A stretch of DNA of 64,000 bases, from NCBI GenBank assembly GCA_963768655.1, contig CAVYIM010000009.1, positions 32,001-96,000 of the forward strand, in the 5' to 3' direction. This stretch comes from an uncultured Chloroflexia bacterium (GTDB lineage: Bacteria > Chloroflexota > Limnocylindria > Limnocylindrales > CSP1-4). Positions 1-64,000 of the stretch are shown here, piece after piece. Within the stretch, counting starts at the first letter, position 1, and every line of letters starts with the position of its first letter. A program made the translations under genes and the position numbers. Under the pieces are notes generated by a model, which was given only the letters and a program-made list of their open reading frames with translations, ran no database searches and was not told where the DNA came from.

Positions 1-1066
1 GTGTGCGAAGTGCCGATGGAGCAGCCGAGCTGCCGCTCGCGACCTACGAGGCCGCGAGAGCCAGCGATCTGCTCGCCGACGGGATCGTCGCCCGGATGCT
101 CGCGGGGCTCTCGACTCGCGACTATCCGGTTGGCCTCGAGCCTGTTGGCGAGGCCATCGAGGAGGCCGCCGTCTCGACCAGCCACGCCGCCGTCAGCCGC
201 CGCTTCCTCGCCGCCACGGCAGAGCGCCTGGCTGAGCTGCTCGGGCGCAGACTCGACGACCGCCGCTACCTCGTGCTCATGCTCGATGGCTTTCGCCTGG
301 GCGATCACCTGCTCGTAGGCGCGCTCGGGATCGACGCCGCCGGCCACAAGGTGCCCCTCGGCGTGGTCGAGGGCACGACCGAGAACAGCGCGGTGGTCAA
401 CGCGCTCCTGGCGGACTTGCGCGATCGCGGTCTGGACACAAGCGCAGGCGTCCTCTTCGTCGTCGACGGCGGCTCCGCCATCGGTTCGGCCATCCGCACC
501 TTCTTGGGCAAAGGCGTGGCGATCCATCGCTGCCATCGCCACAAAGAGCGCAACGTTCTAGAGCACCTGCCCGAGATCGAACGACCGCTCGCCCAGCGCC
601 GGCTTCGGGCCGCCTGGGCCGAGCGAGATCCGGACAGGGCGAAGGCGGCCCTCCACTCCCTGGCCCGCAGTCTGGCCCACAGCCGTCCGGGAGCCGCCGC
701 GTCGCTGCGCGAGGGGCTCGACGACACGCTCACCCTGACGCGTCTGGGCATCAGCGGCTCGCTCTGGAGGACGCTCGAGTCGACCAACCCGATGGAATTG
801 ATGATCGAGATCGTCAAGACGCACGCCCGCCGGGTGAAGAACTGGGAGTCGGGCGAGATGGCGCTGCGCTGGGCCGCCGCTGGGATGCTCGCCGCAGAGG
901 CTCAGTTCCGCCGAGTCTGTGGCTATCGGGAGCTGCCCATTCTTGCCGCTGCGCTGAAGCGCGAGCTCCACATCGAAAGCGAGGCGAGCGCTACCAACCA
1001 ACCGATATGATCAGCAACCTGGAGACCCGACCCTCACTGAAATTCCACGACGAGCGGGACATCCTC
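1..1066 (+). mobile_element. IS256-family insertion sequence, right part (left end lies outside the window)
   Basis: Transposase ORF followed by a terminal-IR-like end GAAATTCCACGACGAGCGGGACATCCTC (1039-1066), after which an unrelated HAD reading frame resumes abruptly. Confidence 0.8.
3..1010 (+). CDS. IS256-family (Mutator-type) DDE transposase, 5'-truncated by the window edge
   Basis: Motifs GLSTRDY, LMLDG, ALGIDAAGHKVPLG, VVDG, HRCHRHKERNV, LESTNPME and RRVKNW. Confidence 0.92.
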   Translation: MRSADGAAELPLATYEAARASDLLADGIVARMLAGLSTRDYPVGLEPVGEAIEEAAVSTSHAAVSRRFLAATAERLAELLGRRLDDRRYLVLMLDGFRLGDHLLVGALGIDAAGHKVPLGVVEGTTENSAVVNALLADLRDRGLDTSAGVLFVVDGGSAIGSAIRTFLGKGVAIHRCHRHKERNVLEHLPEIERPLAQRRLRAAWAERDPDRAKAALHSLARSLAHSRPGAAASLREGLDDTLTLTRLGISGSLWRTLESTNPMELMIEIVKTHARRVKNWESGEMALRWAAAGMLAAEAQFRRVCGYRELPILAAALKRELHIESEASATNQPI

Positions 1067-1255
1067 TGCTACGTGGTCGGGGATGCAGTCTGGGACCTGC
1101 TCGCGGCCCGCCGCGCCGGGATGTTGAGCGTCGGTCTGCTGAGTGGCGGCTACGGCCAGGACGAGCTGATCCAGGCCGGGGCATTCCGCGTCTATCGGGA
1201 CCCGCAGGACCTGTTCGAGTCGCTCGACGAGCTGGGGGTCACGCTGCCCGGTTGA
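1067..1255 (+). pseudogene. C-terminal remnant of a HAD-family hydrolase interrupted by the IS
   Basis: Frame reads CYVVGDAVWDLLAARRAGMLSVGLLSGGYGQDELIQAGA (HAD motif IV GDxxxD), starting exactly at the IS end with no start codon of its own. Confidence 0.8.
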
Positions 1256-1445
1256 GGCAGACGAGCGCGGCTGATTCACTCGAACCTCGGAGCGGTTCTT
1301 CGATGTACCGCCGGTAGCCTGTTCGCGGCTGGCGACGGTGGGGGGTCGCCGATCGTGCCCATCCGTGCCGCGATCGTCTGGCGTGCCGACGCCATCGCTC
1401 GATCATAGGGCGCCACGATCGTACGCCCGCCGGTAGAGTAGGGCG

Positions 1446-2096
1446 ATGACCGCATCGCCCCATGCCTTCGTACTGCGCCACACCCACCTGGGTCCTGTGC
1501 TGGGTCTCGAAGAGATCCGACTCCACCTGGCCGACGAGGTGCTGCCGTTGTGGCACGCCCTCCAGATCGAGACCGATGATCTCGACACCGCGCTCCCGTA
1601 CTGGGCCTTCGCGTGGGCGGGCGGGCTGGCGATAGGCCAGTACCTGCGTGAGAACCCGGACGTCGTGGCGGGTCGGCGGGTATTCGATCTCGCGTCCGGC
1701 TCCGGGCTGTGCGCGATCGCAGCGCTGCGCGCCGGCGCGGCCGAGTCGACCGGGGCCGACATCGACGCCTTCGCCGCTGCAGCGATCGACATCAATGCCC
1801 GCGCCAATGGCCGTCGGGTGACCATCGTGCATCGCGATGTCCTCGATGAGGAGCCGCCCGCCGTCGACGTCATCCTTGCCGGCGACTGCTTCTATGACGT
1901 CAACCTTGCCGGTCGGGTCCTGCCGTGGCTCCGGAGAGCTCGCGACCGTGGTATCGAGGTCCTGGTCGGCGACCCCGGTCGTCGCTACTTGCCCCACGAC
2001 GAACTGGTCGAACTCGCCTCGTACGACGTCCGCTCGACGACGCAACTGGAGGACCTGGAGCTCAAGCAGGGCCGCGTCTACGCCTTGCGGCGCTAG
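1446..2096 (+). CDS. Class I SAM-dependent methyltransferase (PrmA/lysine methyltransferase-like)
   Basis: PYWAFAWAGG, FDLASGSGL (SAM motif I), ILAGDCFYD, VGDPGRRYLP. Confidence 0.88.
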   Translation: MTASPHAFVLRHTHLGPVLGLEEIRLHLADEVLPLWHALQIETDDLDTALPYWAFAWAGGLAIGQYLRENPDVVAGRRVFDLASGSGLCAIAALRAGAAESTGADIDAFAAAAIDINARANGRRVTIVHRDVLDEEPPAVDVILAGDCFYDVNLAGRVLPWLRRARDRGIEVLVGDPGRRYLPHDELVELASYDVRSTTQLEDLELKQGRVYALRR

Positions 2097-2260
2097 CCTC
2101 GCGCCAGCCCCCTATCTTGTTCCCCGCGATGGCCCCTTCGTCGCTCATCTCGCCTGTACGCTGCGAAAGCCGCACTTACTCGCGGACATCGGGGGATGTT
2201 CCAAACGCGAGACGGCCCTTGGGGGGCCGTCTCGTCGCGATTTCAGAGAGGGTGAATGGG

Positions 2261-3937
2261 CTAGGGGGCGACTGCGATAGCGGTGGCACCCGCCAGCGTG
2301 GCGCTGTAGTTCGGGGCAGCACCGGACTTGTAGTAGCCCGAACTGATTAGCCGGACGTGCGTCGCGTCGATGGTCGTGTCAGCAGTAAACGCCTCAACGC
2401 GGTAGCTGCCGGCAGCAAGACCTTCTAGCGTGTACGCCCCGGTGCTCGACGTGCTCGAGTATGCGAAGAAGGATCCGGCCACGCTGTTCGCATCGACCGA
2501 GCAGCCACTGCACGCAGCGCCCCCGGTGATCTTCACCGTGCCGGAGATCGAGGCGCCCTTCGGGAGGCGCATGTTGATCCCGGTCTTGTCGCCGGTGACG
2601 ACGATCGAGAGCGCGGAAGACGATACGGAGGTGAAGTCGTTGGGCGGACTGTTGAGGTACCAACCCGCCTGCAGAGTGGGATCGGAAGAGAAGACCGGGT
2701 ACGCCTCGATCGTGTACGTGTTGTTGAGCGGGAGCGGCCCAATGGAGTAGTTGCCGGAGGCGTCGGTGAAGGCGCTCGGATCCGCGACGGCCGTGCCTGT
2801 CCCGCCCGAGGCCTGGACCTCGACGAAGTCGAGGGCCGTGCCGGAGGTGTTAGTGATCTTGCCCTTGATGAAGTAGCCGGTAGGCGGCTCGATGGTCGCC
2901 AAAGTCGTGACCGGCGTGGATATGGTCACAGACGACTCGCTCGCGGTCAGCCTGGCCCAGTAGTAGGGCCCGGTGGCGGAGTAGTAACCGTCAGGCACGC
3001 GCGAACCGTACGGACCGTCCACCTCGACCGTGTACTTGCCGGGGTTCAGGCCGCTGATCGTGTACTTGCCCGTGGCGTCGGTGACGGCCGTTTCGCTCAG
3101 GGAAGATCCCATCGCCCACACGGTTGCGCCGACGATCGGCGCCGGTGTCCCGGCCCTCGTCTTGACGTAGCCCGTGATCTTGAGGCTGTTCCAGATCTTG
3201 GGGCTGATGCCGGCCACGTTCGCCGAGGTGATGACCACGGCCGTGTGCGCGGAGCAGTTGGCGGCGAACTTGGCCGCCACTCCCGTGTACCAGCAACCGG
3301 TCTGGTTGTCGGCCACGGCATCGTGTCCGAAGACGACCTCATAGGATCCGGGCGAGAGGCCCATGAGTGTGTAGTTGCCGGCAGAGTTCGTCGTCGTGGA
3401 GTCGCCGCCGTTCGTGCCTTCGGCACCGACAATGACGTTCGCGATGGCGGTCGTGCCGTTCGAACGAGTGACCTTGCCCGAGATCTTGTAGCCGGCTGGC
3501 AGCCAGATGTTCTGACCGGTAGACGAGGCTGTCGTGATCGTGACGACGGCCGTCCTGGATACGCTGAAGTACGTTGGCCCGGTGGCGTTACGGAAGCCAT
3601 GCTGCAGATTGGTGGCCCGCGGCGGGTCGAAGTAAATCGAGTAGGTGGCGGGCAGAAGGTGGCTGATCGTGTAGACGCCACTTGCGTTCGTGACTGCCGC
3701 ACCCGAGGCGAACGAGCCGGAGATGGTCGTGCTCGACGCGTAGACTTCGACGCTCGGCACGGGGAGCCCCGTCGCCTTGGCGCGGACGGTGCCCGAGATC
3801 GAGTAGGTGGTCTTGGTCACGGCGGGCAACGTGAAGTTCTTGCCCGTGGCGCTGGCCGCGGCTGCCGGCGGCGCCGCAACCAGCAGGCCGGCGACGACGA
3901 GCAACAGGGCTCCGAAGACCCGATACAGCTTCAACAT
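2261..3937 (-). CDS. Secreted S/T-rich protein with about 5 carboxypeptidase-regulatory-like (Cna-B type) repeats
   Basis: Signal peptide MLKLYRVFGALLLVVAGLLVAAPPAAA; repeats ISGxV...TxxxGxYTIxGLxPGxYxV...G[WY]Y. Start taken at ATG 3937 rather than 4156. Confidence 0.8.
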   Translation of the reverse strand: MLKLYRVFGALLLVVAGLLVAAPPAAAASATGKNFTLPAVTKTTYSISGTVRAKATGLPVPSVEVYASSTTISGSFASGAAVTNASGVYTISHLLPATYSIYFDPPRATNLQHGFRNATGPTYFSVSRTAVVTITTASSTGQNIWLPAGYKISGKVTRSNGTTAIANVIVGAEGTNGGDSTTTNSAGNYTLMGLSPGSYEVVFGHDAVADNQTGCWYTGVAAKFAANCSAHTAVVITSANVAGISPKIWNSLKITGYVKTRAGTPAPIVGATVWAMGSSLSETAVTDATGKYTISGLNPGKYTVEVDGPYGSRVPDGYYSATGPYYWARLTASESSVTISTPVTTLATIEPPTGYFIKGKITNTSGTALDFVEVQASGGTGTAVADPSAFTDASGNYSIGPLPLNNTYTIEAYPVFSSDPTLQAGWYLNSPPNDFTSVSSSALSIVVTGDKTGINMRLPKGASISGTVKITGGAACSGCSVDANSVAGSFFAYSSTSSTGAYTLEGLAAGSYRVEAFTADTTIDATHVRLISSGYYKSGAAPNYSATLAGATAIAVAP

Positions 3938-4315
3938 CGGCACATACCCCGAGCGGACTGGCGTCAGACTCTCCCTGACCTGGAGTTCCAGATCTAACAC
4001 CAAGTTGGTACACAATAGGGGGGAAGCAGACGGGGAGTCGTGGGATCGGGCAAAGTCCCATGGAATGAGCCATGAGCTTCGTCCGGGAGTCCGGTCTGTC
4101 GCGTCGCACGAGCGGCCGCGGGCGAGGTCGTGATTGCGCGGGGCGATTGGCGTCATTGCTCAAGCCAGCGGCTCAGGCAAGGGCGCCTGTCCAGCCGACC
4201 CTTCCCGCCCGCAAGATGCCCAGGCGGCAGGTAGGCGCGGAGACGTGGGCCCGGTGAACCCGCCCCGAGGGGCCCAACCGCCTGCTCCGAAATGGTGTGG
4301 TAGAGTCGGAACGAT

Positions 4316-5713
4316 TTGGATACGAACGCGCCGACCGCGAGAAGCCGCAGGCGATCGCCATCCCTCGCCGCTCTCCTCTCGTTCTTGTGGCCCGGCCTTG
4401 GACAGCTCTACATCCGGAATCGCCGCGCTGCGGTGGTCTTCGCGATACCTCCCGTCCTGGTGCTGCTTCTCCTGGCCTATGCGCTGAGGCGTGGGGAGAT
4501 CGTCCTGGCGGCGCAGCTCTTCGCCGACCGGACCGTCGGGCTGGTCACTGTCGCGATCGTGCTGCTGGTCGGTGCGTGGCGGCTCGTGGCCGTCGTGCAC
4601 GCCTTTGTGGGCGGCCAACATCTCAAGACACGGCGCATCCTCGACCGGGCGGTGCTGGTCGCGCTGGCAGCAGTCATCGTCATCAGCCACCTTGGCGGCG
4701 GCTACTACCTGCTGACATACTCGAACGCCGGGGCGCAGGTCTTCAGCTCCCCCGGCGACAACCCTCTGCTCGACGAGGCCACTCCGGGACCGACTCTGGC
4801 TCCAGGCCAGACGCCGACGCCTGAGGTCACAGACGAGCCGCTGCCGACGGCACCGCCGGGCAGCCGTGTCACGATCCTCTTCACGGGCGTGGACGCCGCC
4901 CCGACGCGGAGCGAGCATCTCTACGACTCGATCATGGTCGTGAGCTACGACCCGAACAGCAACTCGGTCCAGATGATCAGCGTGCCGCGAGACAGCGCCA
5001 GCTTCCCGTTCTACTTCGGCGGCGTGGACTCGGCTGTGACGAAAATCAACTCGATTCCAACGTACGTCAGGAACGGTTGGATCAAGTCGCCCGATAGCCC
5101 GTACATGACTCTCGTCAAGGAAGTGAGCTTCCTCGTCGGCATCCCGATCAACTACTACGCGGTCATGGATCTCAATTCGTTCGTGAACATGATCAACAAG
5201 GTCGGCGGGATCGACATCGTCAACCCGAGCGCGATCAATGACCCTTCCTATGACTGGCTCGACGGCAAGACGCACGGTTTCTACCTGTCCGCAGGTCCGC
5301 ACCACCTGGACGGCAAAAACGCCCTGGCCTACGTCAGATCCCGTCACGGCGCCGACAACAGCGACTACAAGAGGGCCTCGCGCCAGCAGCAGGTGCTGAT
5401 CGCCCTGTTGCACAAGATGGCCGAGCCCGACCAGCTGTTGAAGCTGCCGGACCTCATCACGACGCTCGGATCCAGCATTGCCACCGACTTCCCGGCCGGC
5501 CAGGTGGCCGACTACGTGGCCGACGCTCAGAACGTCCCGAGCGGTAACTTCCAGCAGGTTGTGCTGGGGCCGCCGTACTCCGCCACCGGCATCAGCAGCG
5601 TGACCTCGTCCACCTGTCTGATCAACGCGAAGGTCGCCGCGCTGTCGGTCCAGTGGTTCGGTACGGACAGCACCTGGTACGGGAAACCCGCGCCCGCCAA
5701 TACCTGCCCGTAG
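4316..5713 (+). CDS. LCP (LytR-CpsA-Psr) family phosphotransferase with multi-TM N-terminus
   Basis: ILFTGVD, DSIMVVS, ISVPRD, KINS, ALAYVRSRH, DYKRASRQQQVL. Confidence 0.93.
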   Translation: MDTNAPTARSRRRSPSLAALLSFLWPGLGQLYIRNRRAAVVFAIPPVLVLLLLAYALRRGEIVLAAQLFADRTVGLVTVAIVLLVGAWRLVAVVHAFVGGQHLKTRRILDRAVLVALAAVIVISHLGGGYYLLTYSNAGAQVFSSPGDNPLLDEATPGPTLAPGQTPTPEVTDEPLPTAPPGSRVTILFTGVDAAPTRSEHLYDSIMVVSYDPNSNSVQMISVPRDSASFPFYFGGVDSAVTKINSIPTYVRNGWIKSPDSPYMTLVKEVSFLVGIPINYYAVMDLNSFVNMINKVGGIDIVNPSAINDPSYDWLDGKTHGFYLSAGPHHLDGKNALAYVRSRHGADNSDYKRASRQQQVLIALLHKMAEPDQLLKLPDLITTLGSSIATDFPAGQVADYVADAQNVPSGNFQQVVLGPPYSATGISSVTSSTCLINAKVAALSVQWFGTDSTWYGKPAPANTCP

Positions 5714-6080
5714 TCGCCTACGGGGCGGAGCCGGCGCGCCTCCGGACTGGCATGATCGGCCCCCGGTCGGGGCTGGAGAACCCCCGCCGTAGCCGCACCC
5801 GTCGAGCGCCGGTCGGCGTTCCCGGTTCGGGCGAGGGGCTCGCGGAGAGCTGTTTGATCGTCGCTGACGCGTCGGCGGCGCTGACAGCAGTGCAGAAACA
5901 AGGTGCGTCGGCTGCGCCCGCCGGCGCGTATGATGCAGCCGCTCGTCCATCGGGTAGCAGGCCATCCGGACGAGCAACGGGGGCTCAACATATGGCGTGC
6001 GCCGCCGGTCGGTTTGGGGATCCGTAGCAGGTCCGCGGGCGGAACCTGGATCTGCCCGACAACCGAGAGGAGTGGGTTCG

Positions 6081-8837
6081 GTGAAGTCACTCGCCGTGGC
6101 TGCGGTTCACTCTCAGGTGGGCTCAGAGACCTCGGGGCGGCCGTTGGATCGGCTGCGGGGCATCGTCCCGGTCGCGCTCCTGCTGTCCGGGCTCTTCGCC
6201 GTCTGGACAGGGCCGCTGGCCGCGCCGGCGAAGGCGACCGCGCCGGCAGGCCCGGTCGTCGCGTGGGGCGATAACAGCGACGGCCAGGCCACGGTCCCGA
6301 CCGGCCTTACCGGCGTCTCGGCCATCGCCGCCGGTCAGTTCTACAGCCTCGCGCTGCGGTCTGACGGCACGGTGGTCGGCTGGGGCGACGACACGTACTA
6401 CCAGACCGCCATTCCGGCGGGCCTTTCGGGCGTGACCGCGATCGCGGCCGGCATCGACTTCAGCCTCGCCCTCGAGTCAAACGGCACGGTCGTTGGCTGG
6501 GGCGACGACTACGGCGCGACCAATATCCCGAGCGGCCTCTCCGGCGTGACCGCGATCTCGGCCGGCGGCTACCACGCCCTGGCCCTCAAGTCGAACGGAA
6601 CGGTCGTGGCCTGGGGCAACACCACCTTCGGCCAGACCACAGTCCCGACCGGCCTCTCGGGCGTGACTGCGATTGCCGCCGGGAAGTACGACAGCCTGGC
6701 CCTCAAGTCGAATGGAACGGTCGTGGCCTGGGGCAACAACGACTACGGCCAGACCACCGTCCCGACCGCCCTGACGAACTCCAGCACCGCGCACATTACC
6801 GCGATCGCCGCCGGCGGCTGCCACAGCCTCGCCCTCGAATCGGACGGCACGGTCGTCGCCTGGGGCGACGACTCCCGCCACCAGGTCGACGTCCCGGCCG
6901 GCCTCTCGGGCGTCATCGCGATCGCCGCCGGGTTCGACTACAGCGTCGCCCTCAAGTCGAACGGCACGGTCGTGGTCTGGGGGGACGACGAGGGCTACGG
7001 CTTCACGACCATCCCGAGCGGGCTGTCCGGCGTCACCGCGATCGCCGCCGGCTACTACCACATCCTCGCCCTGCTGGCCCCGGTCCCCAGCCCGGTCGCA
7101 TGGGGCCGGAACACCAGCGGCCAGACCACCGTCCCGACGGGCCTGACCGGCGTCAAAGCGCTCACCGCGGACTTCGCCGATAGCCTCGCGCTCAAGTCGA
7201 ACGGCGCCGTGATCGACTGGGGATACAGCGGTTATAGCCTAACTGTCATCCCGGCGGGAGCCCAGTCTGCCGTCAAGGCTGTTGCTGCCGGCTGGTATCA
7301 CAACCTCGCCCTCAGGTCGGACGGATCCGTGGTGGGCTGGGGCTACGACGAAGACGGCGAGACGGACGTCCCCACGGCTGCCCAATCGGATGTCATCGCG
7401 ATCGCGGCAGGCGAGGATCACAGCCTCGCCCTGAAGTCGAACGGCACCGTCGTGGCCTGGGGCGACGACAGCGACGGCGAGACCGACGTCCCGGCCGGCC
7501 TGTCGGGCGTCGTCGCGATCGCCGCAGGAGCCGGCTTCAGCCTCGCCCTGAAGGCGAACGGATCCGTCGTGGCCTGGGGCAATGACGACGAGGGCGAGAC
7601 CGACGTCCCGGCCGGCCTGTCTGGCGTCATGGCAATCGCTACCGGGTACGAGCACAGCCTCGCCCTGAAGTCGGACGGCACCGTCGTGGGCTGGGGTTGG
7701 GACGGCGAAGGCGAGACCAACATTCCGGCCGGTCTGTCGGGCGTCATGGCAATCGCCACCGGGTACGAGCACAGCCTCGCACTGAAGTCGGACGGCACGC
7801 TCGTCGCCTGGGGAGACAATGGCGACGGCCAGATCACGATCCCGCCCGGGTTGTCGAGCGTCACCGCCATCGCCGCCGGCGCCTACCACAACCTCGCCCT
7901 GGAGCCCGAGGCCAGCACGACACACCTGTCCGTCTCGGGCATCGTGAGCCCCTACGTCGCAGGTAGCAAGCACAGCGTCACGGTCACCGCCCGCGACGCT
8001 TCCGGCAACGTCGCCACCGGATACAGGGGCACGGTCCACTTCACCAGCACCGACGCCAAGGCGGTCCTGCCCGCGAACTACACCTTCACGGCAGCCGACG
8101 GGGGCGTCCACAAGTTCAGCCTGGCGCTCACGCTCAAGACCGCCGGCAGCCAGGCCGTCCGGGCCCGCGACACGGTCACGAGCACCATCACCGGTTCGAA
8201 GAGTGGCATCGTCGTCACTCCCGCCGCGGCCGCGACGCTGGCGGTGTCGGGCATCGTGAACCCGTACGTCGCGGGTGCCTCCCACAGCGTCACGGTCACG
8301 GCTAAGGACGCCTACGGCAACGTCGCCACGGGGTATCGCGGCACGATCCATTTCACGACTAGCGATACCAAGTCGACTCTGCCTGCCGACTACACCTTTA
8401 CCGCCGCCGACGGGGGCGTCCACAAGTTCAGCCTGGCGCTCGTTCTGAAGACCGCCGGCAGCCAGTGGGTCCGCGCTACCGACACAACCACTGCGTCCAT
8501 TACCGGGGCCAAGACCGTGACCGTCACTCCGGCCGCGGCCACTCACCTCTCCGTCGGCACCTTCAACCCCTTCCCGTCAGGTAGCACCCACAGCGTCACG
8601 GTCAAGGCTCTCGACGCCTACGGCAACGTCGCCACCGGCTATCGCGGCACCATCCACTTCACCAGCTCCGATCCCAAGGCGACACTGCCCGCCGACTACA
8701 CCTTCACCGCCGCCGACGCAGGTATCCATACGTTCTCGCTCGCTCTGGTCCTAAAGACTCTTGGCAGCCAGTGGGTCCGTGCCACGGACAAGACGACCGC
8801 GTCCATCACCGGGTCTCAGACAGTCACGGTCAGCTGA
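6081..8837 (+). CDS. Exported RCC1/BLIP-II-like repeat protein (14 blades) with three C-terminal Ig-like repeats
   Basis: 14 copies of AIAAGxxHSLALKSxGTVVxWG; three ~100-aa repeats with ATGYRGT(V/I)HFTS; SD GAGAGGAG before GTG 6081; hydrophobic export segment. Confidence 0.88.
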   Translation: MKSLAVAAVHSQVGSETSGRPLDRLRGIVPVALLLSGLFAVWTGPLAAPAKATAPAGPVVAWGDNSDGQATVPTGLTGVSAIAAGQFYSLALRSDGTVVGWGDDTYYQTAIPAGLSGVTAIAAGIDFSLALESNGTVVGWGDDYGATNIPSGLSGVTAISAGGYHALALKSNGTVVAWGNTTFGQTTVPTGLSGVTAIAAGKYDSLALKSNGTVVAWGNNDYGQTTVPTALTNSSTAHITAIAAGGCHSLALESDGTVVAWGDDSRHQVDVPAGLSGVIAIAAGFDYSVALKSNGTVVVWGDDEGYGFTTIPSGLSGVTAIAAGYYHILALLAPVPSPVAWGRNTSGQTTVPTGLTGVKALTADFADSLALKSNGAVIDWGYSGYSLTVIPAGAQSAVKAVAAGWYHNLALRSDGSVVGWGYDEDGETDVPTAAQSDVIAIAAGEDHSLALKSNGTVVAWGDDSDGETDVPAGLSGVVAIAAGAGFSLALKANGSVVAWGNDDEGETDVPAGLSGVMAIATGYEHSLALKSDGTVVGWGWDGEGETNIPAGLSGVMAIATGYEHSLALKSDGTLVAWGDNGDGQITIPPGLSSVTAIAAGAYHNLALEPEASTTHLSVSGIVSPYVAGSKHSVTVTARDASGNVATGYRGTVHFTSTDAKAVLPANYTFTAADGGVHKFSLALTLKTAGSQAVRARDTVTSTITGSKSGIVVTPAAAATLAVSGIVNPYVAGASHSVTVTAKDAYGNVATGYRGTIHFTTSDTKSTLPADYTFTAADGGVHKFSLALVLKTAGSQWVRATDTTTASITGAKTVTVTPAAATHLSVGTFNPFPSGSTHSVTVKALDAYGNVATGYRGTIHFTSSDPKATLPADYTFTAADAGIHTFSLALVLKTLGSQWVRATDKTTASITGSQTVTVS

Positions 8838-9008
8838 GCCGGCGGCGGGGCGGCCCTGGAACAATATGGTGGGGCGCTCCGGACACCGTCTGTGCCGAGC
8901 GTCCGAAGCCGGCGCAAGACCATTGGCCGGGCGGGGCTCGGCGGGCGCCAGGGACGCCGGTGCGGCGAGACGTCGTACCCTAGCGGCAACCGCAGGAGGT
9001 CCCTGAAG

Positions 9009-10028
9009 ATGACGCAGAAACCGGCCCTGGACAGCTCGCCCTACGTGGCCCCGGCCGCGAGATACGAGGCCATGCTCTATCGACGGTCCGGCCGGAGCGG
9101 GCTCAAGCTGCCCGTTCTCTCGCTCGGCTTCTGGCACAACTTCGGGGACGGGGCGCCGCTCAGCACGCAGCGGGCCATCGTCCGTCGCGCGTTCGATCTC
9201 GGCATCAGTCACTTCGACCTGGCCAACAACTACGGCCCGCCCTACGGCTCGGCCGAGGAGAACGCCGGGCGCATTCTCCGCTCCGACTTCGGGCGGTACC
9301 GGGACGAGCTGGTCATCTCGACCAAGGCCGGCTGGGACATGTGGCCGGGGCCGTACGGCGACCTGGGCTCGCGCAAGTACCTGCTGGCCAGCCTCGACCA
9401 GAGCCTGCGGCGGCTCGGGCTCGAATACGTCGACATCTTCTACTCGCACCGCCTCGACCCGGACTCGCCGCTCGAGGAGACGCTCGGCGCGCTCGATACG
9501 GCCGTGCGTCAGGGCAAGGCGCTGTACGCCGGCATTTCCTCGTACCCGCCGGCCGAGACGCGCCGGGCGGCGGCGATCCTCCGCGACCTGGGCACGCCGC
9601 TGCTCATCCACCAGCCGTCTTACTCGATGCTGAACCGCCGGATCGAGGACGGCTTGCTCGACGTCCTCGGCGAAGAACAGGTCGGCTGCATCCCGTTCTC
9701 GCCCCTGGCCCAGGGCCAGCTCACCAAGCGCTACCTCGACGGTGTCCCGGCCGGGTCGCGGGCGACGCACTCGCCGTTCCTCCATGTCGAGGAGATCGAG
9801 AAGAACCTGCCGCGCATTCGCGCCCTGAACGCGATCGCGGGGCGCCGCGGCCAGAGCCTGGCCCAGATGGCCCTGGCCTGGGTGCTGCGCGATCCGCGGG
9901 TGACCTCCGCGATCATCGGCGCCAGCTCGGTCGACCAGCTGGAGGACAACGTCCGGGCGCTCGAGAAGCTCGACTTCGCGCCGGAGGAGCTGGCCGAGAT
10001 CGACCGCTGCCTGGCCGGGGGCAAGTAG
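9009..10028 (+). CDS. Aldo/keto reductase (L-glyceraldehyde-3-phosphate reductase, YghZ/MgrA type)
   Basis: SLGFWHNFG, FDLANNYGPPYGSAE, ISTKAGWDMWPGPYG, DIFYSHR, IHQPSYSMLNR; SD AGGAGGT. Confidence 0.94.
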   Translation: MTQKPALDSSPYVAPAARYEAMLYRRSGRSGLKLPVLSLGFWHNFGDGAPLSTQRAIVRRAFDLGISHFDLANNYGPPYGSAEENAGRILRSDFGRYRDELVISTKAGWDMWPGPYGDLGSRKYLLASLDQSLRRLGLEYVDIFYSHRLDPDSPLEETLGALDTAVRQGKALYAGISSYPPAETRRAAAILRDLGTPLLIHQPSYSMLNRRIEDGLLDVLGEEQVGCIPFSPLAQGQLTKRYLDGVPAGSRATHSPFLHVEEIEKNLPRIRALNAIAGRRGQSLAQMALAWVLRDPRVTSAIIGASSVDQLEDNVRALEKLDFAPEELAEIDRCLAGGK

Positions 10029-10403
10029 GACGCCGACATCGCGCCTGCGAGTGGAGCGTCGCCGCGGCTCAGTCGCGGGGCGCGCCGCGGGCCGGCGCGG
10101 CCGGCGTGTTTTCGCCACATACGCCTGGTAGGAGTGTTAGCCGCGGACTTCGCCGACCGCGGAGGCCGGGGCGCCGGGCTCCGAGCGTGGGACGGGCGGA
10201 TTCGTGCTCCGCTGAGCGCTCGTGGGCCGCGTTTCGGGCTCCGGACTGTGGATTGCACGCCCACTGCTGGTATCTGACGGAAACTCGGATCGGCGGCGCC
10301 CCGCCCTGCCCCGCGCCCTGCCCCGCGGCTCAGTCGCCCCGCCCCGCGGCGCCCGCCGCACTCGCTCGGTTTCGGGCCGGCGGCCCATTCCGCGATTGCC
10401 GTG

Positions 10404-10541
10404 TATGCTTAGTGCCTTCGTGAACGAATGGGCGCTCCGGTCTGCGCCCCGGTGATGCGCCGTCCGATCTCGATCCACTTCTCGCCCTGACCGGTCCCGC
10501 TGGACAAACGCGGGTGGGCCGTCAGGAGCCTTGCTCTCATG
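10404..10541 (+). promoter_or_regulatory. Putative promoter and structured 5' leader of the DEAD-box helicase
   Basis: -10-like TATGCT at 10404-10409; hairpin 10431-10461; CCTGAC (10486-10491) pairs with GTCAGG (10521-10526), overlapping SD AGGAG. Confidence 0.5.
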
Positions 10542-12238
10542 TCTTCATATCAACTCGGGCGTGCGCCCGAGCGCTCGGCGCCGCGCGCTCGGCCGGGGCC
10601 GGCAAACCAGTCGCCGGCGCCCCAGTCGCCGCCGGCCGCCCAGCCCCCTCGTTCGACCGGCTCGGCCTCGCGCCCGACCTTCTTCGAACGGTGGCCGCTC
10701 AGGGCTACACCGAACCGACTCCGGTCCAGGCCCAGTCGATCCCGATCGTGCTCGCCGGCCGCGACCTCCTTTCCAGCGCCCAGACGGGCACGGGCAAGAC
10801 CGCGGCGTTCGTGCTGCCGATCCTCCAGCTCCTCCATGCCAGCCGGGTCGCGCCCCGGCCCGTCTCGCCCGGCCGGGGCCTGCCGCGTGGCGCGACGGGT
10901 CAGCCGATCCGCTGCCTGGTGCTCACGCCCACGCGCGAGCTGGCGCTCCAGGTCGAGGAAAGCGTCCGAACCTACGGCGCCGGGCGGCCCATTCGCTCGA
11001 CCACCATCTACGGCGGCGTCGGGTTCCAGCCGCAGGTCAACGCCCTGCGCGGCGGCCCGGAGATCGTGGTCGCCACGCCCGGACGGCTCCTCGACCATGC
11101 CGGCCAGGGGACGATCGACCTCGGGTCGGTCGAGATCCTCGTCCTCGACGAGGCCGACCGGATGCTCGACATGGGCTTCATCCGCGACATCCGCAAGATC
11201 CTTGCCCTGCTGCCGGCGCGGCGCCAGAACCTGCTCTTCTCGGCTACCTTCTCGGACGAGATCCGAGAGCTGGCGGGCGGCCTGCTGCACGAGCCGGCCC
11301 AGGTCCAGATCGCGCGCCGAAACGCACCCATCGAGCTGGTTCGCCAGGTCGTCTACCCGGTCGACCGCGAGCGCAAGCGCGAGCTGCTGAGCTACCTCGT
11401 CCGCAGCGGGCGGATCGACCGGGCGCTCGTCTTCACTCGAACCAAGCACGGCGCCAACCGCCTGGCCGAGCAGCTCGGTCAGGACGGCATCCTCGCCGCG
11501 GCGATCCACGGCAACAAGAGCCAGAGCCAGCGCGTGCACGCCCTCGACGATTTCAAGGCCGGACGGGTCGCCATCCTGGTGGCGACCGAGATCGCGGCGC
11601 GCGGCCTCGACATCGACGGCCTGCCGCACGTCGTGAACTACGAGTTGCCGATGGTTGCCCAGGACTACGTCCACCGCATCGGGCGGACAGGACGCGCCGG
11701 CATGGAGGGCGACGCGGTGTCGCTGGTCTGCATCGACGAGAACCTGCTGCTCGGCGAGATCGAGGCGCTGCTCCGCGGCCCGATCAGGCGCGAGGTCGTC
11801 CCCGGCTTCGAAGTCGACCGATCGATCCGCCGCGAGCCGATCCGCCAGCGCTCCGGCGACCTCCGACCGAACGCCGGCCGACGCGCCCCGGCTCGCCAGG
11901 CGGCGTCGCCAACTCGTCCGGCGGCGGCGCCAGGCGGCTACCGGCCGCAGGCACCGGCCCGTCCCGCCACTCGGCTCGCGGCTCGTCCGGCCGCACGCGC
12001 GGCCGCTCCGGGCGGTTACCGCCGACCCGTGCCGGCTGACTTCCGTCAGCCCGCAAACAGCGCATCGTCGATCGGCTACATGCCGGCTCGCCGGCCGAAC
12101 GGCCACGCCCGCCCAACGCCGCTCGCCCGACCGGCCGAGCGCGAGGCGCCCCACCCGTCCCAGCGGCGCGAGCCGAGCGCCCCGCTAGCGGCTCTTCCCG
12201 GCGAGCGCATCGTCCGCCTCGGCAACCGCCCCGGCTGA
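10514..12238 (+). CDS. rhlE: DEAD-box RNA helicase (RhlE-like) with a long R/P-rich tail; start uncertain, possible 5' frameshift
   Basis: Q motif [50 protein letters not shown]. Confidence 0.92.
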
Positions 12239-12288
12239 CCGCCGATCACGGGGCAGCGTGCTCCCGTGGGATTCGGCCGCAGGTCCGC

Positions 12289-12333
12289 CCCGGAAGCCGA
12301 AGGTCGGAGGCTCAAGTCCTCTCGCGGTGACCA
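12289..12333 (+). other. Degenerate 3' half of a tRNA (att-like scar), not a complete tRNA
   Basis: GCCGA-AGGTC-GGAGG-CTCAAGT-CCTCT-CGCGGTG-A-CCA has correct spacing for anticodon 3' strand, variable loop, T arm (TTC changed to CTC), acceptor strand and CCA; no matching 5' half upstream. Confidence 0.65.
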
Positions 12334-12440
12334 TTCAGGCAGTTCTGCGGCCTACCCTCACTGATTCCGCCCGCACGATCCATGCTTGGCGAGACTCCCT
12401 GGGGCGCTCGGCTGGATCTGTGGCCGACCGTTCGACTGCC

Positions 12441-12857
12441 TCACCGATTGGCCAGGCTAGCCAAGAACTCGGCGGGAGTCATGACCGGCACGACGTCCCG
12501 GAGAACAAGCAGGTGTGAGTCGCCAGACACCAACACGTCCGCAGCCGCGGCACGCGCAAGGTCGAGCAGATACTCGTCGTCCGGGTCAGCGCTGAGCGAC
12601 TCCCCGGCCGGCGGCGGGTCGTCGTGGATCGTTCCCTCATGGCCGATGAGCTCCATGTAGGCGGCGGCTTCGGCCGCGGTGACATAGGGGCGGAACTTGG
12701 GGCGCCCTAGGACCTCGCCAAGCTCGGCCAACAGGTTCGGCGAGACGACGAGCTCGAATGCGCCGGCGCGCAGCTCAAGCAGGAGCGCCGCGCTCGGACC
12801 GCCCGGACTTATCAGCGCCGAAACGAGGACGTTGGTGTCAAGAACCGCGCGAGGCAC
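12441..12857 (-). CDS. PIN-domain toxin
   Basis: AVLDTNVLVSALI, LLAELGEVL, DPDDEYLL, LVSGDSHLL; overlaps the upstream antitoxin. Confidence 0.92.
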   Translation of the reverse strand: MPRAVLDTNVLVSALISPGGPSAALLLELRAGAFELVVSPNLLAELGEVLGRPKFRPYVTAAEAAAYMELIGHEGTIHDDPPPAGESLSADPDDEYLLDLARAAAADVLVSGDSHLLVLRDVVPVMTPAEFLASLANR

Positions 12858-13086
12858 GCTTCTCGGTCCGGGCCGCGTGGGTTTCGTCGACCGCGAGACG
12901 CATCGCTTCGTCCTCGCCTAGACCGGAGCGGGCCCAGACGCTCGCGAGAACGTCGAAGCCGAGGTATGCGCGCAGCGCCTCCTCCACCACCTCCGAGTCG
13001 CGCTTCTCGGTGCGGGCTGCGCGAACTCGAGCTGCCCGCATCACGTCCGCATCGACATACAGGGTCACTTTCTTCTTCGTCGCCAT
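12838..13086 (-). CDS. RHH/CopG-type antitoxin
   Basis: MATKKKVTLYVDADVMRAARVRAARTEKRDSEVVEEALRAYLG (beta-helix-helix pattern), directly upstream of the PIN gene. Confidence 0.85.
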   Translation of the reverse strand: MATKKKVTLYVDADVMRAARVRAARTEKRDSEVVEEALRAYLGFDVLASVWARSGLGEDEAMRLAVDETHAARTEKRASRGS

Positions 13087-13089
13087 GGC

Positions 13090-13121
13090 GCCATCATACC
13101 GGCATGATGGCATAGCGGCAA
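13090..13121 (-). promoter_or_regulatory. Sigma70-like promoter with palindromic autoregulatory operator of TA module 1
   Basis: TTGCCG-17bp-TATGAT on the minus strand; perfect IR GCCATCAT-N6-ATGATGGC (13090-13111); ATG lies 6 nt after the -10. Confidence 0.7.
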
Positions 13122-13278
13122 GACGGGTCAGACCTGAAGCGCCGTTCATGGATGGCCGCGGCCAGGCCGACCGCGACCCAACTCGGCACGACGATCCGCC
13201 ACGTGAGAATCGCCGGCCCCAATCCTCTCGCCCCGACCACCTGCATGGTTTCGAACCTCGCGCCGAGCGCCGGCCCGG

Positions 13279-13845
13279 TCAGCGCACGCGGAAGGGGGCG
13301 CCGTGGCCGGGGATCACGACGTCGACGCCGTCGAGCAGGCGCTGGCGGTTGCGGGCAAGCTCGGCCGGGTCGGTCGAGTACGGATCCACCTCGGGTGTTC
13401 GGTCGGAGCGCCACCACAGGTGGGTGAAGGCGTCGCGTCCTTCGGCCGTGTCTACGATCAGGCTGGCGTCCTGCGGGGTGTGACCCGGCGTGACCCATAT
13501 CGTCGTGTTGGGCCCGAGCTTGAAGCCCTCGCCCTGGTGCGCGTTCACCTGGTCGTCGCGTCGAGCCGAGCGGAAGTCGACGACCTCCGCCTGCCGAAAG
13601 AGGGCGATGTTGACGGTGTGGTCGAGGTGGTGGTGCGAGACGAAGACGTGGGTCACCTCGTCCGCCGAGATGCCGAGCCGCTCGAGCGGGTCAAGGATCA
13701 GCGAGCGGCTCCTGACCATGCCCGGGTCGACGACGATGACGCGATCGCCGTCGCGGACCAGGCCCACGGTTCCGGCGACCGACGGCGAGTCGGCGTAGCC
13801 GACCACCAGGATGTCGACCTGCGCTGGAGCGATGGCTGCGGACAC
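13279..13845 (-). CDS. MBL-fold metallo-hydrolase
   Basis: VIVVDPG, SHHHLDH (HxHxDH), TPGHT; SD GGAGGAG. Confidence 0.88.
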   Translation of the reverse strand: MSAAIAPAQVDILVVGYADSPSVAGTVGLVRDGDRVIVVDPGMVRSRSLILDPLERLGISADEVTHVFVSHHHLDHTVNIALFRQAEVVDFRSARRDDQVNAHQGEGFKLGPNTTIWVTPGHTPQDASLIVDTAEGRDAFTHLWWRSDRTPEVDPYSTDPAELARNRQRLLDGVDVVIPGHGAPFRVR

Positions 13846-14075
13846 TTGGGCTCCTCCCTGGGTTTCGGGCCCGGCCGGCGGCGCCGGGGCCGCGGCGACC
13901 GGCGGCGGATGGCCGAGAATCGCGGCCGCCTGCGCAATTCTCCCCTATTCCGCCACGTGACTCACACATCAGGTTCAGGGAATCGAAAGGTTGCGCGGTT
14001 CAGATTCGGGTCAATGGCACAGGGCAGGCCGCCGTCAGAGGCCTTAAACTGGAGCCGGAACAGTGAGGCAGTTCG

Positions 14076-14303
14076 ATGGCGATAGCTGGAACGCACCGGG
14101 GCCCGATCTCCGGGCTCACCCACATCCACCTGGTTCGCGAGAGCCCGGCTGTCCGAAGCCGCCGTTCGGCGGACCACGAGAAGGTCGCGGCCACGGGCGC
14201 CGGCGAGATGGACCCCTCGATCGCGAGCCAGCCCGCCGCTGCCGGGGAGTTGCGGTCGACCTCAGCCAGGCCGGCGGTAAGCCCGCGAATGACTGGCTGG
14301 TAA
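14076..14303 (+). CDS. Possible small hypothetical protein (75 aa)
   Basis: ATG preceded by GAGG, fills an otherwise empty gap, and its 3' end is tandemly duplicated; no recognisable motif. Confidence 0.3.
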   Translation: MAIAGTHRGPISGLTHIHLVRESPAVRSRRSADHEKVAATGAGEMDPSIASQPAAAGELRSTSARPAVSPRMTGW

Positions 14304-14330
14304 GCCCGGCCGAATGACCGGCTGCTAAGC
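14276..14330. repeat. Imperfect ~24-25 bp tandem duplication
   Basis: GGTAAGCCCGCGAATGACTGGCT followed by GGTAAGCCCGGCCGAATGACCGGCT, then GCTAAGC. Confidence 0.7.
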
Positions 14331-14382
14331 TCCGATCCGAGCCTCGCGTCGCTGGAGGCTGGCCCTCCCCGAGGTCGGATCG

Positions 14383-16371
14383 TTGACCGCCGCGCTCTCC
14401 GCCGAACGACTGCTCGAAGACCTCAACCCATCGCAACGCGAGGCCGTGACCACCACTTCGGGTCCGCTCGCGATAATCGCCGGCGCGGGCTCGGGCAAGA
14501 CGCGCGTCATCAGCCGGCGGGCGGCGTACGCCATCGAAACGAGCGCGGTTCCGCCGGATCAGATCCTGCTCGTGACGTTCACGGACAAGGCCGCGGGCGA
14601 GATGGTGGGGCGGATGACGGCGCTGGGCCATCGCGGCGTCATGGCCCGCACGTTCCACGCCGCGGCGCTCGCCCAGCTGCGGCACTTCTGGCCGGGCCGC
14701 CACGACGGCACGCCGCTGCCCGCGATCCTCGACTCGAAGCTGCGCCTGATCGTGCCGCTCATCGGCCGGCTGCCGGGCGGCTATCGCTTCACGCCGGCGA
14801 AAGACGTGGCCGACACGATCGAATGGGCGAAGGTGCGCCGCATCCGGCCCGGGCGCTGGGTCCAGGAAGGCGGCGATCGAGCCCCGATCCCGGCCGACCT
14901 GTTCGGCCGCGTCTACCGCGATTACGAGCGCTCGAAGGCAGACGCCGGCCTGCTCGATTTCGAAGACATGCTCGTCCAGACGGTCGAGCTTCTGGAGGCC
15001 GACGCCGAGGCGGCCGCGCTGGTTCGATCGCGTAAGCGCTGGTTCAGCGTCGACGAATACCAGGACACGAATCCGCTGTCCGAACGGCTCCTCGAGCTGT
15101 GGCTCGGCGAATCTCGCGATCTGGCGGTGGTCGGCGATCCGGACCAGACGATCTACTCCTTCACCGGTGCAACGCCGGAGTTCCTGCTCAGCTTCGCCGA
15201 GCGCCATCCCGGCGCGCGAACCGTCACGCTCGCGCAGAACTACCGCTCCAGCCCGCAGATCCTGGAGCTGGCCAACCGGATCGTCGCCGGCGGGCCGCGC
15301 GGCGCGCTGCGGGCGACCCGGGCCGACGGACCGCGGCCCGCCGTCCATCGCTTCGCGGATTCCGAGGCCGAGCTGCGCGAGATCGTCGCTTGGCGCCGCG
15401 CCGCTAGCGCCGCCGGAGTCGCGGCATCGGAGACGGCCGTCCTCGTGCGCGTCAACGCCCAGCTGCCGGCCATCGAGGACGCGCTGACGCGCGCCGGCAT
15501 CGCGTTCACCGTTCGCGGCCAGCGGTTCTTCGATCGGCGCGAGATCCGCGAGGCGGTGCGGCTCCTGAGCCGGGAGCGGCCGGCCGAGTCGGGCGGAGCG
15601 CTCGTCGCCGCCGTCGAGCGGCTGCTCGTGGAGCGGATGGGCCTGGACGACGTCGCCGCCGATGCCGGCTCCGAAGGCCGCGAGCGCGCCGCGTCGCTCG
15701 AACTGCTGCTCGGCATCCTGGAGGACCTCGCGGCCGCGGACCCGGCGCTCGGCATCGACGCCGTCCTCGCCGAGCTGGATCGCCGCGCGACGGCTGAGGC
15801 CGCCGACTCGGCGGACGGCGTGAACCTGCTGACCTACCACCGTGCCAAGGGCCTCGAATGGGATGCCGTCTACCTGCCGGCGCTCGACGAAGGCTTGCTG
15901 CCGATCCGCCAGGCGAAGGAGGAAGACGAGATCGCCGAGGAGCGCCGCCTGCTGTATGTCGGGATCACCCGCGCCCGCAGGTTCCTGGCGCTCTCGTCAT
16001 CGTCGCGCCGCCCGTCGCGGTTCCTCGCGGCCCTGGATCCGGCGAAGCCGAAGGCGCCGCGTTCGGCCGGCGCCGCCGGCCGAGGGTCGAGCCGCGCCCG
16101 CGTCCTGCCCGGCGCGCCGGTGGCAGAGCCGGCCGCCCCCGACGACGCGCTGCTCGAAGCACTCCGCCGCTGGCGCCGCGAGCGCGCATCGGCCGACGGC
16201 GTGCCGGCCTACGTCGTCGCCCACGACACCACCTTGGCAGAGATAGCCGACGTGCGCCCGCGCTCCCTGCCCGCGCTCCGCCGCGTCCGCGGCATGGGCC
16301 CTATGAAGCTGGAGCGTTACGGCCCGGAGATTCTGGCGGTCATCGACCGCGCCGGTCAGCCTCGGCCCTAG
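14383..16371 (+). CDS. uvrD2: ATP-dependent DNA helicase, UvrD2 type (UvrD/REP plus C-terminal HRDC)
   Basis: AGAGSGKT, VTFT, DEYQD, VGDPDQTIY, QNYRS, HRAKGLEW, EERRLLYVGITRA; HRDC LRRWRRERA..VPAYVV. Confidence 0.93.
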   Translation: MTAALSAERLLEDLNPSQREAVTTTSGPLAIIAGAGSGKTRVISRRAAYAIETSAVPPDQILLVTFTDKAAGEMVGRMTALGHRGVMARTFHAAALAQLRHFWPGRHDGTPLPAILDSKLRLIVPLIGRLPGGYRFTPAKDVADTIEWAKVRRIRPGRWVQEGGDRAPIPADLFGRVYRDYERSKADAGLLDFEDMLVQTVELLEADAEAAALVRSRKRWFSVDEYQDTNPLSERLLELWLGESRDLAVVGDPDQTIYSFTGATPEFLLSFAERHPGARTVTLAQNYRSSPQILELANRIVAGGPRGALRATRADGPRPAVHRFADSEAELREIVAWRRAASAAGVAASETAVLVRVNAQLPAIEDALTRAGIAFTVRGQRFFDRREIREAVRLLSRERPAESGGALVAAVERLLVERMGLDDVAADAGSEGRERAASLELLLGILEDLAAADPALGIDAVLAELDRRATAEAADSADGVNLLTYHRAKGLEWDAVYLPALDEGLLPIRQAKEEDEIAEERRLLYVGITRARRFLALSSSSRRPSRFLAALDPAKPKAPRSAGAAGRGSSRARVLPGAPVAEPAAPDDALLEALRRWRRERASADGVPAYVVAHDTTLAEIADVRPRSLPALRRVRGMGPMKLERYGPEILAVIDRAGQPRP

Positions 16372-17216
16372 AAGAAGGCTGCCGGAGGCCGGCCGAAGAG
16401 CGCCCGGACGGCCCTCGTGTTCAGGTACGCAAGTATCGAACCGTGGACGACAACGCCGACCAGGTCCGAGGTGTCGAAGCCCCACAGGTACAGCGAGATG
16501 GCGATGAGGCCGATCAGGACGAGGCTGAGGAGGCATGCTCGGCCCCACGCCCACTGCTGCATGGCCCATAGAGATCTGGCGAGGTCGAACACGGCGATCG
16601 ACGTCGCAAAGTAAGCCACACCCATGATGAAGTCGACGGCGACTTCCCCGTTGTCCCCGTAGCTGGTGGCCCAGTTGGCCCAGCCGAACAGGTCGAGTGC
16701 GACGTACAACCCAACCAGACCGATGACGACCTCGACTACGGCCAGGACCGAGATCCCGAACGGCCGCGCTGCGCTGGTCACGGCCGGGCTGCCGACCTGG
16801 TAGCCGGCCGGCGGCGCGCCATAGGGTCCGGTGGCGCCGTTCCAGGGCGGAGCGGGCTGGGCTCCGGACTGACCGAACGGGCTGGGTTGGGGCGCCCCTC
16901 CGGCCCCGGGCCATGGTGGTGGCACGACCGGCGGCGCGCCGGGCGGCGCGTATTGCGGCGGCGCGCCGAGCGGCGCGTATTGCGGCGCCGCGACCGCGGG
17001 CGGATACGGCGCCGCGAACTGCGGCGGAGCGGCAGGGGCGCCCGGGGTCGGCGCGGCCGTGAAGGCCGGCGGAACCGAGGCATATGGGGTCGGGGGCTGG
17101 CCCGGTGGGATGACGGCCTGCCCATTCGAAGCCAGGCTCGAGCCGCAGGCGTAACAGGACGTCGCCCCGGCCCACGATCGAGCGCCGCAGCGCCCGCACA
17201 CAATCACGTCCGCCAA
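16368..17216 (-). CDS. Membrane protein with N-terminal zinc ribbon, Pro-rich linker and 4 TM helices
   Basis: CGRCG..CYACG, PPQYAP repeats, hydrophobic C-terminus starting RPFGISVLAV; SD AGGAGG before TTG. Confidence 0.8.
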   Translation of the reverse strand: MADVIVCGRCGARSWAGATSCYACGSSLASNGQAVIPPGQPPTPYASVPPAFTAAPTPGAPAAPPQFAAPYPPAVAAPQYAPLGAPPQYAPPGAPPVVPPPWPGAGGAPQPSPFGQSGAQPAPPWNGATGPYGAPPAGYQVGSPAVTSAARPFGISVLAVVEVVIGLVGLYVALDLFGWANWATSYGDNGEVAVDFIMGVAYFATSIAVFDLARSLWAMQQWAWGRACLLSLVLIGLIAISLYLWGFDTSDLVGVVVHGSILAYLNTRAVRALFGRPPAAFF

Positions 17217-17552
17217 CTGGAGCCCTCCTAGAAACGCAGCGTTGAACCTTCAGCCGTCGGGCCGTCTCGCTGGCGAGCCTCTTGACCCTCCGACGGCGCC
17301 GCCTGGAGGTCAGACAGACGGGACCGGCGAGGTCAACCGATTCGGAACGCGAGAGGACGATCCGCACGAGAGAAGGTCGTGCGCAAATCCTACCCTGTCA
17401 GATAGGCCGAGATCAGGCTCGATCGTGCGACAACTACGAGGGGCGCGTCCTGGCGCGGGCGCCGCCGCTCCGGGTGAACCGATGTGGCGCCTGTCCATCG
17501 GTTGGAGGCTCGGTTGTCGTCTCGGTCTCTCGCTCGCCGTGGTGGCCCCAAT

Positions 17553-18083
17553 TCAGGCGGTCCGGCGAAGTCGAGGCAGGATGTCCGCGACGATCTCCGG
17601 CGGGGGTCGGTGCGCGGCGAGTGCGGCGCCGGGCTCGTCGGGTTCGAGCGGCTCGAGCGTCTCGAGCTGGCTGGCCAGGAGCGCGGGGGGCATGTAGTGC
17701 CCCTGCCGGTGCTCCAGGCGATCGGCGATGACGTCCGGCCCGACGACAAGGTGAGCGAACCAGACCGAGGCGTGGCCGCGCCGCAGCAGGTCGCGGTAGG
17801 CGCGCCGCAGTGCCGAGCAAGTGACCAGCGCGTTCTCCCCGGCTCGCTCGCGCTCGCCGATCCACGCCGCGAGGGACTCCAGCCAGGGCCAGCGGTCCTC
17901 GTCGGTGAGCGGCGTGCCCGAGCGCATCTTCGCCACGTTGGCGAGCGAGTGGAAATCGTCCGCTTCCGCGGCCGGCCAGCCGAGCTCGTCGGCGAGCGCT
18001 CGCATGACGGTCGACTTGCCGCAGCCGGACACGCCCATGACGACGATCGTCGTGGTCGGCGAGGGCTGACCCGGGTCAGTCAT
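17553..18083 (-). CDS. gntK: Gluconokinase (GntK/IdnK type)
   Basis: VVMGVSGCGKST, ADDFH, KMRSGTPLTDEDRWPWL, CSALRRAYRD, HYMPPALLASQLETLE; start overlaps the larC stop. Confidence 0.95.
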   Translation of the reverse strand: MTDPGQPSPTTTIVVMGVSGCGKSTVMRALADELGWPAAEADDFHSLANVAKMRSGTPLTDEDRWPWLESLAAWIGERERAGENALVTCSALRRAYRDLLRRGHASVWFAHLVVGPDVIADRLEHRQGHYMPPALLASQLETLEPLEPDEPGAALAAHRPPPEIVADILPRLRRTA

Positions 18084-19293
18084 CGCGGCCACGAGCCAGC
18101 GCCGCGGCGCGCTCCAGGACGGTGCGGACCGGCAGCCCCAGTCGCTCGGCCGCGGCCGCCGCGTCGGCGTATTCCGCCTGCACCGTCACCGGCCGGCCGT
18201 CGAGCAGGCCGCGCTTGACGCGAACCGCGCAGCCATCCACCGAGACGACGACTTCGTCGCGGGGCAGCGCCCGGCGAGTGACCGGCCGAACCCGAACGCC
18301 GAGCGTGGTCGATTGAGTGAACAGCACCCGAGCGGCGGCGTCGACGACCTCCTCGCCGACCAGCGCCGTCACGACGTGCCCGGGCCGGCCCTTGCGCATG
18401 ACGACCGGCGTCAGCCAGGCGTCGACGGCCCCCGCGGCAACGAGTGCGTCGAGCACCGCCGGCCAGAGTCGCGGATCGAGGTCGTCGACGGTCGCCGCCA
18501 GCTCGAGCAGGTCGTCATTGCGCCACGGAACGCCGGCCGGCGCCAGGGCGGTGCCGAGCACGACCCTCAGGACGTTGGCACGCTCAGGCGGATCCGCGGA
18601 GCCGGCGCCGACGCCGGTGGAGTCGATGCGCATCGGCGCCAGCGCGCCCCACTCTTTGGCGAGGGTCGCGAGAAGCGCCGCCCCGGTGGGCGTGCACAGC
18701 TCCCCGTCGCCGCCCGCGACTACGGGCACGCCTCGCCCGGCGAGGATCGCCAGGACCGCCGGCACCGGGATTGGCAGCAGGCCGTGCGCCGTCTCCACGC
18801 TGCCGGAGCCCAGCGCGAGGGAGCCGACAACCACGCGCGCGTTCGGCTCGAGCAAGCCAAGTGAGTCCAGCGCCGCGGCGCAGCCGACAACGTCGGCCAG
18901 CGAGTCGAGCGCGCCGACTTCGTGCAGGTGGACCTGCGCCAGGTCCTCGCCGTGGACGGCGGCCTCCGCGGTGCCGAGCACTCGGAACACGTCCGTGGCA
19001 AAGGCGCCCACGGCCGGCGCAAGCTTGGCCGCGGCGGCGAGAGCCAGCACGTCGCCGACCGTGCGCCGCGCCGCCGTGTCGTGGACCACCACCTCCGCCT
19101 TCGTCGCCCTCAGCCCGTGGCGACGGACCTGCCGGGGTCGGATCTCGATCGGCTCGACGCCCAGCGCCGCGATAGCCGCAGCCACCGCCTCGAGGGGCGC
19201 TCCGGCGTCGAGCAGCGCGCCCAGCAGCATGTCGCCCGACGCGCCGGCCGAGGCATCGATCCACGCGCAACGTCCGGCTTGTGCCACTGGCAT
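18076..19293 (-). CDS. larC: Nickel-pincer cofactor nickel insertase LarC
   Basis: GASGDMLLGALLDAG, AEAAVHG, HLHEVGALDSLAD, GELCTPTGAALL, TVDDLDP, VMRKGRPG, STTLGVR, EYAD. Confidence 0.94.
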   Translation of the reverse strand: MPVAQAGRCAWIDASAGASGDMLLGALLDAGAPLEAVAAAIAALGVEPIEIRPRQVRRHGLRATKAEVVVHDTAARRTVGDVLALAAAAKLAPAVGAFATDVFRVLGTAEAAVHGEDLAQVHLHEVGALDSLADVVGCAAALDSLGLLEPNARVVVGSLALGSGSVETAHGLLPIPVPAVLAILAGRGVPVVAGGDGELCTPTGAALLATLAKEWGALAPMRIDSTGVGAGSADPPERANVLRVVLGTALAPAGVPWRNDDLLELAATVDDLDPRLWPAVLDALVAAGAVDAWLTPVVMRKGRPGHVVTALVGEEVVDAAARVLFTQSTTLGVRVRPVTRRALPRDEVVVSVDGCAVRVKRGLLDGRPVTVQAEYADAAAAAERLGLPVRTVLERAAALARGRDD

Positions 19294-19391
19294 CTCCTCG
19301 CGGATAGGGCAACACTATGGGCGACAGCCAGTCGAGTCTGACACAAGCTCGCCTATCCGGGCCAGCGCGCCGGAGAAATGGAAGGACCGCA

Positions 19392-20144
19392 GTGATCCGA
19401 ACCCTCGTCGCCCCCGAGCGAGAAGGCGACCTCATCGGACTCGCGCTGGCAGACCTCGTGGCGGGTGGATCGTTCGAGTCTCCCGGCCAGCTCGACACGG
19501 CAGTCGTCGTGCTGAGCGGCGTCGTCGACGTCGAGGCAGCCGGCGAGAAGCTGGGGTCGGCGGGCGGGCGATCGTCCGTCTTCGAGGGCCCGGGCCACAC
19601 CATCTACGCGCCGCCCGGCGCGACCCTGCGGCTCGTGGCCACGCGACCGGCTCAACTTGCCATCGCCACGGCTCCCGGCGGCGCGGGAGCCCCGTCGAAG
19701 GCACGCATCATCGGGCCGGGCGACCAGCGGATCGGCGAGGCCGGCAAAGGCAACTGGCGCCGCGACATCCGCACGATCCTCGGCCCCGAGCACGCCGCCA
19801 GCCGGCTTCTCCTCGGCGAGACGATCAACCCGCCCGGCAACTGGTCGTCGTATCCGCCGCACAAGCACGACCGCCAGGCGCCGCCCGAGGAGGTCCGGCT
19901 GCAGGAGGCTTACTTCTACAAGGTCGACCCGGCCGGCGGCTTCGGTGTCCAGATCCGGTACGACGACGCCGGCGCGGAAACGTTCATCGTTCGCGACGGC
20001 GACGTGGTCGCGATCCCGAGCGGATACCACCCGGTGATCGCCGCGCCCGGTTACTCGCTCTACTACCTGTGGGTCATGGCCGGCGACGGGCGCCAGATGG
20101 CCCCCTATTTCGACCCGGCCCACGCCTGGGTCCAGGAGTCATGA
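19392..20144 (+). CDS. iolB: IolB/KduI-family cupin isomerase (5-deoxy-glucuronate isomerase-like)
   Basis: GRSSVF, GNWSSYPPHKHD, EAYFY, IPSGYHPV, YYLWVMAG. Confidence 0.9.
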   Translation: MIRTLVAPEREGDLIGLALADLVAGGSFESPGQLDTAVVVLSGVVDVEAAGEKLGSAGGRSSVFEGPGHTIYAPPGATLRLVATRPAQLAIATAPGGAGAPSKARIIGPGDQRIGEAGKGNWRRDIRTILGPEHAASRLLLGETINPPGNWSSYPPHKHDRQAPPEEVRLQEAYFYKVDPAGGFGVQIRYDDAGAETFIVRDGDVVAIPSGYHPVIAAPGYSLYYLWVMAGDGRQMAPYFDPAHAWVQES

Positions 20145-20971
20145 CGATGGCGCGAGACAATGCGGGCAACGCGGGCAACGCGGGCACTTCGGGCGCAGCC
20201 GGTGTGGCCCTCTTCGATCTGACCGGCAAGGTGGCCGCGGTCATCGGTGGAGCCGGGGTCCTGGGCAGCTCCGTCTGCCACGGCTTCGGCCGGGCGGGCG
20301 CCACGGTTGCTGTGATGGACCGTTCGCGCGAGCGGGCGGACGAGCGGGTGGCCGCGCTCGAGGCCGAAGGCACCCGCGCCGCCGCCCTGGTGCTGGATGC
20401 CTCCGATCGGGCCTCCGTCGAGCGGGCCCGCGTGGATGTGGAGAAGCTTCTCGGGCCAGTCGACATCCTCGTAAACGCGGTCGGCATCAACAGCTCGACT
20501 CCGTTCTTCGAGCTGGGTCTGGACGAGTGGCACCGCGTTCTCGACACGAACCTGACGTCGGCCTTCATCGCCTGCCAGGTCTTCGGTCGGGCGATGGTCG
20601 ACCGCGGTCGGGGCGGGACGATCATCAACTTCTCCTCCACTTCCTCGGAGGTCCCGCTGTCCCGCGTCCTCACCTACTCCGTCTCGAAGGCGGGGATCAA
20701 CATCCTCACCCGCTATCTCGCCCGCGAGCTGGCGCCCCATCGGATCCGCGTCAACGCCATCGTGCCGGGGTTCTTCCCGGCCGAGCAGAACCGCAAGCTG
20801 CTCGACGAGGCCCGCACCGAGGCGATCCTCCGCCACACGCCGGCCGGCCGGCTGGGCGAGGCCGACGAGCTGGTCGGGACGATGATCTGGCTCGCCTCGG
20901 AGCGCGCCTCGGGCTTCGTGACCGGAGCCCTCGTTCGCGTCGACGGCGGCTTCAGCGCGATGACGATCTGA
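20141..20971 (+). CDS. SDR oxidoreductase, D-mannonate/fructuronate oxidoreductase-like
   Basis: GGAGVLG, DILVNAVG, YSVSK (YxxxK), NAIVPGFFPAEQNRKLL; ATGA overlap with the iolB stop. Confidence 0.88.
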   Translation: MTMARDNAGNAGNAGTSGAAGVALFDLTGKVAAVIGGAGVLGSSVCHGFGRAGATVAVMDRSRERADERVAALEAEGTRAAALVLDASDRASVERARVDVEKLLGPVDILVNAVGINSSTPFFELGLDEWHRVLDTNLTSAFIACQVFGRAMVDRGRGGTIINFSSTSSEVPLSRVLTYSVSKAGINILTRYLARELAPHRIRVNAIVPGFFPAEQNRKLLDEARTEAILRHTPAGRLGEADELVGTMIWLASERASGFVTGALVRVDGGFSAMTI

Positions 20972-20995
20972 GGCCGCGGCAGTCCGGTGCCAGGT

Positions 20996-21415
20996 CGTCA
21001 ACAGCTCGAATTCGTCAAGCCCGGAGAGGAAAGCCGCCGGCGTCCGGATCGGGAACTCGCCGGCCAGAGCGAGCAGGTGTCCGTCGCCGGAAACCAGGAC
21101 GGCGCGCTGGTCGGCCGCAAGAGAGAGCAGGTAGTCGTCACCCGGATCAACCGAGCGCACTGGCGGAGAGGCGTCGGGGTCCCTGGAGAGAAAGGCCGAA
21201 CGAGACAGCCAGGCCATGAACGCTTCGGCGTCGCTCGTGGGTATCAGGCGCTGAAGCTTCGGATACGCGAGCGCCCGGCCCAGCTCGGCGAGCAATGCGG
21301 GCGACACGATCAGCTCGAACCGACCCTGCTGCCAGGCCAGCAGCAGTCGGGCCGGGGCGCCCGTCCGCGACAGCAGAGCTGAGATCAGGACGTTGGCGTC
21401 GAGGACTGCGCGCAA
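20996..21415 (-). CDS. PIN-domain toxin (second paralog); no in-frame stop at the expected end, so the lower coordinate is approximate
   Basis: TTG 21415, then RAVLDANVLISALL, LLAELGRAL, DPGDDYLL, LVSGDGHLL, TPAAFL; the frame stays open to 20105. Confidence 0.82.
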
Positions 21416-21416
21416 C

Positions 21417-21647
21417 CTACGGCCGCGGGCTGCGAGTCTCGTGCTGAGCCTCAACGCCCAGCGCCAGGGCGACATCCGCCGGCAGGTCATTGGTCGCCCA
21501 GAGTCGATCGAGCAGATCCAGTCCCAGGTCGCGCCTGAGCGCCTCTTCGATGACCTCGCTGTCGCCCTTGCCGCTGCGGGCCGCGCGGACCTTTACCGCG
21601 CGCAGGACTTCGTCATCGACGGTCAGGGTAGTTCGGACTTTGGCCAT
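21417..21647 (-). CDS. RHH/CopG-type antitoxin (second paralog)
   Basis: MAKVRTTLTVDDEVLRAVKVRAARSGKGDSEVIEEALRRDLG, clearly similar to 12838..13086. Confidence 0.87.
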   Translation of the reverse strand: MAKVRTTLTVDDEVLRAVKVRAARSGKGDSEVIEEALRRDLGLDLLDRLWATNDLPADVALALGVEAQHETRSPRP

Positions 21648-21651
21648 ATCC

Positions 21652-21672
21652 GCATCATAGCATCAGCGCATC
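21652..21672 (-). promoter_or_regulatory. Extended -10 promoter and direct-repeat operator of TA module 2
   Basis: TG-c-TATGAT on the minus strand, 6 nt before ATG; GCATC repeated at 21652, 21660 and 21668. Confidence 0.55.
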
Positions 21673-21701
21673 TCGATGATCACCGGGCCGTCGGATCGGC
21701 G

Positions 21702-22511
21702 TTAGGGCCGACCGCGGGCGATGAGCGCGCCGATCGTGCCGGCACCGACTCCATCATCGATGCCGACGACCGCGACACCCGGCGCGCAGGACGAGAGCAT
21801 CGCCAGCAGCGCGCTCAGCCCGCCGAACGAGGCGCCGTAGCCGACGCTCGTCGGGCAGGCAATGACGGGCACTCGCGCCAGGCCGCCGACGACACTCGCC
21901 AGCGCGGCGTCCATGCCGGCGATGACGACGATCGCGTCGGCCCGCTCGATCTCCGGCTGCTCGCCGAGCAAGCGGTGGAGTCCGGCGACGCCCACGTCGC
22001 CGATCACGCGGACGCCGGCCCCGAGCAGCGAGGCGACGGTCTCGGCCTCCTCGGCGACGGGCAGGTCCGAGGTCCCGGCGGTGAGAATGAGCAGCCGGCC
22101 TCGAGCCGCCGGGACGGCGCGGGGGATCGCCACCAGGCCGGCTCGCTCGCGCCAGATCGTCTCGAGGCCGCGGGCTTCGGCGAGGGACCGGACCGCGTCG
22201 GCGTCATCTGCGGCGACGCGGGTCACGACGACGCTCGACTCGTCGTGCTCCAGTTGCGCCTCGACAATCGCCAGCAGCTGCTCGCGAGTCTTGCCCGGGG
22301 CGTAGACGAATTCCACGATGCCCTGGCGCAGGTTGCGGTGATGATCGACGCGGGCGAAGCCGAGGTCGCTGAAGGGCAGCCGGCGCAGCGACTCGAGCGC
22401 GGTCTCGGTCGGAACGCTGCCGTCGGCGACGCCGCGCAGCAGCTCCTCCAGGGCGGCGGAGTAGGAGGCTCCCAGCGCCGGTCTCCCTGCCGGCCCGTCG
22501 CCCTCAGGCAT
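21702..22511 (-). CDS. larB: Nickel-pincer cofactor biosynthesis carboxylase/hydrolase LarB
   Basis: FARVDHHRNLRQG, YAPGKT, TAGTSDLPVAEEA, DVGVAGLHRL, IACPTSVGYG, SCAPGVAVV; ATG overlaps the larE stop. Confidence 0.95.
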   Translation of the reverse strand: MPEGDGPAGRPALGASYSAALEELLRGVADGSVPTETALESLRRLPFSDLGFARVDHHRNLRQGIVEFVYAPGKTREQLLAIVEAQLEHDESSVVVTRVAADDADAVRSLAEARGLETIWRERAGLVAIPRAVPAARGRLLILTAGTSDLPVAEEAETVASLLGAGVRVIGDVGVAGLHRLLGEQPEIERADAIVVIAGMDAALASVVGGLARVPVIACPTSVGYGASFGGLSALLAMLSSCAPGVAVVGIDDGVGAGTIGALIARGRP

Positions 22512-23367
22512 TGGAGCTGTCTCCTGCGCCGGTTCCGGCATACGCATCCGAAGACCAGCTCTCGAACCCGAGATCGGCCAGGCGCGTCCGGATCTCGGCC
22601 GCCCGAAGATCCAGCCCGGCCAGATCCTCCGCCTCGACCTCCACGCGGGCATGGCTACCGAAGTCTCGAACGCGAACCTGGCGGAAGCCCATCGCCCGAA
22701 GCGCCAGCTCGGCCGCCTCGACGCGCCGCAGCCGGTCCGCCGTGATCATCTCGCCGAACGGGACCCGGCTCGCCAGGCACGCCGACGCCGGCCGGTTCCA
22801 ACCCTCGATGCCGATCGATCGGGCCAGCAGGCGAAGCTGCTCTTTGGTGATGCCCGCCTCGGCGAGGGGCGAGCGGACGCCCAGCTCGGCGCCGGCCGCC
22901 ATGCCGGGCCGGTCGAGCCGTTGCGTGTCCGAGGCGTTCGTCCCGTCGACGACCCAGGCGTAGCCCTCGGCCTTCGCGATCGCCGCGGCGGCGCCGTACA
23001 GCTCGAGCTTGCAGAAGTAGCAGCGGGAACGCGGGTTGCGGGCGTAGCGGGGGTCGTCCAGTTCCTTCGTCGGGATCGTCCGCCATCCGGTCCCGTATCG
23101 GGCCGCCTCTCCGGCGGCGGCCGCGGCGTCGGTCCGATCCCAGGCCGGCACGGCGGCCGATTCGGCGGTCAGCGCCAGGCAGCGCTCGCCAAGCAGCGGC
23201 GAGGCGACCGCGAGCAGGAAGCTCGAGTCGATCCCGCCGGAGAGCGCCAGCACGCAGGAGCCGAGTCCCTCGACGATCTCCAGCAGGCGGCCGAACCGCG
23301 CCAGGACGACCGGGTCGGCGGCGGCCGGCCCGGATTGCGCGCGCTCCAGCAGGTCGTGGTATGGCAT
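22504..23367 (-). CDS. larE: ATP-dependent sulfur transferase LarE
   Basis: PP-loop SGGIDS, RCYFCK, DGTNASD, RPG, SPLAEAG, SACLASRVPFG, QVRVR. Confidence 0.94.
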   Translation of the reverse strand: MPYHDLLERAQSGPAAADPVVLARFGRLLEIVEGLGSCVLALSGGIDSSFLLAVASPLLGERCLALTAESAAVPAWDRTDAAAAAGEAARYGTGWRTIPTKELDDPRYARNPRSRCYFCKLELYGAAAAIAKAEGYAWVVDGTNASDTQRLDRPGMAAGAELGVRSPLAEAGITKEQLRLLARSIGIEGWNRPASACLASRVPFGEMITADRLRRVEAAELALRAMGFRQVRVRDFGSHARVEVEAEDLAGLDLRAAEIRTRLADLGFESWSSDAYAGTGAGDSSNA

Positions 23368-23450
23368 CGGCGTGACGATACATCCCATCCGCCGGAGCCG
23401 CCCCGCCCGCCCGCGAGAGGCCCGATACCGGCACGTGTAGAGTTGTGCCG

Positions 23451-24839
23451 ATGCAACACGACAAGACGCCCCATCGCGCGCTCGAGCCCGAGGCGCTTGC
23501 CGATCCGCCCGTCCCGACCGCCCCTGCCGCGGCCGGCGGACCCGCACCGTCGCGCGCTTCCAGCCAGGAGCCGTTCGCGGAGTTCATGCGCGTCAATCTG
23601 CCTCGCTGGGCCCTGGTCCGGCACCACATGGACCCCACTGAAGTGACCGACATCGCCGCGACCGTCGCGGCCGCCCTCGATCCGCAACGCGAGGCGATCC
23701 GGCCCGGCTCGCGAGTCTGCCTGGCCGTCGGCAGCCGAGGCATCGATCGGATCGACCAGGTCGTTCGCGCCGCGGTGGCCTGGGTCCGCGCCGCCGGCGC
23801 CGAGGTCTTCGTCGTGCCGGCGATGGGCAGCCACGGCGGCGCCACGCCCGAGGGCCAGCTGGAGGTGCTCGCCTCCTACGGAATGACGCCCGAGTCGATC
23901 GGCTGCGAGATCCGCTCGAGCATGGAGACGGTCGAGCTGGGCGAGGTCCGGCCCGGCGTCCCGGTCTTCGTCGACCGCCTCGCCCTTGAAGGCGCCGACG
24001 CGATCGTCCCGATCAACCGTGTCAAGCCGCACACGGACTTCACCGGCGAGATCGAGAGCGGCCTGATGAAGATGATCGCGATCGGGCTGGGCAAGCAGAA
24101 GGGCGCCGACACCTTCCATCGCCAGGGCTTCGCCATCTTCCACGAGCTCATCCCGGCGGTCGCCGAGTTCACCCTCTCGAAGGTGAACATACCGTTCGGG
24201 CTGGCCCTGGTCGAGAACGGGTATGCCAGGCTGTGGCGGATCGAGGCGGTGCGACGCGACCGGATCTGGGATCGCGAGCGAGAGCTGCTGGTGATGGCCC
24301 GCGAGCGGATGGCCCGCCTGCCGCTGGACACCATCGACGTCCTGGTGCTCGACTTCATCGGCAAGGACATCAGCGGGCTGGGCATGGATTCCAACGTCGT
24401 CGGGCGCTACTACGCCGGGCCGACGGGCGCGGGTCCGAGCATCCAGCGGATCGTCGTCCGCGACCTGACCGGCGAGACCGAGGGCAATGCCGTCGGCATC
24501 GGCATGGCCGACGTGGTGCTGCGGCGCGCGGTCGAGAAGATGGACGCCCACAAGACGTACATGAACTGCATCACGGCCAAGACGCCCGAAGGGGCGCGGG
24601 TCGCGCTGACCGTGGACACGGACCGGGAGGCGCTCTCGATTGCCATTGCCAGCGCCATCGAGGTCGAGCCGCCCGAGGCGCGGATCGTCCGCATCCGTGA
24701 CACCAAGCACCTCGAGCTGCTCTACGTCAGCGAGCCGGCGCTCGCGGACGTGCTGGCAACCGGGCGCTGCGAGATCGTGGCGCCGCTCGAGGCGATCGAC
24801 TTCGGGGCCGACGGAATGTTCGCCGCGGCGGTGGATTAG
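23451..24839 (+). CDS. LarA-superfamily (DUF2088) nickel-pincer-dependent racemase/epimerase homolog
   Basis: AVGSRGI, VPAMGSHGGAT, INRVKPHTDF, ESGLMKMIAIGLGK, GKDISGLGMDSNV, GNAVGIG, TYMN; divergent from larE. Confidence 0.82.
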   Translation: MQHDKTPHRALEPEALADPPVPTAPAAAGGPAPSRASSQEPFAEFMRVNLPRWALVRHHMDPTEVTDIAATVAAALDPQREAIRPGSRVCLAVGSRGIDRIDQVVRAAVAWVRAAGAEVFVVPAMGSHGGATPEGQLEVLASYGMTPESIGCEIRSSMETVELGEVRPGVPVFVDRLALEGADAIVPINRVKPHTDFTGEIESGLMKMIAIGLGKQKGADTFHRQGFAIFHELIPAVAEFTLSKVNIPFGLALVENGYARLWRIEAVRRDRIWDRERELLVMARERMARLPLDTIDVLVLDFIGKDISGLGMDSNVVGRYYAGPTGAGPSIQRIVVRDLTGETEGNAVGIGMADVVLRRAVEKMDAHKTYMNCITAKTPEGARVALTVDTDREALSIAIASAIEVEPPEARIVRIRDTKHLELLYVSEPALADVLATGRCEIVAPLEAIDFGADGMFAAAVD

Positions 24840-24869
24840 GCGGGCTCGCCCGGGTCCCTCTGCCGGCGC

Positions 24870-24939
24870 GGCCCTCAGCGCCCGCCGGTACTCGCCGCCG
24901 GCGTGGCCCTCAGCCAGCCCGCCGGTACTCGCCGCCGGC
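24870..24939. repeat. Tandem duplication of the 3' end of the ArsR/DUF2087 gene
   Basis: GGCCCTCAGC(-/CA)GCCCGCCGGTACTCGCCGCCGGC at 24870-24902 and 24905-24939; the second copy contains the stop codon. Confidence 0.85.
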
Positions 24940-25479
24940 CCGGGTCATCAGGCCCGAGACAACCATGTAGCGCCGCAGAGCGGCCACGTCCTCGTGGTAC
25001 CGGCCGAGGCGCTCGTTTACCTCGCGCTCGGAGTACGGCCGGTCGTCGGCGAAGCAGTGCGCCGCGAGATAGCGCAGCACCGCCTGCCGCTTGCGCTCCT
25101 GGGCCGGTAGCGACACCAGCCGCCCGTCGCGAATGAAGGCGCGGAGCACCTTGGCGTCGTAGGCCGGCAACGACTCGCCGTCCGGGCCCGCCAGCTCGGC
25201 GCCGGCTTCGTCCGCCCGTTCGAGACCCGCCAGCTGCTTCGAGACCGCCGCCAGCCGATCGACACGAAGGGCGTACTCCACGTACGGGCGGCGAGGCGTC
25301 GCCTCGACGAGGCCAGCTGCCTCGAGGCGCTGGAGGTGGTGGACGACGGTCCCGGCCGAAAGCCCGCTCGCCGCCGCCAGCTCTTCGACCGCCATCGGAC
25401 GCCCGGCTAACAGCCCGACCAGCCGCAGACGCGAAGCATCGGCCAGGGCGCGGAGAGCTTCCAGTAGTTGCGGATCCAT
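24910..25479 (-). CDS. ArsR-family HTH fused to a DUF2087-type domain
   Basis: LRALADASRLRLVGLL..HHLQRLEAAGLV; KVLRAFIRDGRLVSLPAQERKR..YSEREVN..DVAALRRYMV. Confidence 0.88.
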   Translation of the reverse strand: MDPQLLEALRALADASRLRLVGLLAGRPMAVEELAAASGLSAGTVVHHLQRLEAAGLVEATPRRPYVEYALRVDRLAAVSKQLAGLERADEAGAELAGPDGESLPAYDAKVLRAFIRDGRLVSLPAQERKRQAVLRYLAAHCFADDRPYSEREVNERLGRYHEDVAALRRYMVVSGLMTRAGGEYRRAG

Positions 25480-25753
25480 GGCGTCAGGATAGCCACGATT
25501 TGATACATGCCAAATCGTCACCCCGGACAAGCTCGGCGATTCAGGCCCGCCCGGCGGCCTGCGTCGGCGGCCTGCGTCGTCGGCCGCCGGATCCACCTCG
25601 GCGTGCCGCGTTTGCGCGCGAATGCCTCACGCGAGGTGCGCCGCTCTTCTATCGTTCCGGAGAGTCCGCGATACGGCCATCCTGGGTCATGGCTGGTCCA
25701 TGGCCAAAAGGTTGGATAGCCGATCAGGTTCGCGGAGGACTAGGGTGCGCCGC

Positions 25754-26230
25754 ATGGATGAGACCAGCCGAATCTGCCCCTGGTGTTCTACGTCGATCCC
25801 CGCCGGAGCGTCTGCCTGCCCCAAGTGCCACGCTACGGTCGAAGGCGCAGTGGCGCCCGAGATCCCCGGCGTCACGGTCGTCGACGGCAAAGCCACGCTA
25901 GGCTCCGGCGAGGGCGTAGTCCCCGATGCCTTCGACCCGAAAGCCTGGCTGCGGGCCGGCTACGAGGACCGGGTCGAGAATGAAGAGGCCATCCTCCCGC
26001 CGAGCGAGGCCGTCCGGCTCGAGATGCGCAAGATGGAGCTCGAGGCGCAGATCGAGAACGCCGGCGGATCGGTCATGAGCGCGACAGGGGACGTCTCGCG
26101 CGACATCGGCAAGCCCTCGCGCGAAGCGCTGGCGGCATACGACGCCGGCCTGCTCGACACCACGGGACCCGCGGGCGAGACAGACATCGCCAACCGCGTC
26201 AAGGCCTGGGAAGAGGAGCAGAAGGGCTGA
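25754..26230 (+). CDS. Zinc-ribbon hypothetical protein
   Basis: CPWCS..CPKC N-terminus, acidic C-terminus, GC3-rich codons. Confidence 0.75.
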   Translation: MDETSRICPWCSTSIPAGASACPKCHATVEGAVAPEIPGVTVVDGKATLGSGEGVVPDAFDPKAWLRAGYEDRVENEEAILPPSEAVRLEMRKMELEAQIENAGGSVMSATGDVSRDIGKPSREALAAYDAGLLDTTGPAGETDIANRVKAWEEEQKG

Positions 26231-26303
26231 CGCTCGCTCCGGCGAGGTGGGGCGAGGTCGGGCCATTTGACTCGCGCCCGTCCACGGGCTTAGCCTGCCG
26301 GAA

Positions 26304-27575
26304 ATGCGACTCCTCCTCGCGGCGGCCCTGGCGCTCACGACCCTGATGGGGCTGCCCGCGGTCACGCCACCACCCACCGCCAGCGCCGCTTCCGTCTGCA
26401 CCGGCTGGACGAGTGCGCGCGTGCCGCCAAACACGATCCGCGTGCTTCGGACGGCGACCGGGAAGGTCCAGGTCGTCAACTTCGAGACGTACGTCCAGGT
26501 CGTGATGAGAGCCGAGTGGGGCTCCGACACCACCTGGCCGGTGGCGGGGCTCCAGGCTGGCGCGATGGCCGTCAAGCAATTCGGCTGGTACTACACGATG
26601 CACTGGCGTGGCGGGACGGCCCACGGATCCTGCTACGACGTGCGCGACGATAACAGCGACCAGATCTATGACCCGAGCCGGGCGGCCAGGCCTGACGAGG
26701 TCGCCGCGACAAACGCGACCTGGACCGAGTCGGCCACCAAGAACGGCTCGTTTCTGCTGATGGGCTATCGCTCCGGTGCGTCCGTCGCCTGCGGCGCCGA
26801 TGCCGACGGCTACCACCTGTACCAGCACAGCTCGCGGGCGTGTGCCTCGGCCGGGATGACGGTCGACCAGATCCTCCACGTCTACTTCGACCCGGGGTTG
26901 GCGCTTTGGGAGCCACCTGCCACGCCCTCGGCCATCTTCATGTCGCCAGCCGAGCAGGAGCAGGTGACCGTCGGGACTTCGGCGACGCTCGCGTGGGTGG
27001 AGCAACCGGCCAGCGGGACGACGATCTCCAGCCGGCACGTCTCGTTGTTGATGGCTCTGCCGCTCAACGGCAGCTGTGCCGTCGACCGCTGGGTGCCCGC
27101 CGCGCCGCCGTGGCAGTCCACCGCCGCGTCGCCGCAGACCGTGACGGGTCTCCATGCCGGGTACTGCTACCGCGCTGTCGTTGCGTTGACGGACTCAACC
27201 GCTGCCACGACCGAGTGGCAGTCCGGCACGATGCTGGTCGATCCGGCGGCGCCGAAAGGAACCTTCACCAGCCCGCATCCGAACGTCGTGACGGCGATCG
27301 GCGGCACGACCGCCCCGGTGCGCTGGACCGAGACGCTGACGGCCGGGACGCACCTGATCAGCCGCAGCCTCGTCACCGAGCGGGCGGCACAGGCGGCTCC
27401 GGGGACCTGCGCCGGCGCGCAGTGGGGCGCCCTTACCTCGACCAACTCCGCGTCGCCCGTCACGTCCACCGGGCTCGGCAAGCTGTTCTGCTACCGCTAC
27501 CGGCTGATCCTGACCGACAGCGCCGGTCACCAGAGCACGACGGTCTCCGGCATCCTGATGGGCCCGTCCGCCTGA
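26304..27575 (+). CDS. Secreted SpoIID/LytB-domain protein with two C-terminal Cys-containing beta repeats
   Basis: Signal peptide; FETYVQVVMRAEW, LQAGAMAVK, YDVRDDNSDQIY, QILHVYF; two repeats ending GLxxxxCYRxx. Confidence 0.8.
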   Translation: MRLLLAAALALTTLMGLPAVTPPPTASAASVCTGWTSARVPPNTIRVLRTATGKVQVVNFETYVQVVMRAEWGSDTTWPVAGLQAGAMAVKQFGWYYTMHWRGGTAHGSCYDVRDDNSDQIYDPSRAARPDEVAATNATWTESATKNGSFLLMGYRSGASVACGADADGYHLYQHSSRACASAGMTVDQILHVYFDPGLALWEPPATPSAIFMSPAEQEQVTVGTSATLAWVEQPASGTTISSRHVSLLMALPLNGSCAVDRWVPAAPPWQSTAASPQTVTGLHAGYCYRAVVALTDSTAATTEWQSGTMLVDPAAPKGTFTSPHPNVVTAIGGTTAPVRWTETLTAGTHLISRSLVTERAAQAAPGTCAGAQWGALTSTNSASPVTSTGLGKLFCYRYRLILTDSAGHQSTTVSGILMGPSA

Positions 27576-27790
27576 CGTCCGAGCCGTCCGACCCGACCGA
27601 CCCATCCGATCCGACCGACGTCCGCTCAGGCTCACACGCGGGCGTCGCACCGGCCGCCCACGCTGGACCGCGGGCGTCGCGCCGGCCGGCCACACCGAGC
27701 CCCGCATTCGACCGGGGTCCGTTCCGGGCGTAGGATTGACCGTGCCTGACGTCGAGGGGCAAGTTCCTCGCCGCAGATCGGGGTGATGAA

Positions 27791-28168
27791 ATGGAACCGA
27801 ACGAGCAGGGTGGCGAGACTGGCGGAGCCGGCGATCAGGGCGGCGGACCGCGCATGGAACAAGCCCGAGCCGCGGCCGAGAAGATGATCGCGCAGCTCCA
27901 GGTGATGATCGACCAGACCGGCAAGACCGCAGGTCCAGTCCTCCGCGACGTGGCCGCGAAGGCCGCCGAGCTGGCCGCCGTCGCGGCCGAGAATGCCGGC
28001 CCGGTCGCGCACAAGGCAGCGGACGTGACCGAGCATGTCGGCGATCGCCTGGCGGCCCGGAGCAAGGACCTCGCCGCGGATCTTCGAAAGGCCGCCGAGG
28101 CTGCCCGCGCCCGAAACGCCGAGGGCACCGACGAAGGCTCCAAGCCGGACGACGCACCGAAGGCGTAG
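27791..28168 (+). CDS. Small Ala-rich helical hypothetical protein
   Basis: 125-aa ORF with GC3-rich codons, GGGGTG upstream and an amphipathic helical pattern. Confidence 0.7.
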   Translation: MEPNEQGGETGGAGDQGGGPRMEQARAAAEKMIAQLQVMIDQTGKTAGPVLRDVAAKAAELAAVAAENAGPVAHKAADVTEHVGDRLAARSKDLAADLRKAAEAARARNAEGTDEGSKPDDAPKA

Positions 28169-28489
28169 CGGGGGAGCAGGCCGGCAGGCGGCGGCGGACC
28201 AGCGGCGGCGGGCTTGCGGCGGTGAACGGCGGTCGGCGGCTGGCTCAGCCCGCGGCGGCCCAGCCGAGGTTTCCGGATTCACATGACGTGGGCATTCGGA
28301 AAAGGCTCGGGTGGGCCGGACTCCGAATGCGACCCCGACGAACGCCCTGCGAGCCCGGTGCACGCTCGAATGCGCTCGAGTCGGCCGATCGGACGTGACA
28401 GGACGGCCCGTCGAGCGTTCCGGCGGTCTCCCATCGTTGCCCAATGACGTTCTGGTGGGAATTCGGAAAGAACGGCCGAGGGCGGGCAC

Positions 28490-28637
28490 GGACGCCGACG
28501 GCGGCGGGCGGGCCGCGCCGCTAGCCCAGCCCTTCGGGCAGGACGCCGACGGCGGCGGGCGGGCCGCGCCGCTAGCCCAGCCCTTCGGGCCGCGCCGCTA
28601 GCCCAGCCCTTCGGGCCGCGCCGCTAGCCCAGTCCTT
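28490..28637. repeat. Nested tandem repeats (51-bp x2, 26-bp x4) copying the thioesterase 3' end
   Basis: CGGGCCGCGCCGCTAGCCCAGCCCTT at 28509, 28560, 28586 and 28612 (last copy has one mismatch and holds the stop); 51-bp period 28490/28541. Confidence 0.92.
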
Positions 28638-29433
28638 CGAGGCGCGCCCTGAAGATGTCGGTGCCGTTCTGGCCGGTCAGGCGATAGGCCCAGCCGCCTT
28701 CGTGCGGCCAGGTCCGCCCCAGCAGCGGCTCGTCGCGCTCGGCGGAGCTGGCGAAGTCCAGGAGATAGCGGCGCGGCACCGTCCGCATTGCCTCGACCTG
28801 CCCGGCCGCTTCCAGCGCCTCCTCGAAGTAGTCGAGGTAGACGCTGTTGTTGACGTGGTCCAGCGGGTCCAGGTCGCGGCGGTGTACGTGGAAGCGCCGC
28901 TCGACGGCGTCCAGCGGCGCCTGCGGCAGCGCCACCTTGAGCATCTCGAAACTGGCGGCGCCGTCGACGACGAACTTGTGGAAGTCGTCCGGCACGCGCG
29001 TCGGAACGCCCCGCTCGTTGGTCATGACCCAGTCGATCTCCAGGCGCGCCAGTAGCTCGCCCGACGGGTTGCGGACGTCGGTTTCGCGCCGGGCGCTGAT
29101 GCGCCGATAGCCCGCGACTCGCGTGCTCACGAACACCCCGTCGTAGGTGTGGATCGGCGCCAGGACGTCCAGGCGGATCGCCCGAACCAGCCAGAAGAGG
29201 CCGCGCTCGGTGTACCAATCGCGCCCGAACCCGAGCAGCGTCGAGTGCTGCCAGGCGACGTCGGCTGTCCAGGCCAGGTAGATCGCCGCCCGGATCGTCT
29301 CGCTGACGGTCGACTCCTCGAAGCGGACCCTGAAGGGACGAACGATCCGGTAGGGCAGCTCGTCGCGCAGGGCCGCCGGAATCTCCGGCGCGCCGGCAGG
29401 CGTCGCGGCCTCGTCGAGGACCCACTCACTCAC
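28624..29433 (-). CDS. Acyl-ACP/acyl-CoA thioesterase (double hotdog)
   Basis: FRVRFEE..YLAWTADVAWQHS..FWLVRAIRL; VHRRDLDPLDHVNNSVYLDYFEE; GTG overlaps the upstream stop. Confidence 0.87.
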   Translation of the reverse strand: MSEWVLDEAATPAGAPEIPAALRDELPYRIVRPFRVRFEESTVSETIRAAIYLAWTADVAWQHSTLLGFGRDWYTERGLFWLVRAIRLDVLAPIHTYDGVFVSTRVAGYRRISARRETDVRNPSGELLARLEIDWVMTNERGVPTRVPDDFHKFVVDGAASFEMLKVALPQAPLDAVERRFHVHRRDLDPLDHVNNSVYLDYFEEALEAAGQVEAMRTVPRRYLLDFASSAERDEPLLGRTWPHEGGWAYRLTGQNGTDIFRARLEGLG

Positions 29434-30505
29434 GGGCGAGCCCCCCGAGCTCGTCGATGGTCTCCAGGGCGACCAGCCGCGTCCCCTCGCGGCGGGCGGT
29501 CGATCGAGCGAGCCGGATCGCGGCCGACCTTCGGGCGTCGAAGACCACCAGGGCGACGGTGAGGTCGACCTCCTCGTCGGCGGCGTGCGACCGGGCGTCG
29601 TCGAGCTGGTTGAGGACGTCGGCGTTGATGCCCCGGGCGCCCCACTTGCAGTCGTACACGGCAGGCCGCTCCGGCAACTCGACCGTGACGTCGTAGGGGT
29701 GGATCTCCGCCGGGACGCCGTCGAAGAGGACGCGCCGCTCCCGGCGCACGGGTCCGTCACGGCGGGCGAGCAGCTGCGCGGTCAACTCTTCGACGACGGC
29801 GCCGCGGTACGAGCTGCGGGCCTGCTCGCCGCGATTGGCGACCTCGAGGGAGGCCGCAAGGAGGCTCTCGGCGTGGGCGCGCAACTCGGCCGCGGGCCCC
29901 GCGCCTGCGGGCCCCTCGCCAAAGAGCGCCGGAAACATCCACCGCCAGATCTCGGGGTCGGTTCGCTCGCCGTTCATCACGGCGCGGGCCATCCAGCGCT
30001 CCGCCGGGGTGGCAGCGGCGAGCAGCACCGCCACTCTCGCGACGAGCGGGTCGGCCTGTATCCCGGCGTAGACCACGGTTCGAGCGTCGCGGGCGGCGTC
30101 CTGGAATCTCGATCGGTGGAACCGCAGCAGCACGCCGAAGGGCGAGTCGTCGTCGGGACCCGGCGGTTCGGGCCCGGCCGCCTCCGTGCCTTCGGCCGAG
30201 GCCGACTCGGGCCCCTCGACGTCTCCGCCGAGTGCGATCGCCACCACGTGCGGGAAGGTCGAGAGCCAGTCGATGGCCCGATGCGGGTCGCTTATCAGCC
30301 CGATCTCGGCGATCGCCTCGTCCACGGCCGCAGCCGCCCCGACGGGGAGCGGCGCCGTCCCGCCGCCCAACGCGCGGATGCTCGGCAGATACGCGTCGGT
30401 CAAATCCGTGACGTACTGCCACTCGTCCTCGACCGTCTCGGCCAGGTCGGCCAGGGCGCGGTAGGCCACGGCGGCGCGTTCGGCGGCGTCGGCTCTCTCG
30501 CTCAC
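29426..30505 (-). CDS. Hypothetical protein with a C-terminal PD-(D/E)XK nuclease-like domain
   Basis: RGAVVEEL helix, then PYDV..(12 aa)..YDCK, QL and a VALVVF strand. Confidence 0.65.
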   Translation of the reverse strand: MSERADAAERAAVAYRALADLAETVEDEWQYVTDLTDAYLPSIRALGGGTAPLPVGAAAAVDEAIAEIGLISDPHRAIDWLSTFPHVVAIALGGDVEGPESASAEGTEAAGPEPPGPDDDSPFGVLLRFHRSRFQDAARDARTVVYAGIQADPLVARVAVLLAAATPAERWMARAVMNGERTDPEIWRWMFPALFGEGPAGAGPAAELRAHAESLLAASLEVANRGEQARSSYRGAVVEELTAQLLARRDGPVRRERRVLFDGVPAEIHPYDVTVELPERPAVYDCKWGARGINADVLNQLDDARSHAADEEVDLTVALVVFDARRSAAIRLARSTARREGTRLVALETIDELGGLARE

Positions 30506-30539
30506 CCGCCAAGCGTACCGGATGCGCAGAGGCGCCGAC

Positions 30540-31922
30540 CTATGGAAAGATCCAGGTCAGGCCCCCGTCGTGGGTCTCGGCGAACTCGCCCTTGTCGGGC
30601 AGCGAGCCCATGCAACCGTTCACGGGCGGCGGGCAGACCGGGTTGATCTCGAAGATGGCCCAGCCGTCCGTCGCGCTCACGAACGAGACGGCCATGATGT
30701 GCCAGCCGGCCGGGACGGCTCCGGTCGAGGTCGTCCAGGTCTCGCCGGCGTCGGAAGTGGCTCGCACTTGTATGGCCCCATCGCCAGTCGTGAAGTCCAG
30801 CCATGTCTGACCGTCCACGATTGCCCAGACGTCCGTCTCCGATTCGGCAGACGCGGTGAACGCCGGCCGCCAGCTCAGACCGGCGTCGGCGCTCACGTAT
30901 GCGGTAGGCTCGTAAGGGGTGGTGGGGCCGCCTATAAAGGCAAGCAGGACCAGCTGAGGGCCGAAGGCGCGCAGTAGAGACACACCGGCGTACCGCGGGG
31001 CCGCCGATCCGCTGGTAGCGGGCAGACTCACGGTGGACCAGTGCGCCCCGCCATCTTGCGTCCGCAGGACCGCCCGCCAGCCCGCGATCACGCCATCGAG
31101 CGGGCCCGAGAAGACGATGACCGGGAGAGGACCGCTCATCGGAGGCTCGTCGGGCAGCGTCACGGCGCGGACGCGCTGCAGGCTCGCTCCCCCGTTGCCG
31201 GTCCTGTACAGTACCCACGGTTCCGCGCTCTGGCTGTTGTCGGCCGATAGCAGCAAGTAGCCCGTCGATGCCGAGACGAAGCTCATGCTGGCGCTCATGC
31301 CCGTCCTCCCGGCCGGCAAGGCGGTTTCCTGCCAGCTCCGGCCGCCGTCGGCCGTCCGCCAGAGCGGGCCGTCGGCACCGAGGAACCAGCCGTGATTAGC
31401 GTCGACGAATTCGATGATCGGCTGGCTTGACTGGCCGGGTGGCGTGGCATCCCGCCAGGTCGCCCCGGCGTCGTCAGTGATGATGAGGTGCGGGGTTGTG
31501 AACATGGCCGAGCTCGACACGTAAGCCCAGCCGGTCGTCTCGTCGATCCGCCCTATGGCGGCGACACGTAGTCCTGGTGAGGCGATTAAGGACAGCGGCG
31601 ACGCGGACGGGCTAGGCGACCCAGACAGGATCGGCGACCCGGACGGGTTGACCACGGCACTCGCAGAGGCCGAAGGCGCGACGGCCGAGCGCTGGCGCGA
31701 GAGGCCGAAGCCAACGCCGGCGACGACCAGGGTGATCAGCAGGACTGCAGCCAAACCAGCCACCGAATGCCGCGATCGGCCTCGCTTCATCACGCCAACC
31801 TCGACCTTCGCGCTCAGCACTTCCGGTCGCGCCGCGGGCGGACGCGACATGGCCGTGAGATCCGCCCACTCCCCGATGCGGCGATCCGCGCCGCCGCGAT
31901 CTTCCGTCGATTGGCCGTTCAT
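30540..31922 (-). CDS. Single-TM protein with an extracytoplasmic BNR/Ycf48-like beta-propeller; putative anti-sigma factor
   Basis: TM LAAVLLITLVVAGVGFGL, S/P linker, Asp-box repeats (TDDAGATW, TADGGRSW, TQDGGAHW, THDGGLTW); TGATG overlap with the ECF gene. Confidence 0.8.
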   Translation of the reverse strand: MNGQSTEDRGGADRRIGEWADLTAMSRPPAARPEVLSAKVEVGVMKRGRSRHSVAGLAAVLLITLVVAGVGFGLSRQRSAVAPSASASAVVNPSGSPILSGSPSPSASPLSLIASPGLRVAAIGRIDETTGWAYVSSSAMFTTPHLIITDDAGATWRDATPPGQSSQPIIEFVDANHGWFLGADGPLWRTADGGRSWQETALPAGRTGMSASMSFVSASTGYLLLSADNSQSAEPWVLYRTGNGGASLQRVRAVTLPDEPPMSGPLPVIVFSGPLDGVIAGWRAVLRTQDGGAHWSTVSLPATSGSAAPRYAGVSLLRAFGPQLVLLAFIGGPTTPYEPTAYVSADAGLSWRPAFTASAESETDVWAIVDGQTWLDFTTGDGAIQVRATSDAGETWTTSTGAVPAGWHIMAVSFVSATDGWAIFEINPVCPPPVNGCMGSLPDKGEFAETHDGGLTWIFP

Positions 31923-32431
31923 CACGCTTCCTCCAGCTTCCGCCGGGCGCGGAAGACCGCGGACCGAACCGCCGCGGAAGTCGTACCGAGAGCCGCCGCC
32001 GCTTCTTCCGAATCGAGACCCGAGACCGCGGTCAGGGCCAGGGCCGCGCGCTCGAGCCGGCTGAGCCGGGCGAACGCGGCCCGGACGTCGAGCCAGCGGG
32101 CGCGCTGGTCGAGATCGAGCGCCGTCTCGATGGCGCGGGGGCCGATCAGCCGGCGCAGCCGCCGGAAGCGATCCGTGGCCAGGTGGCGGGCGGTCGTCAG
32201 AAGCCAGGGCAGCATGGGCTCGCCCCAGTCGACCGAGTCGCGCCGCTTCCAGAGTCGCGCGAACGACTCCTGGGCGATCTCTTCGGCGGCCGGCCAGTCG
32301 TTCGTCCACGCCAGGGCGAGGCGAAAGACCGGCGTCCAGCAATCCGCGTAGGCGCCCTCGAAGGCGCGCCTCGTCGGCTCTGCGGAGCCGGCCGACGCAG
32401 TGGCGGCGGGAACGACGATCGGCATCATCAC
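31922..32431 (-). CDS. ECF RNA polymerase sigma factor
   Basis: Region 2 AEEIAQESFARLW..PWLLTTARHLATDRFR; region 4 LSRLERAALAL..EEAAAALG..AVRSAVFRARRKL. Start could be 32440, 32431 or 32428. Confidence 0.9.
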   Translation of the reverse strand: MMMPIVVPAATASAGSAEPTRRAFEGAYADCWTPVFRLALAWTNDWPAAEEIAQESFARLWKRRDSVDWGEPMLPWLLTTARHLATDRFRRLRRLIGPRAIETALDLDQRARWLDVRAAFARLSRLERAALALTAVSGLDSEEAAAALGTTSAAVRSAVFRARRKLEEA

Positions 32432-32515
32432 TTTGTACACGCCGGAGACGGCCGTTTCGTTCTACGGTAGTGGCAGACGGCGATCGAATCGAGCCGTGAA
32501 GCGGAGGAGCGAGCG

Positions 32516-33307
32516 ATGGATCTGGGTCTGGCAGGGCGGACGGCCCTGGTCGGCGGCGCCTCGGCCGGCCTCGGGCGCGCCAGCGCGGAGCGGCTCGCGG
32601 CCGAGGGTTGCCGGCTGGCGTTGTGGTCGCGCGGCGGCGAGGCGCTGGAGCGGACGGCAAGTGAGATCCGGCGCGCTCACTCGGTCGAGGTGACGACGAT
32701 CTCCGGCGACGCCGCCGATCCTGCGACGGCTGGTCGGGTGGCGGCTGCCGCCGAGAAGGCTCTCGGCCGAGTCGACATCGTCGTCCTGAACGCCGGCGGG
32801 CCGCCTCCCTCCGAGGCGACCGCGACGGACCCCGCGGAGTGGCGGCGCTCGTTCCAGCTGCTGGCGATAACGCCGATCGAGCTGACCACGCTCTTGCTCC
32901 CGGGCATGCGTGAGCGCCAGTGGGGCCGAGTCGTGTCGATCATGTCGTCGGGCATTCGACAGCCTATTCCCGAGCTTGTGTATTCGGGCGCGTGCCGGAG
33001 CGCGCTGGCCGCCTGGCTCAAGACGATCTCGCTCGAAGTCATCGTCGATGGCGTGACGGTCAACGGCGTCCTGCCGGGCCGGCTCGACACGGCGCGGGTC
33101 GCCTCGCTCGACCGGACGCGGGCCGAACGCGCCGGCACGACCGCCGCGGATGTCAGGGCGGCATTCGAGCGGGCGATTCCGGCCGGCCGCTACGGCGACC
33201 CAGACGAGCTCGGCGCGTACGTGGCCTGGCTCTGTTCGGACCCGGCCCGCTACCAGACCGGCACCTTCGTCCCGATCGACGGCGGCTCGTTGCGCGGCCT
33301 GCCGTAG
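32516..33307 (+). CDS. SDR family oxidoreductase
   Basis: GASAGLG, VLNAGGPP, NGVLPGRLDTAR, IPAGRYG, IDGG; SD GGAGGAG. Confidence 0.9.
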   Translation: MDLGLAGRTALVGGASAGLGRASAERLAAEGCRLALWSRGGEALERTASEIRRAHSVEVTTISGDAADPATAGRVAAAAEKALGRVDIVVLNAGGPPPSEATATDPAEWRRSFQLLAITPIELTTLLLPGMRERQWGRVVSIMSSGIRQPIPELVYSGACRSALAAWLKTISLEVIVDGVTVNGVLPGRLDTARVASLDRTRAERAGTTAADVRAAFERAIPAGRYGDPDELGAYVAWLCSDPARYQTGTFVPIDGGSLRGLP

Positions 33308-33336
33308 CCCGGACGAGGGGCACCGGCCGCTCGGCG

Positions 33337-35937
33337 TCAGGCGGCCTCGGCGTGCCGGCGTTCCCGACTGGGCGGATCGGCCGGCGCGACGATGGCCGGG
33401 CCTTGGCTCGCCCCGGTCCCGGCTTCGGCCCCCTCCGCATCGTCTCGATCTATCTTGAACCTGGCCGTGGAGCCCTCCAGCTCGCGGGCGATGCTCGTCA
33501 GCGCCGACGCGGCGTCGTTCACTTCCTGGGCTTGATGGGATACTTCGACGGTCGTGGCCGCCACGCGTTCGGCTGAGGCAGCGTTCTCCTCGCTGATGGC
33601 GGCCACGTTCTCGACCACTTCGAGCGCCTCGCGGATGCCGGCGGCGGCGGTCTCCGATCGTTCCGTGTTCGCCTCGACGACGGTCGAGACCTGTTCGATG
33701 GCCGTCGTGAGATCGTCCATGACGCTCGCCACCGCCTGGTTGGCATCGACCATCTCGGCGGTTTCGCGCTGCGTGGTCGCCGCAGACTGGAGCAGCTCGT
33801 CCAGCGCCTGACCCGAATGCCTGGCCAGGGACGAGCCTTCGTGGACCTTCTCCATGGCCGCGTCCATCGCCTCCGCGGCGTGCCGCGCGCTGGATTGGAC
33901 CGTGCCGATGATCGTCCCGATCTCCTTGGTCGCGGCCGCCGATTTCTCCGCCAGCTTGCGAACCTCGCTGGCGACGACGGCGAAGCCCTTGCCCTGCTCG
34001 CCCGCTCGGGCGGCCTCGATGGCGGCGTTCAGCGCCAGCAGGTTGGTCTGCGCGGCGATGTCCTCGATCGTGGCGACGATCTCGCCGATCTCCTCGGCGT
34101 GGGCGTTCGTCTGCTGGATGATCGTCGCGGACGAATCGACGGCCCGCTCGATCGACTCCATCTGCGCCAGCGTCTGGCGGAGCAATTCTGATCCGCGCTG
34201 AGCCGTGACCACAGCCTGGGTCGTCGCGGCCACGACGGCCTCCGAGCTGGAGGCGGCGACCTCCACGGCATGGGCTATGTGGGCGGCCGTCTGTGACAGG
34301 CTGCCAACGGATCGCGCCTGGTCCCGGGCACCCGCGGCGATCGCGTCGACCAATTCCGCGATACGGTGAAGGCTGTTGCTTGCGCGTGTCACCGCGGCGG
34401 CTTCGTTGTTGGCCGCCTCTGCCATCTGCGAGACGGTGTGGGCGATGTCGCTTGTCGCCGTCCCGGATGACTCCGCCGTGGTCGCCAGATCGGTGCTCAC
34501 CACCATCAGCCGCTGGGCCCGATGGCTGAGCGTATACATGAGCCCGCGCAGGCTGGACAATTCAGAGTTGAACGTCGCGACCGGCACGCCCGCGGCGACC
34601 GCCCTGTTGATCGACGCGACGAGCCCGGTGTCGTTTACCGGCGTTGCCAGCGCGTCGTAGCCCTGGTGCGCCAGCGACTCGATGGCCGGGCCACGGATCG
34701 ACAGATCCCACGCCAGGTTCGGCTCGGGGACGATCCACTCCACGTCCGCGTTGTATGGTCGAAGCTCTTCGGCGGCGGCCAGGGCACCATCGCGGACGGG
34801 ATACCAGAACGAGCTGTCCTCGATCCCGACGATGCCTATGCGCAGCCTGCGGGGCGAGGTCTTCATCGGTCTGGGCCGCCGCTCGATCGTCGCCTGCGAC
34901 TGGATCACGCCCTTGCCCGCCCGCCAGAACTGGCCCCAGTTCTCTGCTGTGACCAGGTCCATCGCGGTCAGCAGGCGTGGATCCTGCGGCTGCCAGCCTG
35001 CGGCCAGGTGGTTGAACAGATGTATCGCCACGTCATGGCCCTGGGCGTAGGGATCCTGGCCGACCGTCGCCGAGATGACGCCCTTAGATACGTAGGGCAT
35101 CACTTCGTCGGTCAGGTCGTGACAGATGAGCGTGACGCGGCCCGCCAGGCCGGCGTTGACCAACGTCAGCGCGGCGCCGGTGGCCGGGCCGGTGCAGTAG
35201 ATGCCCGCCAGGCGCGGGTACTTCCGCAAGAGCGAAGCTGGGACCTCGGCCTGGTCCGTCGACTCCAGGACTTCCACGATCTCGATACCCGGATACCTCT
35301 CGCGCAGCATCGACCCGAAGCCTCTGCGGCGCACTTCGAGGCCGGTGTTGCGCAGGTTGCCCGACAGGACGATCACCTGGCCGCGGCCGCCGAGCGTCCG
35401 GCCCATCAGGTCGCCGCAGGTCTGACCCTGCAGGTACCCGTCGGGACCGACATAGAAGAGTCGCCGGCAGGCTTCGTCGGTAACGCTGTTGAGTTGCTCG
35501 GCGCCTTCGGCGAGCCTGGCCGCGATCTCGTTGACGACCTCGCCGAGGTGGCTGACCTCCGCTGCGCAGGTGGAGTCCAATGCGATGGCGCGCGTACGAG
35601 GCTCGAGCCGGCTGGTCAGATCGCCCTGCGCGACGGAGCTGAGCATGTCCGCAAAGGCCGCGGCATCCTCCGAGGCGAGCGCTTCCGTGGCGATCGTGAT
35701 GCGGGCCAGCGGCCGCGACATGGTCAGTCGCACGATCCCGAGCGTCACGGCCCAACCTGCCGCCATCCCGAGGCCCAGGATCGCCGGCGCGCTTCCGGCT
35801 ACCGACGCCCCGGCCAGGGTGGCTATGACCCAGACAGAGATGCACAGCAGGCCAAGCCCCAGGCCGGCGTACGTGACCCCTCGAAGCAGCAACGGGCCGG
35901 CGGCAGAGACCGTCGAGCGCAGGAATCTCGGTGTCAT
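33337..35937 (-). CDS. Methyl-accepting chemotaxis protein with an internal sugar-binding-protein-like domain
   Basis: Two N-terminal TMs, HAMP-like [10 protein letters not shown], RbsB-like segments, MCP tip [38 protein letters not shown]. Confidence 0.92.
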
Positions 35938-36267
35938 CTTTACTCCGCCTCGAACCTCAAGCTGGCGACGCTCCTTGACCGCACGATCTGCTTCGTGAGA
36001 CTCCCCGGGACGCCATGCGCAGGGCCGTTTCATCGCTGGGAGAGGAGCCCTTTCCAGTTGTCGGTCGCCACTCGGCTCCCCTTCAGCGGGAAACTGGGCG
36101 GGCTCACCACCGACAAGCGACCGCCAGTGGACGGGGAGCAGCCCATAGATGACCCCCATCGCGCGGAACTGGCCCTGTCGCTGCTATCACCTGGCGCTCC
36201 CGCATCGCGGGCACGAGACGAGCGGTCCAACAAGACGGGTGGCTCGACTGGGACCGGCGTCGTGCGA

Positions 36268-39222
36268 TCAGGCTCCGGAGTCCACGTCCCCGGCGACTGT
36301 CGGGGCATCCAGCGTCTCACGAACTGCCTCGAGCAGGGCGGCCACGCTGAACGGCTTTCCGAGCAATCTGGCTCCCTCGGGGAAGGCAGCTCCACCGGCC
36401 TCACCGGAAATATGGCCCGAGATGAAGAGGACCCGCGGAGGCCGAGAGGAGGCCTCCAGTTCGGCCGCAAGGGCCACGCCGGACTCCCCCGGCATCGTAA
36501 CGTCGGACAGGAGGAGGTCTATGTCGCCCGCGTGTTCCGACCACAGCTCACGCGCTTCGGCGGCGCTCGCAGCGCTGAGAACGCGGTAGCCCCGGCCAGC
36601 GAGGACTCGCTCAGTCAGCTTACGGATGGCCTGCTCATCCTCCACGAGAAGGACGGTCTCGGTGCCGTGGATGGGCGGCTCGCCTCCCGCCGCGCTCGCT
36701 TCCTGGGGACTTCCGCAGGCGGGGAACACGAGCGAGAAGCGCGTGCCGTGACCGGGCTCGGAGTCGACCAGGATGTCGCCAGACGCGTTGCGAACGATGC
36801 CGTAGACAATCGCCAGGCCAAGCCCTGTGCCCTTGCCGATATCCTTGGTGGTGAAGAATGGCTCGAAGATCCGATCTCGGATCTCGGGAGCGATTCCCAC
36901 GCCCGTGTCGCATACGTCCACGAAGGTCAGAGCCTGAGCCGGGACCGGCCTGGGAGTCCAACTGCTCCGCTCCAGAGTGGATGGGTTTGATGGAATCCCC
37001 TGCGCGACCGAACGCCGGCCTGTCTCGATCGTCAGGGAGCCGCCGTCCGGCATGGCGTCACGTCCGTTGACGCACAGATTCACGATCGCCTGTTCGAGCT
37101 GCGTCGGGTCGATCAGGATGTAGCCCGCCTCCGGCCGCAGAACAGTCGACAGCTGGATCGTCGGGCCGAGCAGGTGTCGCATCATCGGCACCGTCTGACT
37201 GACGCACAGATTCACGTCCACGACCCGCGCGTTCGCCCTGGCGGGCTGGCTGAAGGTGAGCAGCTGCCGCGTCAGCTCGGAGGCTCGGTCGGCAGCCCGA
37301 ACGATCTCCTCGAGGTCGGCAGCGAGTTCGACGTTGCGAGGATTGGCCGCCCTCGCCAGTTCGGCATAGCCATGAATAGCCTGAAGCAGGTTGTTGAAGT
37401 CATGTGCGATAGCTCCAGATAGCTGGCCGAGCGTCTCCATCTTCTGGGCCTGGCGGAGCTGGCTGGCGCGGAGCTGGAGTTCCTCGATGAGCAGAGCGAC
37501 CTTCAGGACGCCGCTGATCCGAACGCGCAGGGCGTCGTAGATGAACGCGTCAGTGGGCCCCATCTCGAAGACCGCGTAGCCCAACGGATCGTCCTTGAAG
37601 AAGAGCGGCTCAACGACCATGGCGTAGGTGCGGTCGGCTGGCAGCAGCCCGTCCGGTATGGAGGTCCCCTCGACCGTGGCGTCGCGCGGGTCCTCGAGCG
37701 CTGACGGGTCGAAGGCCGGATCCTGGGCGAAGACAACCCTCGCGCCGGACGGTGGAACGTCATCATCGAGCACGAGGAAGGCATTCGTCACGCCGAGTCG
37801 CGGCAGGCACTCGCGGAGCGCCTCACCGAGCGACTCGAGATCGAACGCCGCGCTCAGCGTCTCGGCGGCCTCGGACAGCGATTGCGTGCGGCGCTCCAGG
37901 ATCAGCCGATGGTGGGCCTGGGCGTCGACGGCCTCGTCGACCAGAACCCGCGCCTCCTCCAGAAGATCCTCGACCCGCAGACCCATGCTCGGGTTCGCGG
38001 CAAGGCAGGGCATCAGCTCGCGATGCAAGGCGGAGAGCGCCGGCTGCCAGTGATCTGCCGTCACGCCAGGACGCATCATCTCCTTGAGGAGCATCGTGAG
38101 CCGTTCGGCGAAGGCGCGGGGAGAATCTCGTAGTTCGGCTGCGAGGGCGTCGAACAGGCCTTCCTCCCATCCCGCCGGAAGCGCATCGGCGAGGCCGCCC
38201 ACGGCCTCCCGCATCGCCTCGAGGATCTTGGGGCGGCGGAGCCTGAGTGCGTCGTCGACGGTGAACTCGGTCTCGGTGGGAGTGAGCGGGGCCGGCTGGT
38301 TGCCAGTCGTCGAGACGCGACCTTCGTCCGAGCTACAGCCGCAGCTGCGTCGGACGACGAGTTCCGCAGGCAGGACCAGGACATCATCGACTCGCTCGCC
38401 GCGAAGGCGCCGCAAGAGGATCTCTACGGCGAGCCTGCCCTGCTGCCGGAGTGGCTGGCGGATCGTGGTCAGAGGCGGGTCACAGTAGCGGGCCTCGCCG
38501 ATGTCGTCGAACCCGATGATGGCCACGTCTCCTGGCATCTTGATGTCGCGAGCGCGCAGTGCGTCGATTGCCCCGAGCGCCATCAGGTCGTTGGCGGCCA
38601 CCATCGCGTCGAAGACGGCGCCCCGCTCATCGAGCAGGACCCGCACGGCATCGACGCCACTTTCGTAGCGGAAGTCTCCAGTCACGACGGCCAAATCGGG
38701 CGGGGAGAGTCCATAGGCGGCCAGCACATCACCGCAAGTGCCCAGGCGATCTCGCGCCTCGAGATTGGCCTCCGGACCACCCAGGAATGCGAAATGCCGG
38801 TACTGGTGGTCCTCCACCAGATGTCGAATCCCCTCTCGCAGGGCCTGCTCGCCGTCGACGAGGATGCCGGTTGTTCCCTCGACCGCGGCGGCGAGGCTGA
38901 CCATGGGCCGCGGACGGTAGTGCTCGCAATAGCGGGCGAGATCGTCCAGGCCCAGGTAGTTGACGAAGCTGCCGGCCTGGATCACGAGACCATCGATGCC
39001 CTCGGAACGAGCCAGGTCGTAGACGGCCCTATGCCGCTCGCCGAATGGCAGCGGTGCCCGGAGCAAGCACCCGTCGATGATCACGAGATTGACGCCGGAT
39101 TCGCGCGCGGCCTCCACCACGCCGCCGACGACGGCGCTCTGGTACTCGCCCGCCAACCCGTCGGCGAGGACGGCGAACGTCAGGGCACGGGTCAACGGCT
39201 CCGACGCCCTTGGAGGCATCAC
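36268..39222 (-). CDS. Cytoplasmic hybrid histidine kinase with N-terminal LacI-type sugar-binding domain and C-terminal receiver
   Basis: [34 protein letters not shown]; His[10 protein letters not shown]; DTGVG, FTTK..GTGLGL; REC LLVEDE..SDVTMPG..KPF; no TM segment seen. Confidence 0.93.
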
Positions 39223-39525
39223 TTCAGCGGTCTCTCAGCCATTTCTGTTGCGGCGTCGTGGGAGGGCGTCCCACTGACGACTCGCGATGCCGTGCCGTGG
39301 ACGTGCCGTGAGCCCGGGCACTCCATCGGAGAGCACGGATGACAAGTCTGCAGGCCGGAAGACGGGTTCGTCCCACCAGGGTTTTCGGCCGGTCCGTACG
39401 GGCGGACGAATCTGACCGACGCTGGCATTGGGCCGGCGGTGGGCGGCAGGCAATGCTCGGGCCAATTGCGCCGCCGGAAGGTGGTGTCGGCGCGCAGGCA
39501 ACCGCGTCTCCCGGGAGCCCCGCTT

Positions 39526-39834
39526 TCAGTCGCCACGGTGACCCCGCGATTCGATGCTGAAGGTGCCCCAGTGGCCGGTGAACGGCAGCCAGACCTCGTC
39601 GACGCGCTCGACGATCGCGGATGCCGGGCCCTCGTGGAGGGCTTCCAGAAGATCCTCGAGATCGGCCCGCGGGCCTTCGACGACGACACGCACGCTGCCG
39701 TCCTGATCGTTGGCGACGAACCCGGTCAGGCCGCGACGCATCGCACGGGCGGCCACGAAGTAGCGAAAGCCGACGCCCTGGACACGGCCGCGAACGTTCG
39801 CCTCGAGGCGGGCCAGTTCGCCGGGCCGGCTCAT
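39526..39834 (-). CDS. acyP: Acylphosphatase
   Basis: VRGRVQGVGFR, GFVAN..DGSV, GPASAIVERV. Confidence 0.93.
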   Translation of the reverse strand: MSRPGELARLEANVRGRVQGVGFRYFVAARAMRRGLTGFVANDQDGSVRVVVEGPRADLEDLLEALHEGPASAIVERVDEVWLPFTGHWGTFSIESRGHRGD

Positions 39835-39890
39835 CGGCCCGCCATGCCGCGCGCCACGTGGCGGGTCATCGCGTGCGGCCCACGTGGCAG

Positions 39891-41141
39891 TCATGCCGCG
39901 CGGCCGGGTCGGGGCCAGGCCAGCGCCAGCACGTCGAGGGCCAGCTCCGGGTTGACGTTCTCGTCCAGCTGGGTCTCGACCGTCGCCAGCTGGGCGAGGA
40001 AAGCGTGCACGGAACCCGCGGGGACCGTGGGCGCCACGGCGGCCAGCTCGTCGAGCAGTTCCGGGTCGTGGAGCCGGCGACCTCCGAGCGCCACGACGGC
40101 GAGGTCGCGTCCGACCGAAGCCCAGATGGCCAGCAGCGCGGAGGCGGCCGCGCGGCGATCTGAGGCCGAAGCCTTCGGTGCGGCCAATTCGGCGGCTGCG
40201 TCCGCCTCGCCTTCGGCCTGTTGGTCGTTCGGATGGGTGGTGGCCGCGGCCGCGCGCGACGGTTTCCTGCGCCGCCCCGCCGCCCCCGTGCCGGCTTCGG
40301 TGGCCCCGCCGTCTGCGCCGCCGCCGGCCGTGCGCGCCACTTCGAGCGCCGCCTCGAGCGCCGCCGCCGAGCCCATCAGCGTGCGCACCGACGTCAACCG
40401 CTCGTTTCGGCCGGCCGTCAGGAGGTCAAGCAGACCACGGGCGATCTCGCCCCGAAGCCGAGCCGCTTCGGGGGCGCGGGCGTAGGCCAGCGCCAGGCCC
40501 GGGCATCCGCCGGCGAGTCGAGCGAACCGCGCGGCCGAGGGCGCGTCGGCGACGCCGAGTTCGCCGAGCCAGCGTTCGATCTCGCGCCCGGCGACTGGAC
40601 CCAGGCGCACCCGCACGCAGCGCGATCGAACGGTGGGCAGCAGGCATTCCTCCTCGTCGGCGCAGAGAACGATCGTCACGCCGGCCGGCGGTTCCTCGAG
40701 CATCTTGAGGAGTGCGTTTTGGGCGTCGTCGTTGATGCGGTGGGCCTGCTCGACGATCGCCACGCGCGCACCGCCCTCCACGGGCAGGAGTGCCAGCTCG
40801 CCGATGAGGTGGCGGATCGTTCCGGGTTCCGGGTCGGTGGCCTTGCCGATCCGAACCTGGCCGCCGGGGCCGTCCGGCGCGAGTCGGTGCAGGTCCGGGT
40901 GATTGCCCGAGTCGACTAGCCGGCAGCCCCGGCACGCGCGGCACGGTCGCGCCGCAGTGTCCGGGTGGACGCACAGGAGCGCCGCGGCCAGGTCCAGGGC
41001 GAGCGTGGTCTTGCCGCTCGATGCCGGCCCGACGATCAGGACGGCATGAGGGACGGAGCCACGCACCATGGCCGCGATCGAGGCCAGCCCTCCAGGCTGG
41101 CCTCGCGTCGCCGCGTTCTCTATCGGCACCGGGCCCGACAT
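39891..41141 (-). CDS. holB: DNA polymerase III subunit delta-prime
   Basis: HAVLIVGPASSGKT, LLC..PCRACRGC, GNHPDL, AQNALLKMLEEPP, LLPTVRSRC, NVNPELALDVL. Confidence 0.9.
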   Translation of the reverse strand: MSGPVPIENAATRGQPGGLASIAAMVRGSVPHAVLIVGPASSGKTTLALDLAAALLCVHPDTAARPCRACRGCRLVDSGNHPDLHRLAPDGPGGQVRIGKATDPEPGTIRHLIGELALLPVEGGARVAIVEQAHRINDDAQNALLKMLEEPPAGVTIVLCADEEECLLPTVRSRCVRVRLGPVAGREIERWLGELGVADAPSAARFARLAGGCPGLALAYARAPEAARLRGEIARGLLDLLTAGRNERLTSVRTLMGSAAALEAALEVARTAGGGADGGATEAGTGAAGRRRKPSRAAAATTHPNDQQAEGEADAAAELAAPKASASDRRAAASALLAIWASVGRDLAVVALGGRRLHDPELLDELAAVAPTVPAGSVHAFLAQLATVETQLDENVNPELALDVLALAWPRPGRAA

Positions 41142-41172
41142 CACGATCGGGTGGTGGGCACGCGCCGGGTGG

Positions 41173-42984
41173 CTAGTCGCCGGCCTGCTCGCCGGAGGCT
41201 TCCGCGGACGTCTCGCCGTTAGTTGCGGCCGGCTTCTTGCGAGCCGGCGCACGACGCTTGGGCGCGCCTGCTGCCGGGGCTTCGCCACCCTCGGCGGCTT
41301 CGGCGGCGGACCCGGTTGCCGCGGGCTTGCGCCGGCCTCGAGCTGCCGGCCTGGCGGGCGCTTCGGCAGCCACGCCGGCGACCTCGGCGACGGCCTCGAT
41401 TGCCTCGATCGGAGCGGCCTCGGCCTTGCGACGGCCACCGCGGCGGGCGCCGGCCCTGGCCGTCTCGCCGCCCTTGGCCACGGTCTCTCCGCCTGCTGTC
41501 TCCGCGGCGCCCATTCCAGCCGCGGCGGTTTCGGACGGAGTCGCGCTCGCCGGCTCGGCCTGACGGCTCAGCTTCGTGGAGAGCTGGGCTCGCAGGAGCT
41601 CCTCGAGCTCGGGCGGGACTTCACTCCACGGCTCGGCCGAATCGCGGCCGGTGCTGCGCGGTGCTCCGCCACCGCCCCGATGCTGCTGTGGCTGCGGCTG
41701 GCGCTGCGGCCGCTCGTCGCGCCGGCGCTGCGGCTGGGCCTGTCGAACCGGCTCGGGGAAGCGCGTCGAGGATCGGCCGTAGCGTTCCCGCTCCACGGCA
41801 GAGGCGTAGGCGCTCCGAACGCCACGCCCACCCGAGCCGCGGCCCTGGCCCTGACCCCGACCGCTCCGCCGCCGCTCGGCCAGCAGGTATTCCGGGATTT
41901 CGGGCTCGGCAAAGTCGTCCTCATCCGATGGTGAGATCGGCGCGAGGCGCTCCGGCCGGCCGGCCATGCCGATCTGGGAGTCCCAGATTGATCCGAATTG
42001 ATTGGGTCGGGTCGCCGGAGTGGCCGCTGGGCTCTCCGGTTCGCCAGCCTCCACTTCTTCTGCAATTTCGGCACCAGCGACAAGCTCGCGGCCTCGGCCG
42101 CCGTGGCCGCGCCCGCGACCGCCACGGCGCCGGCGGCGGTGCCCGCCTTCTGTCCCCTGGACGTCTTCGCCGCCCTCGGCCGCCTGCCCTTCATCGGGGT
42201 TCTCGGCGAGATCCTCGACGGGCGCTTCGATCACGTCGGATTCCGCGCCGCCAGCCTGCACCCGCGAAAGCTTCTCACCGGGCAGAGCAACCAACCGAGC
42301 GGGGGCACCGCGTTCGGCTGCGCGACCCTCGCCGCGTGGCGCTCGCTCGTTCGCCGCCGCTGCGACCTCCACGCCTTCACGAGGCCCGGTCCGGCGCCCG
42401 CCACGCCCACGGCGCCCGCCGCGACCCTCGGTCTGCTTGTCGGGGACCTCGGTCATCGAGAGGTCTTCCTCGTCGCCGGCCACGCGCCGCCCCGAGCGAG
42501 TCGATTCGCGGTCAACTCGGGCGAGTTGGGTTATGTCGTAGAAGACGTCGGCAGCTTCGATCAGGTCGGAGCTGGTGTTGCCGCGGAAGCTGATGACTTC
42601 GACACGGACACCCATTTCCTGCACTGCTCGTATTGCTGGCGCGAAGTCTCCATCCCCGCTCACGACGATGGCGACATCCAGGTTGCGGGCCGTCTTCATC
42701 ATGTCGACGACCAGTTCGATGTCGAGATTCGCCTTGACCTTGCCGTCGCCATACTTGCGAATGTCCTTGCTCACGACTTTGTACCCATGCCGCGCAAGGA
42801 AGCTATGGAAGTTCCGCTGATTCTCGTTCTCGGGGTCGAGCCCCGTATAGGCGTATGCCCGGACGAAATCGCGGCCGGCCACGGCGGCTTTGAGGAGCGT
42901 GACGTAGTCGATGTCCGCCCCCGCCGCCTTCGCGGCGTAGAAGATATTCGCCACGTCCACGAAGACGGCGACGTTCTTGCTCAC
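41173..42984 (-). CDS. NYN-domain (LabA/DUF88, PIN-like) ribonuclease with a ~450-aa disordered C-terminus
   Basis: VFVDVANIFY, KANLDIELVVD, VSGDGDFAP, GVRVEV, SSDLIEAADVF; SD AAGGAG before GTG. Confidence 0.9.
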   Translation of the reverse strand: MSKNVAVFVDVANIFYAAKAAGADIDYVTLLKAAVAGRDFVRAYAYTGLDPENENQRNFHSFLARHGYKVVSKDIRKYGDGKVKANLDIELVVDMMKTARNLDVAIVVSGDGDFAPAIRAVQEMGVRVEVISFRGNTSSDLIEAADVFYDITQLARVDRESTRSGRRVAGDEEDLSMTEVPDKQTEGRGGRRGRGGRRTGPREGVEVAAAANERAPRGEGRAAERGAPARLVALPGEKLSRVQAGGAESDVIEAPVEDLAENPDEGQAAEGGEDVQGTEGGHRRRRRGGRGRGHGGRGRELVAGAEIAEEVEAGEPESPAATPATRPNQFGSIWDSQIGMAGRPERLAPISPSDEDDFAEPEIPEYLLAERRRSGRGQGQGRGSGGRGVRSAYASAVERERYGRSSTRFPEPVRQAQPQRRRDERPQRQPQPQQHRGGGGAPRSTGRDSAEPWSEVPPELEELLRAQLSTKLSRQAEPASATPSETAAAGMGAAETAGGETVAKGGETARAGARRGGRRKAEAAPIEAIEAVAEVAGVAAEAPARPAARGRRKPAATGSAAEAAEGGEAPAAGAPKRRAPARKKPAATNGETSAEASGEQAGD

Positions 42985-43078
42985 AAGTGACTCCTTGATG
43001 TGATGGCCTGGTGGCCCTTGCCGTCGGCCTGAACCCGTGGCGCCGGCGCTCCCTGGCAGCTCGGCTGCGACGGTATTG

Positions 43079-43540
43079 CTAGCGGTTAGCCGGTGCCCTG
43101 ACCGGGACTTCCGCTCGGTAAGTGGTGGCCTGGTCCGAAGCGAAGCCATGCCGGATCCAGCACGCGCGCAATTCGGCGTTCTCCGGCAGCATGACTTCTA
43201 CTACGGTGCAGCCCTTTCTTCGCGCCGAGGTCATGATCTCGAGGATCAACTCATCGGCCACTTTTTCGACGCTGTGGCCTGGGGCTACGACCAGCACGTC
43301 GACCGTGCCTACGAACCCGCCGACCCGGACCGATGGTCTCAGGCCGAGTACCGCACCGCCGGCTATCTGACGACCCGCCTCGGCTACCACGACGCTTGCG
43401 TTCGGCATGTAGATGAGCTGGCGCAAGAGGCCTATCGCGTCCAATGGAGTGCCGGCGCCGGGCGCAGCCCCCATTTCCACGCAAAGCGCATACAACCGAT
43501 CGATATCGGTGATGCGGGCCTGTCTGACCAGGTAATCCAC
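43079..43540 (-). CDS. GNAT-fold protein, degenerate acetyl-CoA motif
   Basis: VRQARITD, VVVAE, VDVLVVAPGH, ARRKGC, WIRHGF follow the GNAT strand order. Confidence 0.7.
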   Translation of the reverse strand: MDYLVRQARITDIDRLYALCVEMGAAPGAGTPLDAIGLLRQLIYMPNASVVVAEAGRQIAGGAVLGLRPSVRVGGFVGTVDVLVVAPGHSVEKVADELILEIMTSARRKGCTVVEVMLPENAELRACWIRHGFASDQATTYRAEVPVRAPANR

Positions 43541-43785
43541 TCGAATGCACGAACCTCGTGGCGAGATGGCGATCGCACTACCGCTGCAGCCACGACGTCC
43601 TAATTGGCGCGATGGCCGCGCGCATTCGTGCCGACTCTCGGGCGGCGAGCTTTCTTGGGGCTCGAGCGCCACGCCAGAACGGGGTTGGCGGCCGCGCTCA
43701 TGCGTTCGGCTCGCCTTGTCCTACTATACGCCATCGCTCGCCGGGGCTGTCGAACTCGTCGCCTCGTTTCGTCGCGCGGGGACCG

Positions 43786-44232
43786 CTAGAAGCGCCGGCG
43801 AGCCTCCCAGAGCTCGAACACGCCGCGGGCGAAGATGAGCAGGCCAACAGCCGCGACCCAGAAGCCGGGGCCCCGGAGCGGCTGGATCGGGGGCGTCTGG
43901 CCGGTGTAGAGGAGCAGCCCGTCCTGCAGCATCTCGACAATTCGCAGGCAATAGGCAACGAACGCCACTCCGAGCAACAGCACATACGACATCGGTCGAT
44001 CGATCGCGATTGGCGCCTCGGCGGCATATGGCAACGAGACCAGCAGCAGCGTCGCCACAGCCGCAAGGAACAGCACGAAGCCCCGACCGTCAGAGATGCC
44101 GACGTCGCTCTGGGCTGGCAGCTCGCCCGGGCCGCCGCCGATCTGCCACCACTGCATCAACGTCGACGCGATGATCACGATGGCGCCGACAGTGACGACC
44201 CAGCGACCGCCTTGAACGGGACTTCGGTTCAT
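43786..44232 (-). CDS. Small 4-TM membrane protein
   Basis: Four hydrophobic segments; 12 nt downstream of hpt on the same strand. Confidence 0.78.
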   Translation of the reverse strand: MNRSPVQGGRWVVTVGAIVIIASTLMQWWQIGGGPGELPAQSDVGISDGRGFVLFLAAVATLLLVSLPYAAEAPIAIDRPMSYVLLLGVAFVAYCLRIVEMLQDGLLLYTGQTPPIQPLRGPGFWVAAVGLLIFARGVFELWEARRRF

Positions 44233-44243
44233 CGTCGACCCCC

Positions 44244-44804
44244 TCAGGATTCGTATGCTTCGGGGCGGAGCACACCCACGAAACGCAGGTTTCGATAAAC
44301 CTCACCAAAGTCTAGCCCGTAACCGACGACGAAGGCATCGGGAATCTCGAACCCTACGTAGTCGATAGGGATCTCGATCAGGCGCCTGGCCGGCTTGTCG
44401 AGAAGGGCGCACACCTTGATCGACTGCGGGTTCTTGCCCCGAAGATATCGCAACAGGTAATTCAGCGTCAGGCCGGTATCGATGATGTCTTCGACCAGCA
44501 GGACGTCGCGACCGTCGATCGGTGCGCTCAGATCCTTGAGGATTCGTACGAGGCCGGATGACTCAGTGGCCGTTCCACCGTAGCTTGACACTTCCATCAG
44601 ATCGATTCGCAACGGAAGATCGATCTGCCGCATGAGATCGGCCATGAACGGAAGCGATCCTTTCAGGACGCTGACCAGAGTCAGCTCACGGCCTGCGTAG
44701 TCGGCGCTGATCCGCTTCCCCAGCTCGACCACCTTGACACGAATCTGGTCCTCGGACAGCAGGATCTCCGCGACGTCCTCGTTCAAGTCCTGGGAGTGCT
44801 TCAT
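44244..44804 (-). CDS. hpt: Hypoxanthine phosphoribosyltransferase
   Basis: VLKGSLPFMADL, VSSYG, LLVEDIIDTGLTL, LLDKP, FVVGYGLD, YRNL. Confidence 0.97.
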   Translation of the reverse strand: MKHSQDLNEDVAEILLSEDQIRVKVVELGKRISADYAGRELTLVSVLKGSLPFMADLMRQIDLPLRIDLMEVSSYGGTATESSGLVRILKDLSAPIDGRDVLLVEDIIDTGLTLNYLLRYLRGKNPQSIKVCALLDKPARRLIEIPIDYVGFEIPDAFVVGYGLDFGEVYRNLRFVGVLRPEAYES

Positions 44805-44818
44805 CGCTACCTCTTACA

Positions 44819-45412
44819 TCACGTGGTGGTCGAGTGGGGAGCGTACGCCGCGGCGGCCCGGCGCACAGCGCGGCGGCGCGCCGCGCGGGAGCGGCGATCG
44901 TGCGATGCACGCGGGTCGAGCGGCGGCTGGGCGGGCTCAGTCGACCGATCCAGCTGCCGCCCGGCGGTCGGAGGTGCGGCGGCGACGCTCGCCTCCGGCC
45001 CCGGTTCCGGGTTCTGGCGCGGCCCGACCTGGCCAAGCGTCCCGCTCAGCTCCGAGACGAGCGCCGAGCGGCCGTACTTGAGCATCAGGGCCCGGAAGTC
45101 GCGCGCGTAGAAGAGCTTGATCCGGAGGCTCGGATAGAGCTCTCGCAGGCGGCGTACCTTGCGGTTCTTCTTTCTGACCAGGCGCTGCTGAAGCGTCGTC
45201 AGCTCGATGTAGAGGTCCAGGTCGGGCAGGAAGAAGTCCGGGGCGAAGCTCTCGAGGACATTGCCGTCCAGATCCCACAGGATCGGGAAGACCTGCGGCT
45301 CGTACTCCCAGGTGACCTCATAGAAGTCGAGGATGCGGGCGAACTCGGCCTCGCTGGCGTGGGCGAACGTGCTGGCGGCCAGGTGATCGCGCGGCGTGCC
45401 GGCTTCGCTCAT
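44819..45412 (-). CDS. PD-(D/E)XK-like (TnsA/T7 endonuclease I-like) domain protein
   Basis: FAHASEAEFARILD..WEYEP..F..FAPDFFLP..YIELTT; ATGA overlap with the upstream stop. Confidence 0.75.
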   Translation of the reverse strand: MSEAGTPRDHLAASTFAHASEAEFARILDFYEVTWEYEPQVFPILWDLDGNVLESFAPDFFLPDLDLYIELTTLQQRLVRKKNRKVRRLRELYPSLRIKLFYARDFRALMLKYGRSALVSELSGTLGQVGPRQNPEPGPEASVAAAPPTAGRQLDRSTEPAQPPLDPRASHDRRSRAARRRAVRRAAAAYAPHSTTT

Positions 45413-45832
45413 CCCGGCGTGTCCGTCTCGTCGTGGTCGGAACCGCGACCCGGGTCTCCTTCGTCGGGCGGGCCTTCGAACAGGCCGCGCACGTCGCCCT
45501 GATAATCGGCCAGGTAGGCTCGCATCTCCAGGACGTCGGCCTCGCTGATCGGTTGTCGCGCCCGCCGGGAGTCCTGGGGCATCTCCAGCTCGTTCGCCCG
45601 TTGGCAAATCGCGCACGGCCCCCTCACTGAGCCCGTCCGCGTCGTCATCGGTGGCCGGTGCGCCCGTGACCAGCGCCAGCGTCTGTGTCTGGCAGGCGAA
45701 GCAGACGAGCTGCACGAAGGCTATCTCCTGGCGCTGCGCGAGAACCCGGATGCCGTGGGCGGCATAGGGCTGACCGCACCGGGTACAGCCGGTACCGAGC
45801 AGAGCCATGCGCAGACGCTCTCGCGGATCCAC
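45409..45832 (-). pseudogene. Zinc-ribbon small protein split by a 1-nt frameshift (real or assembly error)
   Basis: CTRC..CFAC in the frame of 45832; C-terminal PISEADVLEMRAYLADYQGDVRGLF in the frame of 45409..45648. Confidence 0.65.
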
Positions 45833-45909
45833 CCTGCAAGTCTACCGGAGCGACGCCATCGAGGCCGCCGCAGAGACGCTTCTCGATCCCACTCGGAACC
45901 GCCCCGACG

Positions 45910-45938
45910 TTGCTCCATATACTCCCCGGGGGTATGAT
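45910..45938 (+). promoter_or_regulatory. Sigma70 promoter with CsoR-type operator
   Basis: TTGCTC-17bp-TATGAT; palindrome ATACTCCCCGGGGGTAT (45919-45935) with the C/G tracts typical of CsoR sites. Confidence 0.85.
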
Positions 45939-45957
45939 CCGAGTCGGGAGGTCACGC

Positions 45958-46416
45958 TTGGCGACAGATGATCCCGAGAAGTCGGGCGGCACGCGCCCGT
46001 TGGCTCGATCCGAGCGAGCCGCGCCGGAAGCCGGTAGCCCCGGCGGCGCCGTGGGCATCCTTCGGCCCAACCCGGAGATTACGCTCGAGCCTGCGGACGA
46101 GCGCGATCTCGAGGGCTCTTTCCGCCACGCCTATTCGCGAGACCAGGCGACGCTTGTCAGGCGTCTGCGCCGGATCGAAGGACAGGTGCGTGGCATCGAG
46201 CGAATGATCGAGCGCCGCGAGTACTGCGTCGACATCCTCCAGCAGACAGCCGCCCTGCGGGCCGCCGTGGATTCCGTGGCGCTGTTGATTCTGGAGGACC
46301 ATGTCCAGGGTTGCGTCAAGACCGCCGCCGAGCAAGGCGACGCCGATCGCTACATCGAGGAGGTGCTCGATGTCGTCCGCCGAACGCTCGGGAAGCCGGT
46401 CCGACCACGCGTCTGA
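45958..46416 (+). CDS. csoR: CsoR/RcnR-family metal-sensing repressor
   Basis: RLRRIEGQVRGIERM, YCVDILQQ, LEDHVQGC (Cys-His-Cys); SD GGGAGG before TTG. Confidence 0.9.
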   Translation: MATDDPEKSGGTRPLARSERAAPEAGSPGGAVGILRPNPEITLEPADERDLEGSFRHAYSRDQATLVRRLRRIEGQVRGIERMIERREYCVDILQQTAALRAAVDSVALLILEDHVQGCVKTAAEQGDADRYIEEVLDVVRRTLGKPVRPRV

Positions 46417-46455
46417 CGGCTCAGTCGTGGGCGCCCCTGCGAGCGCCCGGGGAAG

Positions 46456-46570
46456 TCATCCGCCCTCGTCCACCGCGCCGGGCCGTGTGAAGTACTTATC
46501 CACGAAAGTGGATGACTGGCAATTCTTGGTGGAAAACCGCGTTGACGCCACACGACGCCGGACCTATCTT
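46456..46570 (+). promoter_or_regulatory. DnaA-box-like cluster and sigma70 promoter upstream of rsmG
   Basis: TTATCCACG 46496, reverse TCATCCACT 46507 and TTTTCCACC 46528, weaker boxes at 46456 and 46466; TTGACG-17bp-TATCTT (46542-46570). Confidence 0.55.
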
Positions 46571-46601
46571 CCGACCTCCGCACCGCTGCTGCGGCCCGTC
46601 G

Positions 46602-47519
46602 ATGGGTAACCGCGTTCGCGAGGGGTCCGGGGAAACCCGACCGAGGACCGAACTGGCGTGGGAAGACCTAGGGACGCCGGGTGCGACAAGAGCCGACGCC
46701 GGGAGCGGCGCGGCCCAGAGTGTCCGGGAGCCTGAGACGGCCCCGACTCCGGTCCGCGATCCGCTCCCGGCGCGTGTTTCCGGCCTTGCGCCACTCCCCG
46801 TGGAATACGGGGTTGTGCTGCGCGCCGGCCTGGCCGCCGTCGCGGGTGGGGACCTGCCGGCGGCTGCCCGAGCCGCGATCGACGATCATGTCCGCCTCCT
46901 TCTCGCCTGGAACGAGGCGATCAACCTGAGCGGTATCCGCGCCCCGGAGATGGTCGCCCGGGAGCACGTCCTGGATAGCCTCACCGCCCTCCGTTTGATA
47001 CGGCAAGCGGGGATCGCGGAGTTCGTGGATCTCGGGAGCGGGGCCGGCTATCCCGGCCTGCCGCTCGCCATCGCGCTGCCGGCGCGACGGGCCCTGCTGG
47101 TCGAGTCGATCGGCAAGAAGGCCCGCTTCCTGGAGGTTGCGGTTGCGGCTCTCGGACTGACCGACCGAGTGGCCGTTGCGGCGGCCCGGGCCGAGAGCAT
47201 CGCCGCCGACCCTCGCCATCGGGGCCGCTGGCCCGCGGTCGTCTCGCGCGCAGTGGCGGACCTGACCGAGCTCTCCGAGCTGGCCCTGCCGCTCCTGGCC
47301 GCGGGCGGGCTGCTCGTGGCCTGGAAGCGGCGCCCGCTGGACGAGGAGCTCTTGCGGGCGGAGAGGGCGGTGGCGCAGCTGGGCGGTCGCGTGGTCTCCT
47401 GCGAGGCCGTGGCGGTGCCGGGTCTAGAGGACCACGTTCTGGCGGTCGTCGAGAAGGTCGGTGCCACTCCGCCGGAGTTCCCCCGTGACCCGGCGGCGCG
47501 GCGCCGGCGCCCGCTGTAG
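46602..47519 (+). CDS. rsmG: 16S rRNA (guanine527-N7)-methyltransferase; start uncertain
   Basis: LLAWNEAINLSGI, HVLDSL, DLGSGAGYPGLPLAI, VESIGKKARFL, SRAVA, FPR. Confidence 0.93.
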   Translation: MGNRVREGSGETRPRTELAWEDLGTPGATRADAGSGAAQSVREPETAPTPVRDPLPARVSGLAPLPVEYGVVLRAGLAAVAGGDLPAAARAAIDDHVRLLLAWNEAINLSGIRAPEMVAREHVLDSLTALRLIRQAGIAEFVDLGSGAGYPGLPLAIALPARRALLVESIGKKARFLEVAVAALGLTDRVAVAAARAESIAADPRHRGRWPAVVSRAVADLTELSELALPLLAAGGLLVAWKRRPLDEELLRAERAVAQLGGRVVSCEAVAVPGLEDHVLAVVEKVGATPPEFPRDPAARRRRPL

Positions 47520-47529
47520 GGTGACGTCC

Positions 47530-48258
47530 GTGCGCATCGCGGTCATCTCGGACATCCACTCCAATCTGCCGGCGCTGGACGCCGTTCTCGGCGCGGTCGG
47601 CAGCGTGGATGCGATCTGGCATCTCGGCGACACGGTCGGCTACGGCCCCGAGCCCCAGGCCGTGGTCGACCGCCTGCTCGCGGCCGGCGCCATCGGGGTC
47701 AGGGGGAACCACGACGACGCCGCGGGCGGCGGTACCTCCATAGAGTGGTTCAACCCGGACGGGTACCGCGCCATGGAGTGGACCCGCACCCACATCGACG
47801 AGACGACGCGGCTCTACTTGGCCGCACTTCCGGAACGCCGGGTGCCCGAGGGATCTTGCTTCACGCTCGCACACGGCAGCCCGAGCGATCCAATCTGGGA
47901 GTACCTTGATTCGCCGGCGGCCGCTGAGGTGAACCTGTCCGCCTTCCAGACACCGTACTGCCTCGTCGGCCACACGCACGTTCCGCTGGTCTTTCGCGAG
48001 TCGCGAGGGCGGATGAAGGCGATGCTCGTGGGCGAGGGCGATCGCCTCGAGCTGGACGACCGTCGCATGATCCTCAACCCGGGTAGCGTCGGCCAGCCCC
48101 GAGACGGCGACCCGAGATCCAGCTACATGTTGATGGACACGGACGCCGGCCTGGTCACCTGGCATCGGGTGGAGTACAACATCGAGGCCACTCAGGCGGC
48201 GATCCGCGACGCCGGTTTGCCGCCGCGGCTGGCTCGCCGGCTCAGCTTCGGCCAGTGA
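47530..48258 (+). CDS. Metallophosphoesterase (calcineurin-like)
   Basis: SDIHSN, LGDTVGYG, RGNHD, HGSP, GHTH, NPGSVGQPRDGD. Confidence 0.93.
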   Translation: MRIAVISDIHSNLPALDAVLGAVGSVDAIWHLGDTVGYGPEPQAVVDRLLAAGAIGVRGNHDDAAGGGTSIEWFNPDGYRAMEWTRTHIDETTRLYLAALPERRVPEGSCFTLAHGSPSDPIWEYLDSPAAAEVNLSAFQTPYCLVGHTHVPLVFRESRGRMKAMLVGEGDRLELDDRRMILNPGSVGQPRDGDPRSSYMLMDTDAGLVTWHRVEYNIEATQAAIRDAGLPPRLARRLSFGQ

Positions 48259-48332
48259 AAGCCCCGCCTCGAGCACTGCCATCGTAAATGGCGCGAATCT
48301 GACGCGGGCACGAATCCAGCGATCGGGTGTCG

Positions 48333-48512
48333 TGCTAGCCTTGCTCGCGTTCGACGAGGCGATCCGCCCGCGCGCGTCGAACCGGGCCTGCACGGGTTCG
48401 TCGGCTGCGAACCGGCTCGCAGCCAGCTCCGGCGCCGGTCCGCAGGCGGCTCGGTGGGAGCCCGCAGGTTCTTCGCGCATCTGAGCCCGCATCAGAGAGG
48501 ACCGACCGGTCG
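48333..48512 (+). promoter_or_regulatory. Extended -10 promoter and structured leader of the K+ transport operon
   Basis: TG-c-TAGCCT at 48333-48341; stems 48349-56/48375-82 and 48403-10/48417-24; alternative partners for 48387-48399. Confidence 0.45.
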
Positions 48513-50585
48513 ATGACCGCTCCCAACTCGCCGCTCCGGGGCCGCAAGCTCGGCGACCGGCGCGTGGTGGTCGATCGACCGCACTCCGCTTACTTCCGCT
48601 ACGCCGGCCCGGGCGTCATGGTCGCCAAGGCCGCCGCGAGCGCGCCCATGACCGCCTTCGGGCGCCGGATGGCGCGCGTTCGGGCCCTCGTCTTCGGCAA
48701 GCCGCTTTCGAGCGCCCAGGAGATCGAAGAGCGGCTGTCCAAGAAGCTGGCACTGCCGATCTTCAGCTCGGACGCCATCTCGTCCTCGGCCTACGCGACC
48801 GACGAGATCCTGCGCGTCCTCGTCCTGGCCGGTCTGGCCTGGATGACCTGGTCGATTGCGGTTGCCGCAGCGATCGCACTGATGCTGACTATCGTCGCCT
48901 TCAGCTACCGGCAGGTATGCCGCGGGTATCCCTCCGGTGGGGGTGCGTACGTCGTCGCCAGGGAGAATCTCGGGCCCAACTTCGGCCTGATCGCCGCGGC
49001 GGCGCTGATGGTCGACTACGTCATGACCGTCGCCGTCTCGAGCGCCTCGGCCCTGGCCAACCTGGCGACGGCTTTCGAGGCGATCGCACCCTACAAGGTC
49101 GAGCTGGGGGCGCTGGTCATCGTCCTGGTGACCGCGGCCAACCTCCGGGGCGTGCGGGAGTCGGGCAACATCTTCGCGATTCCTACCTACCTCTTCGTGG
49201 GAACGGCCCTGCTCGCCGTTGGCGTCGGGCTGGTGAACACCGCCACGGGCGCCGCGCATCACCTCAGCCCGCCGCCGTTCGCGGAGCAGCCGGGCGTCCA
49301 GGCCTTCACGATGCTCCTGCTGCTCAAGGCCTTCGCGGGAGGCTCGGTGGCCCTGACCGGAGTGGAGGCGATCGCCAACGGCGTGCCGGCCTTCAAGCCG
49401 CCCGAATCGAAGAACGCCGCCAATACGCTGATCATCATGGCCCTGCTGCTGGGCACGATCTTCGTCGGGCTGACCTTCGTCGGCCTCCAGTACGGCGTCA
49501 TGGCGACCACACCCCAGGGTCCGACGGTCCTCGGGCAGGTGGGCAGCGCCGTCTTCGGTGGCGGCTTCCTGTTCATCCTGCTCCAGGTCAGCGCCGCCCT
49601 GATCCTCTTTCTGGCCTGCAACACCAGCTTCAACGCCTTCCCGCGCCTGGCGGCAATCCTGGCCCAGGACGATTGCATGCCGCGCCAATTCGCCTTCCGC
49701 GGAGACCGGCTGGCGTTCTCCTGGGGGATAGTCGTCCTGGCCGCGGTCGCCATCGGCATGCTCTACGCCTTCAACGCCTCGGTCGACGCCCTGATCCCGC
49801 TCTACTCGGTCGGCGTGTTCATCTGCTTCACGCTGTCTCAGGCCGGCATGGTCGTCCACTGGCGCAAGGAGCGCAGCTCCGGGTGGGCCTGGCGGAGCGT
49901 GGTGAACGGCTGCGGCGCAGTCCTGACCGGCGTGGTCTTCCTGGTCGTAGCCTCTGAGAAGTTCTTCAACGGGGCGTGGATGGTCCTGATCTTCATCCCG
50001 TCGCTGATCGCGATGATGATGTTCATCCGCCATCAGTACGCCTCCTCGGCGAGGCAGCTCACGATGCGGCCTGGGGCCGCGGTCCCGCAGCCGCACCGCC
50101 ACAACCGCGTCGTCATCCCGATCTCGGGCGTGAACCGGGCGGTCGTCCAGGCGCTCAACGTGGCCCGGTCCATCACTACGGACATTCGGGCGGTCTACGT
50201 CTCGGACGACCCCCATCACAGCGACGCCATCCGCGAGCTGTGGACGCAGGCGGTGCCGGACGTGCCGCTGGTTCTCGTGGAGTCGCCCTACCGCGCCCTG
50301 ATCGCCCCCGTCGTGGCCTACCTCGACGTCCTCGACCGCTCCTGGCCCAACGAGCAGGAGGAGCCGATCACGTTCGTCCTCATCCCCGAGTACGTAGCCC
50401 GGAGCTGGTGGGAGCGGATGCTCTACAACCAGGCCGCCAAGCAGCTGCGGGCGGCTCTGCTGGGCCGGCCGCACACGGTGGTCATCAACGTGCCTTACCG
50501 GCGCGACGAGACCCGGCCGGCAGTCACGGCAGAGGAGCAGCCGGCCGGCACCCTGGTGGCGGCGGACAACGGCCGGCCCCACTGA
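48513..50585 (+). CDS. APC-superfamily permease, KimA/YdaO-type K+ transporter
   Basis: LPIFSSDAISSSAYA, YPSGGGAY, DYVMTVAVS, NLRGVRESG, ALTGVEAIANGV, LIPLYSVGVF, and a cytoplasmic ESPYR domain. Confidence 0.9.
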   Translation: MTAPNSPLRGRKLGDRRVVVDRPHSAYFRYAGPGVMVAKAAASAPMTAFGRRMARVRALVFGKPLSSAQEIEERLSKKLALPIFSSDAISSSAYATDEILRVLVLAGLAWMTWSIAVAAAIALMLTIVAFSYRQVCRGYPSGGGAYVVARENLGPNFGLIAAAALMVDYVMTVAVSSASALANLATAFEAIAPYKVELGALVIVLVTAANLRGVRESGNIFAIPTYLFVGTALLAVGVGLVNTATGAAHHLSPPPFAEQPGVQAFTMLLLLKAFAGGSVALTGVEAIANGVPAFKPPESKNAANTLIIMALLLGTIFVGLTFVGLQYGVMATTPQGPTVLGQVGSAVFGGGFLFILLQVSAALILFLACNTSFNAFPRLAAILAQDDCMPRQFAFRGDRLAFSWGIVVLAAVAIGMLYAFNASVDALIPLYSVGVFICFTLSQAGMVVHWRKERSSGWAWRSVVNGCGAVLTGVVFLVVASEKFFNGAWMVLIFIPSLIAMMMFIRHQYASSARQLTMRPGAAVPQPHRHNRVVIPISGVNRAVVQALNVARSITTDIRAVYVSDDPHHSDAIRELWTQAVPDVPLVLVESPYRALIAPVVAYLDVLDRSWPNEQEEPITFVLIPEYVARSWWERMLYNQAAKQLRAALLGRPHTVVINVPYRRDETRPAVTAEEQPAGTLVAADNGRPH

Positions 50586-50603
50586 CGCGCGCGAAAAAGT
50601 CCG

Positions 50604-51125
50604 ATGAGTGGCACCGTACGCTGCCGGGATTGCGGGGCACTCGTGCCGGATATCCCCGAGTTGCGAGCAGACCATCTGTACGGCGGCGCCGCGCCGGGCT
50701 GTTGGGCGGCCTATACAGAACTGATCGGACGCCAGATGGCCGACCCCGGGCTCTTCGAGGCGCGCATGATCGCGGCCGACGCCTACATGGCCCAGCATCC
50801 CGGGGATCCCGGCCGGCAGGCGAGCCAGTCGGTATGGGTCCACCTTATCGGCCTGTGCCTGGCACTGGAGCATGGCTACGACGGCCTGGCTTCGGCCAGG
50901 GCGAAGGCCCGGGCGGCTTCTCCCGATGTCAGGTTCGAATGGCTCGAGGCCCCTGCGTCGCTCGGCTCGATCACCGTTCTCGACGTGCTGGCCGCAGCGA
51001 CCCCCGAGGAGCACCGTGACGCCGTTCGGTGCTGGGCGATCTCGGTATGGGCGGCCTGGGAGCCTCATCGAGAAGCGATCCGGACGCGTGTCGCGGAGCT
51101 GCGGGGCGACCTCGAGCGCCGATGA
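50604..51125 (+). CDS. DUF5946-like hypothetical protein
   Basis: CRDCG, GAAPGCWAAY, DAYMAQHPG, QSVWVHLIGLC, WAISVWAAW. Confidence 0.75.
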   Translation: MSGTVRCRDCGALVPDIPELRADHLYGGAAPGCWAAYTELIGRQMADPGLFEARMIAADAYMAQHPGDPGRQASQSVWVHLIGLCLALEHGYDGLASARAKARAASPDVRFEWLEAPASLGSITVLDVLAAATPEEHRDAVRCWAISVWAAWEPHREAIRTRVAELRGDLERR

Positions 51126-51302
51126 TGGCTCGGACGGGTCGGGTCCGATGGGCCGACGGTCGAGCCGAACGGCGCAGGGGCGGGGCGACCGAACCCGGCG
51201 TCACGCTGACCTTCGGCACCTCCACACGAGCCTGCCGGTGGTATCGTTCCCGGGCGGATGCGGCCCCAACCGCCACCGCCCTGGGTCGAGATCGGAGGTC
51301 AG

Positions 51303-51761
51303 GTGCCCGAGGCTAATGCGCCCATCTTCCGGCGCGCCGTCGTCGCCCTGAACGGCGGCTCGATCGACGCCGGGATCGTGCGTCTGGCTCTCGAGGTGAC
51401 CCGCCACACCCACGCCGAGTTGATCGCCGTGCACGTGGTGGAGCTCGACTGGACGCAGCCGCTAGACGCCGACGTGGCCGAGCGCTCCGAAGAAGCCCAG
51501 CGCGTCCTCGATGCGGCGGAGGCAATCGCGGAGTCGCAGCACGCCAAGATGGAATCCGTGCTCGTTCAGGCACGCGACGTGGGCGCGGCTATCGTCGACG
51601 AGGCCGCGGCCCGAGAGGCCGACCTGCTGATACTCGGCCTGCCCTATCGGACCCGCTTCGGCGGCGATTTCGCCATCGGGCGGGCCGTCCCGTACGCGTT
51701 GAAGAATGCCCCCTGCACAGTGTGGGTGGTGCGTGAGCCGATGGGCGAGGAGTCTCGATGA
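51303..51761 (+). CDS. Universal stress protein
   Basis: RAVVALNG, LIAVHVVE, AAIVDEA..ADLLILG, LKNAPCTVWVV; SD GGAGG. Confidence 0.88.
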   Translation: MPEANAPIFRRAVVALNGGSIDAGIVRLALEVTRHTHAELIAVHVVELDWTQPLDADVAERSEEAQRVLDAAEAIAESQHAKMESVLVQARDVGAAIVDEAAAREADLLILGLPYRTRFGGDFAIGRAVPYALKNAPCTVWVVREPMGEESR

Positions 51762-52390
51762 AGATCGTGATCGTGGGCTGCGGTCGCGTCGGCTCGACGC
51801 TAGCCGAGAACCTCGATGCGGACGGCCACGAGGTGATCATCTTCGACATTCGGACGGCCGCCTTCGACCGCCTGCCGGAGACCTTCAAGGGCGCCGCCAT
51901 ACGTGGTGACGGGACCGACCTGGAGGTCCTCCGCAGGGGTGGGGCCGACGGAGCCGACGTATTCCTGTCGCTGACCGAGGGCGACAACCGGAACGTGATG
52001 GCCGCCCAGGTGGCCACGGAATCGCTCGGCATCCCGCAGGTGATCGCCAAGATCAACGACCCGGTCCGGGCTGCGGCCTACGCCGAGCTGGGCGTGGTAA
52101 CTCTGTGCCGGACGAACCTCATGGTCGACACGGTGGCGAAGTACCTCAACCTGCCGATGTCCACTGGCCCCGGCATCGATACGCCCGAAACGCCGGGCCA
52201 CGAGCATCCTCATCCGACCTCGCGCGGCCTGCCCGTGGCGGGGGAGACAACCGGGTTGGATTCGTCGCCGCTGGGTCCGCCCGCCAGACCTCGCTCGTCG
52301 GCTGAGCGCGCGGTGCTTCCGCAACATGCCGAAGCCGCGGCTGAAGCCGTCAGGGCGCAGCGCATTGGCTTCCGCCGGTGGCGCGGCTGA
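51758..52390 (+). CDS. trkA: TrkA-N (RCK_N) potassium-uptake regulatory protein lacking RCK_C
   Basis: IVIVGCGRVG, GDGTD, TEGDNRN, IAKINDP, followed by a low-complexity tail. Confidence 0.85.
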   Translation: MKIVIVGCGRVGSTLAENLDADGHEVIIFDIRTAAFDRLPETFKGAAIRGDGTDLEVLRRGGADGADVFLSLTEGDNRNVMAAQVATESLGIPQVIAKINDPVRAAAYAELGVVTLCRTNLMVDTVAKYLNLPMSTGPGIDTPETPGHEHPHPTSRGLPVAGETTGLDSSPLGPPARPRSSAERAVLPQHAEAAAEAVRAQRIGFRRWRG

Positions 52391-52409
52391 GCGCGGGTAG
52401 GAGGCAGAC

Positions 52410-53084
52410 GTGTTCGTCATCGTCGTAGGCGGCGGCAAGGTCGGGTACTTCCTGGCCCGCGAGCTGATCCAGTCGGGACACGAGGTCGCCCTCATGGAGC
52501 GCGACCGAGCCCGCGCCGCGCAGGTCACCGAGGAGATCGGGTCGATCGTCATCGCGCACGACGGCTGCGAGGGCAAGTACCTGGGCGAGGCCGGGGCCAA
52601 TCGCGCCGACATCGTGGCCGCGGTTACCGGCGACGACGAGGACAACCTCGTCATCTGCCAGATGGCCAAGCATCATTTCGACGTCCCGCGGACGATCGCC
52701 CGGGTCAACAACCCCAAGAACGAGAGCCTGTTCAAGCATCTCGGCGTGGACGAGATCGTGTCGCCTACGCGCATGATCCTGGGCTCGATCGAGGCGGACA
52801 TCCCCGTCCACGAGCTGCTCCACCTGGCCGTCCTAGGCGGCGGCGAGCTCGAGCTCGTCGAGGCTCAGCTGCGCGCAGGCTCGCCGGCTGTCGGCCGCAC
52901 GGCCAGCAGCCTGTCGCTGCCGGAAGGCTGCTCGATCTTCGCCGTCATCCGCGACGAGCGCGCCCTGTCGGTGCGCTCAGACACGGAGCTGCGCGAGGGC
53001 GACAAGCTCATCGGCATCGGCCGCACCGAGTGCGAGGAAGAGCTGCACCGGCTCCTTCTGGGTGAGGACGAACCGACGGCCTGA
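52410..53084 (+). CDS. trkA: TrkA-family protein (RCK_N plus RCK_C)
   Basis: VVGGGKVG, VTGDDEDN, TIARVNNPKN, SPAVGR..LPEG..AVIR..LREGD. Confidence 0.92.
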   Translation: MFVIVVGGGKVGYFLARELIQSGHEVALMERDRARAAQVTEEIGSIVIAHDGCEGKYLGEAGANRADIVAAVTGDDEDNLVICQMAKHHFDVPRTIARVNNPKNESLFKHLGVDEIVSPTRMILGSIEADIPVHELLHLAVLGGGELELVEAQLRAGSPAVGRTASSLSLPEGCSIFAVIRDERALSVRSDTELREGDKLIGIGRTECEEELHRLLLGEDEPTA

Positions 53085-53134
53085 CCGCCCAGGGACCTCC
53101 GGGCGGGGGCGAGCGGACGGGATTCGGCGACGAA

Positions 53135-54079
53135 CTAGCTGTTCAGGTCCACGAGCACGAGGCCGAGGATTGCCACGGCCGCACCCACGTACCACAGGCG
53201 CGGTGGCTTGTGGCCCTCCAGCCAGAAGGCGAACGGAACGCTGATCATCGGCGCGATGGCCACGATCGACTGGACCACGCCGGCGTTCATGGTCTGCTGA
53301 GCCCAGACCGTGCCGCTGACGGCCAGGATCGGACCGAAGAGCGAGTTCAAGCTGCCCCAGAAGAGGGGCCGAGTGGTCAGCCTGCCGCCGTCGGAGCCCA
53401 GGACCGACCTGGTCGAACCGTCGGCTGCGGCGAAGCCCCATTTCTTGCGCCAGGCCCAGCGAGCGGCAGCGTAGACGACGACGGCGACGAGGAAGCCGCC
53501 GATCAGTCGCTGGAAGGCAACGGTGATGACGTCGGGCGGGGTATGCGCGGCCTTCATGAGCAACATGCCGTTGCGAGTGGCCGCGAAGCTGATACCCTGC
53601 CCGACGGCCGCCAGGAGCGCGAGGCCGATGCCGAGCGCGACGCCCTTGCCCGGAGCGTTCCCGACGGCGCTGCCTCGAACGTACGGCAGGAGGCCGATCA
53701 CGACCCCTGCGAGGATGACCGCACAGAAGACGATCTGGCGTGTCGTGAGCGGGTCCGAGTACCAGACCCAGGCCACCGCCGCCGCCACTGGAGCGGCCAC
53801 GGTCTCCTCGACCAGGGACGCGAGCGGGGCGCCGAGTCGGGGCAGGGCGGCCAGGAGGGACAGACCACCGACGCCGAAGCCGATCGCGCCTGCGGTCACG
53901 AACAGAAAGGTCTGGCCCCTCAACCCCTGGCCGAAGGCAAAGGCCCAGATACCCAGGATGACGACGGCGAACGACAGCCGAAGCACGTTGGCGCGGACGA
54001 AGCCGATCAGCCTGATCCCGCGACCCGCGACAACCGGAGTGATGCCCGAGAAGAGAGCGGCGAAAAGCGCCGCGATCAC
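53135..54079 (-). CDS. DMT/EamA-family transporter
   Basis: About 10 TM segments in two repeats; GAIGFGVG..LPRLGA. Confidence 0.8.
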   Translation of the reverse strand: MIAALFAALFSGITPVVAGRGIRLIGFVRANVLRLSFAVVILGIWAFAFGQGLRGQTFLFVTAGAIGFGVGGLSLLAALPRLGAPLASLVEETVAAPVAAAVAWVWYSDPLTTRQIVFCAVILAGVVIGLLPYVRGSAVGNAPGKGVALGIGLALLAAVGQGISFAATRNGMLLMKAAHTPPDVITVAFQRLIGGFLVAVVVYAAARWAWRKKWGFAAADGSTRSVLGSDGGRLTTRPLFWGSLNSLFGPILAVSGTVWAQQTMNAGVVQSIVAIAPMISVPFAFWLEGHKPPRLWYVGAAVAILGLVLVDLNS

Positions 54080-54304
54080 CGGACGTCTCCCCGTGGCGCG
54101 ACAGTCGGGTCAGGACAGGCGGCGCTCGCGCGCGCGTCAACGCGGTCGGATGCGTCGCGGTGAATGGCCAAGGGGCGAGGTCTCCATCTCCGGGTCAGGC
54201 GCCGTAATGTACATGGACCTGGCCGCTGTTCGTTAGCCCAGATGGCCCGAGCCGAGGGGCCATCGGTAACGGCAGATGACCGCCGACGTCTGCGGGGCGA
54301 GATT

Positions 54305-54376
54305 GCAACGGGGCTGGTCGCCGGGAGCGGCGCAGCGGCGCAACGGGGCTGGTCGCCGGGAGCGGCGCAGCGGCGC
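54305..54376. repeat. Perfect 35-bp tandem duplication
   Basis: GCAACGGGGCTGGTCGCCGGGAGCGGCGCAGCGGC at 54305 and 54340. Confidence 0.92.
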
Positions 54377-54401
54377 GGGGCGCCATGCCCCGGCTGGTCT
54401 G

Positions 54402-55325
54402 TCAGCCGCGCCCGCGGCCGAAGAGCCGGCCCTTCTTGACCGGGGCGGCCTGCCCGGCATCTGGCGTCTCCGTCTTTCGGGAGAGCCAGTCGATCGATGT
54501 CTCGCGGTAGAACTGGGCGATGGCGTGCTCCGGTCCAAGCTCGAACCGCCTGGACACCTGGTCCATCGGGAAGGCGACTTGCCCGTTCAGCTCGACGCCG
54601 TAACCCTCCTTGGGGTCGCGAATCCAGTGTGCCCCGGTGTTCAGGATCAGCACTTCGCCGACGTACGCGCCCATGGCCGGGACCATCGACTCGTAGGAGT
54701 CTCGCTCCGGGGCGGCGGGCCACCATTCGTCGATCAGCTCGTCCAGACGAATCGCGCTCTCGGGTGAGTAGTCGAGCCAGGTGACCCCGTTGGAGCCGGC
54801 CGACTTCACGAAGGCGTCGGCAGCGAGTCTCATCATCGCGGCCGGCCCATCCACGTTCGCGGACGGGGGCGCGGTCGGGCCGACGACGCCGCTCTCGACG
54901 GCCCAGGCTCGACTCTGCTCGAAGACCTGGTGCTGGAGGGCCTCGCTCGCGGTCAGCCGCTTCTCGACCATGCGCGTGGGCTGTGCCGGCTCCGGCTTCG
55001 CCTTCCCTTTCTTGGGGTTGGTGTCCGGGGGCAGCACTTCGCCGTAATGCTCGCCTGTCGCCCACCGGCCTCCGAACTGGCGGACGAGCACCTCGCCGAC
55101 GTATGCGGCCAGTTCCATCCGGGTCTTGAGTGTGATGGGGCTTTCGATAGACAGGAGCACGTCGACAAAGAGGTCGACCTCGCTCAGGCTGCGCCAGGTG
55201 AAGTCCATCTTGGCGGCCCGCGCCGGTGGAGCCCCGGCCACGAAACGCTCGGCGGCCGCGACCCAGCTGGCCATCTCGTCGGCCTGAGCTGAGTCCGCTG
55301 TCGGGTTTTCGGTCTTGCTCGCCAT
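54402..55325 (-). CDS. Hypothetical protein with two homologous helical domains (DUF3806-like)
   Basis: DFTWRSLSEVD..AAYVGEVL..GGRW and DYSPESAIRLD..GAYVGEVL..GAHW. Confidence 0.75.
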   Translation of the reverse strand: MASKTENPTADSAQADEMASWVAAAERFVAGAPPARAAKMDFTWRSLSEVDLFVDVLLSIESPITLKTRMELAAYVGEVLVRQFGGRWATGEHYGEVLPPDTNPKKGKAKPEPAQPTRMVEKRLTASEALQHQVFEQSRAWAVESGVVGPTAPPSANVDGPAAMMRLAADAFVKSAGSNGVTWLDYSPESAIRLDELIDEWWPAAPERDSYESMVPAMGAYVGEVLILNTGAHWIRDPKEGYGVELNGQVAFPMDQVSRRFELGPEHAIAQFYRETSIDWLSRKTETPDAGQAAPVKKGRLFGRGRG

Positions 55326-55469
55326 CGATCCCCTGAGAGGTCGCCGCGCCCGCAAATCGGACACCCCCGACGACCACTTCCCAAAGTCTGCGATCTGTGC
55401 GAGACGACTGCAAGAGCCGATTTCGACCCACCCCGCCTGCCGGCGGCACGCGGCCGAAGACCGCCGTTC

Positions 55470-56033
55470 CTACGTGGCCGCGTCCCATTGGGCGTGGTAT
55501 CGGGCCACGCCCGAGGCGCCCCGCATGGCGGCCCAGTCCATGACCAGCACCATGAAGGCCTCGTCCGGAACGTTCCACTGACATCGGATCCCATGCCCGG
55601 AAGCCTTCTCGAATCCGAAGCGCGGATAGTAGGCTGGGTGCCCCAGCACGACGACAAACGGGCACGCTGTCTCTCGAATTGCGGCCAGGCCGGCGGACGC
55701 GAGCTCGGTCCCGATTCCGCGACGCTGCCACTCGGGCAGCACGGCCAGTGGCGCCAGTCCCATGCCCCAGAGGACCCCGCCGTCCGCGGCTTCGAGCGCG
55801 ACCGGGCTGAAGAAGATGTGGCCGACCACGTGACCCTCGGCCACCGCCACGAAAGAGACGAGCCCCTCGCAGACCCCGCGCAACTGTTCGATTACGGCGC
55901 CTTCGTTGGGCCGGCCGAATGCCCGGTCGTTGACGTTGCGGATCGCGAGGATGTCTTCGGGTCTCTCACGACGGATCTCGGCCAACGCTTCGCTCGCTCC
56001 TGGTTGTCCCGCTTCGGAGCTGGCCGGCTCCAT
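55470..56033 (-). CDS. GNAT N-acetyltransferase (YhbS-like)
   Basis: IRRERPED, VVGHIFFSP, LAPLAVLPEWQRRGIG, VVLGHPAYYPRFGF. Confidence 0.92.
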   Translation of the reverse strand: MEPASSEAGQPGASEALAEIRRERPEDILAIRNVNDRAFGRPNEGAVIEQLRGVCEGLVSFVAVAEGHVVGHIFFSPVALEAADGGVLWGMGLAPLAVLPEWQRRGIGTELASAGLAAIRETACPFVVVLGHPAYYPRFGFEKASGHGIRCQWNVPDEAFMVLVMDWAAMRGASGVARYHAQWDAAT

Positions 56034-56181
56034 TCAGGGTTGCCTCAGCCCGACGGTGCATTATCGACATCACTGCGGCGCCTGCGTGTTGGCGACGGCA
56101 ACAGCGTGCCCGCCCTTCGTGCCGGGCCGGCCCACTGTACGCAACCGTCGCAAGATATACGGTTCCCACTCAGGCAATAGA

Positions 56182-56212
56182 CTTGACAACGGCGTTGTCA
56201 AGGTTCTATGGT
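56182..56212 (+). promoter_or_regulatory. Heat-shock operon promoter with HAIR-like operator
   Basis: Perfect IR CTTGACAAC-GGC-GTTGTCAAG (56182-56202) overlapping -35 TTGACA; -10 TATGGT at 56207-56212 (18-bp spacer). Confidence 0.8.
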
Positions 56213-56292
56213 CCCAGTGCGTCGTTCGGTCGGTCGGTCAGGCCCGCTGTGGGCCGCCAGATAATCAGGACCCGGCCGGTTGGAGGTGCACG

Positions 56293-56778
56293 ATGACGCT
56301 CATTCGCCGCTCTTCGGCCCCCTTCGGAGACCTGCTCTCGCTGCGTCAGGCGATGGACCGCCTGTTCGAGGAGAGCTTCGTCAACCCGCGAACGTGGAGT
56401 TGGGGCGAGCACCAGCTCGTCGCGCTCGATGTCTACGCCACGGACCAGGATCTCCTGATCGAGGCCAACCTCCCCGGCGTGAAGCCGGAGGAGGTCGACA
56501 TCACCGTCGAGGGCAATACCCTGACGATCGCCGGCGAAACCCGCTCCAGCCGCAAGGACGAGGAGGGTTCGACGCTGATCCAGGAGATCCGCCGCGGCAC
56601 GTTCAGCAGGACGCTGACCCTGCCCGACGGCCTTGAGGCAGACAAGGCAACGGCCACGTTCGAGGATGGCGTGCTCACCCTTCGCATCCCCAAGGCCGAA
56701 CAGGTCAAGCCGCGCCAGATCAAGATCACCTCCGGCGATGGCCAGCATACGCAGCCGGCTGCGGTCGGGACGAAGTAG
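56293..56778 (+). CDS. Hsp20/alpha-crystallin small heat-shock protein
   Basis: LRQAMDRLFEE, LDVY, LPGVKPEEVDI, RGTFSRTLTLP, ATFEDGVLTLRIPK; SD GGAGG. Confidence 0.95.
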   Translation: MTLIRRSSAPFGDLLSLRQAMDRLFEESFVNPRTWSWGEHQLVALDVYATDQDLLIEANLPGVKPEEVDITVEGNTLTIAGETRSSRKDEEGSTLIQEIRRGTFSRTLTLPDGLEADKATATFEDGVLTLRIPKAEQVKPRQIKITSGDGQHTQPAAVGTK

Positions 56779-56785
56779 GCCGGCG

Positions 56786-57319
56786 GTGTCCGATCGACGT
56801 TTCCAGCGAGACCCGGAGCGCCCGTGCTTCGTGATCAGCGTCGCGGCCGGTCTGGTTCAGGCCCACCCGCGCACGCTGCGGATCTACGAGGACGAGGGCC
56901 TGCTCTCGCCCGCGCGAACGCCGACGAACATCCGTCTCTACTCCGAGAACGACATCCGGCGCATCCTCTGGATCAGGCGCCTGACTCAAGAGAGAGGCGT
57001 CAACCTCGCCGGCGTCAAGCTGCTGTTCGAGCTCGAGGAGAGACTCCAGACTCGAATCCTGGAGGCTCTCTTCGACGACAACCAGGCTCGAGAGGCCGGT
57101 GCGGCCGCCGCGGCGCGACAGCCTCAATCCGGTGAATCCACCGAGACACAGAACCATCGCGCTGCCGAAACCCCTTCCGATGGAGATGGCTTCGGCGACT
57201 CGGAGGACGGCCGGACCGCCGGCCAGGCCCGATGGCCGGCGCAACCGACCAGACTTCCCATCACACGTATAGTGGCCACCCGCGCAACCACGACTCGATC
57301 AGGAGACTCCAATGACTGA
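56786..57319 (+). CDS. hspR: MerR-family heat-shock repressor, HspR-like
   Basis: PCFVISVAAGLVQAHPRTLRIYEDEGLLSPART..RLYSENDI..LTQERGVNLAGV; located inside a chaperone operon. Confidence 0.88.
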   Translation: MSDRRFQRDPERPCFVISVAAGLVQAHPRTLRIYEDEGLLSPARTPTNIRLYSENDIRRILWIRRLTQERGVNLAGVKLLFELEERLQTRILEALFDDNQAREAGAAAAARQPQSGESTETQNHRAAETPSDGDGFGDSEDGRTAGQARWPAQPTRLPITRIVATRATTTRSGDSND

Positions 57320-59840
57320 CCGGCCGGCCGAACAGGACGACGAGCTCGTCCAGGACGGCGAGGACCCCAAAACCGAAGAACAGCAGGTCCACGTGTCGGG
57401 CGTTCGGGAACTCCCCCTCGTTGCCTTGCGAGAGACGGTCATCTTCCCCGAGATGATCGTGCCGCTCCAGGTTGGGCGGGACAAGAGCGTTGCCGCGCTC
57501 AACGCGGCCACGGCCGCGAGCGGCCCGATCGCCCTCGTCACCCAGATTGAGGCGGAACGCGAGGAGATCGAGGATCCGAAGGAGCTCTATTCCGTCGGAA
57601 CGCTGGCCAAGATCGCCCAGGTCGTGCAGCTCCAGGACGGGACCGTCCGGGCCATCGTCCAGGGCCAGGGCCGGCTCAAGGTCCTGGAGTTCGTCCAGAC
57701 CAGCCCCTACATCATCGTGCGCGTCGAAGAGCTTCCGGACGTGACGCCCGAAGGCATCGAAGTCCAGGCCCTTATGCGCACGGTCCAGGCCCAGATCGAG
57801 CAGTACGTTGCCAACGGCGCGCCCGTGCCGCCGGAGGCGGCGGTGGCCGCCCGCAATATCAGCGAGCCCGGCCTCCTGGCCGACATGGTCGCCTACAGCC
57901 CCGATCTCTCGACGGAGCAGCGGATGCAGCTTCTCGAGACGACAGACGTACTGGAGCGACTCAAGATCGTCTCCAACTTCCTGGGCCGCCAGATCGAGAT
58001 CCTGGAGCTGAAGGGCAAGATTCAGTCCGAGGTCAAGTCCGAGATGGACAAGACCCAGCGGGAGTACATCCTGCGCGAGCAGCTGAAGGCCATTCAGCGG
58101 GAGCTCGGCGAAGACGACCCTCAGCAGGCCGAGATCAACGAGCTGCGGGAGAAGGTCGAGGCTGCCGGAATGCCCGAGGAAGTCAAGTCCCGGGCGCTCA
58201 AGGAAATCGACCGCATGAGCCGGATCCCATCCGCCTCGCCCGAGGTCGGCGTCATCCGGACCTATGTCGACTGGCTGATCGCGCTGCCCTGGAACGTCTC
58301 CACGACGGACAACCTGGACATCAAGGCCGCGGCCAAGATCCTCGACGAGGACCACTACGGCCTGGAGAAGATCAAGGAGCGCATTCTCGAGTACCTGGCC
58401 GTTCGAAGCCTGGCCGAAACGCTGCGCAGCCCGATCCTCGCCTTCGTCGGCCCACCCGGCGTCGGCAAGACCTCGCTCGGCAAGTCGATCGCCCGGGCAA
58501 TGGGCCGCAAGTTCGTGCGCATGAGCCTGGGCGGTATTCACGACGAAGCCGAGATCCGGGGCCACCGGCGCACCTACATCGGCGCGCTGCCGGGCCGGAT
58601 CATCCAGAACGTCAAGACGGGCGGCTCGAACAATCCGGTCTTCATGCTCGACGAGGTCGACAAGATCGGCATGGACTTCCGGGGCGACCCGAGCTCGGCG
58701 CTGCTGGAGGTCCTCGACCCGGAGCAGAACAACACCTTCCAGGACAACTACCTGGAGGTGCCCTTCGACCTCACCAAGGTGCTCTTCATCACGACCGCCA
58801 ACCTGCTCGACCCGATCCCGGCGCCGCTGCGCGACCGCATGGAGGTCATCCCGCTGCCCGGCTACACGGAGACCGAGAAGATCGAGATCGGCAAGCGGTT
58901 CCTCATCCCCAAGCAGATGAAGAACCACGGCCTGTCCGAGAAGACGATCGCCATCACCGACGAGGCGATGGTCGAGATGGTCCGCTCGTACACCCACGAA
59001 GCCGGCGTGCGCAACCTGGAGCGCGAGATCGCGAATGTCATGCGCAAGGTGGCTCGGGCAGTGGCCGAGGGTCGCAAGCGCAAGACCGTCGTCGACTGCA
59101 AGAAGCTCGTCGAGTACCTCGGGCCGCAGCGCTTCGAGTATGGCGAGCTGGAGTCCGAGGACCAGATCGGTGCGGCCACCGGCCTGGTCGTGACCGAGGT
59201 CGGCGGCGACGTGATCGCCATCGAGGTCACCCTGATGGAGGGCAAGGAGGACTTCATCCTCACCGGCCAGCTGGGCGAGGTGATGCGCGAGTCGGCCCGG
59301 GCAGGTCTGTCGTGGATCCGTGCCCACGCCGCACAGCTCGGCATCAAGCGCGAAGTCTTCGAGAAGAACACCCTCCACATCCACGTTCCGGCCGGCGGCA
59401 TCCCCAAGGACGGCCCGTCGGCGGGCATCACCATGACCCTGGCTATGGTCAGCGCCTTCACGGGCATCCCGGTCCGCAAGGACGTGGCGATGACCGGCGA
59501 GATCACGCTCCGCGGCAGGGTTCTGCCGATCGGCGGCCTGAAGAGCAAGATCCTGGCCGCGCATCTGTCGGGCGCGAAGATGATCATCCTGCCGAAGAAG
59601 AACGAGAAGGATCTGCGGGACATCCCCGAGGAAATCCGCAAGCAGATCAAGCTCGTGCTGGTCGAGAACATGGAGCAGGTCCTCGACGCGGCCCTCCGGC
59701 GCAAGCCGATGCCGCTCAGCACCGAACCGGGCAAGCCCGCCGGGGGCGGCAAAGAGTCCGAGACGGAAACCGTCCCCGAAGGACGGATCCGGCCCGGTTT
59801 CCCGCCACCTCCGGTCGATCAGCCTCCCGCGATGGCATAG
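57312..59840 (+). CDS. lon: Lon protease (endopeptidase La)
   Basis: LON N-domain, [46 protein letters not shown]. Confidence 0.97.
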
Positions 59841-59979
59841 TCCCCGCTGCGACGGCAGCGGTAGTCTTCACAGAGCAGCCAACAGGCAACGTGGTGGCCG
59901 GCGGAAACGCCGGCCTCCGCGCGTGGCGAGCAACTGAATACGGCGTGTCGCCGGGCCCACGGCGACCGGGAGGCCGTCG

Positions 59980-61161
59980 ATGGAATACAAGGACTACTAC
60001 AAGACGTTGGGCGTGGCCCGCACGGCCACCCCGGCGGACATCAAGAAGGCGTACAGGCGGCTGGCCCGCGAGCTTCACCCTGACCGGAATCCCGGCGACA
60101 AGACCGCCGAGCGAAGGTTCAAGGACGTCAACGAGGCGCACGAGGTGCTGGCCGATCCGAAGAAGCGCCAACAGTACGACATGCTCGGCTCGAACTGGGA
60201 CCAGTACGCCAGGGCCGGCGGCCCGGGGGCGGGGGCGACCGGCAGTCCCTTCGGGGCCGGCGCCGGAGATCCATTTGGGCCGGGCGGTCCGTTCGCGGGC
60301 TACGCCGGCCAGGGGGGCGGCGGCAACGTCCGCTACGAATTCCACTCGGCCGGGTCGGAGGACTTCTCCGACTTCTTCCGGATGTTCTTCGGGGGCGCCG
60401 ATGCCGCGGCCGCTGCGGGCGGGGCACGGGCCGCGACGAGCACGGCCCAACCCGCCGGCCCCGCATCCGAGCGGTCCGCCCGCGGCAAGCCGGCCGGCGG
60501 GACACGGCGGGGCAACCCGCTGGAGGATCTGCTGGGGCGACTCCACAGCGACGGGGCCGGGGCCACTGCTACGCAGGCGGGTACGCGGCCGGTCACGCGC
60601 GGTCAGGACGGCGACGGCCGGGCCGCGGGGCGCGGCGTACGCCACGGCGACGACATGGACGTGGAAATCGACCTGAGCCTGGAGGAAGCCTTCCACGGTT
60701 CGGCGCGGCTCGTCCAGGTCGGCGATCGACGTCTGGAGGTCAAGGTTCCACGCGGCGTGGAGACGGGCAGCAAGATCCGCCTCCGCGGCAAGGCCGGCTT
60801 GGGCCCGGACTCCGGCGACCTGTACCTGGTCACGAAGATACGGCCCCACCCGGTCTTCACGCGAAGCGGGGCGGACCTGACTCGCGAGCTGCCGATCACC
60901 CTCGGCGAGGCGCTGCTCGGTGGCGAGGCGGAGGTGGAGACCCTCGGCGGGCGCGTCGTGCTGAAGATCCCGCCCGGCACTCAGCAGGGCCAGACCTTCC
61001 GGCTGGCCGGCAAGGGAATGCCGCGCCTCAAAGGCGAGGGCTCGGGCGACCTCTACGCCAGGGTCAAAGTCGTCCTGCCGGGCAAGCTGGAAGGCAAGCA
61101 GCGTCAGGCCGCCGAGGAGTTCCTCCGCCAGATCGTCCAACCCAACCCACGCAAGAGCTGA
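59980..61161 (+). CDS. Class B J-domain protein (DnaJ/CbpA-like, no zinc finger)
   Basis: [17 protein letters not shown]-rich region, DnaJ C-terminal domain, no CxxCxGxG repeats. Confidence 0.93.
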
Positions 61162-61231
61162 TGCAACCGGACCTCCGTGATCGCCCGGCGGGCACCCGGA
61201 CAGGGCCGCGAGACCCACTGAGGGAAAGCCA

Positions 61232-63979
<2,748 letters not shown>

Positions 63980-64000
63980 AGGCGCCCGGCGCGACCTCGA

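What the first reader, a model, noticed from the sequence alone, without database searches (positions are those of the whole stretch)
17553..24839. Self-contained nickel-pincer-dependent sugar-acid pathway (larBCE + LarA homolog + IolB-like + SDR + gluconokinase)
Seen: complete NPN cofactor genes (larB, larE, larC) interleaved with gntK (overlapping the larC stop), an IolB-like cupin coupled to an SDR, and a divergent LarA-superfamily gene (GSRGI/AMGSHGG/KPHTDF type, unlike canonical lactate racemase). No other iol genes, uxaC or uxuA are in the window. Known: LarA homologs are NPN-dependent 2-hydroxy-acid racemases/epimerases and include a D-mannonate/D-gluconate 2-epimerase (GntE type); SDRs with GGxGVLG and PGFFxxxQNxxLL resemble the SDR-type fructuronate/mannonate oxidoreductase; IolB/KduI cupins isomerise uronate-like acids. 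Inference: hexuronate -> keto-aldonate (IolB-like replacing UxaC) -> D-mannonate (SDR) -> D-gluconate (NPN epimerase) -> 6-phosphogluconate (GntK), bypassing mannonate dehydratase and suggesting a substrate for a poorly characterised LarA subfamily.
Basis: partly seen in the sequence, partly recalled or inferred. Interest (0 to 1): 0.85.

Follow-up and report, generated by a model that had tools for sequence, protein, structure and literature searches.

The report
Rebuilt nickel-epimerase route for uronic acids
This soil-type bacterium keeps the genes for a nickel cofactor next to an untested lactate-racemase relative, an isomerase, a reductase and a kinase, which together likely send glucuronic acid into the pentose-phosphate pathway by a route known from Thermotoga but built from different parts, which would give two uncharacterised enzyme groups a testable job.

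Summary
All seven genes are real and intact. The LarA homolog is a group-22 member (NF052515, 499.7 vs cut-off 400), listed as 'unknown function' in 2020. It keeps the LarA fold and five cofactor/catalytic residues but lacks the GntE signature.

- The SDR and LarA22 co-occur in 24 of 26 LarA22 genomes (171 searched).
- The IolB-like gene and uxaC occupy the same slot and never co-occur.
- uxaE lies in the block in 12 of 54 loci, mostly between iolB and the SDR.
- One genome has mannonate dehydratase ManD after the same SDR, without LarA22.
- Three kinase types alternate, often beside gnd.
- A second group-22 subclade (Paenibacillus, Niallia) sits with uxaC and the SDR.

This genome (88.6% complete) shows no uxaC, uxuA, iolD, iolE, kdgK or eda.

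Corrections: it is not self-contained (no importer, regulator or gnd; four transcription units; an inserted PIN pair), and the route is known from Thermotoga. No activity was tested; epimerisation could occur at the 6-phospho or 5-keto level. The scan reported this system before on other DNA (e1-4980504, e1-1241759). Verdict: new variant of a known kind.

The parts
17553..18083 (-). gntK, GntK/IdnK-type gluconokinase (ATG 18083; alternative GTG 18092); start overlaps the larC stop
   Evidence: TIGR01313 169.9 vs 113.75; the only such gene in the genome
18076..19293 (-). larC, nickel insertase for the NPN cofactor (fused LarC1-LarC2)
   Evidence: PF01969 E 4e-117; TIGR00299 and NF052512 above cut-off
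19392..20144 (+). IolB/KduI-family cupin; predicted uronate isomerase in place of UxaC (GTG start with GGAAGGA upstream; alternative ATG 19317)
   Evidence: PF04962; TIGR04378 208.2 vs 205; own clade 100/99 apart from the other IolB-family rows; W227 aligns with the Trp of E. coli KduI where most other IolB-family rows have Asn
20141..20971 (+). SDR, predicted fructuronate reductase (D-mannonate oxidoreductase-like), start overlaps the cupin stop
   Evidence: best NCBIfam match NF006132, 264.9 vs 281; ortholog directly upstream of ManD in G064
20987..21415 (-). PIN-domain toxin of an inserted toxin-antitoxin pair; its frame has no stop until 20105, antisense over the SDR; not part of the pathway
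   Evidence: PF13470, TIGR00305; no PIN match in any of the 54 related loci
21417..21647 (-). 76-aa putative antitoxin upstream of the PIN gene
   Evidence: translation; not scanned against a family library
21702..22511 (-). larB, NPN carboxylase/hydrolase
   Evidence: NF033503 237.8 vs 175
22504..23367 (-). larE, NPN sulfur insertase
   Evidence: TIGR00268 246.3 vs 150
23451..24839 (+). LarA homolog of group 22 (462 aa); predicted D-mannonate/D-gluconate 2-epimerase; R96, H128, H194, K207, H223 match LarA R75, H108, H174, K184, H200; loop T195-D196
   Evidence: NF052515 499.7 vs 400; model pLDDT 97; Z 19-21 to LarA-family structures; residue columns of Desguin Dataset S2; conservation

Best explanation
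The block encodes the three NPN-cofactor enzymes and a group-22 LarA homolog, and likely forms a uronate-to-pentose-phosphate shunt: the IolB-like cupin is predicted to isomerise D-glucuronate to D-fructuronate, the SDR to reduce it to D-mannonate, the NPN-loaded LarA homolog to epimerise C2 to D-gluconate, and GntK to make 6-phosphogluconate. Gnd, encoded elsewhere, would then give ribulose-5-phosphate for the pentose-phosphate or phosphoketolase route. Shown: gene identities, fold, conserved residues, co-occurrence and gene swaps. Inferred: every substrate, NPN loading and the order of steps. Relatives that also carry uxaE would extend the route to galacturonate.
For: (a) SDR and LarA22 travel together: 26 of 171 genomes of the order have LarA22, 28 have the SDR ortholog, 24 have both; in the genus the same 14 of 16 have both. 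(b) Isomerase slot: in 54 loci the IolB-like gene matches in 21 and uxaC in 7, never in the same locus. Of the 14 genus genomes, 11 have the IolB-like gene beside the SDR and no uxaC; 2 have uxaC in the block and no IolB-family match; 1 has neither. None of the 6 LarA22 genomes with uxaC has an IolB-family match. (c) uxaE (PF16257) lies in the block in 12 of 54 loci, mostly between iolB and the SDR; UxaE interconverts tagaturonate and fructuronate (PMC6978723 passages). (d) In G064 the same SDR (66%) is directly upstream of D-mannonate dehydratase ManD (NF043051 693.6 vs 550) and LarA22 is not found. (e) Kinase slot: GntK-type in 9 loci, FGGY gluconokinase-like in 9, PfkB in 7; GntK never shares a locus with the other two; gnd in 12. 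The 4 uxaE genomes lack GntK and carry a PfkB next to gnd. (f) A separate group-22 subclade has uxaC, LarA22 and the same SDR type (52-56%), with FGGY kinase, gnd or larEBC, in Paenibacillus cellulositrophicus, Niallia taxi, L164, L182 and L186. (g) This genome shows no UxuA, ManD-like or other enolase-family dehydratase, KdgK or Eda match, but has gnd, phosphoketolase and acetate kinase. (h) IolD in 0 of 16 genus genomes. (i) Precedent: T. maritima gnd-uxaRED-gntEK (PMC3750489 passages); GntE activity (PMC7583248); KduI converts hexuronates in extracts (PMC3578941 section 17).
Against: No assay. The GntE loop (E-V/S) is absent, and so are equivalents of LarA D72 and K298 by Desguin's columns. 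Group 22 is mixed: neighbours elsewhere include PdxA, altronate dehydratase, 2-hydroxyacid dehydrogenases and IlvD, with up to 5 paralogs per genome. The SDR scores under the mannonate-oxidoreductase cut-off, and most of its top PDB matches are named gluconate dehydrogenases. This genome lacks the relatives' ABC binding protein and permeases, uxaE and GH67, so the substrate's entry is unexplained. larC was not found in 5 of 14 LarA22 genomes of the genus. The uxaE-type relatives also carry an unassigned enolase-family dehydratase, mostly with a KdgK-like kinase and Eda, so the bypass is not exclusive there. 9 of 26 LarA22 genomes have neither uxaC nor the linked cupin. G086 has uxaC-SDR with no LarA22, LarA or UxuA match. 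UxuA absence (0 of 26 vs 9 of 145) is weak. The genomes are kin, and the locus and genome samples overlap.
Confidence: 0.55

Rival explanations
1. Same route, but the kinase acts first: it makes 6-phosphomannonate, and the group-22 enzyme is a 6-phosphomannonate/6-phosphogluconate 2-epimerase, the gene-less activity described in Lactobacillus suebicus.
For: The activity pair was shown in extracts with no gene assigned (PMC6978723 passages). The active site differs from GntE, and this subclade has a conserved Lys (TAKT, K377) that could bind phosphate (inference). Three unrelated kinase folds fill the slot.
Against: The Bacillota subclade in the same cassette has TSTV with no Lys there. The window kinase passes the gluconokinase model. 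The same paper cites E. coli gluconokinase as unable to use mannonate. I did not test whether L. suebicus has a group-22 gene.
Confidence: 0.15
2. The epimerase acts before the reductase: fructuronate (5-keto-mannonate) is flipped to 5-keto-gluconate, and the SDR is a gluconate 5-dehydrogenase.
For: Most of the SDR's closest solved structures are named gluconate or hexonate dehydrogenases; NF006070 is its second-best model. The two 5-keto acids are C2 epimers (chemistry).
Against: NF006132 scores 64 bits higher. The SDR feeds ManD in G064. Four Bacillota loci (L020, L021, L037, L045; three named Symbiobacteriaceae) have LarA22 with an FGGY kinase (three also gnd) and no SDR within the fetched DNA.
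Confidence: 0.1
3. The module handles a different sugar acid (another hexonate pair, or the product of an amino-sugar or cyclitol pathway), and gntK is only a neighbour.
For: A third upstream block (SIS, ceramidase-N-like, Gfo, DegT aminotransferase, cupins) precedes SDR-LarA22 in 8 loci. Two loci have LarA22 beside xylose genes with no SDR. Group 22 contexts are diverse. No uronate importer is seen here.
Against: uxaC, uxaE, ManD, gluconokinase-type kinases and gnd all converge on fructuronate, mannonate and gluconate. Key motifs are nearly identical across all contexts of this subclade.
Confidence: 0.15
4. The block is a decaying remnant in this genome after loss of its importer, regulator and uxaE.
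For: The ABC binding protein and permeases, the block's LacI and uxaE seen in relatives are missing. A PIN pair is inserted. Some relatives lack the cofactor genes.
Against: All seven frames are intact, with dN/dS 0.09-0.26. The same reduced layout recurs in L001, L002, L013, L018 and L022.
Confidence: 0.05

Closest known systems
Thermotoga maritima hexuronate shunt gnd-uxaR-uxaE-uxaD-gntE-gntK (Rodionova 2012, seen only through PMC3750489 and PMC6978723; GntE2/LarAH20, PDB 4NAR)
   Same: Same predicted chemistry and gene logic: SDR reductase, NPN epimerase, gluconokinase, gnd; uxaE in relatives.
   Different: The epimerase is group 22 (14-16% identity to 4NAR, no E-V/S loop). An IolB-like cupin stands in for UxaC. 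The kinase is GntK-type here and PfkB or FGGY in relatives. The cofactor genes are inside the block.
LarA homolog group 22 (Desguin 2020, PMC7583248; NCBIfam NF052515)
   Same: Member above cut-off; same residue pattern. Table S1 already lists SDR 45%, FGGY kinase 25% and glucuronate isomerase 20% as neighbours.
   Different: Published as 'unknown function' and not among the 13 proteins tested. This work points to a substrate for two subclades only.
GntE1/GntE2/LarAH15 D-gluconate 2-epimerases (groups 18-20) and LarAH10
   Same: LarA fold, NPN ligands, two catalytic His; predicted reaction.
   Different: Signature residues absent. LarAH10 shows that gluconate epimerase activity can occur outside GntE (PMC11770544).
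IolB 5-deoxy-glucuronate isomerase and KduI
   Same: Cupin fold with the conserved H-x-H...E...H pattern; aldose-ketose isomerisation of a uronate-type acid.
   Different: Separate clade, no IolD or IolE in the genome, Trp at the position where KduI has Trp and most other IolB-family rows have Asn. It alternates with UxaC, whereas E. coli KduI only backs UxaC up.
Lactobacillus suebicus mannonate kinase / 6-phosphomannonate 2-epimerase route (PMC6978723)
   Same: Mannonate to 6-phosphogluconate without dehydration, feeding phosphoketolase.
   Different: The genes are unassigned there, and the order of kinase and epimerase is reversed relative to my best reading.

Membership tests
LarA superfamily (NPN-dependent) | LarA two-domain fold | tested here: met
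   Model pLDDT 97; top 12 entries are all LarA-family, Z 19.1-21.3, rmsd 3.6-5.0, 305-332 aligned; next Z 6.8
LarA superfamily (NPN-dependent) | NPN ligands R75, K184, H200 and catalytic H108, H174 | tested here: met
   R96, K207, H223, H128, H194 by Desguin Dataset S2 columns for group 22; invariant or at least 90% conserved in 144 sequences. Mapping is by motif, not by structural superposition.
LarA superfamily (NPN-dependent) | Catalytic D72 and K298 of LarA | tested here: not met
   Val at both columns, as non-conserved as in the group-22 rows of Dataset S2; an invariant Lys (K305) and Asp (D313) nearby may substitute (inference)
LarA superfamily (NPN-dependent) | Binds NPN and inverts C2 of a 2-hydroxy acid | not testable with these tools
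   Needs an assay; larB, larC and larE are adjacent, and tblastn and PF09861 found no second LarA homolog in the genome
LarAH group 22 (NF052515) | Score above the curated cut-off | tested here: met
   499.7 vs 400
GntE gluconate 2-epimerases (groups 18-20) | E-V/S loop after the second catalytic His | tested here: not met
   T195-D196
GntE gluconate 2-epimerases (groups 18-20) | Sequence membership in the GntE branch | tested here: not met
   No GntE model among the 2 NCBIfam matches at E<=0.001; phmmer E 0.021 to 4NAR; 14-16% structural identity
GntE gluconate 2-epimerases (groups 18-20) | Mannonate/gluconate epimerase activity | not testable with these tools
   Predicted from context only
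IolB (inositol pathway) | TIGR04378 above cut-off | tested here: met
   208.2 vs 205, marginal; the IolB-family comparison L081 scores 302 and the KduI-like paralog 221
IolB (inositol pathway) | Occurs with IolD and IolE | tested here: not met
   No IolD above cut-off and no IolE in this genome; IolD 0 of 16 in the genus vs 62 of 171 in the order
SDR-type D-mannonate oxidoreductase (NF006132) | Score above cut-off | tested here: not met
   264.9 vs 281, best of 228 families; a sister subfamily
SDR-type D-mannonate oxidoreductase (NF006132) | Fructuronate reductase activity | not testable with these tools
   Context with uxaC, uxaE and ManD
GntK/IdnK gluconokinase (TIGR01313) | Score above cut-off | tested here: met
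   169.9 vs 113.75
Thermotoga-type uronate shunt | Reductase, NPN epimerase gene, gluconokinase and gnd present | tested here: met
   First three in the block; gnd on contig C4 and beside gntK in relatives
Thermotoga-type uronate shunt | UxaC uronate isomerase and UxaE | tested here: not met
   Neither found in this genome, 88.6% complete; uxaE is present in 12 related loci

The most novel reading that the evidence does not exclude
The group-22 enzyme, which lacks the GntE loop and the LarA D72/K298 residues, is the unassigned 6-phosphomannonate 2-epimerase. It would be a nickel-pincer enzyme acting on a phosphorylated sugar acid, working with a dedicated IolB-fold uronate isomerase and a mannonate kinase recruited from three folds.
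Probability: 0.15. Interest if true: 0.75.

Novelty: new variant of a known kind. Interest (0 to 1): 0.5.

Why it matters
Group 22 is a large, untested branch of the nickel-pincer enzymes: 78 of 351 genomes sampled from one Bacillota phylum carry it, and it is only 14-18% identical to solved LarA-family structures. A substrate for one subclade would show how a remodelled active site reaches the GntE reaction, and would open the rest of the group. The cupin would be a dedicated uronate isomerase of the IolB fold, now annotated as an inositol enzyme. For peat and soil Limnocylindrales it would explain uronic-acid use in genomes that seem to lack uxaC and uxuA. Cultured carriers of the sister cassette (Paenibacillus cellulositrophicus, Niallia taxi) make the epimerase step testable now. 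The pathway itself is not new.

Tried and rejected
- Inositol role for the cupin: rejected.
- GntE membership: rejected.
- Profile search of PDB sequences with the group-22 alignment gave only a chance hit, so residue mapping rests on Desguin's columns.
- Promoter/terminator and repeat scans gave nothing above chance and no sign of inversion ends.
- Sequencing runs: no RNA holder was listed; this is no evidence either way.
- A canonical LarA or GntE as substitute in the four SDR-only genomes: none among 12 PF09861 hits. PF09861 also misses the window protein in that search, so it is blind to group 22.
- The AKR at 8892-10028 as an NPN user (NphT, PMC13524815): it matches the canonical L-glyceraldehyde 3-phosphate reductase model (459.7 vs 448), so rejected; the His/Lys motif was not checked.
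- GH67 as glucuronate source: not found; three GH2 matches were not characterised.
- Literature: searches found no paper assigning a function to group 22 or an IolB replacing UxaC. The library lacks most subscription papers, Rodionova 2012 was not held, and Fig. 2 of PMC11770544, which colours predicted functions on the LarA tree, could not be seen and may bear on group 22.
- My gene calls in related loci came from a simple codon model, so cluster counts can miss genes that tblastn finds.
- Six of 72 loci failed motif extraction and are not in the group-22 tree.

Full report
Observation. Each is single-copy in the genome apart from distant SDRs. All are under purifying selection, dN/dS 0.09-0.26 in 21 of 21 comparisons with three related loci. 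The layout is larC-gntK (-), cupin-SDR (+), larE-larB (-), larA (+), with a PIN toxin/antitoxin pair between the SDR and larB that none of 54 related loci has. The closest relatives (up to 94% identity) are Chloroflexota MAGs, many named Limnocylindrales, so the window most likely comes from that order (inference).

The LarA homolog. Desguin 2020 (PMC7583248; I read parts 1-3 of 6, supplementary file 2 and the 20 group-22 rows of Dataset S2) lists group 22 as 'unknown function', with SDR (45%), IlvD/Edd (30%), FGGY kinase (25%) and glucuronate isomerase (20%) as neighbours; no member was among the 13 proteins tested. The 2024 follow-up (PMC11770544, parts 1-3 of 6) does not mention group 22 in what I read, and its tree figure was not visible. 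A model from a 144-sequence alignment has pLDDT 97 and matches LarA-family structures at Z 19-21, at 14-18% identity; the next fold scores 6.8. By the paper's residue columns, R96, H128, H194, K207 and H223 correspond to LarA R75, H108, H174, K184 and H200. D72 and K298 have no equivalent at those columns, and the loop is T-D, not the E-V/S of GntE. It is therefore a group-22 member and not a GntE member.

This genome. It is 88.6% complete. Family searches found no UxaC, UxuA, UxaE, IolE, GH67, or IolD above cut-off. tblastn with proteins from related loci found no ManD-like or other enolase-family dehydratase, KdgK-like PfkB, Eda, or the relatives' ABC binding protein and permeases; it did find phosphoketolase, acetate kinase and gnd. 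Mannonate would thus have no dehydration exit, while 6-phosphogluconate has one. The importer and uronate source are unexplained.

Gene swaps in relatives. (1) In 171 genomes of the order, 26 have LarA22, 28 have the SDR ortholog and 24 have both (about 4 expected if independent; kin inflate this). In the genus the same 14 of 16 have both. (2) Isomerase slot: among 54 loci the cupin matches in 21 and uxaC in 7, never together. Of the 14 genus carriers, 11 have the cupin next to the SDR and no uxaC, 2 have uxaC in the block and no IolB-family gene, and 1 has neither. All 6 LarA22 genomes with uxaC lack an IolB-family match. (3) uxaE occurs in 12 loci, mostly between cupin and SDR, and in 4 of 171 genomes, all of the cupin type. 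(4) In G064 the SDR ortholog is followed by ManD (693.6 vs 550) and LarA22 is not found. (5) The kinase is GntK-type (9 loci), FGGY (9) or PfkB (7); GntK never shares a locus with the other two, and gnd is in 12 loci. The uxaE genomes lack GntK and have PfkB beside gnd. (6) A second, separately supported group-22 subclade (SH-aLRT 98) carries the same SDR type, with uxaC and FGGY kinase, gnd or larEBC, in L164, L182, L186, Paenibacillus cellulositrophicus and Niallia taxi. The locus set and genome set overlap in part, so (1)-(3) are not independent samples.

The cupin. Nineteen SDR-linked cupins form one clade (100/99, branch 1.05) apart from 17 other IolB-family proteins of the order, several from loci with iolD, and from 3 in a KduI-like context. 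IolD is found in 0 of 16 genus genomes against 62 of 171 in the order. The clade keeps the H-x-H...E...H pattern and has Trp227 in 19 of 19, where 11 of 12 comparison proteins have Asn. The KduI-like paralogs and E. coli KduI have Trp there. KduI overexpression speeds hexuronate conversion in E. coli extracts (PMC3578941, abstract and section 17). A dedicated uronate isomerase is the likely role (about 0.75).

Results against. Group 22 is not one function: distant members sit by altronate dehydratase, PdxA, 2-hydroxyacid dehydrogenases, IlvD or pectate lyase, and 4 of 40 sampled Bacillota loci have the close SDR type. Nine of 26 LarA22 genomes have neither uxaC nor the linked cupin; six of these have a DegT/Gfo/cupin block upstream instead. 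larC was not found in 5 of 14 genus carriers. The uxaE-type relatives also hold an unassigned enolase-family dehydratase, mostly with a second PfkB and Eda, so they may have two exits. G086 has uxaC-SDR with no LarA22, LarA or UxuA match. UxuA is absent from 26 of 26 carriers but present in only 9 of 145 others, which is weak.

Mechanism. Most likely (0.55): glucuronate -> fructuronate (cupin) -> D-mannonate (SDR) -> D-gluconate (NPN-dependent hydride transfer at C2) -> 6-phosphogluconate (GntK) -> Gnd -> pentose-phosphate or phosphoketolase route. The reducing equivalent spent by the SDR would be recovered at Gnd, as argued for L. suebicus (PMC6978723 passages). All substrates are inferred. 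Rivals: epimerisation at the 6-phosphate level (0.15), at the 5-keto level (0.10), another sugar acid (0.15), a decaying remnant (0.05).

Known versus new. The route matches T. maritima gnd-uxaRED-gntEK (PMC3750489 passages; the 2012 paper was not held), and GntE activity is established. New are the parts: a group-22 epimerase without the GntE signature, an IolB-fold isomerase in the UxaC slot, and in relatives a PfkB in the kinase slot. Eight literature searches found no such assignment. PMC12611868 (part 1 of 5), PMC13524815 (parts 1-2 of 10) and PMC5788505 (passages) concern other NPN enzymes or the Haemophilus fructuronate-to-mannonate step. Earlier notes of this scan reached a similar reading on other genomes (e1-4980504, e1-1241759); I consulted them after forming mine. 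Verdict: real, new variant of a known kind, interest 0.5.

Noticed in passing
window 20987-21647 (-): PIN toxin/antitoxin pair inserted between the SDR and larB; the PIN frame has no stop until 20105, running antisense over the SDR. A second PIN pair (47% identity) lies at 12441-13149.
   Followed up: partly
L066-L068 (G041, G012, G008): A second IolB-family clade beside GH88, an FAA hydrolase, an SDR, eda and a PfkB kinase. It passes the IolB model but looks like a KduI/KduD module for unsaturated uronates.
   Followed up: partly
L034, L039, L060-L062, L069, L071-L075: Conserved SIS - ceramidase-N-like - Gfo - DegT - glucosamine-isomerase-like - cupin block next to SDR(-LarA22)-EamA; substrate unknown, possibly an amino sugar; present without LarA22 in L060-L062.
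   Followed up: partly
L224-L228: Larger form of the locus: gnd, PfkB, (second PfkB, eda), unassigned enolase-family dehydratase, larC, LacI, ABC importer, cupin, uxaE, SDR, larB, larE, LarA22. The gnd-linked PfkB is a candidate gluconate or mannonate kinase.
   Followed up: partly
L010, L011, L012, L028, L030 and others (15 of 54 loci): An APH-family phosphotransferase gene lies just downstream of LarA22 in most of these loci; role unknown; absent from this genome.
   Followed up: no
L051, L160, L184, L192, L208: Distant group-22 genes next to PdxA, three also with a DUF1537-type (PF07005) kinase, suggesting a four-carbon acid (threonate/erythronate) epimerase.
   Followed up: no
L100 (Haloferax gibbonsii plasmid) and other haloarchaeal plasmids: Group-22-like gene between a Gfo oxidoreductase, pectate lyase and GH28, suggesting an archaeal galacturonate route.
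   Followed up: no
L065, L237, L238: larB/larE/larC-type genes next to a DUF362 protein and a polyferredoxin, a possible further user of the nickel-pincer cofactor.
   Followed up: no
L058 (G086): uxaC-SDR beside phosphoketolase and acetate kinase, with no LarA22, LarA or UxuA match in the genome; the step after mannonate is unaccounted for.
   Followed up: partly
window 8892-10028 (+), 10514-12238 (+), 14383-16371 (+), 24910-25596 (-): Flanking genes: L-glyceraldehyde 3-phosphate reductase-type AKR, RhlE-like helicase, UvrD-HRDC helicase, ArsR-DUF2087 regulator; the last also follows larA in several close relatives.
   Followed up: partly
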